NCBI RefSeq assembly: GCF_030013205.1
Contig: NZ_CP122648.1
Reading direction: 5' to 3' (one strand)
Length of the DNA stretch: 64,000 bases
Source of the DNA: Escherichia coli
GTDB lineage: Bacteria; Pseudomonadota; Gammaproteobacteria; Enterobacterales; Enterobacteriaceae
The notes beneath the pieces were generated by a model. It was given only the letters and a program-made list of their open reading frames with translations. It was not told the DNA's origin and did no database searches. A program made the position numbers and the translations under genes. Within the stretch, counting starts at the first letter, position 1. Each line of letters starts with the position of its first letter. Below are positions 1 through 64,000 of this stretch, piece by piece.

Positions 1-120
1 CATCAGGCTTATCTTCAGTATATAAACGCCGATACGTTTTTACATAACCTAATGTAAAGAAGTTTAAAGAAAAGCGCGCCGTAATGTGCCACTTTTTTAG
101 TGCAGAAACGGAGTTTTCGG

Positions 121-148
121 AAAAAGAAAAGGCGGCATTGCTGCCGCC
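121..148 (-). terminator. Rho-independent terminator downstream of mukB
   Basis: Hairpin GGCGGCAGCAATGCCGCC followed by TTTTCTTTTT on the minus strand, directly after the mukB stop. Confidence 0.6.
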
Positions 149-154
149 TTAAAC

Positions 155-3100
155 CTAGCTCGCCTGGGAAGGCGCTTCGTCAGTTCCTGGAAGCGTTTCA
201 GGGAGTTGCGGCGCAAAGCCACGCAGGCCGACGACGTGTACGTGTTCGGTATTCTGGAAGACTTTACGCACCAGTTTATAGGTGGTGCCTTTCTCCGGGC
301 TGATATTTTCCGGCGCTGCGATGATGAGCTGCATTTGCAAACGCTCACACAATTCAAACAGCGTGGCGATAGAACGAGCATCCAGTCGCGCTGCTTCATC
401 GAGGAACAGCAGGCGGCAAGGAGAGATATCTTTACCGCGCAGGCGGCGAGATTCATCTTCCCAGCTTTGTACCACCATCACCAGAATCGACATACCGGTA
501 CCAATCGCCTCACCGGTCGACAATGCACCAGACTCTGCGCGCAACCAGCCATCGGAACCACGGTTAACCTCAACTTCCATTTCCAGATAGTTGCGGTAAT
601 CCAGCAGTTCTTCGCCAATGGTCTGCGGCGTGCGCTGCCCCATATCAATCTGCGGATTAAGACGCTGATACAATTTCGCCAGCGCTTCCGAGAAGGTCAG
701 ACGGTTGCTGTTAAACAGATCCTGATGCTGCTCGTGCTGTTCAGAGAGCACATCCAGCAGCATGGCGTGCGTTTCACGTACGTTCACGTTCAGACGTACG
801 CTGTTTACCTGACCGAACGATACGTTCTGCAAGCCCTGGTTGAGCATACGGATACGGTTTTGCTCGCGCTGAATGGTTTTGCGAATAATGTTCGCCACGC
901 TGCGGGAACTGATCGCCAGTTTCTGTTCGCGGGAGGTTAACTCTTCGGTCAGACGGCTAAGTTCGATCTCCATCTGTTCGATAGCTTCCACCGGATCATC
1001 GGTACGAATAATATCCTGACGAATACGTTCACGCAGATGCTGATAAACCGCCACGAAGAACTGAATTTTACGTTCCGGACGTTTTGGATCTTCCGACATG
1101 CGCAGCACATCGCGCAGATGTTCGTTATCTGCCACTGCCAGACGCAGCGCACCTAACGCCTTATCCGACATGGAACGCAAATCATCAGCGGAGAGATAAG
1201 CCAGCTCACGACGGTGTAAGCGGCGCTCAACGCCGTTATCTTTCACCATGCGCATGACTGCACACCAGCCCGCTTTCGCGGTCACTACCTGCTCGCGCAT
1301 CTCAAAGTAATCCCGCTCCAGCTTGCGCAGTTTGCGGGTCAGGTTGTCCATCTCTGCTTCGCAGAAGGTAAGCGCTTTTTCCAGTTGATTGCGGCGTGAA
1401 CGGTTATTGCTCAGTTGCGCGTGCAGCTCGTCACGGCGAATACGCGCCCGCTCTTCTGCCCCGCTATCAGCTCGCACGCCGATATCCTGCAATTCACGTT
1501 GCAGATCATTGAGTAGCTCTTTTTTGGTGTCGTAAGAACTTTTCAGCGAAGCCAGCACCTGGTTGTACTGACTCAACTGCGCTGCGTGTCCGCGCAACGC
1601 TTCACGCGCGCGGGTACGCTCCGCTTCCGCCTGTTCCAGACGTTCACGCAGTTTTTCGTTGAGATCGCTGTTACCGCTAAGCATTTCTGCCGAGTCAGAG
1701 TAGCTAAAGTGCGCACGACGCTGCACCACTTCCGTCAGGGCAAACGCCTGCTGACGGGCATCGCGCTGCATCTGCTGAGAGTACGCGTAATCTTCTTTTA
1801 ACTGTTCGAACTGTTCCGGGTCACTCTGCAATACCGAAACGATCGGTTCCAGTTTCGCCAGTTGATTACCGAACTGCTGAACAAAACGCGCGGCTTCCTG
1901 GGCTTCATCCAGACGTTCGCGGATTTCATCGACGCGATCTGCCAGGCTGTCATCAGCCAACAGGTTGAGACGCGGCAGAATGCGGTTCAGCGCCGTAACG
2001 CCCACTTTCGCCTGCTCAAATTGAATACGCTGCTGCTGGTTATCATTTTCATGATTACTCAGCGCCCGCTCCAGTTCGACGCGACGGCTGTTCAGTTGAC
2101 GGATTTCTGCTTCCGGGTTAGACTCAAACGCCACCGCCAGATGACTACCGATAAAGCGGCTGAACGCCTGATGCAGACGCTGGGTTTTCTGTACATCAAA
2201 GGAGAGCGTGGCGAAGCGTTCGGAAAGCACTTCACGCTCGACATGGAGGCTTTCAATACGGCTTTCACGCGCAGCACGACCAAACAGCGGCACTTCCGGG
2301 AAACGTGAATAACGCCACTGACGATCGGCGATTTTCACCACCACCGCTTTTTCCAGCTCATCAACGCTGAACACGCTGTCATCGAATGACTGCGGATCCC
2401 CTTCGATCAGATAGAGATCTTCCGGGCAATCGGTCAAGCCTTCCAGGTGTTCGGTTACCTGTGACAGATCTGGCACCACGATGGCGTGGCGTGACGGGCC
2501 ATACAGCGCCGAGAAGTACGGCGCATCTTCCAGGCTAACGTCGTCATAAATTTCTGACAGCAGCACGCCGCCAAAACGCTCCGCCAGCGCATTCAAACGC
2601 TGGTCTTCAGAACCACCTGGCTGGCTTAAACGTTCGATCTCTTCATCGACGGCGTTTTTGCGCGCGCCTACTTCATCGCGTTCAACAATCGCCTCGCGCT
2701 CACGCTCCAGCAACTGTTGCAGATATTCGGTGACGTCCTGGCTGGAGGAGAACTCTTCGCCGCACTGTTCGCTCAACTGGTTGAGACTGTTTTGCGCAGC
2801 CAGCCAAACCGGCGCACGCTGCATCAAACTCTGAATGCGAGACTGCAGCTGTTCCTGCTCCTGACGCAGTGCCATACGCTCTTCGCGGGCGTTAGACACG
2901 CTATCGGAAAGAGAGGCAATGCGCGCTTCCAGCTCCTGATGCAGAGCTTCCAGTTCATCAATATCAAAATTCTTGCCCTGACGTTTGCAGAAATCTGCCA
3001 GCAGGCGTTCGGCTTCTTGCTGCTCGCGCAGACGCTGTTCCAGTTCGCTTAAGCGCATCCGCAACGGTTGAACCTGCTCTGCCAGGTGACGCTGATCGAC

Positions 3101-4615
3101 CCCTTCGCGCAGCAGTTCGCGAGCGACATCCCACGCCTCGTTACGCGCCAGCGGGCCGTTGATTGCCACCACCAGCTGATAAGCCTGCTCAAACTGGCTG
3201 TGCGCGGTTTGCGCCATGCTCATTTTCTGCTCAAGAGAGAGCATTTTTTCAGTCGCTTCCAGCTCTTTCGCCTGGAAGGTTTCCAGCCATTCGGCGGCGC
3301 TGTCGGCGGTTAAGTCCGGCAGATGGCACAGTTCTTTGGCACGATTAAGCGCAGCAACCGCCTGGTTATACTGGATCGCGCGCGTTTGCTGGACGTCCAG
3401 CGCCTGCTGATAGTCAGCAAGCTGGCTTTTCAGCTCGTCCACTTCCAGTTCGGCAGCTTCCGCACGAGCCTCGTTCTCTTCCTGGCGTTCGATGGCTTCT
3501 GCCACCACTTCGTTTTGCTCTTCCAGACGGATCTGCAGCTCATCGAGATCCGCTTCGTAACGTTCGATCTTCTCCTGCTGACGCAGTGCGGTTTGCACCA
3601 GGTTCAGGTGATCGCTGGCCGCCTGATAATCTGCTTCCAGATCGCCTTCGGCACCGTTGTGCTCTGCCAGCTCACGCGCCATATCGACGTGTTTGTACTG
3701 CTCAGCCGCCAGTTGCTGACGCGAAGTGTGTAGCTCGCGACGAAATTCCAGGGCTTTGTCGAGATGGACACGGCGCTCGTTGGCGTGACGCATGTAGTCC
3801 GCCGCCACGTAGTTGGTGGCTTCGCTGATCAGATGCTTAAACAGGTCACGGTCCGACTGGGTGACACGAATCGCTTCCAGCGTCATGCGGTTTTCGCGCA
3901 GCGCCGCTTCCATGTCCTGGAACGCTTTCCGCACGCCGCTGTTTTCCGGCAACAGGTAGTCGCGCAGAGAGCGCGTAATGGCGCTGGAGATCCCGCCGTA
4001 CAGCGAAGCTTCGATCAGACGATAGAATTTGCTACGGTCAGACGCTGAGCGCAGACGACGCGCGATGATGCCCAGATCGAACATCAGCGAGTGGTAATCG
4101 GTAATGGAGTTGAACTGCTTAAACTGCACGCCTTCCATCGCCTCGAGCTTGTCTTTCAGCTCGTTCAGCGGCAGTACACGCGCCTGGCGTTCGTTGAGGG
4201 TTTCGGTCACCAGCTGCGTCGGCAGCACCGACATCGGCAGGCCCTGAATGGCAAACGGTTTGATATCGACTTTACGATCGCGTCCGGCAACCTGTTGCAA
4301 ACGCACACCGACCACCACACGCTGGTGGCGCGAGTTAATGGTGTCGAGCATCGAATAACAGACACCCGCTTTCAGCTTACCGTGCAGACCTTTATCGCGC
4401 GAACCGCTGGTGGCCCCGGCTTCCGTGGTGTTACGGAAATGCAGCAGGGTCAGGTCGGGGATCAGCGCCGTAACGAACGCCGCCATGGTGGTGGATTTAC
4501 CCGCCCCGTTACCGCCGGAGAGCGTCGTAACCAGCTCATCGAGGTCAAAAGTTCGGGCAAAAAAGCCGTTCCAGTTAATCAGCGTCAGTGAGCGAAATTT
4601 ACCGCGTTCAATCAT
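155..4615 (-). CDS. mukB: Chromosome partition protein MukB (SMC-like condensin ATPase), 1486 aa
   Basis: Full-length ORF; N-terminal Walker A (GGNGAGKST), long coiled coils, C-terminal DEAARLD motif; synteny with mukE/mukF. Confidence 0.97.
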
Positions 4616-5319
4616 TATTCTTCCTCTCCGCTATCTGGCTGACTCTCTTCGGTTTCATCGTTGAGTTGCAGATGATTTTCAATCGGCATTGCTTCGCCAT
4701 CACGAATCAGGCGACGCTGTGCTTCACGGGGATCGTCGCCAGCACGCACATCGGCTCCGAAGCGGAACACCGATTCGGTAATGCGGAACTTGCTGCTGTC
4801 GTGGCCCATAAACCACACCATACCCAAACGACGCAGACGGTTGAGCGAAGAACGTACTTTTTCCTGCAACTTCTGGCGGTCAACGTCTGAACCGGTTGAA
4901 CGGTTGTTCACCAGTTTCAGCAGTTTCGCTTCATCGGCCAGGGTGAGCAGTTCGTCGTACAGTTCCTGCTGGGTGAAAATCCCCTCGTTCGCCAGCCGTT
5001 CCGGGCTGAGATAGAGATAACAGAGGATTTTCCCGACCATCATATCCAGTTCCGACAAGACGGAACGAGGGATCAGCGTGGTGGAACGTGGGCGTAAATA
5101 GAAGAACCCTTCCGGTGCACGAATAAGCTCAACGTTATAACGCGCGTAAAACTCTTCCAGATATTCCTGAAAATCCATCAGGAATGCATGATTATCCAGT
5201 TCGTCGAGGCCAATATGGCGGCCTGAACGTAAGGCGCTATCCAGCGCCGGAAATAACGGATTCGCCAGCGCCTGCGCCAGCTTAACCGGCATCACTTGTT
5301 CAATATTTGTCGATGACAT
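4615..5319 (-). CDS. mukE: Condensin subunit MukE (kleisin-interacting)
   Basis: ORF extends to 5346; start at MSSTNIEQ (5319) gives ~234 aa and a ~20-bp overlap with the mukF end as recalled for K-12. Confidence 0.9.
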
Positions 5320-6622
5320 GCGCCTGTACCTTGGCTCCGTAATCATTAATCGGCTGCCATTTCGCTGGCAGTCCGGTGAAATCTGCTTGCGCTACGCCAA
5401 GACGTACCGCCTGATCAATAACAATGCGCGCAACGTCAAAGTGACGTGCACGCGGATACTGTGACAGATATTCGCGTACCACCAGACCAAGATCCAGCGG
5501 CACTTGTCTGGTTTTGTACACGGCGAGTTGTTCTTCGATGATCGCCGCCAACTGTTCGCGGATCTCGTTAAACTCTTCGTACTCCAGATCCTCAGGAAGT
5601 TCTCCTGTCACTTCTTCATCGCGCAGAGCCATCTCTTCGTCACGCATATCCAACAGACGATCGGCATTGGCATAAGTTAGCGCCCACGGCTCATCAAAAT
5701 AGGTTTGTACCGACTGACGTAACCGCTGAGCAAAGACGCGGTTTTTATCCATATCGATCGCAGTACGAATAAATTTGTGTACGTGGCGGTCGTAGCCAAT
5801 CCACAAATCGATGGATTGCTGGCCCCAGCTGATAATACGGTCAAGTTTGCTCTGCAGATCGAATACCAGACGATCGACAAAATGCAGATCGTCATGGGTC
5901 ATCGTCGCATCCTGAATGCGTAACAGGTTGGCCTGCAATTTATCGCCTGCCGCTTCCAGCGTATCCTGCAATTCACGCAGCGTGCCGGAAGTTTCTGAAA
6001 GCAACAATTCACAGCTGGAAATCGCCGCCCGCCAGTCTTTGTTCAACAACTGGGCGATATCATCCTTCACCTGCTGCTGCTGTTCATCCATCAGACGTTG
6101 CGTCAGGTCGATACTGTCGAAAATTTCTGCTACCGAATATTTCAGTGGCGCATAAACATTACGGTGCCAGTGAAATTCATCACCGCCCTCTTCGGCGGCA
6201 TCTGCTGCGCGTTTGAGCTCACCCGCCACAATCGACAATTGCATAGAAAGGCGCAGCGTAGAAAACTCGCGCTGACGAATGTAATAGTCAGTGATGCCAA
6301 TGCCGAGCGGCGTCAGACGGTAAATTGCGTTCCCTTCCGCCTGCTCGCTGGTAAAGCGGTTCAGCAGACGTTGACGCACCATGTCGTTGATCGCGTTGTT
6401 GGCGCGCACGCCGATGGTTTCGCTGGTTTGCTCAAACGCATCACTCACATGGCGGAATGCATCCACCAGCTCGCCTTCACTCATCTCACCATCCAGACGC
6501 TCGCCGTTCAGCGTGGCAACCGCCAGCAGAAAAGAGAGTCGGTCTACCGGCAGCGAGATGGAGAAGTCATTTTTTCTGGCCCAGGCAACCAGTTCGGGGA
6601 CTGTCTGGGAAAATTCACTCAT
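5300..6622 (-). CDS. mukF: Condensin kleisin subunit MukF, 440 aa
   Basis: Full-length ORF, operon position between cmoM and mukE. Confidence 0.95.
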
Positions 6623-7404
6623 ACTTTATCCTTGCTCTGCGGTTTGCGCGCGGTGACATGAATATAACGCCCCAGGGTAATATACGGTTCCTGACGGCAA
6701 TAACGCGTTTCTAATTCAAGTAATGCTTCATAGCAGTCGCGCTGCTGGTGCTTCTCGCGCAGATAATCATGAAACACGCGAACGCCTGTCTTACCCATAA
6801 TTTGCCAACCAGCTTCTTCCAGCCACAGATAAACCTGCGCCGGGTCGCGTGGATAATCTGGCGAAAGCGTCCGTTTTTTCTTTTTCGGCATTCCCGCCTG
6901 CACGTAATCAAAATTCCCGGCGACCATGTTATGCATCAGCAAGCCGTGCGCATTGTAGAACATTAACGACAACACACCGCCTGGACGCAACACTGACCAC
7001 AGGGTCTGTAATACGCTGCGGGGATCGGCCACCCACTCGAGCACCGCATGGAACAATATCAGATCAACGGGCGTTTCCAAATGCGAAGCAACATCCTGAG
7101 CGGCGCAATGTATAAATTGCATGTTGTCGCTCACACCTTTTGCTTCTGCCGCCTGTTTTGCGCGGTCGATCATCTGCGCAGAAAGATCGCATAAAATGAC
7201 CTGATGCCCGCGCTCAGCCATTTTGATTGCGGTCTGCCCTTCTCCACCGCCAGCATCCAGCACACGCAGTTTTTGCGGGCCCATTTCCGCCAGCACGCGA
7301 TCGAGATCCTGCCACAGAATAGCCTGTCGAAGCTGCCCTTTGGTGGTGCCGTAAATGTTACGGGAAAACTTTTCCGCAATATCATCAAAATTGCGATCCT
7401 GCAT
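6619..7404 (-). CDS. cmoM: SAM-dependent tRNA methyltransferase CmoM (formerly SmtA)
   Basis: Methyltransferase motif VLDAGGGEG; 4-bp ATGA overlap with mukF; start taken at MQDRNFDD. Confidence 0.9.
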
Positions 7405-7539
7405 TGCTTTCTCCACCGGTTGGCTAAGACGTTTTCTGATAAAGACGCTATTTTGTCACAGCCACGGCGAGAATGAACCCGTCTGGTGTAATATCGCTGG
7501 CGATCCCTTGCTATATGGTTAAAAAAGGAACCAGAAAGG

Positions 7540-8319
7540 ATGCTTTTTACACTGAAAAAAGTGATTGGCAATATGTTGCTGCCACTTCCGCTAATGTTGT
7601 TGATTATTGGCGCTGGCCTGGCGCTGCTGTGGTTTAGCCGTTTTCAAAAAACCGGGAAGATTTTTATTAGCATTGGGTGGCTGGCGCTCTTGTTATTGAG
7701 TTTGCAACCGGTAGCCGACCGCCTGCTGCGTCCCATCGAAAGCACCTATCCGACATGGAATAATTCGCAAAAAGTGGACTATATCGTGGTGCTCGGAGGT
7801 GGTTATACCTGGAACCCGCAGTGGGCACCAAGCTCGAATTTAATCAATAACAGTCTGCCCCGCCTGAATGAAGGTATTCGCTTATGGCGCGAAAATCCGG
7901 GATCAAAACTGATCTTCACGGGAGGCGTAGCAAAAACCAATACGGTGAGTACAGCCGAAGTAGGTGCCCGAGTTGCGCAATCGCTGGGCGTGCCGCGCGA
8001 GCAAATTATCACTCTGGATTTGCCAAAAGATACCGAAGAAGAAGCTGCGGCAGTGAAACAGGCAATTGGTGACGCCCCTTTCCTGCTGGTGACATCCGCG
8101 TCTCATTTGCCGCGGGCGATGATCTTTTTTCAGCAGGAAGGGTTAAATCCGCTGCCAGCCCCGGCGAATCAGTTGGCCATCGACTCGCCGCTTAACCCGT
8201 GGGAACGGGCAATCCCTTCTCCAGTCTGGTTGATGCATAGCGATCGTGTTGGCTATGAAACGCTTGGCCGCATCTGGCAGTGGCTAAAAAGTTCGTCAGG
8301 CGAGCCACGGCAAGAGTGA
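7540..8319 (+). CDS. elyC: Envelope biogenesis factor ElyC (YcbC, DUF218), 259 aa
   Basis: N-terminal membrane segment plus DUF218-like body; divergent from cmoM as in K-12. Confidence 0.88.
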   Translation: MLFTLKKVIGNMLLPLPLMLLIIGAGLALLWFSRFQKTGKIFISIGWLALLLLSLQPVADRLLRPIESTYPTWNNSQKVDYIVVLGGGYTWNPQWAPSSNLINNSLPRLNEGIRLWRENPGSKLIFTGGVAKTNTVSTAEVGARVAQSLGVPREQIITLDLPKDTEEEAAAVKQAIGDAPFLLVTSASHLPRAMIFFQQEGLNPLPAPANQLAIDSPLNPWERAIPSPVWLMHSDRVGYETLGRIWQWLKSSSGEPRQE

Positions 8320-9189
8320 TTTTGATGCCAGATCGAAGTTGCGCCGACTAAATCGTCCGGTATTAACCAGTTGCGCAACTTCATCCCATAACACATACAA
8401 CCAACGCCGCCAGATGAACGACTCCGCCACTGGCGCGCGTTGCAGGTAACTCCAGAGCAAATCTTCCGCCAGAGAATTATCCATTAGTCGGAACAGTTCG
8501 TATTCTCGCGGTGCCCAAAGCATTAGTCCCGGCCCGACCATCGCCAGTAACTGATCGCTGCGCGAATCTTTCAGCATGCTGCGTAAACAGAAGTTACCGT
8601 GAATCAGCACACAATTGTCGTTAAAGCCTTCAAATAATGCCGGGAGACATTCGCGAGTACGAAACAGGATCCGCTTATCCTGCATCGTTAGACCGGTGTT
8701 ATTGAACTGATTGAGCGTGGTCCATAGCACTTCAACATGTTGCCGGTACCATGAGGGCCAGAAATTTTCCTGAGTATTGTCGACCGCGCCGACGCAACCG
8801 CGACTGTCCTGACGGTGCCAGGCCAGTAAGGCTTCAACGATTTGGTCTTTGAGTTGTTCCCAGCGTTCTGGTGTTCGGGCTGGTGCCTCCACCGAAACAC
8901 CACGCATCCGCTCCAGTAGCAGGACATCGGGGCCGGGGTGTTCTTCATGCGTCATCACACCATAAATAGTCGGCATACGGACAGTTCCACTTCTTGCCAG
9001 CATGGTGGTTTTCCATGCCAGTTGTCGGGCTTTTCCGGGCGTACTAAAGCTTCTTGCCATTAACGGCATTGGGTTTCCCTGGCTGTCATACAAAGCCCAC
9101 AACGCCGTATCCGCTTTTTCATTGACGCACTCAATACGACTGAGTTTTTCGCCCAGTAAATGGCTTAATTCGGCACGCAGCTGTTCCAT
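8296..9189 (-). CDS. ycbJ: Putative phosphotransferase/kinase YcbJ, 297 aa
   Basis: Full ORF at the expected position between elyC and kdsB. Confidence 0.85.
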   Translation of the reverse strand: MEQLRAELSHLLGEKLSRIECVNEKADTALWALYDSQGNPMPLMARSFSTPGKARQLAWKTTMLARSGTVRMPTIYGVMTHEEHPGPDVLLLERMRGVSVEAPARTPERWEQLKDQIVEALLAWHRQDSRGCVGAVDNTQENFWPSWYRQHVEVLWTTLNQFNNTGLTMQDKRILFRTRECLPALFEGFNDNCVLIHGNFCLRSMLKDSRSDQLLAMVGPGLMLWAPREYELFRLMDNSLAEDLLWSYLQRAPVAESFIWRRWLYVLWDEVAQLVNTGRFSRRNFDLASKSLLPWLA

Positions 9190-9342
9190 TCAGATTACCC
9201 TCATAAAAGCTACTGCTTTCATAATGAGCGCCAATATAAAAGATGTCACCTGAATGAGATCAATTGTTGAAAAGAAAAATTGAGGAAAATCGTAACGGTA
9301 CGACACTCCTCCCAAAATTGGCTGGAGTGTCGTGAAGTGAAA

Positions 9343-10268
<926 letters not shown>

Positions 10269-10319
10269 AGTTCCTCCAGATGGATCGGGTTATGAATGCA
10301 TAAATCTTATCATAATCAT

Positions 10320-11552
10320 TTATGCGACGGGGTCTATTTCCCAGCCAGTGCGGCAATCAGTAAAGAGACCTTGCGGGCAGCGTCCTAATGTCACTCGCGT
10401 TGCCTGCTGCCAGCTCGCGAAATCAGTAATCGCCTGACGTAACCCTTTTTGCAGCATTGTCGTTGGTTTAATGCCTTCCTGTAACCACAGAGAGATAACT
10501 TCAAGGATGCCTGTCTGGCGATGCATTTTGGCATCCATTCGCCCAACTAATTGCCCACGATGTAATAACGGCAGAACAAAATAGCCATACTGGCGTTTCG
10601 GCGCTGGGGTATAGCACTCCAGCCGGTAGCTAAAATCAAAAAGCTGCTCTGCGCGTTTGCGATCCCAGACAACAGGATCAAAAGGCGAAAGTACCGCGCT
10701 GTGCGTTGCAGTGAGCTTTCCGGCCAGCGCACGCTCGAGTAGCGGCAGCAAATCAGCATGCAGCCAAAGATTGCCCAATTTTTCAACATGCACAGCAATG
10801 ATTTGCTGCTGTTCAGCCCTCGCTTCGCGCCACGCCGCCAGTGCCGGACGTTTCAGTCGATAGTAATCTGCCAACCACTGTTCGCGGAATATGCCCAGGC
10901 TACGCGCACTGTTATCCAGCATGATGATTTCTGCTTCTGTTTGCGAAACGAGATCGCGCTCATCATCCCAGTCAGGCATGACACGATGGGTTAAATCATA
11001 AACGCGCTGGAAGTTGCGCCGTTCAATCACCATCACTTTCCCGGCTGTAAATAAACCTTCCAGATGCCGTTTATGCGGCTTCCATTCCCACCAGCCGCTT
11101 GCACCTTTACGAGGATGCTCAAAATCGGCTGAACGTACCGGCCCCTTATCATGAATATGCTGAATTAACTGTGCAATTTCCGCCGCATGTTCCTGCATCC
11201 AGGCGTTTTTGTATTTCCAGCCCATTTTTTCAGGTGCCAGCATGCGGTGGCGAATAAGACGAAAGTCGCTACGCGGCATAAAGCAGGCTTCATGCGCCCA
11301 GTATTCCATTAATTCGCCACGCGCCAGAGACTCATCCAGCCACTGCGCAGGATAATTTCCCAGACGACTGAAAAGCACCAGATATGGGCTACGGGCAACA
11401 ATATTGATGATATCGATTTGCAGCAAGGACATGCGGGAGATCGTTGCCGGAATATCCTCCAACGATGCTCGACGGCGGGGTTTGTTTAACAGGCCTTGCG
11501 CGGCAAGGTGAAGATTACGCGCATCAGCAAGGGAGATGTGCGGCAGCGACAT
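10320..11552 (-). CDS. ycaQ: YcaQ (winged-helix DNA glycosylase family, DUF1006), 410 aa
   Basis: Full ORF at the conserved position between lpxK and ycaR. Confidence 0.85.
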   Translation of the reverse strand: MSLPHISLADARNLHLAAQGLLNKPRRRASLEDIPATISRMSLLQIDIINIVARSPYLVLFSRLGNYPAQWLDESLARGELMEYWAHEACFMPRSDFRLIRHRMLAPEKMGWKYKNAWMQEHAAEIAQLIQHIHDKGPVRSADFEHPRKGASGWWEWKPHKRHLEGLFTAGKVMVIERRNFQRVYDLTHRVMPDWDDERDLVSQTEAEIIMLDNSARSLGIFREQWLADYYRLKRPALAAWREARAEQQQIIAVHVEKLGNLWLHADLLPLLERALAGKLTATHSAVLSPFDPVVWDRKRAEQLFDFSYRLECYTPAPKRQYGYFVLPLLHRGQLVGRMDAKMHRQTGILEVISLWLQEGIKPTTMLQKGLRQAITDFASWQQATRVTLGRCPQGLFTDCRTGWEIDPVA

Positions 11553-11588
11553 TCATGACTCCATCAATCGAACGCTGCCGCGGCGTAA

Positions 11589-12575
11589 CTAGTTGCCAGA
11601 AGCCAGCGAGGTTAGTTGCGCAAGCAGTTTCGCTGGTTCATCACCTAAAAGCTGTGCGTCAACAGGCAAATACCACCAATTTCCTTCGGCAAAGGCCAAG
11701 CATTTCACCGCATCTTTTTCAGTCATTACCAGCGTTTGCCCGGCGCTTACCAACGCGCTAACATCCGCATGGTTCAAAGACTGATGATCGGCCAGCGGTA
11801 CACATTTTTCCGGTTGTACGCCGCACATCTTCAGCGTGGCAAAAAAGCGCGGCGGATGTCCAATCCCCGCCATCGCCACTACATGTTCAAGCTGAGCAAC
11901 GTCACAACGCATACCGGTACGTAAATTCACCGCCTGACCCGGCAGCAGATGCATGGGGATTTCACCGCTGCGTGGGACACCGCCGTTGACGATTACCGCA
12001 TCAACCGACTTTAAGCGCCCCGCTCGCTCACGCATTGGCCCCGCCGGCAACCACCAGCCATTGCCAAAGCGACGCACACCATCAACAACGACAATTTCCA
12101 CATCACGCGCCAGACGGTAATGCTGTAAACCGTCGTCGGTTACGATGATCTGCACATCAGGGTGTTGCGCCAGAATGGCTTTTACCGCATCAGAACGCAC
12201 GGGAGAAACCGCAACGGGCGCGCCAGTGCGTTGATAAATCAACACAGGTTCATCACCCGCCTGTGCTGTGGTGGTATCTGCCGACAATAACAGCGGATAA
12301 GATTCAGCCTTACCACCATATCCCCGCGATACTACCCCCACGCGAATACCGCGCTGTTGCAGCTGTTCCACCAGCCAGACAACGACCGGGGTTTTTCCAT
12401 TGCCGCCTGCGGTGAGATTACCAACCACGACAACCGGTACGGGGGCACGCCAGGCGCGCTTCAGTTTTAGTTTATAGCAAAGACGGATCGCGCCACTCAC
12501 CAGGCCATACAACCAGGAGAGTGGCAGCAATAGCCGCCACAAAGGGGATTCACCAGACCAGATTTTTTCGATCAT
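11589..12575 (-). CDS. lpxK: Tetraacyldisaccharide 4'-kinase LpxK, 328 aa
   Basis: P-loop [12 protein letters not shown]; 4-bp overlap with msbA. Confidence 0.96.
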
Positions 12576-14320
12576 TGGCCAAACTGCATTTTGTGAAGTT
12601 GCGCGTAAACGCCACGGTGCTCAAGCAAATCGTTATGCGTACCGCGTTCCACAATGACACCATCCTCGACGACCACGATTTCGTCTGCCTTTTCAATGGT
12701 AGACAAGCGGTGGGCAATCACCAGAGAGGTACGGTTTTTCTGCAACTCATCCAATGCCGCCTGAATCGCACGTTCAGATTCGGTATCCAGCGCCGAGGTA
12801 GCTTCGTCCAGAATCAGAATCGGGCTATCACACAACAAGGCTCGAGCGATGGCAATACGCTGACGCTGACCGCCAGAGAGCAGCACGCCGTTTTCACCAA
12901 TCACTGTATCGAGACCGTTATCCATCTTATTGATGAAGTCCATGGCGTAGGCCATACGCGCCGCTTCTTCAATTTGCTCACGGCTGTACTGTTCAGTCCG
13001 TGCGTAAGCAATGTTGTTAGCAACAGTATCGTTAAACAAATGGACATTCTGCGACACCAGAGCAACCTGGTTACGTAACGACGCCAGGGTATACTCGCGC
13101 AGATCGTGACCATCCATCAGGATTTCGCCTTCATCAATATCGTAAAAACGCGTGATCAGGCTGGCGATGGTTGATTTACCCGAACCAGAGCGTCCAACCA
13201 GAGCAACCGTCTTCCCTGCCGGAATTTTCAGGTTGATGTTACGCAATGCGGGTACGTCACGTCCCGGATAAGTAAAGGTGACATTGCGGAATTCCACGTC
13301 GCCAGTCGCACGCTCGATCACGCGCTTACCTTCGTCTTTCTCCTGCTCACTGTCCAGAATGGTAAACAGCGTCTGACAAGCCGCCATACCGCGCTGGAAC
13401 TGGGCGTTAACGTTGGTCAGCGATTTCAGTGGACGCATCAGTGCAATCATTGAAGAGAAAACAACGGTAATCGTACCGGCAGTCAGGTTATCCATAACAC
13501 TTGGGAAGCTCGCCGCATACAGAACAAACGCCAGCGCCAAAGAGGCGATCAGCTGAATGATCGGATCAGAGATGGAAGAGGCTGAAACCATTTTCATCCC
13601 CTGAAGACGCATTCGGTTACTGACTTTATCGAAGCGTTTCGTTTCCACTTCCTGACCACCGAAAATCAATACTTCTTTGTGGCCCTTCAGCATTTGTTCT
13701 GCGCTGGTGGTCACCTGCCCCATGGTGTTCTGCATGTTTTTACTGATGTTACGAAAACGCTTCGATACAACGCGAATCGCAATCGAAACAATCGGTGCCA
13801 GCACAATCAAAATGATCGACAGTTGCCAGCTGTAATAGAACATCATGATGAACAGGCCGATGATCGACGCACCTTCACGCACAACAGTAATCAGTGCGCC
13901 GGAAGAAGAAGAAGCAACCTGTTCGGAATCGTAGGTGATACGTGACAACAGCGTACCCGTTGACTGTTTGTCAAAAAATGAAACAGGCATTCCCATCATG
14001 TGACCAAACAGGCGGCGACGCATGGTCATTACCACCTTTCCTGATACCCAGGAGATACAGTAGCTGGAGACATAGCTGGTGATACCACGTAAAATCATTA
14101 GCCCGATCACCACCAGCGGCATCCACACCAGCACGGAGCGATCTGTTTTACCAAAGCCATCATCAAGAAGTGGCTTAAGGAGCGATAACATGAAGGTATC
14201 GCTGGCTGCGTTGAGGATTAACGCTACGCCCGCCACGATCAGACCCGCTTTAAAAGGCGCAATGGTTGGCCACAGTCGGCGGAATGTCTGCCACGTAGAG
14301 AGATCTTTGTCGTTATGCAT
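12572..14320 (-). CDS. msbA: Lipid A/LPS flippase MsbA (ABC transporter), 582 aa
   Basis: Six TM helices plus ABC domain with Walker [10 protein letters not shown], signature LSGGQRQR and Walker [13 protein letters not shown]. Confidence 0.97.
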
Positions 14321-14356
14321 TCAAAAAACCAGCATTTGTTGAAATAGCCGCATATT

Positions 14357-16621
14357 CTACCCGTTATCCACTGGCACGCCAAACCACTGATGATACCAAC
14401 GAGGTAAAATTTGCTCCCTGAGGCTGCTAATCCGCCAGCCTTGCGCTGAAAAATTGACCGTTATTTGCCCCTGATGAGGAGTATCAAGCCACGTATAACC
14501 CTGTTGTTGATAGCGATGTTTAACTTTGCTTGAGGGCAATCGCCATGCGTTATAGCGCGATGCCGATGCGAGTGCCACTTTTCCATTCACTCGCTGAATT
14601 AATGGTAACGATGATGAGGTATTACTGCCATGATGAGGTACCTGAAGTAATGTTGCCTGCATTTGCTGCCAGTAACGGCTTAGCATCTTTTGTTCAGCAG
14701 GGGCTTCAATATCACCGGTTAGAAGAATGCTATTCGTCCCGTCATCAACCTTAACCACACAGGAATGGTTATTTCCTTTATCGTTGCTACCTTGTAAAGG
14801 CCAGTGCGCGCTGAAACGCAATCCTTGCCATTGCCACGCTTCGCCACGCACACAGGGCTGATGATGTTCCCAGTTTAACGGACTTCTGATCCATAACATC
14901 GGCCATATATGCAATATTGAATCCAGCCCTCCCCGGTGATCCAGATGTTCATGGCTCAGAATAACGCCTTCCGGTTCAAGATTATGCCAGTGGAGCCAAG
15001 GGATAATCAGTTGTTGCCCACTATCTCCTTCAGGCCAGGCCATTCCCGTGTCATAGAGAATCGCTTTGCCGTTTCTGGCTATCACCATTGCCAGCCCTTG
15101 CCCGACATCAAGCATGTACACTTGCCACTCGTCAGGTCGAGGTTTTTGCCACAGCGGCCAGCACATCAGCAAGCCTACAGCCACACACATTGCTGGCAAC
15201 GTTCGCCAGGCGTTTAATCGCCATACCACCAGTAAGAACCATGGGGAAAATGTTAGCCATTGCCAACGTTCAGCAATGTTGATCCACCCTTCCGGCAAAC
15301 TCTTTAACCCCCAGAAAAGTAAAGCTAAAGACCGGTCGGCAAGAAACCATAATCCCTCTTCCAGGATTAACGGCCCGCTTAAATGCACAACCATAGCGGC
15401 GAGGATCAACGGAACCGTGATAAATGTCACCAAGGGAATTGCAAATAGATTTGCAATAAACGAGGTCAGACTAATGCCATGAAATATGACGATTTGCACG
15501 GGCATAAGCAGGAGGGTGATTCCCAGCTGCAGATGGATGAGGGAAACAACCGCGCGCAATACCGGCGGCAGTTGCCACTCCGGACAGGGAAACCACTGAT
15601 ACCAAAAAATCAGTGCCGCGACCGCAGCGGCAGAGAGCCATAAACTTTGCGAGAGAATGGCAACAGGATCCATCAGCAAAATTGCCGCCAGACAACATAT
15701 CCATACATCCCAGCCACTCCACTGTCGCCCACTTAACTTAAGCATTCCCCACGTAGCAAGCGCCACCACGGTACGAAATGCAGGAGGTTGCATTCCCGTC
15801 AGCCAGGCATAAAAAGCAGCACAGCAGATTCCGCCAATTAATGGCATTTGCCAGTGGATCCAGCGCCCAGGCAGAAAAATTTGTCCACTGCGAATGAGTC
15901 CGGCAGCCAGCAACGCCGCAAAAGCGATATGCAATCCCGATATCGCCATTAAATGCGCCGTTCCAGTATCGCGCATGATATTTTTGATTTCTTTGGGAAC
16001 GGATAACCGTTCCCCCATACCTAAACCAAGAATAACCGCATTCCACGGATAGGGTTGCAGCGTTGTTTGTAATGACGCCAGATACTGTGCACGCAGGCTA
16101 CAATTCGGTTCAATGACACTTGCCTGCAGAAAGCGGCCGGTCAGCGGCTGATGCTGGGCAATGGCATAACGCTGGCTATCAAAGCCGCCATCATTAAGTT
16201 GGCCATGAACTGCACGAACTTTGAGTTTCATTGACCACAGTTGTCCAGCACAAACCGCTTGCGGAAGATATTCGCCATACAGCACGAGGCCTGGCGCAGG
16301 GAATATACGTCGACCTTGTAGATGAGTAATTTGACCGTAATGAGTGGTCATACCGTCAGTAGCAGTGATCTCAACAATTGCATCCTGCGTCGCGCCAGTT
16401 AAGGTTTCTCCTGCCCACAAAATTTGCTTTGCTGCTAATATGCCCCAAACGAAAAACAGCAACGTCAGCGCGATATAACGGACAGTTTTAAAAGGGATAA
16501 ATACCAGTACGCAGGCGAAGACGGTCAGAGACGCAAGGGTTAATGTCCCAGGCAATTGGGGCAAAATCAGCAACGGAAAAATTCCGCAAATTATGCATAC
16601 GCCGACTGTCGTTATTTTCAT
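14357..16621 (-). CDS. ycaI: ComEC/Rec2-family inner membrane protein YcaI with metallo-beta-lactamase domain
   Basis: Polytopic membrane region plus HEHLDHRGG motif; start taken at MKITTVG (ORF extends to 16699). Confidence 0.88.
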   Translation of the reverse strand: MKITTVGVCIICGIFPLLILPQLPGTLTLASLTVFACVLVFIPFKTVRYIALTLLFFVWGILAAKQILWAGETLTGATQDAIVEITATDGMTTHYGQITHLQGRRIFPAPGLVLYGEYLPQAVCAGQLWSMKLKVRAVHGQLNDGGFDSQRYAIAQHQPLTGRFLQASVIEPNCSLRAQYLASLQTTLQPYPWNAVILGLGMGERLSVPKEIKNIMRDTGTAHLMAISGLHIAFAALLAAGLIRSGQIFLPGRWIHWQMPLIGGICCAAFYAWLTGMQPPAFRTVVALATWGMLKLSGRQWSGWDVWICCLAAILLMDPVAILSQSLWLSAAAVAALIFWYQWFPCPEWQLPPVLRAVVSLIHLQLGITLLLMPVQIVIFHGISLTSFIANLFAIPLVTFITVPLILAAMVVHLSGPLILEEGLWFLADRSLALLFWGLKSLPEGWINIAERWQWLTFSPWFLLVVWRLNAWRTLPAMCVAVGLLMCWPLWQKPRPDEWQVYMLDVGQGLAMVIARNGKAILYDTGMAWPEGDSGQQLIIPWLHWHNLEPEGVILSHEHLDHRGGLDSILHIWPMLWIRSPLNWEHHQPCVRGEAWQWQGLRFSAHWPLQGSNDKGNNHSCVVKVDDGTNSILLTGDIEAPAEQKMLSRYWQQMQATLLQVPHHGSNTSSSLPLIQRVNGKVALASASRYNAWRLPSSKVKHRYQQQGYTWLDTPHQGQITVNFSAQGWRISSLREQILPRWYHQWFGVPVDNG

Positions 16622-16782
16622 GCACCCCTCCCTGTTTATGGAAAGTGTGCAACTTTGTTGAGCGGTTGTCTGGTGGGAATTTTGCGTTCCCCGAGGCACG
16701 TTCAGAAGAATTTAACGAGAGGGTGAAAACTGCTCAAAACTCTGCGAGGCAGCTTCCAGTTCCAGATTAGAGAAATGAAAAA

Positions 16783-16799
16783 AGCACCCGACAGGTGCT
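16783..16799 (-). terminator. Bidirectional hairpin terminator downstream of ihfB
   Basis: AGCACC-CGACA-GGTGCT stem-loop flanked by an A-run and a T-run. Confidence 0.6.
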
Positions 16800-16827
16800 T
16801 TTCTCGCGTTCAAGTTTGAGTAAAAAC

Positions 16828-17112
16828 TTAACCGTAAATATTGGCGCGATCGCGCAGTTCTTTACCTGGTTTAAAGTGAGGAACGTATTTTCCTTCCAGT
16901 TCTACTTTATCGCCAGTCTTCGGATTACGTCCGGTACGTGGTGCGCGGTAGTGCAAAGAGAAACTGCCGAAACCGCGGATTTCAATACGCTCGCCCTGCG
17001 CAAGAGTCGAGGCCATATGCTCCAGCATCTCTTTTACTGCATCTTCAACCGTCTTGGCGGGAATGTGCGATTGCTGGGTGGCAAGTCTTTCTATCAATTC
17101 TGACTTGGTCAT
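16828..17112 (-). CDS. ihfB: Integration host factor beta subunit, 94 aa
   Basis: [11 protein letters not shown]... HU/IHF fold sequence, downstream of rpsA. Confidence 0.97.
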
Positions 17113-17271
17113 GATTCCTCCGGTTCCTTAAAGGCAAATTTAGCGGCTGCTGTTGCTGCATTGATTAAGGGCGGCCGTAGCCGCCCTTAGTGCTTGATTA
17201 CAGGACGAAACCTGCAATCTGTCAAGTAAACTCAACAAACTTCGGAATAAAAATCCCGAAGAGTCAGAGAA

Positions 17272-18945
17272 TTACTCGCCTTTAGCTGCTTTGAAAGCTT
17301 CAGCCATTGCGTTGTTGGAGAAGTTTGCATCTTCCTGTTTGTTAACAGTTGCGATTGCATCTTTCTCGTCAGCTTCGTCTTTCGCACGAACAGACAGGCT
17401 GATTGCGCGGTTTTTACGATCAACGCCGGTGAATTTAGCTTCAACTTCGTCGCCAACGCTCAGAACCAGGGTAGCGTCTTCAACGCGGTCACGGGATGCT
17501 TCAGAAGCACGCAGGTAACCTTCAACGCCGTCAGCCAGTTCTACGGTTGCGCCTTTAGCGTCAACTGCAGTTACTTTACCGGTTACGATAGCGCCTTTCT
17601 TGTTCAGAGCAACCCAGTTGTTGAACGGATCTTCTGCGAGCTGTTTAACGCCCAGGGAGATACGTTCACGTTCTGCGTCAACCTGCAGAACAACTGCAGC
17701 GATTTCGTCGCCTTTTTTGTATTCACGAACTGCTTCTTCGCCTGCAACGTTCCAGGAGATGTCAGACAGGTGAACCAGGCCGTCGATGCCGCCGTCCAGG
17801 CCGATGAAGATACCGAAGTCAGTGATAGACTTGATTTTACCTTCAACACGGTCACCCTTGTTGTGGGTTTCCGCGAACTGCTGCCACGGGTTAGCTTTGC
17901 ACTGTTTCAGACCCAGGGAGATACGACGACGTTCTTCGTCGATATCCAGAACCATAACTTCCACTACATCGCCAACGTTAACAACTTTGGACGGGTGGAT
18001 GTTTTTGTTGGTCCAATCCATTTCGGAAACGTGTACCAGGCCTTCAACGCCTTCTTCGATTTCAACGAAGCAGCCGTAGTCGGTCAGGTTGGTCACGCGA
18101 CCAGTCAGTTTGGTACCTTCCGGATAACGTTTAGCGATAGCTACCCACGGATCTTCACCCAGCTGTTTCAGGCCCAGGGATACACGGGTACGTTCGCGGT
18201 CGAACTTCAGCACTTTAACAGTGATTTCATCGCCAACGTTGACGATTTCGCTCGGATGCTTAACGCGTTTCCAGGCCATGTCAGTGATGTGCAGCAGGCC
18301 GTCAACGCCGCCCAGATCAACGAATGCACCGTAGTCAGTGAGGTTCTTAACGATACCTTTAACTTCCATGCCTTCCTGCAGGTTTTCCAGCAGCTGATCG
18401 CGCTCTGCGCTGTTTTCGGATTCGATAACGGCACGACGAGAAACAACAACGTTGTTGCGCTTCTGATCCAGCTTGATTACTTTGAATTCAAGCTCTTTGC
18501 CTTCCAGGTGCAGAGTGTCACGCACCGGACGAACGTCTACCAGAGAACCTGGCAGGAACGCACGAATACCGTTCAGCTCAACAGTGAAGCCGCCCTTAAC
18601 TTTGCCGTTGATAACACCGGTAACAGTTTCAGCATCTTCGTAAGCTTTTTCCAGCGTGATCCAGGCTTCGTGACGTTTAGCTTTCTCACGGGACAGCAGA
18701 GTTTCACCGAAGCCGTCTTCTACTGCGTCCAGAGCAACGTCAACTTCGTCACCTACCTGGATTTCCAGCTCGCCCTGGGCGTTTTTGAACTGCTCAGCCG
18801 GGATGGCGGACTCAGATTTCAGACCAGCGTCAACCAGTACTACGTCTTTGTCGATAGCAACAACAACGCCACGAACGATAGAACCCGGGCGGGTTTCGAT
18901 TTCTTTTAAGGACTCTTCAAAGAGTTGAGCAAAAGATTCAGTCAT
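17272..18945 (-). CDS. rpsA: 30S ribosomal protein S1, 557 aa
   Basis: Six S1 repeats; N-terminus [14 protein letters not shown]. Confidence 0.98.
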
Positions 18946-19055
18946 GTTTAATCTTCAGGTTTATATTTAACGTCCACCTGGCTCCATGCCGGATGGGGTT
19001 GTTTAACATACCCGCTGTCATTCCATTGCAACGGGGGTACTGCAAATTCGGTCGC

Positions 19056-19739
19056 TTATGCGAGAGCCAATTTCTGGCGCGCGTATTGTAGCGCTTTTTC
19101 AATCACTTGCTCAATGCTTAAGGTGGTGGAATCCAACACTAAAGCATCGGCTGCCGGAACCAGTGGCGCTACCGCTCGGTTACGATCGCGGTCGTCGCGT
19201 TCTTTGATCTCGGCCAAAAGGCGCTCAAAGTTAACACTAAAGCCCTTCTCCTGCAACTGTAGCATGCGGCGATGCGCACGTTCTTCCGAGGAGGCGTCAA
19301 GGAAAATTTTCACTGGCGCATCAGGGAATACCACCGTTCCCATATCGCGGCCATCGGCAATCAAGCCTGGTAATTCGCGAAACGCGCGTTGGCGACGCAA
19401 TAATGCTTCACGAACGCGTGGGAATGCCGCGACTTGTGAAGCAGCATTCGCCACTTCCTGAGTACGAATTTCGCCGCTGACATCTTCCCCTTCGAGGATC
19501 ACTTCCAGATTGCCATTGGTCGACACAAAACGTACATCCAGATGGGATGCCAGCGGCACGAGCGCATCTTCCGATGCAACATCAACATGGTGATGTAATG
19601 CCGCCAGTGCCAGTACGCGATAAATTGCACCCGAGTCCAGCAGATGCCATTGCAACGCTTCCGCCATAGCCTTACACAAGGTGCCTTTCCCTGCACCGCT
19701 TGGGCCATCAATGGTAATAACCGGGGCAATTGCCGTCAT
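19056..19739 (-). CDS. cmk: Cytidylate kinase, 227 aa
   Basis: P-loop [13 protein letters not shown]. Confidence 0.97.
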
Positions 19740-19911
19740 CTTTATCTCCTTAAAACAGGCGTACCGTTAACATAACCGCGCGCATTATACGCGCCGACGC
19801 CACAAATCGTTAACGTTGTGTGCAAAAACCAGTTTTGTCTGTATTCAGATGGGGATTTATTGCGCAATTATAGCGGGCTGGCAGAAGACCAGCCCGAAAG
19901 ATGACAATGAT

Positions 19912-20676
19912 TTACTTACCAGAGGCGATACGATCACGGATGTGTTGCGCACGCTCTGTTGATGGTGGGTGAGAGTCAAACATGGACTGGGTACGACCGC
20001 CATCCAGGCTGGCCAATTTTTCAAAGCTGCCAACCAGCCCCTGGGTGCTGATGCCACGTTTCTTCAACAGTTCAAAGGAGAAATCATCTGCTTCGGACTC
20101 TTTATCGCGGGAGTATTTAGCATTGATCGCGCCTTCTGCGATATCACCTAATTGTGAGCGAGAAAGCTGGGAAGCCACACCGCTGGTAGCGGAAATCGCA
20201 TCACGTGCGGCAACGATCGCATAAGAAGCTTTCATTTCAGCCAGCGAGTGACCCAACGCGACGTGGCCCAGTTCATGACCCAGAACGCCTTCAATTTCGT
20301 TGTCGTTCATCATGTCCATCAGGCCACTGTAGACACGAACACAGCCGTTCGCCATCGCCCATGCGTTGACGTCGCTGGTCATATAAACCTTATAGTTGAC
20401 CGGCGTGCCATTAATATTGTTACCCAATGCTTTGGCGATTTTTGCCAGACGTTTACCGTACTTGCTGGATTTACTTGCGACTTGATTGCCGCTGTCCATT
20501 TCGGCACAGCCCTGATTGGCAATCGCTTTTGCATCAGCATCGCTTAACGTTGCTGCTTTATAGGCATTTAAACCTGAGCTGATAGCCATATTGGTATCAA
20601 TACCGTGGGTATTTTGACACCCTGTCAGTAATGCTGCAGAAGCCGCAATCGCCAGCAGTAATTTAGTATTCTTCAT
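19912..20676 (-). CDS. ycaL: Lipoprotein metalloprotease YcaL (M48 family)
   Basis: Lipobox LLTGC and HELGH zinc motif; start taken at MKNTKLL. Confidence 0.9.
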   Translation of the reverse strand: MKNTKLLLAIAASAALLTGCQNTHGIDTNMAISSGLNAYKAATLSDADAKAIANQGCAEMDSGNQVASKSSKYGKRLAKIAKALGNNINGTPVNYKVYMTSDVNAWAMANGCVRVYSGLMDMMNDNEIEGVLGHELGHVALGHSLAEMKASYAIVAARDAISATSGVASQLSRSQLGDIAEGAINAKYSRDKESEADDFSFELLKKRGISTQGLVGSFEKLASLDGGRTQSMFDSHPPSTERAQHIRDRIASGK

Positions 20677-20789
20677 GTGAATCATCCGTTGATTAATCAT
20701 ATATAAATATTATGTATCAACAACTTACATTGACAAGCGACGCTACCATTAATCAAAATGACTCACAAGGTCCGAATAAATATCCTCCG

Positions 20790-21520
20790 GCATAGCCGGA
20801 GGTTTTTCAAATGCGCCTATAAGGCTCTCTTACCAGCCGCGCCCTAACAGGCGCACACGATCTGACATTTGCATCCAACTTCGTTACTTACGGCCCGTAA
20901 ACGGGCTGCCCGGATAGGGAATCGATAACTGCTCTCCCATTTTATCCTCTTCAAGCTGGTGCTTTATGTAATCCTGTATCTTCGCCGTGTTCTTACCCAC
21001 CGTATCGACGTAGTACCCTCTGCACCAGAACTCTCTGTTCCTGTATTTGAATTTCAAATCACCAAACTGCTCGTAAAGCATCAGACTGCTTTTCCCTTTC
21101 AGATATCCCATAAAGCCGGATACGCTCATTTTGGGCGGGATCTCCACAAGCATATGGATATGATCTGCACAGCATTCAGCTTCAAGAATCCGTACGCTTT
21201 TCCACTCACACAGCTTTCTCAAAATACTGCCTATTGCTCTACGCTTCTCTCTGTAGAACACTTGTCTTCGGTATTTTGGCGCAAAAACTATGTGATATTT
21301 ACAGTTCCATCGGGTGTGCGCTAAGCTCTTTTCGTTCCCCATTGGGACCCCCTTTTGATTTCTTGTTTGACACTTGCAGTTGCCAGACCGCAAGGTGTTT
21401 TAACAAATCAAAAGGGGTTTTAATAACTGGCTCAAAGCTGAAAGCTTTCCGGAACCCCCAGCCTAGCTGGGGGTTTTCTGTGCACAAAAAAAACGCCGAC
21501 AATGTGCCGACGTTTTGATA
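20790..21520 (-). mobile_element. IS200-type insertion sequence (IS200/IS605 family); boundaries approximate
   Basis: The ycaL-aroA spacer is ~880 bp and contains a Y1 transposase ORF with flanking hairpins (e.g. CCCCCAGCCTAGCTGGGGG at ~21463-21485); ends not mapped precisely. Confidence 0.6.
20884..21342 (-). CDS. tnpA: IS200 transposase TnpA (HuH/Y1 single-strand transposase), 152 aa
   Basis: MGNEKSLAHTRWNCKYHIVFAPKYRR...ADHIHML (HuH motif)...; near-identical to recalled IS200 TnpA. Confidence 0.9.
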   Translation of the reverse strand: MGNEKSLAHTRWNCKYHIVFAPKYRRQVFYREKRRAIGSILRKLCEWKSVRILEAECCADHIHMLVEIPPKMSVSGFMGYLKGKSSLMLYEQFGDLKFKYRNREFWCRGYYVDTVGKNTAKIQDYIKHQLEEDKMGEQLSIPYPGSPFTGRK

Positions 21521-21555
21521 AAGAAAGATTTGGCTATTTATTGCCCGTTGTTCAT

Positions 21556-22839
21556 TCAGGCTGCCTGGCTAATCCGCGCCAGCTGCTCGAAATAATCCGG
21601 AAATGTTTTGGCCGTACATTTGGGATCAAGAATCGTCACTGGTGTATCTGACAACGCCACCAGCGAGAAACACATCGCCATCCGGTGATCATTGTATGTC
21701 GCGATCTCGGCAAAGTTCAGTTTTTCCGGTGGAGTGATACGAATGTAATCGTGCCCCTCTTCTACTTCCGCACCAACTTTACGCAGTTCTGTTGCCATCG
21801 CAAACAGGCGATCGGTCTCTTTAACACGCCAGTTATAGATATTGCGCAGCGTGGTGGTGCCTTTTGCAAATAACGCCGCCGTGGCAATGGTCATCGCCGC
21901 ATCGGGAATATGGTTCATATCCATATCAATAGCGTTCAGTTCACCACGCGTGCAGGAAATATAATCGTCGCCCCAGCAAATAGTCGCGCCCATTTTTTCC
22001 AGCACATCAGCAAAGCGAATATCACCCTGCATACTGTTGCGTCCAATGCCGGTCACTTTTACAGTGCCGCCTCTGATTGCTGCTGCTGCCAGGAAGTAAG
22101 AAGCCGAAGATGCATCGCCTTCGACCAAATAAGTACCCGGAGACTGATAAGACTGCCCGCCTTTTACGACAAATTGTTGATAGTGCTGATTTTCAATTTC
22201 AACACCAAACGTCTTCATCAGATTGAGTGTGATGTCGATATAAGGTTTAGAAACCAGATCGCCTTTAATACGAATAACCGTATCTTCCGGCGCAAGAGGC
22301 GCAGTCATTAATAGTGCGGTGAGGAACTGGCTGGAAACGGAGCCATCAACGTCAACGTTGCCGCCAGTAAAGCTGCCCTGTAAACGCAATGGCGGATAAT
22401 TTTCTTGTTCCAGGTAAGTGATCTTCGCCCCGCCCAGGCGCAGCGCATCCACCAGATGACCAATCGGGCGCTCTTTCATACGCGGCTCACCAGTCAGCAC
22501 AATATCATTGCTACCCAGACAAAGAGCTGCCGCCAGCGGGCGCATTGCCGTTCCGGCGTTTCCGAGGAACAACTCCAGGGCACCTTCTGCGTGTAATGGA
22601 CCGCCGTTACCGATAATTTCGCAACGCGTACGATCAGCTGAAAGCGTATAGCTTACCCCTAACGCTGCTAATGCATTCAGCATATGGCGCACGTCATCGC
22701 TATCCAGCAGATTGGTTAATACTGTTTTGCCGTGTGCTAATGCCGCCAGCAATAAAGCGCGGTTAGAAACGCTCTTGGAACCGGGCAGATTAATAGTGCC
22801 ATCGACACGAGCGATGGGTTGTAACGTCAGGGATTCCAT
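21556..22839 (-). CDS. aroA: 3-phosphoshikimate 1-carboxyvinyltransferase (EPSP synthase), 427 aa
   Basis: [23 protein letters not shown]... canonical AroA. Confidence 0.98.
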
Positions 22840-22860
22840 GAACTCAACTCTCTACAACAG

Positions 22861-22890
22861 AAATAAAAACCCCACAGGCTGGCTGTGGGG
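22861..22890 (-). terminator. serC-aroA intercistronic hairpin with T-run (attenuator/partial terminator)
   Basis: CCCCACAGCC-AGC-CTGTGGGG followed by TTTTTATTT on the minus strand, between the serC stop and aroA start. Confidence 0.55.
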
Positions 22891-22909
22891 ATTAAGCAAA
22901 ATTTCGGCA

Positions 22910-23998
22910 TTAGCCGTGACGGCGTTCGAACTCAATCATGAAGTCTGTCAGCGCTTTAACGCCTTCCAGTGGCATGGCGTTATAAATGGACGCACGCATT
23001 CCGCCGACCACACGGTGACCTTTCAGTGCATGAAGGCCAGCAGCAAAAGACTCTTCAAGGAACAATTTGTCAAGCGCACTGTCCGCCAACTGGAACGGCA
23101 CGTTCATCCGCGAACGGTTAGCTTTCGCCACGTCATTGCGGTAGAAATCGCTGTTATCAATCACCCCATACAGCAGTTCTGCTTTTTGCTGATTGATTTT
23201 ATCCATTTCAGCTACACCGCCGTTCGCTTTCAGCCATTTAAAGACCAGACCAGACAGATACCAGGCAAATGTCGGCGGCGTGTTAAACATGGAGCCGTTA
23301 TCGTTGAGGATGGAATAATCCAGAATCGACGGACACGCGATATTCGCTTTGCCCAGCAAATCTTCACGAACGATGACGATTGTCAGGCCTGCCGGGCCGA
23401 TATTTTTCTGCGCGCCAGCGTAAATCACGCCATAACGGCTGACGTCAATCGGACGGGAAAGAATGGTTGAAGAGAAGTCGGCGGCGACCACCACATCTTT
23501 GCCGAAGTCTGGCGTTTCGTCGATGGCGATACCGTCGATAGTTTCATTCGGGCAATAATGCATATAAGCAGCATTATCAGAGAGTTGCCATTCACGCATT
23601 GGTTTAACCGCGCGCAGACCATCAACAGTCACTTTGGCGTCAAAGACATTAGGCGTGCAGTATTTTTTCGCTTCTTTAATGGCACTTGCCGCCCAGTAAC
23701 CGGCATCAACATAATCTGCAGTGGTTTTATCACCGAGAATATTCAGCGGAACAGCAGCAAACTGACCGCGACCGCCGCCATGGCAGAACAATACCTTGTA
23801 GTTGGAGGGGACATTAAGAAGATCGCGAAAATCCTTCTCGGCTTCCTCTGCAACCTGAATGAACTCTTTGCCACGGTGACTCACTTCCATCACCGACGTA
23901 CCAAGACCGTTCCAGTCGCGCAGTTCCTGTTGAGCCTGTTTAAGCACCTCTGCCGGTAGCATTGCCGGACCAGAACTAAAATTGAAGATTTGAGCCAT
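22910..23998 (-). CDS. serC: Phosphoserine aminotransferase, 362 aa
   Basis: [15 protein letters not shown]... canonical SerC. Confidence 0.98.
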
Positions 23999-24196
23999 TT
24001 CCCCTCACCACGTTGCGTTGCTATTAACCCGCGGTCAATCGATTGCGACCACAGGTAATACATTATTCCTGTGGCTATCGGTTTTATCATTCAGTGACAC
24101 ACATCGCAATGAGTAAAACCGTTGAGGGCAAAAATGTGGCTTGCATCACACAAAAGAATCTCTCGGATTATTAGCAAAAAGCCGATGTTTTTACTG

Positions 24197-24889
24197 TCAC
24201 GTCACCCGTTTTGCCCGACTTGCCTTCGTCCATTCTGGATTTGCACAGCGCGGACATAATTGTTTTTCCCCCGCGTTCATATGAATGATTTCACTGCAAC
24301 GAATGCAGGCATAGTCCGCCGACTCCGGCACCACTTTGTAACGCTGAGTACAATCACTGGGTAAAATAAGTAAACCCGGTTTCACCTTGTCATCTTCAAA
24401 GAAATAGACACTGATTTGCCCGTTGGTTTCGAGAATCGCCAGACGTACCTGCCCCAACTGCTCTACACCGCGCAATCGTAGCTCCATAAAGAACTCAAAT
24501 TCCGTCATGTTGGAGTTATTGAGTTTTGACCAGGCCAGCTCGCCATCTTCAATAATGACAACCGGCTTGCCTTCCAGAAGATCTTCCAGTTTTTCACTGT
24601 GCGCCATCAACCACATTACCAGGCGGTATAACAACGCCAGAGTAATAAAGACGATAAGTACCGGGACCATCGGCACATCATCATAAAACGCCACATCTCC
24701 CGCCGCTGATCCCAGCGTCAGAATGATTAACACTTCAAAAAGCGACATCTGCCGCACACCGCGTCTTCCGGTCATTTTGAGGAACAAAAAAACCAGTACA
24801 AAGGTATAAAGACTACGTAGTGCCACTTCGCCAAGGAAATCAAAAGGCACTTTATCAAATGCCATACGGTGGAGATCGAACGCCTTCAT
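24197..24889 (-). CDS. ycaP: Inner membrane protein YcaP (DUF421), 230 aa
   Basis: Full ORF with TM helices at the conserved position. Confidence 0.85.
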   Translation of the reverse strand: MKAFDLHRMAFDKVPFDFLGEVALRSLYTFVLVFLFLKMTGRRGVRQMSLFEVLIILTLGSAAGDVAFYDDVPMVPVLIVFITLALLYRLVMWLMAHSEKLEDLLEGKPVVIIEDGELAWSKLNNSNMTEFEFFMELRLRGVEQLGQVRLAILETNGQISVYFFEDDKVKPGLLILPSDCTQRYKVVPESADYACIRCSEIIHMNAGEKQLCPRCANPEWTKASRAKRVT

Positions 24890-25018
24890 TTTTATGCTCT
24901 TATCGTGGTTTATCCACTAAAAGCATAGTCAACAGTTCATCGGCATGGCGGCGGTGATAGCGCCTTTGAGATAAAACCCGTATTATTGCGCGCTTTCCGT
25001 ACGACTAAAGTGATTTTC

Positions 25019-36778: not shown

Positions 36779-39223
36779 TTACACCTTTTCAACCTGAACA
36801 AGGTTTGTATGTGACGGATTCCCCTTAGCGAGAGGAGACGGACGTTGAGTGGTCAGTACGTTGATACAACCGCCCTTATCGACACGTTTTGCATCCGGGT
36901 CATACCAGGCACCTTCACCCAGTGCGACCACACCCGGCATCATTCGTGGCGTCACTTTCGCCTCAATATGAACTTCACCACGGTCATTAAAGATCCTGAC
37001 ATTATCGCCGTTGTTGATACCGCGTTTTTGTGCATCAAGCGGGTTGATCCACATTTCCTGACGGCAAGCTGCTTTCAGCACATCAACGTTGCCGTAAGTT
37101 GAGTGAACGCGAGATTTGTAGTGGAAGCCAGTAAGCTGCAGCGGATATTGTTTGTTCAGCGGATCCTGATAACTTTCAAAGCCCGGCGTATAGATCGGCA
37201 GTGGATCGATCACATCGCCTTCTGGCAATTCCCAGGTCACGGCAATGTCAGCCAGCGCCTGCGAATAAATCTCAATTTTACCCGATGGCGTGGTCAGTGG
37301 ATTTGCCTGAGGATCTTCACGGAAAGCTTTATAAGCAACGTGGTGCCCTTGTGGGTCGCGCTTTTTAAAGATCCCCTGCTTGCGGAACTCTTCAAACGTT
37401 GGCAGTTCAGGAATCGCTTCCCGCGACTGGGCATACAGATGCCGCATCCACTCTTCCTGTGTACGGCCTTCAGTAAACTGTTGCTCAACGCCAAGACGTT
37501 TTGCCAGTTCGCTGGTCATTTCATAGATGGTCTTACATTCAAAGCGCGGTTTAATCACCTGATCGTTGAAAATCACGTAAGACATATTCCCGCAGGATGC
37601 ATCCAGTGCAAAGTCCATCTGTTCGGAAGCGGTGCAGTCAGGCAGCAGGATGTCAGCATATTTCGCTGATGAGGTCATGTGGCAGTCGATAACCACAATC
37701 AGCTCGCACTTCTTATCATCCTGAAGGATTTCATGGGTACGGTTGATTTCAGAATGCTGGTTAATCAGGCAGTTACCGGCATAGTTCCAGATCATTTTGA
37801 TCGGCACATCCAGCTTATCTTTCCCGCGCACACCATCACGCAGCGCTGTCATTTCCGGGCCACGTTCAATGGCATCGGTCCACATAAACATCGAAATGCT
37901 GGTCTGGATCGGGTTTTCGAGGGTCGGCATACGGACAAACGGTAAGCTGTATGAACCTTCACGCGCGCCGCTGTTGCCTCCGTTAATACCAACGTTACCG
38001 GTCAGAATCGCCAGCATCGAGATAGCACGGGTTGCGATTTCACCGTTAGCGTGACGCTGCGGGCCCCATCCCTGGCTGATGAACGCCGGTTTGGTACTAC
38101 CGATTTCACGAGCCAATTTGATGATTTTGTCTGCCGGAACACCGGTGATTTGCGAGGCCCATTCCGGCGTTTTAGCCACGCCATCTGGCCCTTCACCCAG
38201 AATATAAGCTTTATAGTGACCATTTTTCGGCGCACTGGCTGGCAGTGTTTTCTCGTCGTAGCCAACGCAATATTTATCGAGGAATGCCTGATCCACCAGG
38301 TTTTCGGTGATCATGACATACGCCAGACCGTTAACCAGTGCGGCATCTGTTCCCGGACGAATAGGGATCCACTCATCTTCGCGCCCGGCACCGGTGTCGG
38401 TATAGCGCGGATCGATGATGATCATGCGAGCATTAGATTTCTGGCGCGCCTGTTCAAGATAGTAAGTCACCCCACCGCCACTCATTCGCGTTTCGCCAGG
38501 GTTATTACCAAACAGCACTACCAGTTTACTGTTTTCGATATCCGACGGGCTGTTACCATCTGCCCAGCCGCCGTAGGTATAGTTCAAACCTTCCGCAATT
38601 TGCGCGGAAGAGTAGTCACCGTAATGGTTCAGATAACCGCCGCAGCAGTTCATCAGGCGAGCGACCAGGGTATTTCCCGGCGGCCAGGAGCGGGTCATGG
38701 TGCCACCCAGCGTACCGGTGCCATAGTTCAGATAGATGGATTCGTTGCCGTACTCTTTGATCAGGCGCTGCATATTGGTCGCGATGATGTCGTAGGCTTC
38801 TTCCCAGCTAATGCGCTCGAATTTGCCTTCACCGCGCGCCCCGACTCGTTTCATCGGATATTTCAGGCGGTCCGGATTGTAGACACGGCGACGCATGGAA
38901 CGCCCACGCAGACAGGCGCGCACCTGGTGCAGGCCGTCATAGTTGTCATCGCCGGTATTATCCGTTTCAACATATTTAATTTCACCGTCCACAACGTGCA
39001 TACGTAGCGGGCAGCGACTACCACAGTTAACTGTACAGGCGCTCCAGATAACCTTTTCGTCTGATTTTGTTGGAATGGCGCTATCGACAGCGTGCGCAAT
39101 CCGACTAAAAGGTAATGTTAACGCGCTGCTTGCCATTGCCAGGCCGCCGATCGCTGTCGTTTTTACCAAACCACGGCGACTCACCTCAGCAGCCAATACC
39201 GCATCAGGGATTTTCGTTTTCAT
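36779..39223 (-). CDS. dmsA: DMSO reductase catalytic subunit DmsA (molybdopterin), 814 aa
   Basis: Tat signal (SRRGLVK), N-terminal Cys cluster, molybdopterin oxidoreductase body. Confidence 0.97.
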   Translation of the reverse strand: MKTKIPDAVLAAEVSRRGLVKTTAIGGLAMASSALTLPFSRIAHAVDSAIPTKSDEKVIWSACTVNCGSRCPLRMHVVDGEIKYVETDNTGDDNYDGLHQVRACLRGRSMRRRVYNPDRLKYPMKRVGARGEGKFERISWEEAYDIIATNMQRLIKEYGNESIYLNYGTGTLGGTMTRSWPPGNTLVARLMNCCGGYLNHYGDYSSAQIAEGLNYTYGGWADGNSPSDIENSKLVVLFGNNPGETRMSGGGVTYYLEQARQKSNARMIIIDPRYTDTGAGREDEWIPIRPGTDAALVNGLAYVMITENLVDQAFLDKYCVGYDEKTLPASAPKNGHYKAYILGEGPDGVAKTPEWASQITGVPADKIIKLAREIGSTKPAFISQGWGPQRHANGEIATRAISMLAILTGNVGINGGNSGAREGSYSLPFVRMPTLENPIQTSISMFMWTDAIERGPEMTALRDGVRGKDKLDVPIKMIWNYAGNCLINQHSEINRTHEILQDDKKCELIVVIDCHMTSSAKYADILLPDCTASEQMDFALDASCGNMSYVIFNDQVIKPRFECKTIYEMTSELAKRLGVEQQFTEGRTQEEWMRHLYAQSREAIPELPTFEEFRKQGIFKKRDPQGHHVAYKAFREDPQANPLTTPSGKIEIYSQALADIAVTWELPEGDVIDPLPIYTPGFESYQDPLNKQYPLQLTGFHYKSRVHSTYGNVDVLKAACRQEMWINPLDAQKRGINNGDNVRIFNDRGEVHIEAKVTPRMMPGVVALGEGAWYDPDAKRVDKGGCINVLTTQRPSPLAKGNPSHTNLVQVEKV

Positions 39224-39393
39224 AATGGCTCACTCAAGCTTGCTCACGATTGATTCCAGTAACAAACCGTATTGTGTAATTATTTCTATAGCAGGTCGCT
39301 ATATAGGCTTGTATACATCGAATAATTTGAAAATCAAAGAGATAGGTAGATTTTCACTCGAAAGTAGTATTACGTGTAAGTGAGGAGTAATTA

Positions 39394-39407
39394 TTGTTCG
39401 GTATCAA
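39394..39407 (-). promoter_or_regulatory. Putative FNR-like half-site pair upstream of dmsA
   Basis: TTGTT-CGGT-ATCAA resembles the FNR consensus; distance to the dmsA start (~180 bp) makes assignment uncertain. Confidence 0.25.
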
Positions 39408-39419
39408 AGGGAGACAAAA

Positions 39420-39439
39420 AAAGCGCCCGCAGGCGCTTT
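39420..39439. repeat. attL: 20-bp direct repeat AAAGCGCCCGCAGGCGCTTT (prophage boundary)
   Basis: Identical copy at 60471-60490; palindromic stem; here followed on the minus strand by a T-run, i.e. the intact host terminator context. Confidence 0.8.
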
Positions 39440-39522
39440 AACGTTTCTTGCTCCCCCTGATGATTTACTTATTTTTCAACGAATAAGCCAAAACAGGGGG
39501 AACAAATTAACACAAATTATAA

Positions 39523-40515
39523 CTAATCGATGGACAGTTTATGGACACTTTCAGCCAGCGGATTAAAGTTGATCGCGTCCTGTAAGAAGTCCGGCGAAAA
39601 ATGAGCGTACGTCATTGTTTGCTGAATCGTTGCGTGCCCCAGGATTCGTTGCAACGTAACAATATTTCCGCCATTCATCATAAAGTGTGTGGCAAATGTA
39701 TGACGCATGACATGCGTAGCCTGCCCCTTCGGCAAATCCGGTTTCACCTCCTGAAGAATCTCCCGGAACTTCAGATAATCAACCTGATACAATAACCCCG
39801 TTCGACGGGTTTTAATCAGAGGCACGACCGAATCCGCCACAGGAACCGAACGGGATTTTCCGTTTTTGGTGTTAAAGAACGTCACCCGGTTGCCAACGAT
39901 ATGCTCTCCACGTAGTTCCGATGCTTCACTCCATCGGGCACCAGTAGAAAGACACAGAATGGCAACACGACGCGCATCACCCTCCAGTCGCTCAAGAAGC
40001 CGTTCAATCTCATCATCAGAAAGAAAGGCCATCTCTGTGTTCTGAACTTTCAGTTTTCGTATACCGCGTACAGGGTTCGCGTTGTGAAAGACCTCAGCTT
40101 CAATCAGCACCGTGAACATGGTAGACAGTACGCATAAGTCACGATTAATACTGGACGGCATTAATCCGGCCTGTAATTTCTCTGACCGATATTCAAGCAT
40201 AAATTTTCGCGTCATCTGACTGGCGCGAGGATCTCCCATTTCACGAACAACCTTCCCTAGCCTAACCCTGTAGCTATCCCCGTAAGCCTGATTACGCCCA
40301 TCAAGCATCCACCACGCATCAAGCAGCTCTGATAATCGCCGCTGATCAGCTGGCTTAGCCTGCCATGGCTTGTCATGAAAGTTCTGTAACACATACTTCT
40401 CAAACTCCTGAGCCTTTGATTTCAGGGCAAAGATTTTTCGAATCCGCTTTCCTTCCGCCCCCTGCGGTCTGACATCGACCTGATAACGTCCGTCTTTGAG
40501 TTGCTTAATCGACAT
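39523..40515 (-). CDS. int: Phage integrase (tyrosine recombinase, P2 Int-like)
   Basis: N-terminus MSIKQLKDGRYQVDVRPQG resembles P2 Int; C-terminal catalytic region with HxxR...Y; adjacent to attL. Confidence 0.88.
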   Translation of the reverse strand: MSIKQLKDGRYQVDVRPQGAEGKRIRKIFALKSKAQEFEKYVLQNFHDKPWQAKPADQRRLSELLDAWWMLDGRNQAYGDSYRVRLGKVVREMGDPRASQMTRKFMLEYRSEKLQAGLMPSSINRDLCVLSTMFTVLIEAEVFHNANPVRGIRKLKVQNTEMAFLSDDEIERLLERLEGDARRVAILCLSTGARWSEASELRGEHIVGNRVTFFNTKNGKSRSVPVADSVVPLIKTRRTGLLYQVDYLKFREILQEVKPDLPKGQATHVMRHTFATHFMMNGGNIVTLQRILGHATIQQTMTYAHFSPDFLQDAINFNPLAESVHKLSID

Positions 40516-40584
40516 GATTAGCCCCTCCAACGGATAAATTAACTAAACACTCCTTGCGATATGTAATTCGCTCAATGTGTAGAG

Positions 40585-40926
40585 TCAGCCAACATTGCGG
40601 CCTGATCGGGGTGATTTTTGGGTAATACCGATTGAAACCTGATCGCCCTCCGACTGAATAGATCCATCAAGAGAGAGAGCCGGAGCAATCTGCCCGGCGA
40701 CAGGTAGCGTCTTATCTTTTATTAGCCACAGCATGTATTTTTCAAAGCGATCGACTTGCAGAACCGCCTCAACGATTTTTGCTCTAGCGTTCTTTTGCCC
40801 CGATTCGTAATTCCTTATGGTTGCCAAAGACAACCCAGTAATATCCGCAAACTGCTTTTGTGTTAACCCTTCCGCCTTACGTATCTGACGTAACTTTTTT
40901 GCATAGTCTATTGACAAGATAACCAT
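40585..40926 (-). CDS. Prophage repressor (P2 C-like, HTH)
   Basis: HTH LTQKQFADITGLSLATIRNYESG and C-terminal GQIAPAL motif resembling P2 C; start uncertain (ORF extends to 40980). Confidence 0.75.
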   Translation of the reverse strand: MVILSIDYAKKLRQIRKAEGLTQKQFADITGLSLATIRNYESGQKNARAKIVEAVLQVDRFEKYMLWLIKDKTLPVAGQIAPALSLDGSIQSEGDQVSIGITQKSPRSGRNVG

Positions 40927-40971
40927 TTGAGTATTAACCTCTCGCACAAAGATAACCGTTTGATTATCTTT

Positions 40972-40989
40972 ACAAACCAAAACAAACCA
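40972..40989. promoter_or_regulatory. Candidate operator: two 8-bp direct repeats ACAAACCA spaced 10 bp centre to centre
   Basis: Lies between the divergent repressor and early operon; P2 C binds direct repeats. Confidence 0.35.
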
Positions 40990-41030
40990 TCACAAGGCGC
41001 GACAAGCGCACCAACGCAAGAGGATAACAA

Positions 41031-41552
41031 ATGCGGGACTTCATTGCCGATAAAGAGTTATCTGACCACCAACCACTTCAGGAAAGTGACGCACTCAGCG
41101 GATCCATTGATGCCGCCAACGACGACGAACACGAAGAAAACAAGAAAAAGCGTTCCTACAAAAAAGGAGCGACTTTACGGCTGGATGGTCCGATCGCCGG
41201 GCTTTGCTCTCTGGAAAAAGGCGCGGCATATATTGGGCTAACAAAATCTGCACTGCGCGTAGCCATTCATCGCGGTCAAATGCCGGGACACAAGACGCGC
41301 ACAAACCCGGAAGATGAAAACTCAGACGGAGTATGGTGGTTTAACGCCAAAGAGTGGGACGCACTGGCTGACGAGCTACCGGAACTTGAGCCACCAGAAT
41401 GGCACAACTGGAAAAGTTACTGGACGTATGACCGCCAGAAAAGAAAGTTCTTTCCAGCTAATAAAGAAGACTGCCAGACCATTAACGGTAAGCGAGTTTA
41501 TACAGGCAGAAGCTCAAAACTGAACCAACTCAGAAACAACAGAGGCAACTAA
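41031..41552 (+). CDS. Early protein with excisionase/AlpA-like HTH (possible Cox analogue), 173 aa
   Basis: First gene of the rightward early operon with a good RBS; segment YIGLTKSALRVAIHRGQMPG resembles Xis/AlpA HTH. Confidence 0.5.
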   Translation: MRDFIADKELSDHQPLQESDALSGSIDAANDDEHEENKKKRSYKKGATLRLDGPIAGLCSLEKGAAYIGLTKSALRVAIHRGQMPGHKTRTNPEDENSDGVWWFNAKEWDALADELPELEPPEWHNWKSYWTYDRQKRKFFPANKEDCQTINGKRVYTGRSSKLNQLRNNRGN

Positions 41553-41556
41553 TCGT

Positions 41557-41979
41557 ATGAAAACAAACACGTCAGATTTCACAATAACTATTTCAAAAAA
41601 TGACCAAGCATTAATTGATAACCTGAAATACCTTGCGGAAAAACATAATAACGGACGAATTGCAATTAATTTACGACACATCACAGGAGTAACAATTGTA
41701 ACCAGTTACTGGCATCTATATCTAATCGCTAAATCAGTACTGGAAAACAAAGATTCTGTTGTCAATGGAAGAGATGTAGATACTCTTCCTGCACAAATCA
41801 AACCGATAGCCTATCAATTGCGTAATCGTTTTAAAAATGAAGGTGGGATTATATTTGACTTTCCCGCAGCTGTAGCCGTGAGCTTCTCTCGGGAGGATAT
41901 ACTTCACTCATTTCGTTTTGCTCTATCAGGTGACGAGACATTATGGCAGCTAGAAGATGCCGGGAGCAGCCCGGCATAA
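41557..41979 (+). CDS. Hypothetical protein, 140 aa, AT-rich cargo
   Basis: ORF starts 5 bp after the preceding gene; markedly AT-rich; no recognisable domain. Confidence 0.5.
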   Translation: MKTNTSDFTITISKNDQALIDNLKYLAEKHNNGRIAINLRHITGVTIVTSYWHLYLIAKSVLENKDSVVNGRDVDTLPAQIKPIAYQLRNRFKNEGGIIFDFPAAVAVSFSREDILHSFRFALSGDETLWQLEDAGSSPA

Positions 41980-41985
41980 ATCAAA

Positions 41986-42177
41986 TTAAAAATCAACCAG
42001 TTGTGTGACAGGTGGGTATTTACGCTGAATTTTGTCAGTTACTAACGCCAGTAATATATGAATCTCTGCGTTTAATGCGTCTTTATCACCCGTCGTTTTT
42101 ACCCTAGGAGGGTTAATGTTATCCAGAGCAGCACTAAGGTCACTCAACAAATTAACAACTTTTTTATCTTCTGACAT
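41986..42177 (-). CDS. Hypothetical small protein, 63 aa, convergent to the 140-aa ORF
   Basis: AT-rich ORF on the opposite strand inside the early region. Confidence 0.35.
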   Translation of the reverse strand: MSEDKKVVNLLSDLSAALDNINPPRVKTTGDKDALNAEIHILLALVTDKIQRKYPPVTQLVDF

Positions 42178-42312
42178 GAAAACCTCTAAACAATTTAATT
42201 AAACATAAGCCAGGACCTGAACCGGCCAGTCCAAGTCCTAGACACACAAAAAATACCACAAATCAATACAAGGTGACACGAGTACACCTTACCGAAGGTA
42301 CAGAGTTTTAAT

Positions 42313-42663
42313 ATGAAACTACAGCGCAATTCTTCACAGCCGCGCTTCCGCAACGGTGCGGAACGCCACGCTAACCGTTTCGCTACCAGTGCATCACGTA
42401 GCAACTCTCGCTACAGCCTGAGCGAAACACACGCAACGCCGGATGGCTACCCAGTAAAACAAATCGGCGAGCATACCTGGCTGATTGAGAAAGCTGGAAT
42501 TGTGGTCCACAAATGCCCACGCAATCCGTTTACCGGAAACCGCATTTTTGCATTGAGCTGCGGCGACAATCAGTTCGGGCAGGATTTCACATTATACGAA
42601 GCACTTCGCACGGTTGATCGTCTGCTTCGCGGGCAAAGTTTTATTAAACAGGCTGATTTATAA
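42313..42663 (+). CDS. Hypothetical phage early protein, 116 aa
   Basis: ORF in the early operon; start uncertain. Confidence 0.4.
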   Translation: MKLQRNSSQPRFRNGAERHANRFATSASRSNSRYSLSETHATPDGYPVKQIGEHTWLIEKAGIVVHKCPRNPFTGNRIFALSCGDNQFGQDFTLYEALRTVDRLLRGQSFIKQADL

Positions 42664-42673
42664 CAGGTGCGTT

Positions 42674-42961
42674 ATGACCAAAGAGCATGCACAAGGTGTA
42701 TTTATCCGTTTTATTGATTTTCGCGGTGAAATGTTATTACGCGCATCCGCTATTGATGGAGTGGCTCCAGCGGGTAAAAACGGAGCCAACGAAGCCACTT
42801 ACGTTTATCTGAACAGCACGCGACTGCTTGTGGAACTTCCGTACCAGACCGTACGAGAAATCATTAGTGAAGCTGAAAAGGCACGCCAGGCTAATGGCGA
42901 TAAACCCTATATCGAAATTATTTGTATGGATTCAGAAACTGAAATTCAGAAAGCAGATTAA
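42674..42961 (+). CDS. Hypothetical phage early protein, ~95 aa
   Basis: Start taken at MTKEHAQG; tight spacing with neighbours. Confidence 0.45.
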   Translation: MTKEHAQGVFIRFIDFRGEMLLRASAIDGVAPAGKNGANEATYVYLNSTRLLVELPYQTVREIISEAEKARQANGDKPYIEIICMDSETEIQKAD

Positions 42962-42972
42962 AGGGCGTTGCG

Positions 42973-43215
42973 ATGGGCAAAGAATATAAAACTCTCATTA
43001 ACAAAGCACTTGAGCGTTTTTATTTTCGCTTAAGTGCATCAGGCGCTCATGCTGAACGTGCAGCCCGTGACTCATTGACCAGGGCAATCCGGAGTCTGTA
43101 TGACGTGGCTTTTTACGCTGATGATCTGGATGCACTTAACGAACTTTCCGAGCTGATCTGTGCCGCAGAATGCGGGGAACATATTGAACCGTATAAGCTG
43201 GGGAATATCGCATGA
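42973..43215 (+). CDS. Hypothetical phage early protein, 80 aa
   Basis: ORF ending in an ATGA overlap with the following small ORF. Confidence 0.45.
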   Translation: MGKEYKTLINKALERFYFRLSASGAHAERAARDSLTRAIRSLYDVAFYADDLDALNELSELICAAECGEHIEPYKLGNIA

Positions 43216-43325
43216 GTATATTTATCTCGTGGCTTGTTCTGATTATTTCGGTGATCTGCGCTATTGGCATTATGCGAATTATTCATTCAGTGAAAAAGAT
43301 TGAGCGTTTTTTCTCTGACGAATAA
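43212..43325 (+). CDS. Small hydrophobic peptide, 37 aa (MSIFISWLVLIISVICAIGIMRIIHSVKKIERFFSDE)
   Basis: ATG overlaps the upstream stop (ATGA); single TM helix; below the ORF-track length cutoff. Confidence 0.35.
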   Translation: MSIFISWLVLIISVICAIGIMRIIHSVKKIERFFSDE

Positions 43326-43418
43326 CAGCACAAATAAAACACCAGATTAAATAAGAAAACGTGAAAACCATCCGAATTAACGGAGGCATTCACACACGTA
43401 AATAATGGAGATACAAAA

Positions 43419-43829
43419 ATGAACGCAAAAGAAAAAGGCATTATAACTGCGCTAAAAAATATATCGGAGACCGCAAACAGAGCCATTCAGGATGCAACAA
43501 ATGCAGGAATGATTGGGCCTGCCACCACAGCCATGATGATAGCAAGAGTAACCGCCGAAGCAGCCGAAATTATCGAAAAACAGGATGCTGAACTAACGGT
43601 TCTCAGAACACAATCAGTCACCGAACTGGATTTGTCTAACACCGGACGCCTTATTTACACAATTGGCTCGGAGCCACAGCAATACACCATTATCGTCGGA
43701 TTACAGGATAAATACCTGATCACTCCTCACCCCATAAGGGAATCAGAAATTCTGACAAATCTCCGCCTGATAGAGCGCTCTCAAGTCGCATTCATTGATG
43801 ACGCACAGCGCACCGTATTTAACGCATAG
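43419..43829 (+). CDS. Hypothetical phage protein, 136 aa
   Basis: ORF in the early operon. Confidence 0.45.
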   Translation: MNAKEKGIITALKNISETANRAIQDATNAGMIGPATTAMMIARVTAEAAEIIEKQDAELTVLRTQSVTELDLSNTGRLIYTIGSEPQQYTIIVGLQDKYLITPHPIRESEILTNLRLIERSQVAFIDDAQRTVFNA

Positions 43830-43853
43830 GGTTACTGGACAAAGGGGGGCGCA

Positions 43854-44057
43854 ATGGCAATTAAGCGTTTTTCCGTCATTCGTTTCACATCCAGAGGGCG
43901 TGAATACGAGGTTGACGAACGGCTGATTAAAACGCTCGACCGTCACCGTTCGCAACCTGACGCGCATCACATTTACCTCACTGACGACACTTACTTCTGC
44001 GCCACCAACGTGGTGCAGGTGAATCTTATCAGACAGGTACAGGAGTCACGCAGATGA
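43854..44057 (+). CDS. Hypothetical phage protein, 67 aa
   Basis: 4-bp overlap with the next gene. Confidence 0.45.
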   Translation: MAIKRFSVIRFTSRGREYEVDERLIKTLDRHRSQPDAHHIYLTDDTYFCATNVVQVNLIRQVQESRR

Positions 44058-44299
44058 CCATTCTGGACTACATCACAGCCAATCCGGGTTGTAGCGGTGG
44101 AGAAATCGCCGCCGCGCTGAATACCCCAACCACAGCCATTAATGCTGAGTTGCGCCGACTCTGGCGTGACGGCTTAGTCATCAGAGAAGAGCGCAAAACA
44201 GGCGGTCGGTTCTCTTACCAGGTAAACCCGATGCCGTTCGGGTGTGGCAACCCACTTACTCACATGTTTAACCAGCTACTGAAGGAAGCCAGAGCATGA
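44054..44299 (+). CDS. Small winged-helix-like DNA-binding protein, 81 aa
   Basis: Segment GCSGGEIAAALNTPTTAINAELRRLWRDGLV resembles a wHTH recognition helix; ATGA-coupled on both sides. Confidence 0.45.
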   Translation: MTILDYITANPGCSGGEIAAALNTPTTAINAELRRLWRDGLVIREERKTGGRFSYQVNPMPFGCGNPLTHMFNQLLKEARA

Positions 44300-44595
44300 G
44301 CACCATCAACCACCAGGAACTACGCGAACTGGCGACTGACCTGCAACGAATGGCAACGCATCAAAAATTACTGGCGTTTCGCGCAATGCTCTCGCCATCT
44401 GCCGTGTTGGCACTACTGGATGAGCTGGAGCACGCCAGAACCACAGCGCCAGCCATTCGCCTGACGCTCCATCATGAAATCGCTGATTTCTGTGCACCAC
44501 TGGGTTCACCTGGCGAACCGGAAACACCGGAAGCAATGCAGCGAGAGCTGCTGCAACGCATCGACAAGGTTTTTGATTTTTTCCTTAACCAGTAA
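44296..44595 (+). CDS. Hypothetical phage protein, 99 aa
   Basis: Coupled ORF. Confidence 0.45.
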   Translation: MSTINHQELRELATDLQRMATHQKLLAFRAMLSPSAVLALLDELEHARTTAPAIRLTLHHEIADFCAPLGSPGEPETPEAMQRELLQRIDKVFDFFLNQ

Positions 44596-44606
44596 GGGAT
44601 CGCAGC

Positions 44607-44810
44607 ATGAACAAAAAGACCTGGTTTCGCGCATACATGTGGGCGCTGGTATGCGTCCTCGTTTCTCTCATTCTGTATGCAGGACTCCTCCCCCGAATGA
44701 TTTCATCAGACAGCTCCTTCCTGGTATTGCTGGGCATTTTCATTGCCATGCTGTACCCGGCAGGCGTTGTTCGCCTTTTCAGTAAGTACATCAAGGAAAT
44801 CAAACAATGA
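44607..44810 (+). CDS. Small two-helix membrane protein, 67 aa (possible NfeD-like partner)
   Basis: Two hydrophobic helices; stop overlaps the start of the SPFH gene (ATGA). Confidence 0.5.
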   Translation: MNKKTWFRAYMWALVCVLVSLILYAGLLPRMISSDSSFLVLLGIFIAMLYPAGVVRLFSKYIKEIKQ

Positions 44811-45637
44811 AGAAATTCAAACTCTTTCAGATTATCCCTCTTTTTGCCGCCATCCTGCTGGTTGGTTGCGATCGTGTTGAGCCAGGTAATGTGGGCATCA
44901 AAGTCAACAAACTGGGCGACGACAAAGGCGTCGGTGAAGTGGTTGGTGTTGGCCGCTACTGGACTGGCTGGAATACCGAGGTTTACATCTTCCCGACCTT
45001 CAAACAAATGAAGACCTACGATGAGCCGTTCAGCTTCCAGATGAGTGACGGCACAACCATCGGCTATCACATCGGTGTGGCCTACAAGGTTGATCCATCC
45101 AAAGTTACTACAGTGTTTCAGACCTACCGCAAAGGCGTGGATGACATTACCGACACTGACCTGCGCCAGAAGATCGCCGATGCACTCAACCGACTGGCCA
45201 GCAAAATGACCACCGACAAATTTATCGACGGCGGGAAATCTGAACTACTGGATGCAGCTCTTAAAGACATTCAGGAGGAAATGACACCCATCGGTATTCA
45301 GGTAATGAGCCTCTCATATGTGGGTAAGCCGGAGTACCCGTCAACCGTTATCGACAGCATTAATGCCAAAGTCACGGCAAACCAGAAAACCCTGCAACGC
45401 GAACAGGAAGTCAAGCAACGTGAAGCAGAAGCCAACATGTTGCGCGCAGAAGCTGCCGGACAGGCTGATGCCATTCGCACAAAAGCCCAGGCTGAAGCCG
45501 ACGCCATTCGTTTACGCGGTGAAGCTCTGCGCCAGAATCCCGGCGTTATGGAGCTGGAAGCAATCAACAAATGGAACGGCACGCTGCCGCAATACATGAC
45601 CAGCAATACCGCTGTTCCGTTTGTTCCGGTGAAGTAA
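44807..45637 (+). CDS. SPFH/band-7 (stomatin/prohibitin-like) lipoprotein, 276 aa
   Basis: Lipobox LLVGC; SPFH-like core followed by an Ala/Glu-rich coiled coil (REAEANMLRAEAAGQADAIRTKAQAEADAIRLRGEA). Confidence 0.65.
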   Translation: MKKFKLFQIIPLFAAILLVGCDRVEPGNVGIKVNKLGDDKGVGEVVGVGRYWTGWNTEVYIFPTFKQMKTYDEPFSFQMSDGTTIGYHIGVAYKVDPSKVTTVFQTYRKGVDDITDTDLRQKIADALNRLASKMTTDKFIDGGKSELLDAALKDIQEEMTPIGIQVMSLSYVGKPEYPSTVIDSINAKVTANQKTLQREQEVKQREAEANMLRAEAAGQADAIRTKAQAEADAIRLRGEALRQNPGVMELEAINKWNGTLPQYMTSNTAVPFVPVK

Positions 45638-46004
45638 TTAAACCCGGCCAGTGAAAATCACTGGCCGGAGCAGTATCAGGATTTTTTAGTATGCCGTTCT
45701 CACAAAAAAACCGCTTGCCATGCCGCAATCAGTCAGGTTACATTTCCGCTGCACCTCATAAAACGGGTGCCGGGATTTCCACCCCGCTGACAACCAAAGC
45801 GCACAACCGCGCCAGCGGTTTTTTTGTGCGTACCGTATCGCCACGTCTTTTTCGCACACGAATTATGGTGGGGCGTATGGGGCCGACTTCGGTCGGGCCG
45901 GGTTCTTTGGTTGCCGGTTGTGGAAACCCTGTACGTCTCACCACCCCGAGTTTTCCACCTCTGGATGGTGAGTTTTCAAAACTTACAACCAAAGAGGCCA
46001 CACC

Positions 46005-46235
46005 ATGGCAAACCGCAAACAACAGCGCACATACGCTGCGCGTCGTCACATCCAGACTGAAATCAACCGCAGACTTTTCCGCGCATTCCGCGTCGCGCAA
46101 ATCATGCACATCAATATGCTGCATGAACGCAGTCACGCACTATCGAACAGCTATTCCGCCTCTGTTTTCAGCTATCTGGCGGATGATCTGCGCGAGCTTC
46201 AGCAGCTCATCCAGCAGCAAAACAAACTCCATTAA
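46005..46235 (+). CDS. Hypothetical small basic protein, 76 aa
   Basis: ORF downstream of a structured non-coding stretch. Confidence 0.35.
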   Translation: MANRKQQRTYAARRHIQTEINRRLFRAFRVAQIMHINMLHERSHALSNSYSASVFSYLADDLRELQQLIQQQNKLH

Positions 46236-46307
46236 TTCCTGTTCCGGGCCTTTCCTGCACCTTGCGGCGGGAGGCCTTCGCACATCTGTAACAAGAGGAG
46301 TGCCGCA

Positions 46308-46673
46308 ATGATTCTCGCCAACGACTTTCTTGAATACCTGCTCAACACAGAGCGTGATCTTGCCGTTCGCGTGCGTGACCGTTATGACATGTACCTGAAA
46401 TCCCTGCCTGTACCGCAGCTCGCTGACGGAAAGATTGTTATTGATGGCCGCTACATGATTGACAGCCACGAGGGAAATTACAGGCTTTACCGCATTGAAG
46501 GCGGCACCCCGTCCGTTATTGGCATTTACCAGCGCCCATCCTCTGCGATCGTCGATGTGATTGCAGACAGCATCCGCATCACACATCACTATGCCGACAC
46601 AGAAGACACCGTGCTGGAAATTCAGCGGCTGGCTACAGTCTGCCGCGACACCCTGAATGGCATGACGAAGTAA
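46308..46673 (+). CDS. Hypothetical phage protein, 121 aa
   Basis: Tightly packed with downstream ORFs. Confidence 0.45.
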   Translation: MILANDFLEYLLNTERDLAVRVRDRYDMYLKSLPVPQLADGKIVIDGRYMIDSHEGNYRLYRIEGGTPSVIGIYQRPSSAIVDVIADSIRITHHYADTEDTVLEIQRLATVCRDTLNGMTK

Positions 46674-46679
46674 ATCACT

Positions 46680-46967
46680 ATGACAGCAGAGTACATCAGG
46701 GACTGGCAACAACCGCGCCACGCAGTGGGGCGTGAAGGAACGGGGATCCCTGCTCCTGAAGCGGTGGAAGGTGTCGCAACGTCACAGGCCGACATTATCG
46801 ACCGTTTTAATGCGCTGGAAACCCGCCATCAGCAGGACAGCCAGAAAATCACTTTACTGACCACAGAGCTGACAGCACTGAAGGAAAAACTGCGCACGCA
46901 GGACGGCGATCCGCAGAACCGGTTCACCGCAACGGGCGCAGCCTCCGATCAACTGGCTGACTTCTGA
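46680..46967 (+). CDS. Hypothetical phage protein, 95 aa
   Basis: Tightly packed ORF. Confidence 0.45.
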   Translation: MTAEYIRDWQQPRHAVGREGTGIPAPEAVEGVATSQADIIDRFNALETRHQQDSQKITLLTTELTALKEKLRTQDGDPQNRFTATGAASDQLADF

Positions 46968-46990
46968 TAAGACAAAGGAGCAAATTTTTT

Positions 46991-47254
46991 ATGAATCTGG
47001 TGATGTCAGATATTACCCGCAACAAGCTGGGTTGCTATATGGCGCAGCAGGCGTCGCTTAACAACATCCCGGTATCTGCACTGGTATCGCGATTTACCGT
47101 GGAACCCTCGGTGTCCGCCATTGCTGCCGCACTGCATGTGCACGGTGTGCAACGCGTGGAAATAATCGAACCCACACAGAATATGGCCATCAGCGACATA
47201 CAGGCGGCGCGCTGTGAGTCATTCACCATCAGCGAAGGTGGACGCAATGAGTAA
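46991..47254 (+). CDS. Short ORF (87 aa) overlapping the gpI start; possibly a 3' remnant of baseplate gene J
   Basis: 8-bp overlap with gpI as expected for a J/I junction; far shorter than P2 J (~300 aa). Confidence 0.35.
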   Translation: MNLVMSDITRNKLGCYMAQQASLNNIPVSALVSRFTVEPSVSAIAAALHVHGVQRVEIIEPTQNMAISDIQAARCESFTISEGGRNE

Positions 47255-47774
47255 TTCGCTGTTACCACCATCAGCCAGCAATTTCATGCGTTGTGCCGAA
47301 GCCGTCGGGACACGCATTACAGACATTCCGGTAGACCTCAACACGCTGTGGTCGCCGGATACCTGCCCGGTGCATCTGCTGCCTTATCTCGCCTGGGCAT
47401 TTTCCGTTGACCGCTGGGATCGCAACTGGCCGGAAGAGACAAAGCGACAGGTGATTCGTGATGCATGGCTGATACACCGACACAAGGGAACCATCAGCGC
47501 ACTGCGCCGGGCCATTGAGCCGCTGGGATATCTCATTCGTGTGTCTGAGTGGTGGGAGTTCGACGGCGAACCCGGAACATTCAAGGTTGATGTTGGCACG
47601 CTGGACAGTGGTGTGACCGAGGAAATGTATCTGGAAATGGAACGGCTGATTGCCGATGCCAAACCCGCAAGTCGCCACCTTATCGGCCTGAACATTATCC
47701 AGGACATTCCTGGCTATCTGTATACAGGCGGTGTGGTCTGTGATGGTGATGTTATTACTGTTTATCCCGGATAA
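47247..47774 (+). CDS. Baseplate/tail protein I (P2 gpI family), 175 aa
   Basis: MSNSLLPP...LWSPDTCPVHLLPYLAWAFSVDRWD...ERLIADAKPASRHLIGLNI matches recalled P2 gpI. Confidence 0.85.
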   Translation: MSNSLLPPSASNFMRCAEAVGTRITDIPVDLNTLWSPDTCPVHLLPYLAWAFSVDRWDRNWPEETKRQVIRDAWLIHRHKGTISALRRAIEPLGYLIRVSEWWEFDGEPGTFKVDVGTLDSGVTEEMYLEMERLIADAKPASRHLIGLNIIQDIPGYLYTGGVVCDGDVITVYPG

Positions 47775-47784
47775 GTGAGAAACA

Positions 47785-50442
47785 ATGAGCACGAAATTTA
47801 AAACCGTTATCACTACTGCCGGAGCCGCGAAGCTGGCAGCCGCCACTGTCCCCGGCGGGAAAAAAGTAACTCTGTCTGCAATGGCCGTGGGTGACGGTAA
47901 TGGCAAATTGCCGGTGCCGGATGCCGGTCAGACGAAACTGGTGCATGAGGTCTGGCGTCACGCTCTGAATAAAGTCAGCGTGGATAACAAGAATAAAAAC
48001 TATATCGTGGCTGAACTGGTTGTACCGCCAGAAGTGGGCGGCTTCTGGATGCGTGAGCTGGGTCTGTATGACGATGCCGGAACACTGATTGCGGTCGCTA
48101 ACATGGCGGAAAGCTATAAACCTGAACTCGCTGAAGGCTCCGGGCGCGCGCAGACCTGCCGCATGGTTATTATTGTCAGCAACGTGGCGTCCGTTGAGCT
48201 GAGTATTGATGCCAGCACAGTGATGGCGACGCAGGATTACGTCGATGACAAAATCGCAGAGCATGAGCAGTCCCGCCGCCATCCTGACGCCACGCTGACA
48301 GAAAAAGGTTTTACTCAGTTAAGTAGCGCAACAAACAGCACCAGTGAAGAGCTGGCGGCAACGCCAAAGGCAGTAAAAGCAGCCTATGACAATGCTGAAA
48401 AACGTATGCAGAAAGACCAGAACGGTGACGATATTCCAGATAAGGGCGCTTTTCTGGACAACGTTGGCGTTACCAGCCTGACGTTTATGAAAAACAATGG
48501 CGAAATGCCGCTTGATGCTGACTTGAATACATTTGGTCCCGTTAAGGCTTATCTTGGCATCTGGTCTAAAGCAACATCCACCAACGCAACACTGGAGAAA
48601 AATTTCCCGGAAGATAATGCTGTCGGTGTGCTTGAGGTTTTTGCAGCTGGCAATTTTGCAGGCACGCAACGTTTTATCACGAGAGACGGCAATGTATACA
48701 TGCGTAAACTCGCCAATAAGTGGAATGGCACTGATGGTCCGTGGGGCGTATGGCGTCACACTCAATCAGCTACCCGCCCTTTGAGTACGACTATAGACCT
48801 GAATACGCTTGGAGCCGCTGAGCATCTTGGTTTATGGCGTAACAGTAGCTCGGCTATAGCTTCATATGAACGCAATTATCCAGAGGAAGGCGGCTTTGCT
48901 CAGGGGACGCTTGAGATCCTCGAAGGCGGGAATTATGGAAGAACGCAACGTTATACCACTCGTCGTGGGAATATGTACGTTCGCTGCCTTGCGGCAAGCT
49001 GGGATGCATCAAATCCGCAGTGGGAACCGTGGTTAAGAGTCGGTCATCAGTCAGAGAGCCGTTATTACGAAGGTGATTTGAATGTTCTAACCGACCCCGG
49101 TATTTACAGTGTTACAGGAAAGGCGACAAACGGTCCGATGCTGGACGCTGCTGGGGCGACATTGCTTGGGATACTGGAAGTAATCAGGCGTTTTGATGGT
49201 GTATCTGTCTGGCAGCGTTACACAACCACAGGGAAATCAGAAACCACACAGGGGCGCACTTTTGAGCGCGTCTACGCCGGGAGCACATGGACCGAATGGC
49301 GAGAAGTGTATAACTCCTTTTCGTTGCCCCTGAATATGGGGATCGGTGGCGCAGTGGCAAAACTCACCAGCCTGGACTGGCAGACCTACGATTTTGTGCC
49401 GGGCAGTCTGATAACCGTTCGGCTTGATAACATGACCAATATTCCCGACGGTATGGACTGGGGCGTCATTGATGGCAACCTGATAAACATCGCTGTTGGT
49501 CCGAGTGATGATTCCGGTACGGGGCGCTCAATGCATGTATGGCGCAGCACTGTAAGTAAAGCGAATTACCGCTTTTTTATGGTTCGCATTTCAGGAAATC
49601 CGGGAAGCCGCACGATTACGACAAGACGTGTGCCAATTATCGACGAAGCTCAGACATGGGCGGCGAAACAGACATTCAGCGGTGGTCTTTCTGGCGAACT
49701 ATCCGGCAATGCTGCTACAGCAACAAAGCTGAAAACGGCAAGGACAATTAACGGCGTAAAATTTGACGGCTCGGCAAATATTGAAGCGTTTCCGCCAGGT
49801 GTTCCGCTGCCGTGGCCATCAGATACTGTGCCGTCTGGTTACGCCCTGATGCAGGGACAGACTTTTGATAAATCTGCATACCCGAAACTTGCAGTCGCTT
49901 ATCCGTCAGGCGTGATCCCGGATATGCGTGGCTGGACAATCAAGGGCAAACCCGCCAGTGGTCGGGCCGTATTGTCTCTGGAACAGGACGGCATTAAATC
50001 GCACACCCACAGTGCCAGCGCATCCAGTACGGATTTGGGTACGAAAACCACATCGTCGTTTGATTACGGTACTAAATCAACGAATAACACAGGTGCACAT
50101 ACCCACAATGTATCTGGTACTGCAAATAGTGCTGGCGCACATACTCATACCGTTCCATTAAGGAGACCAAACAGTGGCGGTATGAATTTCGACTGGCTGG
50201 ATGGTGCATCAAGTGGCACGGTGGTGGGGAATGGAACTGTGCCTTCTTCTGGCGCACATACCCACTCAGTATCAGGTACCGCTACAAGTGCTGGGGCACA
50301 TGCACACACTGTTGGTATTGGCGCTCATACGCACTCTGTTGCGATTGGTTCACATGGACACACCATCACCGTTAACGCTGCTGGTAACGCGGAAAACACC
50401 GTTAAAAACATCGCATTTAATTATATTGTGAGGCTTGCATAA
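47785..50442 (+). CDS. Tail fiber protein (P2 gpH-like), 885 aa
   Basis: Conserved N-terminal fiber domain ([20 protein letters not shown]...), internal repeats, C-terminal HxH repeats (GAHTHxVSGTAxSAGAH) ending [11 protein letters not shown]. Confidence 0.9.
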
Positions 50443-51059
50443 TGGCATTCAGAATGAGTGAACAATCACGTACTGTAAAAATTTATAACCTGCTGGCCGG
50501 AACTAATGAGTTTATTGGTGAAGGTGACGCATATATTCCACCTCATACAGGGCTGCCAGCCAATTCTACAGATATCGCCCCACCGGAAATTCCTGCTGGC
50601 TTTGTGGCAGTTTTTAACAGTGAAAATGAATCGTGGAATATTGTTGAAGACCATCGTGGTAAAACGGTCTATGACGTGGCATCGGGGGACGCGTTGTTTA
50701 TTTCTGAACCCGGACCGCTACCAGAGAATGTCACCTGGTTGTCGCCAGCAGGGGAGTATCAGAAGTGGGACGGCGTATCCTGGGTGAAGGATGAGGAAGC
50801 AGAAAAACTGTTTCGGATACGGGAAGCGGAAGAGAAAAAGGCAAGGTTGATCCAGGAAGCAACAGATAACATCGCAATTCTGCAGGATGCAGTTAATCTT
50901 GAAATAGCAACAAACGAGGAAAATTCACAACTGGATTCCTGGAGAAAATACAGAGTATTAGTGAGTAGAATTGACACCAGTACAGCTCCGGATATCGTAT
51001 GGCCAGAGCTGATGAATCAGGGTTATGTGCGGGAGGACGAGCAGATAACTTCAGACTGA
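50442..51059 (+). CDS. Tail fiber assembly chaperone (P2 gpG/Tfa-like), 205 aa
   Basis: TAATG-coupled to the fiber gene; Tfa-like sequence. Confidence 0.8.
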
Positions 51060-51586
51060 AATTTAGTGATGAATGTTGAATCATCTGGAATATCATGCAA
51101 TACCAATGCATGAGCACCTATTGTGACATTGTTTCCTATACGCACTTTGCCACCAAGAATGGTGGCATTACAACCAATGGTCACATTATGTCCTATAACA
51201 ATATCCATATCATTAAAATCACCACGCAGCCCAATAGTTACCCCTGGTTTTATTGAACAATTTTCACCGATTGTTACTTTGTGACCGATAACAACACTGT
51301 TGAGATAAGAAATATCAAAGCCTTTCCCTATATTTACAGTTAAAGGGACTGTTACATTATATTTATCAAGAATGAAACGTTCTATTTTCCCCGCAATCTT
51401 CCGACAGCATCCGCCTTTATCAAAAAGGTATTTGGCTATGCGCCACCAAAATAAATAACGAACTCTTCTATGTTTTATTGCGCGAACAATTGCCTTTCGC
51501 CAGGAGAAAGGACGCTCGCTACCGATTACTTCATAGTGAATACAATCTTTAAGTTCATTAATATTCATATCTCTATTATTCAGCAT
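51023..51586 (-). CDS. Hexapeptide-repeat O-acetyltransferase (WcaB/CysE-like), 187 aa
   Basis: Left-handed beta-helix repeats ([45 protein letters not shown]); AT-rich; 37-bp convergent overlap with the fiber assembly gene. Confidence 0.75.
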
Positions 51587-51756
51587 AAGATAATCATGTG
51601 ACCAATTATTGTAATAATTTTAATGGTATGTTTCTACTGGCTATCCAGCGTGTCTGATGTCCAGTAACAAATCGTTAACACTGGTGCAATCAAATGGTGA
51701 GTGTTAAGACTGGCCACTTATTACCAGGTATGAGGGTATGAGTGGCCAGCATTAAA

Positions 51757-52251
51757 TCAGAACAGCCCTTTAACTGAACTGGCCGCGCTGTTAAGGGATG
51801 ATGTCACTTTATCTTTGAAGCCGGACAGCATATCGCTGAACGATGAGGATTGCAGGCGCTCCCGCAAATCCTCATCACAGCGTTCAAGGGTCAGTGAAAA
51901 TTCTATCTTTTTCGCCTTACCGTAGCGATCAAACTCGGAACGGGTCGTATTCGTTTCGGTCAGGACATACATGCCGTAAATCTGCCCGACGCCATCAATA
52001 AGAGGCCAGGGGCGTCCTGTATACGCCTGCGTGGTCAGCAGCGACAGCGACACTTCGCCACCTGTAATTTCAGGATAAAGCACACCAGAAAGAACGATGC
52101 GATCATCACCTGCACCGATATACTGCCAGCTTGCTGAACGGTTAACGCGTTCATTTTTCACATGCCGCCAGCTTTTGTTTTGCTGTAACTGCTGATGCGG
52201 CAGCGTGCGCAGCTCAAAAACAAACATGCCGTAGATCATCATCATGGCCAT
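51757..52251 (-). CDS. Tail protein U (P2 gpU-like)
   Basis: MMMIYGMFVFELRTLPHQQLQQNKSWRH...VLSGVLYPEITGG...PLIDGVGQIYGMYV matches recalled P2 gpU. Confidence 0.88.
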   Translation of the reverse strand: MAMMMIYGMFVFELRTLPHQQLQQNKSWRHVKNERVNRSASWQYIGAGDDRIVLSGVLYPEITGGEVSLSLLTTQAYTGRPWPLIDGVGQIYGMYVLTETNTTRSEFDRYGKAKKIEFSLTLERCDEDLRERLQSSSFSDMLSGFKDKVTSSLNSAASSVKGLF

Positions 52252-52257
52252 GACTCC

Positions 52258-55074
52258 TCAATCTTTATCGTAAAAACTGCCACGCCCGGCACGGGCGCGC
52301 CGTTCCATTTCTGCCCTGACCATTTCACCGACCAGTTTCGCCAGTTCGCGGGGATTCTGCGTAACAACGTTATGCAGATGAACATGAATTTCACCACCAA
52401 ATCCGGAGGCAACAGGCTCCCGGTTACGGGAAGTTACAGGAACTGATGCCACTGGAGATCGTATGGCCTCCGCCACCGGGCGGGAGCTGGCCGCAACAAC
52501 AGGGACCAGCGCCGGAGGCAGCGGAGCCGGGACCACGGGTGTGATATTAATTGCGGGGGCAGGCTTACTGACCTGCGCAATCTTCCGCTCCTGCCACTCT
52601 CCACGAACAGCAAGTGCGCGGGGCAGGTTCTTAAAGACAATATCGCCGGGGCCAATGCGTTTTTTCGTCTCATCAACCAGCTTACCTGTGTTATCAGCAA
52701 TTTTGCTGAGTCTGCGTAGCGTCCCGGTATTGCTGTCTGTGAGCGGTTTGTTGTCTTTGGGTTTATTACCTCCGGTGCCATTGCCATTTTCCACAGGCTT
52801 CGGCGGATTGATTTTCGCCAGGTCACCCTGAAGCAAGGCAACCTTGTCCTGAAGAATGGCCGCACGCTGTGCGTCTTCGATTTTCTTGCGCGCCCTTTCC
52901 GCTTCATCCGGAAGGACGCCAAGTTTTTCAAGTATCCACGCCAGCGTATCCAGTAGCATTTTTGCAGGTGTCAGAACAAGCTGTAACGCACCGCCAAGAA
53001 CGTTACCGAATATCTCGCCAGCACTGGTACATTTATCCAGCGTTTCCTTGCTGGACTCCATCGGTGACAGCAGCGATTTAAACCAGTTAAACACCTGGCT
53101 GATCCCGCTTCCGATTGTGTCAAAAACAGGACCAAACCGTTCAAAGGTTTCGCGCAACGGGGTCAGCCTTTCCATAATCCCGCTGAACACCCCGGCAAAA
53201 AATGCCCTGATGGGATCCCAGTATTTCCAGATAAGAACGGCAGCTCCGGCAAGCGCAGCCACGATAAGACCAACCGGACTGAACAACGCCCCGATGGCGC
53301 CTCCCAGTAAAGAAACGGAACCCGTCACCATTCCCCACAGCGCAGGCAACACCCTGACGACATTCATTGACCGGGTAAGAATGTCAAAACCAAGACGCAG
53401 GGTGGCCAGCTTCCCGTAAAGCACCCCAATAACCAGCGACAACGAGCCAATCGTTGCAGTCATTGCCAGCAACGCACCGCCTGCTATCAGTAGCTGGCGC
53501 GTCAGTACCGGATGGGCCTGCGCCAGCGAGGTGATTTTTTCAAGCACCCGCGTGAGCCACTGCGTGACAGAACGCAGCGGACCGTCAACCAGATCACTGA
53601 TGCGAATACGAAGACCTTCCCATGCGCTGTCGAGATTTTTCAGGTCCCCATCAAGATTATCGGCCATTACTTTTGCGACGCGATCGGCCTCTCCCCTTGC
53701 CCCCTGCAATTCTCTGGTCAGTTTTTGCAGCTCTCCTGAACCAGCCGCCGCAACAAGCGTCTGCAAACCAACGAACGCCTCTTCTCCGGCGATGTCCTTG
53801 AAGAAGGAAACCTGGTCCACCTGTCCGTATTTTTGTGTCGCCTTATAGAGATCAAGCAGCACATCCTCCATCGGGCGCATTTTGCCTCTGGCGTCAGCAA
53901 CTGACACCCCCAGCTCTTTCAGTGCATCAGCCGCAGCTTTTGGCGGTGATGCAAGGCGGGACAGACTTGCGCGCATGGCCGTACCAGCATCGCTTCCGCG
54001 AAGACCATTATTGGCAAGCATCCCGGCCATGGCCGCCGCTTCTTCAAGACTGATACCAAGTTTTGCGGCAACCGGACCGGTATACTTCATGGTTTCGCCC
54101 AGCGCGCGTAAATCAGTATTGGTCCGGGTGAATGCTGCTGTCAGCGTATCGCCAACACGGTCCATTTGATCGGCTGTCAGGTTGAACTGTGTGAGGATAT
54201 TGGAGCCTATATCAGCCGTCTCGCCGAGTTCGACGCCACCTGCCAGCGCCATATTAAGAACACCGGGCAATGCGGCCTGAATGGCCTGCGGAGTAAAACC
54301 AGCCATTGCCAGAAAGCTCTGCCCACTGGCGGCATCACTCGCAGTAAACTGTGTTTCAGAGCCAAGTTTTAACGCCTGCTCACGCAGCGCCTTAAACTGC
54401 GGGCTGTTTTTGTCGATTCGCGTCAGTGCCTGAACGCGGGACATCTCTTTGCCGAACCCGATCGCAGGCTGCAAAAAACGCCCGGCAGCATAGCCGCCCG
54501 CCGTTGCCGCACCAATTGCCAGCGCACCACCTGTTTTCAGTTTTCCCGCTGTTTCCTGCGCGCGCGAATACCGCTCACGCGCCCGTGTTACACGCGCAAG
54601 CGCCTGCCGTTCGCGTTCAAGCTGGTTGTTGTACTGTTCGGTGCGTCTGATGGCCTGCTGGATGGTGTTATCGCTGCCTGTCAGGGAAATGCCGTGGCGT
54701 TTCAGCTCTCCGCCAAGCTCCCGCATTTTCTGAATTTCCCGTGTGCGCGATTCATTCAGGCGTTCAAGCCGGGTGCTTAACTGCTGCATCAGCTTTTGTT
54801 GTTTTTCGCTGAGCACTGTACCCGTGCGTTGTAACTGATTAAGGGCGTTAAGCTGGCGTCGTGCTTTCAATATGCCAGCATCCGCTTTACTGACAGCGTC
54901 ACGGGCGCGCTCAAATGAACGCGCCTGACGCTCGAGATTTTTGATCGCCCCCTGCGTTCGCTGGATGGAGTCACCAAACTGCCCCATCAGGCGGCGGGCG
55001 TTTTCGGCAGGCCGGGTCAGCCTGTCAACGGCGCTGAAAGCGACCCGGATGTCAAGAGTCTTCATTGTCTGCAT
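52258..55074 (-). CDS. Tail tape measure protein (P2 gpT-like)
   Basis: Long coiled-coil/TM-rich protein between E' and U; start uncertain (ORF extends to 55101). Confidence 0.85.
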   Translation of the reverse strand: MQTMKTLDIRVAFSAVDRLTRPAENARRLMGQFGDSIQRTQGAIKNLERQARSFERARDAVSKADAGILKARRQLNALNQLQRTGTVLSEKQQKLMQQLSTRLERLNESRTREIQKMRELGGELKRHGISLTGSDNTIQQAIRRTEQYNNQLERERQALARVTRARERYSRAQETAGKLKTGGALAIGAATAGGYAAGRFLQPAIGFGKEMSRVQALTRIDKNSPQFKALREQALKLGSETQFTASDAASGQSFLAMAGFTPQAIQAALPGVLNMALAGGVELGETADIGSNILTQFNLTADQMDRVGDTLTAAFTRTNTDLRALGETMKYTGPVAAKLGISLEEAAAMAGMLANNGLRGSDAGTAMRASLSRLASPPKAAADALKELGVSVADARGKMRPMEDVLLDLYKATQKYGQVDQVSFFKDIAGEEAFVGLQTLVAAAGSGELQKLTRELQGARGEADRVAKVMADNLDGDLKNLDSAWEGLRIRISDLVDGPLRSVTQWLTRVLEKITSLAQAHPVLTRQLLIAGGALLAMTATIGSLSLVIGVLYGKLATLRLGFDILTRSMNVVRVLPALWGMVTGSVSLLGGAIGALFSPVGLIVAALAGAAVLIWKYWDPIRAFFAGVFSGIMERLTPLRETFERFGPVFDTIGSGISQVFNWFKSLLSPMESSKETLDKCTSAGEIFGNVLGGALQLVLTPAKMLLDTLAWILEKLGVLPDEAERARKKIEDAQRAAILQDKVALLQGDLAKINPPKPVENGNGTGGNKPKDNKPLTDSNTGTLRRLSKIADNTGKLVDETKKRIGPGDIVFKNLPRALAVRGEWQERKIAQVSKPAPAINITPVVPAPLPPALVPVVAASSRPVAEAIRSPVASVPVTSRNREPVASGFGGEIHVHLHNVVTQNPRELAKLVGEMVRAEMERRARAGRGSFYDKD

Positions 55075-55288
55075 TCCCGCTGCGAAGTGCCGCCCGCTCA
55101 CGCCAGCTAACCACTTCGCCGGGCGTCATCATGAAGATTTCGGCGGGCGACCAGTTAAAAATGGCGGCGATATCTGCCACCAGATCTTCGATGTGCTCAA
55201 AGCACACCAGGGTGATTACGCTGCCGTCTCCTGCACGCTCTTCGCGCCAGAGTCTGGCTCGCTCATAAAATTTACAGCCACAGCGCAC
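55052..55288 (-). CDS. E' frameshift extension of tail assembly chaperone (P2 E+E'-like)
   Basis: Overlapping -1 frame ORF continuing past the E stop; joined via a slippery heptamer. Confidence 0.6.
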   Translation of the reverse strand: MRCGCKFYERARLWREERAGDGSVITLVCFEHIEDLVADIAAIFNWSPAEIFMMTPGEVVSWRERAALRSGNADNEDS

Positions 55289-55590
55289 AACTGAATAAAA
55301 TCGCGTGACGACATTTTTTTAATCATCACTTCATCCAGTCGTGGCGAGGTCACGCGAGGCAACAGCGTGAACATGGTATCCGCTTTCAGATTCAGCACAT
55401 CAGACAGCGACAGACCACGCAGGGATCCAGCCTGTTCAATAGCCCCGGTGATCTCCACATACGTGATTTTTTCGCCACCACGCTCAATTGGTCGGGTCAG
55501 TTTTACGCCACGTTCGACAGCCATATCCTCACCTGCCGTCACATCATCCGCCACGGTGTTATTCCGGGTTTCAGTATCGATGTCTTTCAT
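55216..55590 (-). CDS. Tail assembly chaperone E (P2 gpE-like)
   Basis: Small acidic ORF between the tail tube and tape measure genes; start uncertain. Confidence 0.75.
   Translation of the reverse strand: MKDIDTETRNNTVADDVTAGEDMAVERGVKLTRPIERGGEKITYVEITGAIEQAGSLRGLSLSDVLNLKADTMFTLLPRVTSPRLDEVMIKKMSSRDFIQLCAVAVNFMSEPDSGAKSVQETAA
55267..55273 (-). promoter_or_regulatory. Candidate -1 programmed frameshift slippery site A_AAT_TTT (E to E')
   Basis: Heptamer of the form X_XXY_YYZ in the E frame, located where the E' frame opens. Confidence 0.45.
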
Positions 55591-55645
55591 CAGTTGTCTC
55601 CTTTTCAGTCAGAGGCGACGCACTGCGCCGCCTGCATATTACTTA

Positions 55646-56158
55646 TCAGCCAAGCCCGAGCGCGGAACGGATGCGATCGGGCACAATGTCCTTGCCGTCC
55701 TTCCGGTAAATGAAGTTCAGCAGGTCAATCTCCCACAACGGGCGATCGTTAACACTCAGCTTGTAGTAGGTGTTTTTAATGGCGTAAGTGTGTGATGTGG
55801 CTTCGCCCTGTTTGGCTTCCCCCATATCAATTTCCGTCACACGTCCGCGCATTTCGACTTCATACAGGTCGCTTTCTGCATCGGTGTAGTATTCACCCGC
55901 AAAACGCAGCAGCGTGCCGTCAATCGTGCCGCCATACTTAAGGAACAGCTCACGAACTGCGCCCCCCATGACAAAGCTCGCATCAAGCGCGGAGTCGTCC
56001 AGACCGAGATCAATACTTACCGCACCCATCATGCCACCACCCCGGTAGCTGTCGGTTTTGCGCGTCAGCTTAGGCAGAGTGACGGACGTCACCTTACCCA
56101 CTTCGTTTTCACCATCCACAAACAGCGTAAAAAAGCGAAGATGTTTTGGTACAGCCAT
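55646..56158 (-). CDS. Tail tube protein (P2 gpFII-like), 170 aa
   Basis: ...VTLPKLTRK...YRGGGM...DLGLDD... matches recalled P2 FII; TGATG-coupled to the sheath gene. Confidence 0.9.
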   Translation of the reverse strand: MAVPKHLRFFTLFVDGENEVGKVTSVTLPKLTRKTDSYRGGGMMGAVSIDLGLDDSALDASFVMGGAVRELFLKYGGTIDGTLLRFAGEYYTDAESDLYEVEMRGRVTEIDMGEAKQGEATSHTYAIKNTYYKLSVNDRPLWEIDLLNFIYRKDGKDIVPDRIRSALGLG

Positions 56159-57345
56159 CAGGCACCTCCCAGCACCGCAAATGCGGGACCAAAGAATTCA
56201 TCAGTAAACGACTGATAAAGCTCCATGTCTTCCAACGGGGGAACAGGCGTATATTTGTAGCGAATACGCACGCGCCCCTGACGTAAATCCGTGGTGCTGT
56301 TATCCACCACGTCATACCAGCACTCCGCGCCAATCAGTTTCCCGGCAGTCACCAGTGAATCCAGTTTTGCCCTGATGGCACTGATAACATCCTTCACGTT
56401 CGCAGGCGTCAGTGGACTGTCGATGGTTTCAAACTGCGCTTCCGCAATTGAATCAGCCAGCACCTGTGCGGTTCGGGTATACACCTCAAAGATGTAGGCG
56501 TTCGTTTCCGGTGTGCGGTTGCCCCAGAAGCGGAACCCGTTGCGACGAATAATGGTCGTGATTTCTTTGTTGTTGAGGCTGTTGGCATCGCTGTCTTCGG
56601 CCTGCAACGACCAGAACACATGCCTCGACATCCCCAGCACATTTTTAACAGGAACGTTGGACAGTGATTTGTGCCAGCCCTGCTCATGGTCAATGTACGC
56701 ACGAAGGCCGCACGCATAGGCAGGCGCGGGGAACGTTTCGTTTTTGCCACTTTTCGGGTTGTAGGCGATGAAGTCCGGCCATAAGAGCATCACCTCACGT
56801 TCGTTGAATTTCTGGCGGTAGGTAATCGCATCAGCCATCGTGTCACAGCCATGACATGAGGCATACACAAACGCGCGCAGTTTACCCGCAATCACGCACA
56901 GGGATTTTGTCACCGCCTCCGTGTCCAGCTCCGGCGCGGCCAGAATACGCGGACGGTATCCGATGCTTTCATCCTGCTCTGCAACAAGCAGCGCATACAT
57001 CCCCGTATAGCTGCCGTCAGATTCAGAACCACCGATAACCAGTTGATCCTGCGTCTTTCCGTCTTCTTCTTTGTGTTCAGCCACGCGAACGACGATCACC
57101 TTTGTGCTCACCTGGTCTGCGATAGCCTTAAGCGCACGATAAAGCGTCCCCGTTGTCCCGCATTTTCCCAGCACGTCATTGACGCGGGTCAGCAGTGTGG
57201 GCTTGTTCAGCGGGAACAGCTTCGCGTCCGCATCATCCGCCGTTGCCACGATACCGATAACACTGGAATCAACATCATTAATCGCTGTTACCAGGTCGGT
57301 ATTTTCCGTAACACGGGCACCATGAAAACGAGTTTCACTCATAGC
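56158..57345 (-). CDS. Contractile tail sheath protein (P2 gpFI-like), 395 aa
   Basis: Start taken at MSETRFHGARV; size and sequence typical of a myovirus sheath. Confidence 0.9.
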   Translation of the reverse strand, partial: AMSETRFHGARVTENTDLVTAINDVDSSVIGIVATADDADAKLFPLNKPTLLTRVNDVLGKCGTTGTLYRALKAIADQVSTKVIVVRVAEHKEEDGKTQDQLVIGGSESDGSYTGMYALLVAEQDESIGYRPRILAAPELDTEAVTKSLCVIAGKLRAFVYASCHGCDTMADAITYRQKFNEREVMLLWPDFIAYNPKSGKNETFPAPAYACGLRAYIDHEQGWHKSLSNVPVKNVLGMSRHVFWSLQAEDSDANSLNNKEITTIIRRNGFRFWGNRTPETNAYIFEVYTRTAQVLADSIAEAQFETIDSPLTPANVKDVISAIRAKLDSLVTAGKLIGAECWYDVVDNSTTDLRQGRVRIRYKYTPVPPLEDMELYQSFTDEFFGPAFAVLGGA

Positions 57346-57499
57346 TTCAGCCCCTTGTATCCGTAAAATGATTCGGCAACAATCATCACCCACCACGCGC
57401 GTAATCTCACCCCTGCGCCGTTCTCCCGACCCGGCGACAACAAAAAGCAGTAACCCCCTCCGCACGCACATGCGACCATGCCGCACAGGGAGGGAACAG

Positions 57500-58609
57500 A
57501 TGACCGATACCACCATGCAATTGCTCAGTCAGGGCACAGACCCCGTGAAAATGCCGGATTTTGATATTCTCGCGGAGGGTAAAACGCTGTCAGGCGTGGC
57601 AGAGCGCCTGATGAGCCTGTCACTGACCGACAACCGGGGATTTGAGGCGGACCAGCTCACCATCACGCTGGATGATGCGGATGGTCAGTTGCAGCTACCG
57701 CCACGGGGCGCGCGCCTGACGGTTCTCATTGGCTGGAAAGGAGAACCGCTGACAGAAAAAGGCACTTACATTGTTGATGAAATCGCTCACGAAGGACCGC
57801 CGGACAGGCTGACTGTTTCAGCCAGAAGCGCAGATTTTCGGGATGAATTTAACGTTAAACGTGAGGTGTCCTGGCATGATGTGACCGTTGAGCGTGTGGT
57901 ATCCGCCATCGCTCATCGGTACGGCCTGAAACCGCAAATCAGCGAAATGCTGATGGATATCGAAATCGACCACGCCGACCAGACCGAAGAAAGCGACATG
58001 TCCTTTCTTACGCGCATGGCGGAAATGCTGGGCGCAATCACCACGGTAAAAAGCGGTAATCTGTTATTCATTATGCCAGGCGGTGGCGTGAACGCACAGG
58101 GCCAGCCGTTGCCCTCGTTCGCCATTACACGCAGCAGCGGCGATCGCCATCAGTTCCGTATTGCTGACCGCGAGGCGTATACGGGGGTACGCGCCTACTG
58201 GCTTGATCTTAATTACGGGAAAAAGAAAAAAGTCAGCGTGAAACGCCGTAAACCGCCAAAACCCAAAAAGGAGAAAAGCAGCAGCCGTGAAGGTGATTAT
58301 ATGGAAGGCGCGGAAGGCAATGTGTTTGTGTTACGCAAGACTTATCAGAACGAGCAGGCAGCAAGACGCGCAGCGGCGGCAAAGTGGCAGCAGCTACAAC
58401 GCGGAGCCGCATCATTCTCCATCACGCTGGCGCGTGGACGTGCAGAACTCTACCCTGAAATGCATGGCACGGTGACAGGCTTTAAAAGTGACATCGACAA
58501 TCAGGACTGGATTATTGCAAAAGCCGAGCACACCATTGATAACAGCGGCTTTACCACGCAGCTTGAGCTTGAAGCAAAAATCCCAGAATGGATAGCAGAA
58601 ACAGAGTAA
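57500..58609 (+). CDS. Tail protein D (P2 gpD-like), 369 aa
   Basis: Start at MTDTTMQLL with RBS AGGGAGGG; gpD-like sequence; ORF track extends upstream to 57368. Confidence 0.85.
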   Translation: MTDTTMQLLSQGTDPVKMPDFDILAEGKTLSGVAERLMSLSLTDNRGFEADQLTITLDDADGQLQLPPRGARLTVLIGWKGEPLTEKGTYIVDEIAHEGPPDRLTVSARSADFRDEFNVKREVSWHDVTVERVVSAIAHRYGLKPQISEMLMDIEIDHADQTEESDMSFLTRMAEMLGAITTVKSGNLLFIMPGGGVNAQGQPLPSFAITRSSGDRHQFRIADREAYTGVRAYWLDLNYGKKKKVSVKRRKPPKPKKEKSSSREGDYMEGAEGNVFVLRKTYQNEQAARRAAAAKWQQLQRGAASFSITLARGRAELYPEMHGTVTGFKSDIDNQDWIIAKAEHTIDNSGFTTQLELEAKIPEWIAETE

Positions 58610-58785
58610 ACAACTTAGATGCATTAGCCCTGACATTTGCTAACGCGCCTACAGCAAGAATCATAATCAATCTGACAGCCTACCCGGTGTCAAAATCAGA
58701 AGTACCTTACATTAGAATATGTTAATTTGTAGCAAACAAATTTACACACAAATAATTACTGCTGAAATAGCGCCCCATAAATGCC

Positions 58786-59469
58786 ATGTCAGAGGACCAT
58801 GTTATGAATATGCAAATTTTTATTGGACCAACAGCCACAGTTGCCGCGGTCTGCCTTGCTGCATATTTTGCTTTACGAAATGAGCGTAAAAAGAAAGCGC
58901 TTGAGATTAGAACAACTCAACTAGATCGAATATCTGAGCTAGTAAGCAGAGCATCTACCAATTTGATGCAATATACAGGTACTCTTGCCTCTATACTGGA
59001 AGCGCACACCAAAGAAAATTATCTACCAGACCACAAATTTAACATTAATGAAATTAGCAAATGGAAAAATGATCTCGATAAGAGAGAAGATTGGGCTATT
59101 GATATACAGCAACTAAGAACATGCCAGCACAACCTGGAGTTTCATCGTGAAAAAGAATGGGCTGAATGGGAAAAAATAATTCCACCATTACTTGATAAAA
59201 TTAACCAATTTTTTCTCATATCCAAGCCGGGGCAACCTGTTACGCTTATAAATGGTCAAAATAAAACAGTCGATGAACTGATTGCTTTCTCAATATACTT
59301 ACAACAACAAACAGAAGAAATTAAAGCGGTACGTAAGCTGCTACTTTCTCAAATGAGAGAAGAATTCATCGAGTTAACTAGCTTTGAACCTGTCACAATA
59401 TTTAGCTTATTAAAATCAATAAAGAAAAGTGTCCTGCAATTTTTCTGTATCAGTGCTCTTAAAAATTGA
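58786..59469 (+). CDS. Membrane-anchored hypothetical protein, 227 aa, AT-rich cargo between D and ogr
   Basis: N-terminal TM helix (IFIGPTATVAAVCLAAYFAL) then ~190-aa charged helical domain; low GC; followed by a hairpin terminator at ~59483-59512. Confidence 0.6.
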   Translation: MSEDHVMNMQIFIGPTATVAAVCLAAYFALRNERKKKALEIRTTQLDRISELVSRASTNLMQYTGTLASILEAHTKENYLPDHKFNINEISKWKNDLDKREDWAIDIQQLRTCQHNLEFHREKEWAEWEKIIPPLLDKINQFFLISKPGQPVTLINGQNKTVDELIAFSIYLQQQTEEIKAVRKLLLSQMREEFIELTSFEPVTIFSLLKSIKKSVLQFFCISALKN

Positions 59470-59618
59470 CGCTCTGTTACAAGCAACCCCAGTGTTAAAC
59501 TGGGGTTATTCTTGCTAAGAGACCTTTATACGGCATAAGTAAACAAAGAGAACTATCAGTTGGAGTCTGGGCAAGTTCAGCCTAAACTAGCGACAGTACC
59601 ACGTTAAGGGAGGTCGCT

Positions 59619-59879
59619 ATGTTCCGTTGTCCGCTTTGTGGCGCATCTGCCCGTATCCGCACCAGTCGTCCGGAAAATGATTCAAACACCGTGCGGCAAA
59701 AGTATTACCAGTGCAACAACCTGGAATGCGGCGTATGCTTCTCAACACTGGAAGCTTTCCATAAATTCACATCGAAACACGCCTCCGGCATCCACTCTTC
59801 AGAAGGTATCCCGTGGCATGAGCTGCCAGCTTCACACAGGGGAAACAATCAGATGAGCTTGCCTTTACCTCAGAATTAA
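59619..59879 (+). CDS. ogr: Ogr/Delta-like zinc-finger late gene activator, 86 aa
   Basis: MFRCPLCGASARIRTSR...QKYYQCNNLECG: CxxC...CxxC arrangement as in P2 Ogr. Confidence 0.8.
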   Translation: MFRCPLCGASARIRTSRPENDSNTVRQKYYQCNNLECGVCFSTLEAFHKFTSKHASGIHSSEGIPWHELPASHRGNNQMSLPLPQN

Positions 59880-59939
59880 CAGGCAGAATTGCCGGAGTAA
59901 CAAAAAAGCGATAGATTACGCGCGGGTGCCTTTCGGCTG

Positions 59940-60152
59940 ATGGTCGGAGGGAATACCCGAAGGCCGGATGTGGAAAGGCCCCGGAAAACATTTTTGTTTA
60001 ACCGAGGCCCTGACCATACAACCTTCGCAAGTCGTAGGTTAGCGCCTCTCCAACAAAGGAGCAAGCGCTATGTCGCAAAAATCGCTTATGGCCATCACGT
60101 TCTGCGTGACGGTAATCCTCATCATCTGGATGCTGCACGGTTCGCTGTGTGA
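59940..60152 (+). CDS. Mok-like reading frame overlapping the hok-like toxin gene
   Basis: 70-codon ORF in another frame, starting upstream of and ending within the toxin ORF, as in hok/mok loci. Confidence 0.4.
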   Translation: MVGGNTRRPDVERPRKTFLFNRGPDHTTFASRRLAPLQQRSKRYVAKIAYGHHVLRDGNPHHLDAARFAV

Positions 60153-60210
60153 AATACGGATGAGCTTCTGGGGAGCGGAGTTTGCGGCGTTCTTACAGTG
60201 TAAGCAGTAA
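60070..60210 (+). CDS. Hok/Gef-family type I toxin, 46 aa (MSQKSLMAITFCVTVILIIWMLHGSLCEIRMSFWGAEFAAFLQCKQ)
   Basis: N-terminal TM helix then SLCEIR and AAF motifs characteristic of Hok-family toxins; RBS AAGGAG 8 nt upstream; below the ORF-track length cutoff. Confidence 0.75.
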   Translation: MSQKSLMAITFCVTVILIIWMLHGSLCEIRMSFWGAEFAAFLQCKQ

Positions 60211-60302
60211 GGAAACCGCGACGGGGGAGCAATCCCCCGTCAATCGGTTGCCAGGGTAAAGGTCGAAAAGGCACCCTATTTCCAGTTGACGTGAACAACA
60301 AG

Positions 60303-60336
60303 CCCGCAGCGTAAAAACTGCGGGTTTTCTTTTTGG
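60303..60336 (+). terminator. Rho-independent terminator, likely 3' end of the hok-like mRNA
   Basis: CCCGCAG-loop-CTGCGGG followed by TTTTCTTTTT. Confidence 0.6.
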
Positions 60337-60367
60337 TTCCCTCACTCATGAGGAAACCAAAAACAAA

Positions 60368-60396
60368 GCCCACAGCATAGAAGCTGTGGGCTTTTT
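60368..60396. terminator. Bidirectional hairpin terminator between the hok-like locus and serS
   Basis: GCCCACAGC-ATAGAA-GCTGTGGGC with T-runs on both strands. Confidence 0.55.
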
Positions 60397-60470
60397 GCAT
60401 TCAAAGATGGACGTTATATGGACACTTAAAAATAAAATCCATTTATTTTCAAATGATTAAACCTCTACTT

Positions 60471-60490
60471 AAAGCGCCCGCAGGCGCTTT
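60471..60490. repeat. attR: 20-bp direct repeat AAAGCGCCCGCAGGCGCTTT
   Basis: Identical to 39420-39439; 23 bp downstream of the serS stop. Confidence 0.8.
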
Positions 60491-60512
60491 TTAGATTCAG
60501 AAAAATTGGGTA

Positions 60513-61826
<1,314 letters not shown>

Positions 61827-61895
61827 TTAAATGGGAGATGTGGCCACAGCCTGCGACCACAGGGATACAGTAACAACATTACCGCAACGATAACA

Positions 61896-63239
61896 TTAAC
61901 GGTAGCGTTTTATGGGGCTATTTTGATCCTGTTCAGCCAGCCAGGCGAGCTTTTCGCCAATCTTGCCTTCAAGGCCCCTGTTTGTCGGGAAATAATAGCG
62001 TGTTTGTGCTATTTCCGGCGGGAAGTAAACCTCACCGGCAGCATAAGCGTTTGCTTCATCATGAGCGTAACGATATTCCTGCCCGTAGCCCATTTCCTTC
62101 ATTAATTTCGTCGGCGCATTACGCAAATGAACCGGCACGTCATAATCCGGACGTTCGCGAGCATCCGCCAGCGCGGCTTTAAACGCAGTGTAGACAGCGT
62201 TGCTTTTTGGCGCGCAGGCCAGGTAAACAATCGCCTGAGCAATGGCGCGTTCTCCTTCCGCCGGGCCAACTCGGGTAAAGCAATCCCAGGCCGCAATTGC
62301 CACCTGCATCGCTCGTGGATCAGCATTACCCACATCTTCCGACGCTATCGCCAGACAGCGACGCGCGACATATAACGGATCGCCACCGGCAGTAATAATT
62401 CGCGCATACCAGTACAGCGCCGCATCGGGTGCGCTACCACGTACCGACTTATGCAGTGCGGAAATGAGATCGTAAAAGCGATCGCCTTTGTTATCAAAGC
62501 GGGCGCTACGTTCACCGGCGATTTCGGTCAGTAATTCAGGCTTCAGGACCCGCTTACCGCTATCATCGACTTCGGCCATATCCGCCATCATTTCCAGCGT
62601 ATTTAACGCCCGGCGCGCGTCGCCATTCACCAGTTCAGCAATGGCGCGTCGCGTTTCATCTGGCAGAACTATATCCTGACCACCATAGCCACGGGTTTTG
62701 TCTTCCATCGCCTGAGTAAGCACCTGCTCAATATCCTCTGTACTCAGGGATTTCAGCAGATAGACACGGGCACGGGAAAGCAGTGCCGAGTTAAGTTCAA
62801 ACGACGGGTTTTCAGTGGTTGCGCCAATAAAAGTGATGGTGCCGTCTTCAATATGTGGCAGAAATGCATCCTGCTGGCTTTTGTTGAATCGGTGAACTTC
62901 GTCAACAAAAAGAATAGTGCGGCGACCAGCATTGCGGTTTTGCCGAGCGCGCTCGATCGCCTCGCGAATCTCTTTCACGCCAGAAGTAACGGCAGAAATA
63001 CGTTCCACATCAGCGTTCGCATAGCGGGCAATCACTTCAGCGAGGGTTGTTTTGCCGGTACCCGGTGGCCCCCAGAGGATCATAGAATGCAAATGCCCGG
63101 CTTCGATAGCACGCGGCAACGGCTTCCCCGCAGCCAACAAATGTTGCTGGCCGATATACTGTGCTAAATTTTCTGGCCGCATACGCGCGGCCAGAGGTTG
63201 AAAAGTATTATCCGAAAAATCGAGCGACAGATTGCTCAC
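61896..63239 (-). CDS. rarA: Replication-associated recombination protein A (AAA+ ATPase), 447 aa
   Basis: Walker [10 protein letters not shown]; MgsA/RarA family. Confidence 0.96.
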
Positions 63240-63249
63240 TCAGGTGCCT

Positions 63250-63861
63250 CTACTTACGTTGATCATCTACCGTTACGCCTTGCGGCGGGGTGAAGGTAAA
63301 TTTCGCTGCATCCACAGTCCCATTTTGCTGGGATTTCAGCTGATAACTGCTGCGCTGATCGTCCTGCTCCACCGCGCTAAACTGATGGATTGTGCCATCA
63401 CGTCCCACGTTAATGGTGAACTGCTTCAGATTGCCATTGCTGGCTTTCGGCGTCAGGACAAAGTCATCGCCATTCTGTTTGATATTGTACTGCTGCCAGT
63501 CGCTGGACTGGTTGCGGGCAATCAGCATAAACGGCGTATTACCGGTGGCATCTTTCAGCCAGGTTGCCGTAGCTTGCTCAACGAACGGGTTATAGAACCA
63601 CAGTGTTTTACCGTCAGAAACCAGAATGCTTTCATCAGGTTGAGTCATATGCCAGTTGAATAAGTTTGGACGTTTCACCCACAGATCGCCCTGGCCTTCC
63701 TGCACCGCCGCGCCGCTACCGTCAGTCACTTTTTGTGTGAAGCTGGCGTGGAAGCTGCTGACTTTATCCAGGCGGCTTTTAAGATCGCTTGCGGCATCAG
63801 CCCAAACGCTGCTTGCTACTAAGCTTGAGAGTAATGCACAGGTGATGGCAATTTTTTTCAT
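63250..63861 (-). CDS. lolA: Outer-membrane lipoprotein carrier protein LolA
   Basis: Signal peptide [21 protein letters not shown] then LolA body; ORF has one extra upstream Met. Confidence 0.95.
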
Positions 63862-64000
63862 CATTATTCCTCAAATTACGTCACTCCCGATCGGGAGTTC
63901 CCTCTACTCTCTATTCCAGGCTAATAATCAGCTTGAGGAAAGAAGAAAATACTGAATTTTCAGTTGTTAGAGTGCCGGATGCGACGCTACCGAGCCTTAT

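What the first reader, a model, noticed from the sequence alone, without database searches (positions are those of the whole stretch)
58786..59469. AT-rich membrane-anchored orphan gene inserted between tail gene D and ogr
D and ogr are adjacent in P2 as recalled. Here a 227-aa ORF with one N-terminal TM helix and a charged helical domain sits between them in a conspicuously AT-rich island with its own terminator hairpin. This is the architecture of prophage cargo that often encodes single-gene abortive-infection or exclusion functions. I do not recognise the protein.
Basis: inference. Interest (0 to 1): 0.6.

Follow-up and report, generated by a model that had tools for sequence, protein, structure and literature searches.

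The report
Membrane-anchored cargo gene in prophage hotspot
A real, AT-rich gene for a small inner-membrane-tethered helical protein of unknown family occupies a swap-in/swap-out slot between tail gene D and ogr of a P2-related prophage. In other E. coli strains that slot is empty or holds nuclease-type anti-phage genes, so this gene is a reasonable but untested candidate for a new phage-defence gene.

Summary
The gene is 221 aa (ATG 58804), not 227 aa. It lies in the lowest-GC kilobase of the window (GC 0.37 against 0.505) and ends in a strong hairpin.

The host element is a 21-kb remnant of a Xuanwuvirus (P88-like, P2 relative) prophage in E. coli ETEC4079.

The D–ogr junction is a genuine variable cargo slot. 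About two-thirds of sampled junctions are empty, with 42 bp between the two genes. The rest carry this gene, GmrSD, a HEPN protein, a PIN protein, DUF3800, DUF2971 (PADLOC candidate PDC-S31), a ComF-type pair or an unknown protein. The slot is distinct from the published P2 gpA–gpQ hotspot.

The protein has no Pfam, PHROG, NCBIfam, PADLOC or PDB sequence match. It belongs to a small Enterobacterales family (about 14 diverged full-length representatives) with no conserved partner gene. Members sit in lambdoid Q–lysis moron slots, integrative conjugative elements (ICEs), a plasmid and defence islets next to Gabija, SNIPE, STAND-NTPase or type I R-M genes.

The AF2 model (pLDDT 86) shows an N-out transmembrane helix continuous with a cytoplasmic four-helix bundle. 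The TM and juxtamembrane part is the most conserved and the distal tip the most variable.

Best reading: a single-gene anti-phage function acting at the inner membrane. This is inferred, not shown.

The parts
57500..58609 (+). Tail gene D (369 aa), the conserved left anchor of the slot
   Evidence: PHROG 52 tail protein, E 7e-165. The same length is annotated as 'late control D' in L013. RefSeq calls only the 3' 801 nt in this strain.
58610..58803 (+). Left flank and 5' untranslated region of the cargo. It carries a semi-conserved motif shared by unrelated cargos (TTAGATGCATTAGCYC...) and only weak sigma-70 candidates. No terminator lies between D and the gene.
   Evidence: Alignment of seven slot variants. 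Column identity is 94 % among three carriers of this cargo. The promoter/terminator scan found no sigma-70 site and no + strand terminator here.
58794..58798 (+). Shine-Dalgarno GAGGA for the ATG at 58804
   Evidence: Sequence read directly. It is conserved as AGGA in the other alleles.
58804..59469 (+). Cargo gene encoding a 221-aa protein: N-out TM helix (residues 5-24), conserved juxtamembrane LRNExxKKxLEIRT, a cytoplasmic four-helix bundle and a C-terminal amphipathic helix
59485..59507 (+). Intrinsic-terminator-like hairpin ending the cargo transcript (and any read-through from D)
59545..59618 (+). Right flank conserved among all occupied slots irrespective of cargo. It probably carries the ogr promoter and ends in the ogr ribosome-binding site.
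   Evidence: Alignment A5. The promoter role is inferred by analogy with the P2 ogr promoter annotated between D and ogr.
59619..59879 (+). ogr/Delta-type zinc-finger late activator, the conserved right anchor of the slot
   Evidence: PHROG 603, E 4e-15. RefSeq annotation.

Best explanation
The gene is horizontally acquired accessory cargo (a 'moron') in a previously undescribed diversity hotspot between D and ogr of Xuanwuvirus (P88-like) prophages. I think it most likely encodes a stand-alone anti-phage protein that works at the inner membrane.

Proposed mechanism:
- A short N-terminus faces the periplasm.
- One unusually conserved TM helix, with small-xxx-small packing motifs (A15/A19), is continuous with a long stalk helix.
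- The stalk helix is part of a cytoplasmic four-helix bundle.
- The fast-evolving membrane-distal tip of the bundle recognises a phage product.
- The change is passed along the rigid helix to the conserved TM and juxtamembrane module.
- That module self-associates, or engages a membrane partner, and compromises the membrane. The infection is aborted or stalled before progeny are made.

Shown: a real gene under purifying selection, a variable slot, defence-type alternative cargos, a family found on many kinds of mobile element with no fixed partner, the predicted topology and fold, and the conservation gradient.

Inferred: any anti-phage activity, the sensing role of the tip, the effector role of the TM helix, and expression in the lysogen.
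For: The slot:
- Of 45 evenly sampled junctions with both flanks, 31 are empty and 14 hold one of six unrelated cargos. Further cargos appear among the 'D only' hits.
- The cargos are DUF3800 (a retron-associated effector domain, PMC7736814), DUF2971 (PADLOC PDC-S31, E 5e-27), a 340-aa protein with RiboL-PSP-HEPN (i-E 2.5e-4), a PIN protein, GmrSD and a ComF-type PRTase pair.

Contexts of family members:
- directly after an integrase (L003);
- an integrase + SNIPE islet (L004);
- beside Gabija-like GajA/GajB (L005);
- between antiterminator Q and the lysis genes in two different lambdoid backgrounds (L006-L008);
- in an ICE next to an nSTAND NTPase (L009-L011);
- in a pKLC102-type ICE (L019);
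- next to hsdR and a McrA-like HNH (L020/L021);
- on a Rep3 plasmid (L024).
- There is no conserved neighbouring gene.

The protein:
- The AF2 model has pLDDT 86 and pTM 0.72.
- In every member, 4-6 K/R follow the TM and, with one exception (P0008, whose N-terminal extension may lie upstream of the true start), 0-2 precede it.
- Conservation is 0.73-0.74 in the TM and juxtamembrane region against 0.32-0.41 at the distal tip. H114 and W122 are invariant.
- dN/dS is 0.33.
- The gene is intact in a prophage that has lost its head and lysis genes.
Against: - No experiment exists, and there is no homology to any characterised defence, exclusion or abortive-infection protein.
- The fold matches are generic four-helix bundles, so the structure says nothing specific.
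- No convincing sigma-70 promoter was found upstream. The gene is co-oriented with the late gene D with no terminator between them. The lambdoid homologue likewise sits at the head of the late operon. Expression may therefore be late-lytic rather than lysogenic.
- Guilt by association in hotspots also fits anti-defence, virulence or other accessory genes.
- One family member (P0017) sits among ordinary chromosomal genes.
Confidence: 0.35

Rival explanations
1. It is a superinfection-exclusion protein. From the inner membrane it blocks genome entry of related or competing temperate phages, for example by occupying or altering the inner-membrane component used for DNA translocation. The cell is not killed.
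For: - It is a membrane-anchored single-gene moron in prophages, which is the architecture class of HK97 gp15, P22 SieA, T4 Imm and Sie2009 (own knowledge).
- The very conserved TM and juxtamembrane segment could be a binding surface for a conserved host membrane protein.
- A family member lies next to SNIPE, a defence that acts at DNA injection (PMC13190303 title and abstract).
Against: - Only about four residues are predicted to be periplasmic.
- There is no PHROG match to any exclusion family.
- Homologues occur on ICEs, a plasmid and chromosomal defence islets. This is atypical for phage-specific exclusion genes.
Confidence: 0.2
2. It is an accessory gene that does not act against phages. 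Candidates are a late-expressed phage function (lysis timing, membrane remodelling, protection of the lysing cell) or a lysogenic-conversion factor affecting host envelope physiology.
For: - In both phage contexts the gene is co-oriented with late transcription: after D with no intervening terminator, and directly after Q and ahead of the holin.
- No clear independent promoter was found.
- It is a membrane protein without an enzymatic domain.
Against: - It is sporadic. It is absent from P88, Chuche, PhiR44_2 and about 95 % of prophages with this junction, so it is not needed for the phage cycle.
- It also occurs on ICEs, a plasmid and defence islets that have no lysis cassette.
- It is retained intact in a prophage remnant that can no longer lyse.
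Confidence: 0.2
3. It is a functionless or decaying passenger: a relic ORF kept only by hitch-hiking.
For: - Truncated or frameshifted copies exist: phage 520873, and P0005-P0007.
- IS1 is inserted just upstream in AR_0128 and AR_0118.
- Distribution is very narrow.
Against: - dN/dS is 0.33 with dS 0.20.
- Full-length homologues at 20-40 % identity in several genera keep the same length, motifs and predicted fold.
- The AF2 model is confident.
Confidence: 0.05

Closest known systems
P2/P4 anti-phage diversity hotspots (Rousset et al. 2022, PMC9122126), e.g. the old/tin locus of P2
   Same: It is a small locus of high gene turnover between two conserved phage genes. The cargo is AT-rich and single-gene or two-gene. 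The alternative occupants are nuclease-type defence genes, and the elements are carried by E. coli P2-family prophages.
   Different: The published P2 hotspot lies between gpA and gpQ, next to cos. This slot lies between D and ogr at the other end of the genome, in the Xuanwuvirus genus. None of the cargos here has been tested, and I found no description of this slot in the searched literature.
Membrane-anchored prophage exclusion morons (HK97 gp15, P22 SieA, T4 Imm, lactococcal Sie2009)
   Same: It is a single small gene with its own terminator, inserted among tail or late genes of a temperate phage, and predicted to be anchored in the inner membrane.
   Different: There is no sequence relationship. 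HK97 gp15 is only 62 aa. Here the bulk of the protein is predicted to be cytoplasmic and folded as a four-helix bundle. Relatives occur outside phages.
Single-gene abortive-infection proteins with an N-terminal membrane anchor (e.g. lactococcal AbiP; own knowledge)
   Same: It is a stand-alone gene of about 200-250 aa on mobile DNA, with an N-terminal TM helix and a cytoplasmic domain.
   Different: No homology was detectable. No nucleic-acid-binding or enzymatic domain is recognisable. Activity is unknown.
Four-helix-bundle sensor domains of chemoreceptors and histidine kinases (4HB_MCP, NarX/Tar type)
   Different: Identity is 3-10 % and there is no Pfam hit. There is one TM helix rather than two. 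The positive-inside rule puts the bundle in the cytoplasm rather than the periplasm. There is no output domain. The resemblance is generic to helical bundles.

Membership tests
Prophage diversity/defence hotspot (sensu Rousset et al. 2022) | Small locus bounded by two conserved phage genes | tested here: met
   D and ogr flank every variant. The junction was found in about 1200 E. coli genomes.
Prophage diversity/defence hotspot (sensu Rousset et al. 2022) | High turnover of unrelated gene content at the same position | tested here: met
   At least nine states were seen: empty, this gene, DUF3800, DUF2971, a HEPN protein, a PIN protein, a 384-aa unknown, GmrSD and a ComF-type pair.
Prophage diversity/defence hotspot (sensu Rousset et al. 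2022) | Known defence systems among the occupants | tested here: inconclusive
   GmrSD is known only from the RefSeq annotation, and its PADLOC matches are weak. DUF2971 matches the PADLOC candidate PDC-S31. HEPN is supported by Pfam at i-E 2.5e-4. DUF3800 is retron-associated (PMC7736814). These are defence-type domains, but none is a validated system at this locus.
Prophage diversity/defence hotspot (sensu Rousset et al. 2022) | Identity with the published P2 hotspot (gpA-gpQ, cos-proximal) | tested here: not met
   The paper places its hotspot between gpA and gpQ. This slot is D-ogr.
Anti-phage defence gene | Homology to a described defence protein | tested here: not met
   PADLOC v2 gave no significant hit for the query or for 10 diverged members. 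There is no NCBIfam or Pfam hit.
Anti-phage defence gene | Reduces phage propagation when expressed | not testable with these tools
   This requires cloning and phage challenge.
Superinfection-exclusion proteins | Sequence membership of a known Sie family | tested here: not met
   No PHROG family at E <= 0.1 for the query, and only chance-level hits for other members.
Superinfection-exclusion proteins | Membrane location | tested here: met
   Prediction only: a TM segment at residues 5-24 is conserved in all members.
Superinfection-exclusion proteins | Confined to prophages and acting on incoming phage DNA | tested here: not met
   The distribution part is not met, since homologues occur on ICEs, a plasmid and chromosomal islets. 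The DNA-entry part cannot be tested here.
4HB_MCP-type sensor domain | Pfam profile match, and a periplasmic position between two TM helices | tested here: not met
   No Pfam match in any of 19 members. There is a single TM helix, and the K/R cluster lies on the bundle side.
   It is absent from P2, from P88, Chuche, PhiR44_2, P884B11 and Shae_phiSM, and from about 95 % of E. coli genomes with this junction.

The most novel reading that the evidence does not exclude
The TM-plus-four-helix-bundle family is a new single-protein anti-phage system. Its conserved transmembrane and juxtamembrane helix is the effector, and its hypervariable cytoplasmic bundle tip is the phage sensor. The D–ogr junction of Xuanwuvirus prophages would then be a previously unrecognised defence hotspot. 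Its other uncharacterised cargos (the 384-aa protein, the HEPN protein, the PIN protein and the ComF-type pair) would also be new defence genes.
Probability: 0.3. Interest if true: 0.6.

Novelty: new variant of a known kind. Interest (0 to 1): 0.45.

Why it matters
If the gene protects against phages, it adds a compact 221-aa system with no enzymatic domain to the defence repertoire. Its layout separates a conserved membrane module from a variable cytoplasmic tip, which suits dissection of how a membrane effector is coupled to phage sensing.

Independently of this gene's function, the D–ogr junction gives two short conserved anchors for mining new cargo. It occurs in about a fifth of complete E. 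coli genomes, and roughly a third of sampled junctions are occupied. It extends the hotspot concept from the gpA–gpQ locus of P2 to a second locus and a second genus.

It also bears on prophage domestication, because the cargo is intact in a prophage that has lost its head and lysis genes.

Tried and rejected
Searches that found nothing useful:
- Sequence searches of the query against Pfam, PHROGs, NCBIfam, PADLOC and PDB found nothing. The same was true for 10-19 diverged members.
- The word-indexed protein search found only seven near-identical clusters. The exhaustive profile search was needed to find the family.
- AF2 with four close sequences gave a useless model, pLDDT 42. Only the 19-sequence alignment gave a confident one.
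- Rfam found no RNA family in the island.
- Literature searches for the accessions, for Xuanwuvirus and for a D/ogr hotspot found no description.
- A search for the P0015 locus in E. coli genomes gave no match, so that member is from another genus.
- The search for related loci failed with the full alignment and worked with a subset.

Ideas considered and rejected:
- A conserved partner gene: the neighbours of eight homologues are unrelated to one another.
- A holin, spanin or antiholin role: presence is sporadic, and the family occurs on elements without lysis cassettes.
- A cleavable signal peptide: there is no positive n-region, and the K/R cluster follows the hydrophobic segment.
- HK97 gp15 as a homologue: it is only 62 aa.

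One discarded result: the ungapped comparison of D between the window and E2348/69 is invalid because of an indel, and was ignored.

Full report
**1. What is there**

The window is identical to E. coli ETEC4079 (NZ_CP122643.1) over at least 38600-63599. Window coordinate equals L001 coordinate plus 38599.

The region from the integrase (39523-40515) to hok (60070-60210) is a prophage of about 21 kb. It lies between dmsA and serS. Only fragments of its replication, scaffold and capsid genes remain, and it has no lysis or baseplate module.

The closest phages are P88, 520873, 500465-2 and Chuche, of the genus Xuanwuvirus, family Peduoviridae. In this genus FI-FII-E-E'-T-U are on one strand. D, ogr and hok are on the other strand at the right end.

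The ORF at 58786-59469 is real, but its start should be moved to ATG 58804:
- GAGGA lies five nt upstream.
- All homologues begin there.
- RefSeq annotates 221 aa.
- The upstream ATG is out of frame in E2348/69.

The island 58621-59545 has GC 0.37 and the gene has GC3 0.29. It is the lowest-GC kilobase of the window.

A nine-pair hairpin with a T-rich tail follows the stop codon. It folds at -23.3 kcal/mol with z = -4.3.

No terminator and no consensus sigma-70 promoter lie between D and the gene. By eye there are only weak candidates, for example TTGTAG-N18-AATAAT.

**2. It is a gene**
- The window allele and the E2348/69 allele differ at 8.7 % of nucleotides, with dS 0.20, dN 0.067 and dN/dS 0.33.
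- An exhaustive profile search of 1.84 billion representatives found 23 proteins. About 14 of them are full-length (214-235 aa) at 20-40 % identity.
- AFDB places members in Salmonella, Yersinia, Pantoea and Erwinia. Kluyvera also has one.
- None of the 19 aligned members hits Pfam, PHROGs or PADLOC. The query has no NCBIfam or PDB sequence match.

**3. The slot**

A 2-kb query across the junction matched 1204 records in 1201 of 5426 complete E. coli genomes.

In the evenly spaced sample of 60 rows, 45 had both flanks joined:
- 31 were empty, with a span of 1032-1034 bp and 42 bp between D and ogr.
- 14 were occupied: this gene (3), a 340-aa protein (5), DUF3800 (2), a 384-aa protein (2), DUF2971 (1) and a PIN protein (1).

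Ten further rows matched D only. Of the three inspected:
- one holds GmrSD;
- one holds a ComF-type phosphoribosyltransferase plus a 185-aa protein;
- one is an empty junction with a divergent ogr.

What the other cargos are:
- The 340-aa protein has a RiboL-PSP-HEPN domain.
- DUF2971 matches the PADLOC candidate PDC-S31.
- DUF3800 is a retron-associated effector domain (PMC7736814).

Occupied slots share about 30-80 nt of semi-conserved sequence on the left and about 55-75 nt on the right, whatever the cargo or its orientation. The consensus CAACTTAGA occurs at both ends and once in empty sites. This fits cassette exchange by recombination in shared flanks. The right-hand copy is degenerate in this window.

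P2 itself has D and ogr 81 bp apart, with the ogr promoter between them. A terminator after ogr serves both the ogr and the F-operon transcripts.

The same cargo occurs in prophages integrated next to serS (this window) and next to ihfA (E2348/69). The cassette therefore travels with the phage.

The P2 hotspot of Rousset et al. lies between gpA and gpQ. I found no published description of a D–ogr hotspot.

**4. Where the family lives**

| Member | Context |
|---|---|
| P0008 | overlaps the end of an integrase gene |
| P0009 | integrase + SNIPE islet |
| P0010 | next to DUF6710, about 800 bp from GajB/GajA-like genes |
| P0011 | between antiterminator Q and the lysis genes, in two different lambdoid backbones |
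| P0013 | in an ICE beside a 1290-aa nSTAND NTPase |
| P0014 | in a pKLC102-type ICE |
| P0015 | between a McrA-like HNH/hsdR block and other island genes |
| P0019 | on a Rep3/ParA plasmid beside integrases |
| P0017 | among ordinary chromosomal genes |

Neighbouring genes are unrelated to one another, so the protein works alone. IMG/VR holds 15 loci. Judged from identity to P0011 and the position of the match near contig ends, they appear to fall into the two phage contexts only; their flanking genes were not examined.

**5. The protein**

With the 19-sequence alignment, AF2 gives pLDDT 86.3 and pTM 0.72. The model contains:
- one continuous helix at 4-69, comprising the TM segment 5-24 and a 45-residue stalk;
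- helices at 81-93, 101-114, 116-136 and 156-192, which pack with the stalk into a four-helix bundle;
- two short strands at the membrane-distal tip;
- a lower-confidence amphipathic helix at 199-219.

In every member, 4-6 K/R residues follow the hydrophobic segment. All but one have 0-2 before it; P0008 has five in an N-terminal extension that may lie upstream of its true start. By the positive-inside rule the bundle is cytoplasmic.

Conservation is highest in the TM helix and the juxtamembrane motif LRNExxKKxLEIRT (0.73-0.74). It is lowest at the distal tip (0.32-0.41). H114 and W122 are invariant and F113 nearly so. By helix geometry these residues lie at the membrane-proximal turn. That placement is my inference from helix lengths, because no coordinates were available.

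**6. Interpretation**

The function remains inferred.

A TM helix that is the best-conserved part of the protein is unlikely to be a passive anchor. A rigid helix joins it to a bundle with a fast-evolving tip, which suggests a sensor-to-membrane coupling. The stand-alone distribution across phages, ICEs, plasmids and defence islets favours a general anti-phage role over phage-specific exclusion. I therefore rank the explanations as follows:

| Explanation | Confidence |
|---|---|
| Membrane-acting abortive or stalling defence | about 0.35 |
| Entry exclusion | about 0.2 |
| Non-defence accessory or late function | about 0.2 |
| Junk | about 0.05 |

The main caveat is expression. The gene may be transcribed mostly by late read-through from D, and from pR' in the lambdoid homologues.

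**7. Novelty and score**

The kind of thing, prophage hotspot cargo, is well known. The slot, the protein family and several neighbouring cargos are undescribed as far as I could check. A specialist would find it a sensible candidate rather than a surprise. Interest is 0.45.

Noticed in passing
window 39523-60210 (deletion joint near 46680-47113): The prophage is a remnant of about 21 kb. Only fragments of the replication protein, gpO scaffold and gpN capsid genes remain, and the portal, terminase, lysis and baseplate genes are missing. The tail fibre, tail tube/sheath, D, the cargo gene, ogr and hok are intact.
   Followed up: partly
window 51023-51568 (-): A serine acetyltransferase gene lies between the tail-fibre assembly gene and U, in a second low-GC patch (0.385). 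This is the position of the classical P2 'second moron region' (Z/fun), so it is probably another cargo slot.
   Followed up: no
window 41376-42350: A third low-GC patch (0.39) lies just after the cox-like gene. It holds two small hypothetical genes (41557-41979 + and 41986-42177 -), which may be further accessory cargo.
   Followed up: no
window 59924-60210: A hok/gef toxin gene (60070-60210) has a sok-like antisense RNA match (RF01794, 41.4 bits, below the gathering score of 59). It lies at the extreme right end of the prophage and is conserved in every prophage of this type inspected.
   Followed up: partly
window 58611-58690 and 59545-59600; L012-L018: Occupied D–ogr slots share semi-conserved flanks irrespective of cargo and orientation. 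The consensus CAACTTAGA is repeated at both ends and present once in empty sites. In several variants the left flank forms a hairpin (e.g. GTCCGCT...AGCGGAC) that has decayed in this window. The origin is unexplained: a duplication of the D 3' end, a recombination site or a target-site duplication.
   Followed up: partly
L027 (E. coli AR_0128; also AR_0118), 1239-1936: IS1A is inserted between D and the cargo gene, 44 bp upstream of its start. This could silence or drive the gene.
   Followed up: no
L002 (Escherichia phage 520873): This deposited 'phage' carries a frameshifted copy of the cargo gene (annotated 132 aa), IS100 inside the tail sheath gene and a fragmented D. It looks like a defective prophage rather than a viable phage.
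   Followed up: no
window 57500-58609: RefSeq annotates only the 3' 801 nt of D as 'VgrG/Pvc8 family', plus a tiny antisense pseudogene. The full 369-aa D reading frame is open and matches PHROG 52 end to end, so this is an annotation artefact repeated in many genomes.
   Followed up: partly
L047 6944-8091 (E. coli NCTC11121): A two-gene cargo occupies the same slot: a ComF-family phosphoribosyltransferase (weak match to the PsyrT C-terminal region, E 1e-7) plus a 185-aa unknown protein. It is a possible uncharacterised two-gene system.
   Followed up: partly
window 44807-45637 (+): An SPFH (stomatin/prohibitin-like) domain protein is encoded in the early region of the prophage. This is another membrane-associated accessory gene.
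   Followed up: no

Follow-up and report, generated by a model that had tools for sequence, protein, structure and literature searches.

A hok/sok-type toxin-antitoxin module, apparently without a conserved mok, at the attR end of a defective P2-like prophage of Escherichia coli

The window, a stretch of 64,000 nucleotides of an Escherichia coli chromosome (GCF_030013205.1, NZ_CP122648.1; positions are counted from its first letter), contains a P88-like (Xuanwuvirus) member of the P2-like prophages with a small gene of the Hok/Gef family at its right end. The RefSeq gene order runs from dmsA through the prophage, from integrase through the tail genes to ogr, and then to the Hok/Gef family protein and serS. 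The hok locus lies between ogr (59619-59879) and attR, 195 bp inside attR, in agreement with the right-end position given in the initial annotation. The attR core AAAGCGCCCGCAGGCGCTTT (60471-60490, assigned to neither strand) is the longest repeat common to both prophage ends, and an identical 20-bp copy at 39420-39439 represents the attL core. The match of prophage-free E. coli strains to the window starts only at 60471. The prophage is 21.0 kb long and is inserted in the serS terminator. It is defective, as judged from its size, compared with 33-37 kb for the complete relatives P88, Chuche, 500465-2 and Xuanwuvirus P884B11, and from the fragments of replication, scaffold and capsid genes that RefSeq annotates as pseudogenes. 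The fragments of the replication protein, GPO scaffold and P2-type major capsid genes are found side by side at 46680-47113, all as pseudogenes, and the prophage lacks the genes for portal and terminase as well as the majority of those for the head. Strain ETEC4079 (NZ_CP122643.1) and two other strains show 100% identity to the window over 59600-60520 (921 bases compared).

Several further features were observed around the prophage. The att core coincides with the terminator hairpin downstream of serS, which is also the 3' terminator of the small RNA STnc130. After integration the complete Rfam match to STnc130 (39314-39448, 136 bits) is situated at attL, adjoining dmsA, and only the terminator fragment (60471-60490, 22 bits) is left beside serS. 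A pair of ATGGAC motifs with 11 bp spacing is present near both prophage ends (39530-39546 and 60407-60423); these pairs are possibly arm-type integrase binding sites of a P2-like attP. Within the early region of the prophage, at 45751-45948 on the plus strand, Rfam matches to the C4 antisense RNA (80.5 bits) and to isrK (64 bits) adjoin each other and overlap an annotated ash-family pseudogene, an arrangement that resembles a C4-ant immunity cassette of the P1/P7 type within a P2-like phage. The prophage contains two possible cargo genes: a serine acetyltransferase gene (51023-51568, minus strand), which follows the tail-fibre assembly gene in the opposite orientation, and a gene for a 221-residue hypothetical protein (58804-59469, plus strand) located between ogr and a truncated gpD-like gene. 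Two further structures lie between the hok module and attR, in the segment 60330-60396: an imperfect palindrome, TTTTTGGTTCCCTCA / CATGAGGAAACCAAAAA, and a hairpin (60365-60394) that scores as a minus-strand terminator; together they yield only spurious miRNA-type Rfam matches. Elsewhere in the window, an STnc490 match of 146 bits (21352-21475, minus strand) adjoins an IS200C transposase gene, a position consistent with the known IS200-associated small RNA.

The toxin gene itself (60070-60210, plus strand) encodes a peptide of 46 residues, MSQKSLMAITFCVTVILIIWMLHGSLCEIRMSFWGAEFAAFLQCKQ, and is preceded by the Shine-Dalgarno (SD) sequence AAGGAG (60056-60061), 8 nt before the ATG. The 46-codon frame with a transmembrane helix followed by SLCEIR and AAF motifs, and the strong ribosome binding site, had both been proposed from the bare sequence and are confirmed here. 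The peptide matches Pfam HOK_GEF (PF01848) with 30.1 bits (E 3.7e-7), residues 7-44 covering model positions 5-42 of 42, and PHROG 251 ("MokW-like host killing") with 82.5 bits. Residues 6-22 are hydrophobic, and in an alignment Cys27, Glu28, Glu37, Ala39 and Ala40 are invariant across the 46-residue family, R1 Hok and HokA. Among the curated NCBIfam families the best match is HokA of E. coli K-12 (43% identity), with which the peptide shares the M-x-Q-K start, a W-M pair in the helix, the SLCE and AAFL-x-CK motifs and a second C-terminal cysteine. The curated NCBIfam cut-offs are not reached, however, with 35.1 bits against the 89 of the HokA equivalog NF007290 and 23.7 bits against the 73 of the Hok subfamily NF007279. 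Because its score is far under the equivalog cut-off the protein is not regarded as HokA, from which it also differs in genomic context, and because both scores are below the curated cut-offs it is placed in a divergent Hok/Gef subfamily.

It is evident that the gene is not unannotated, as had initially been stated. RefSeq/PGAP names exactly 60070-60210 "Hok/Gef family protein" (WP_000078911.1), which is also the name of all 66 named relatives found in a search of 5.8 billion proteins, and records of P88-like phages name the protein "MokW-like host killing". The assignment to a Hok-family type I toxin-antitoxin locus is upheld by the Pfam and PHROG 251 matches, the RefSeq name and the hok-mRNA-like pairing of the transcript ends described below. 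Annotation of the tac, ucb and fbi elements or of a Sok-like RNA for the 46-residue subfamily was not found in the records searched, and PADLOC has no model that covers the module.

The limits of the module follow from comparison of its copies. Homology to the copies in Stx phages covers exactly 59903-60276; it sets in at the -10 box and extends to the last base of the 3' pairing partner. Between unrelated contexts (Stx-phage, Salmonella and Klebsiella) homology begins about 20 nt before 59924 and stops at 60276. These breakpoints delimit a mobile unit independently of folding, and the conserved part of the hok mRNA corresponds to 59924-60276 on the plus strand, with tac at its 5' end and the fold-back partner fbi at its 3' end. 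A hok promoter is predicted at 59889-59917 (plus strand), with a -35 box TTGCCG (59889-59894), a 17-nt spacer and a -10 box TAGATT (59912-59917), which would place the transcript start near G59924. The -10 box (TAGATT, TAAATT or TAGAAT) lies 6 nt before GGGTGCC in the 15 listed representative homologues that keep the 5' end. A consensus promoter scan found no promoter, the hok promoter scoring 8/12 at a threshold of 9/12; it is taken to be weak and constitutive. Both this promoter and that of the antisense RNA were found by reading the sequence and by regular expressions across homologues, which is weaker evidence. At the 3' side, the initial annotation had included a terminator at 60303-60336 in the locus. 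An intrinsic-terminator-like hairpin (60300-60327) followed by a T run is indeed present at 60300-60336 on the plus strand, outside the conserved module; it is common to P88-like phages and absent from Stx-phage and Salmonella copies. It was rejected as a module part, since homology in other contexts ends at 60276, and belongs to the backbone of P88-type phages.

The ends of the predicted mRNA are complementary. The 5' segment GGGTGCCTTTCG (59924-59935) can pair with CGAAAAGGCACCC (60264-60276) through 10 contiguous pairs, one bulged A and CG/CG, and this pairing, which had been proposed to match the tac/fbi fold-back of hok mRNAs, is found in the minimum-free-energy fold of 59924-60280 (-154.7 kcal/mol, z = -5.4; none of 100 shuffles as good). 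The corresponding elements are tac-like GGGUGCCUUUCGGCU (59924-59938) and fbi-like GGUCGAAAAGGCACCC (60261-60276), both on the plus strand, the latter supported by the minimum-free-energy fold, the consensus fold and covariation. Conservation was analysed in an alignment, A2, of 26 non-redundant homologues from -156 to +231 around the ATG, built without fitting to a model. The RNAalifold consensus retains the 5'-3' helix, with columns 17-23 and 379-385 paired to 98% and nearly invariant. In the inner part, columns 26-30 with 370-375, four of the five pairs show compensatory changes (for example UA:19/CG:6, CG:20/GC:3 and GC:18/AU:3); the Salmonella rows have indels near columns 26-30. Overall, 96.4% of the tac/fbi cells are paired in the 26 homologues, falling to 29-49% when the 3' partner is slid by 1-3 columns. 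The compensatory changes and this slide control, together with the fold, substantiate the proposed long-range pairing.

Removal of the 3' end switches both the consensus fold and the fold of the window sequence. The 5' end then pairs with the ucb-like box GAAAGGCCCC (59973-59982, plus strand), which in the full-length fold holds CGAGGC (60003-60008); thus freed, this segment pairs through GAGGC (60004-60008) with GCCUC (60044-60048), around the predicted Sok target. The latter stem (60004-60048, plus strand; helix 4, 98% paired) is present in the truncated fold only. In the full-length fold CUCUCC pairs with the hok SD, which becomes essentially single-stranded in the truncated fold. In the truncated alignment the helix of columns 17-30 with 63-75 is 97% paired and has three compensatory pairs. 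The covariation of columns 26 and 27 extends both to their 3' partners (375 and 374) and to their upstream partners (67 and 66), with counts for the tac/ucb pairs of UA:20 and CG:6 for 26-67 and of CG:19 and GC:3 for 27-66. Such coupled covariation is the hallmark of the two alternative folds of hok mRNAs, as read from the aligned sequences. A GC-rich hairpin in the 3' untranslated region, GACGGGGGA-GCAA-UCCCCCGUC (60220-60241, plus strand; helix 14), shows compensatory changes in 5 of its 9 pairs and is paired in 98.7% of cells. In the R1 model the last stem-loop of the truncated hok mRNA is its protective terminal stem (PMC9841398), and by analogy this hairpin is presumed to form the 3' end of the processed mRNA.

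An Rfam scan at the gathering threshold gives no hok or sok match. In E-value mode, RF01794 matches 59924-60080 over the full model length, on the sense strand, with 41.4 bits (E 9.6e-8), below its gathering score of 59. The relatives score 35.6-57.2 bits, and an R1-type control (L097) scores 87.2 bits on the same, sense, strand. RF01794 is named "sok antitoxin"; in the window and in the control it covers the hok mRNA from +1 to the hok ATG, and its consensus also includes the GAGGC/GCCUC stem. Since the match is on the sense strand in both cases, RF01794 models the hok leader, and the match marks this leader and not the antisense RNA strand. The proposed identity thus finds support in a full-length model match with an E-value of the order of 1e-7, which remains under the gathering score and concerns the sense leader.

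On the opposite strand a Sok-like RNA of about 60 nt is predicted from folding and covariation at 59968-60029 (minus strand), consisting of a variable 5' tail of about 20 nt, a GGCCUCGG...CCGGGGCC hairpin and UUUCC. Its predicted fold has -24.5 kcal/mol (z = -3.6), and compensatory changes preserve the pairing within the hairpin (helix 5). The target of the 5' tail is the most variable stretch within the module (0.78, against 0.94-0.96 in the flanks), the pattern expected if copies diversify to avoid cross-talk. The predicted promoter (60036-60064, minus strand) has a -35 box TTGCTC (complement of 60059-60064), a 17-nt spacer and a -10 box TAACCT (complement of 60036-60041). In the aligned homologues the -35 box is TTGCTC, TTGCCT, TTGACT or TTTACT, the spacer 17-18 nt, and the -10 box TAACCT, TATCCT or, in one sequence, TAAGCT. 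By regular expression, -35 box, spacer and -10 box occur in the same order on the minus strand of 26 of 26 homologues, and promoter and terminator together are predicted in all 26; both promoters of the module are weak matches, and a generic consensus scan missed this one as well. The Sok-like transcript that the initial annotation had anticipated therefore stands as a predicted, conserved promoter-terminator set that a generic promoter scan does not detect. As the promoter overlaps the hok SD and leader, its conservation could instead reflect these hok elements.

Of 5426 complete E. coli genomes, 1548 (28%) carry the 374-bp module (59903-60276), and a single genome can have as many as 7 copies. 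Copies in P88-like phages have 94-96% identity, and those in Stx-converting lambdoid phages, directly downstream of lom, have 74-84% identity; isolated phages that carry the module include P88, Chuche and 933W. The 46-residue subfamily is found in P2-like and Stx phages, in Salmonella prophages and plasmids and in Klebsiella, and the identical protein recurs in several genomes. A Salmonella copy (L091) adjoins a TraI relaxase gene, another (L093) is located at a prophage end beside fieF and pfkA, and a Klebsiella oxytoca copy (L095) is located beside ppiD. In the alignment-based search for related loci, all 80 IMG/VR loci listed have at least 96% protein identity, some with differing leaders; the deeper diversity was drawn from phage records and from a search for contigs encoding the peptide. 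The module is a known hok/sok-type system, real and widespread.

Individual copies show some further particulars. The 933W copy is situated just downstream of lom (AF125520, 45491-45865; L084, 2521-2875), where AF125520 has no feature and the next ORF, L0129, starts within the fbi element. Many Stx phages carry the 46-residue hok module downstream of lom, distinct from the published hokW. Two Salmonella enterica loci (L089, 2345-3222, and L090, 2345-3226) contain two complete tandem copies about 490 bp apart, which differ in the leader and by 2-12 peptide residues. Decayed copies were also observed: in L093 (Salmonella, 2345-2732) unrelated sequence replaces the promoter and tac and the hok ORF and fbi are kept, and in L071 (IMG/VR, 1045-1432) a mutated tac, GGACACC, does not pair with its own fbi.

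The module resembles hok/mok/sok (parB) of plasmid R1 in encoding a small Hok/Gef membrane toxin, in its tac/fbi pairing and alternative tac/ucb pairing with coupled covariation, in the GC-rich hairpin after the stop codon, and in the predicted antisense terminator formed from the complement of the ucb...GAGGC hairpin. The predicted cis-antisense promoter overlaps the hok SD region, as in R1, with 17-nt spacing and a TAnCCT -10 box; the R1 sok promoter of the control, TTGCGC-17-TATCCT, has the same layout. The control shows the same order of parts and has a further terminator hairpin after its fbi. In contrast to R1, the module is phage-borne instead of plasmid-borne, its toxin has 46 residues instead of 52 with 30% identity, its leader scores 41 bits in Rfam against 87, its predicted antisense promoter is 8 nt closer to the hok ATG, and it has no conserved mok, the hok gene having its own strong SD. 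With hokW-sokW of the Stx2 phages Sp5/933W it shares the prophage location and the PHROG 251 family name. HokW, however, has 51 residues (MKQQKAM...) and the leader GGGTGCTTGAGGCTATCTGCC (primers and text of PMC8621323), and the 933W relative of the present module is a second copy, beside lom. Orthology with hokW was rejected on account of the length of HokW and its different locus in 933W (PMC8621323).

Taken together, the locus is very probably a type I toxin-antitoxin module of the hok/sok type that is still intact; a P88-like phage, here a defective prophage, would carry it as cargo, placed between ogr and attP. From the presumed weak constitutive promoter, transcription would begin near 59924 and yield an mRNA of at least about 353 nt. 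In the closed full-length form, whose pairings are supported by covariation, tac would pair with fbi (60261-60276), the box at 59973-59982 would hold CGAGGC and CUCUCC would mask the hok SD, as a consequence of which the mRNA should be silent. Slow trimming from the 3' end to the 60220-60241 hairpin, as in R1, would strip off fbi. Folding and the coupled covariation suggest that tac would then re-pair with 59973-59982 and GAGGC with GCCUC, which would open the SD. The predicted short-lived antisense RNA of about 60 nt, running from about 60029 to 59968, would pair with the exposed leader, and the duplex would be decayed by RNase III, as in R1 and hokW; dependence on RNase III and Hfq has been demonstrated for a prophage hok/sok (PMC8621323). 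Upon loss of the DNA or a stop of host transcription the antisense RNA would decay first, and the 46-residue peptide would be made and depolarise the inner membrane. Toxicity of the peptide is suggested by analogy, as 42 of 45 diverse Hok homologues tested were toxic (Escalera-Maurer et al., bioRxiv 10.1101/2025.08.07.668861); the exact peptide does not occur in the accessible part of the supplementary text of that survey.

The subfamily departs from R1 in one defining feature of the three-gene locus, mok, whose translation up to the hok SD is mandatory in R1 (PMC9841398). The initial annotation had noted a Mok-like frame overlapping hok, and the 70-codon ATG frame 59940-60152 is open in the window copy and stands in the same phase to hok as mok does in R1 (hok = mok + 1). 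This could point to a canonical three-gene hok/mok/sok locus, in which this frame, or a shorter one from GTG 59970 with a GAAGG motif 6 nt upstream, would be a true Mok coupled to Hok. Such an arrangement is highly improbable, however. An ORF in the Mok-like frame reaches the hok SD in only 15 of 36 representative homologues, with differing starts; the remaining 21 have no ORF with an ATG, GTG or TTG start, in any frame, that runs from upstream into the SD. P88, 933W and most others contain an in-frame stop upstream of the SD with no start codon after it, and the frame is open in the window owing to a TCG where most relatives have TGA or TAA. Furthermore, ATG 59940 lies within the tac stem and has no SD, and the position that would correspond to the mok start of R1, about 9 nt beyond GAGG, carries no start codon. 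A Mok was therefore rejected after three frames had been tested: the overlap with hok is real in this copy, but the frame is not conserved and appears to be a chance ORF. An in-frame 24-codon leader ORF (59968-60042) was also dropped, as its ATG is absent from Salmonella copies. The lack of a conserved mok, the strength of the SD and the predicted unmasking cascade make it probable that Hok is translated directly, from the SD of hok itself. The apparent absence of mok may mean that translation is controlled differently here, or that a mok is present whose start is non-canonical. Tentatively, and with somewhat less than even confidence, the 46-residue subfamily may be a naturally mok-less hok/sok variant, in which the GAGG box of the R1 mok SD is re-used as an anti-anti-SD, capture of ucb by tac lets the GAGGC/GCCUC stem directly unmask the strong hok SD, and the antisense RNA acts only via decay of its target and not by blocking a leader ORF.

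Whether the module is functional has to be weighed against the state of the prophage. A decaying hok in a dead prophage that makes neither toxin nor antisense RNA, like hokA, hokC and hokE of K-12, would agree with the 21.0-kb size and the replication, scaffold and capsid pseudogenes, and decayed family members do exist, as in the copies lacking the whole 5' tac region (L093) or carrying a mutated tac (L071). In the window copy, however, the ORF, its SD, the RNA elements tac, ucb and fbi and the 3' hairpin are intact, as are the two predicted promoters, its elements match those of copies in isolated phages, and the identical protein recurs in several genomes, which makes an inactive relic very unlikely. 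Three roles of hok/sok modules are described in the literature. Plasmid hok/sok systems serve in post-segregational stabilisation and phage exclusion (cited in the introduction of PMC8621323), and the 51-residue HokW helps lysis and phage release (PMC8621323). Conceivably, loss of the antisense RNA after induction would lead to early permeabilisation of the membrane by Hok and to more phage release, without any stabilisation of the prophage or abortion of superinfection. That hokW-sokW halves or doubles the yield of Sp5 and acts before holin and endolysin (PMC8621323) is in line with this possibility, as is the presence of the module in viable temperate phages from both the P2-like and the Stx lambdoid lineage, which are unrelated to each other. 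Yet HokW is a different Hok of 51 residues at another locus, and PADLOC, having no model, speaks neither way. Because the prophage is defective, lacking head genes and hence progeny to benefit, phage release is not a current advantage here, and as an account of the module's role this explanation seems rather unlikely. Among stabilisation, abortive infection and help with lysis, the sequence favours none of the three.

The overall significance of an intact hok/sok-type module at this site is small, as the gene is named in RefSeq and in phage records and surveys already report the enrichment of Hok in prophages. Hok has been found in about 80% of Enterobacteriaceae genomes, with a four-fold enrichment in prophages, and in 9.3% of Escherichia phages, in a survey that deliberately left out Mok, Sok and mRNA structure (10.1101/2025.08.07.668861). 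A useful bookkeeping point is that the original 933W record leaves its 46-residue hok copy unannotated. Moreover, as the subfamily always scores below the RF01794 gathering score, scans at that score miss the module in 28% of complete E. coli genomes. The one point that appears to be new is a Hok subfamily that seems to lack mok, and this apparent absence would provide a natural test case for the generality of the R1 coupling model.
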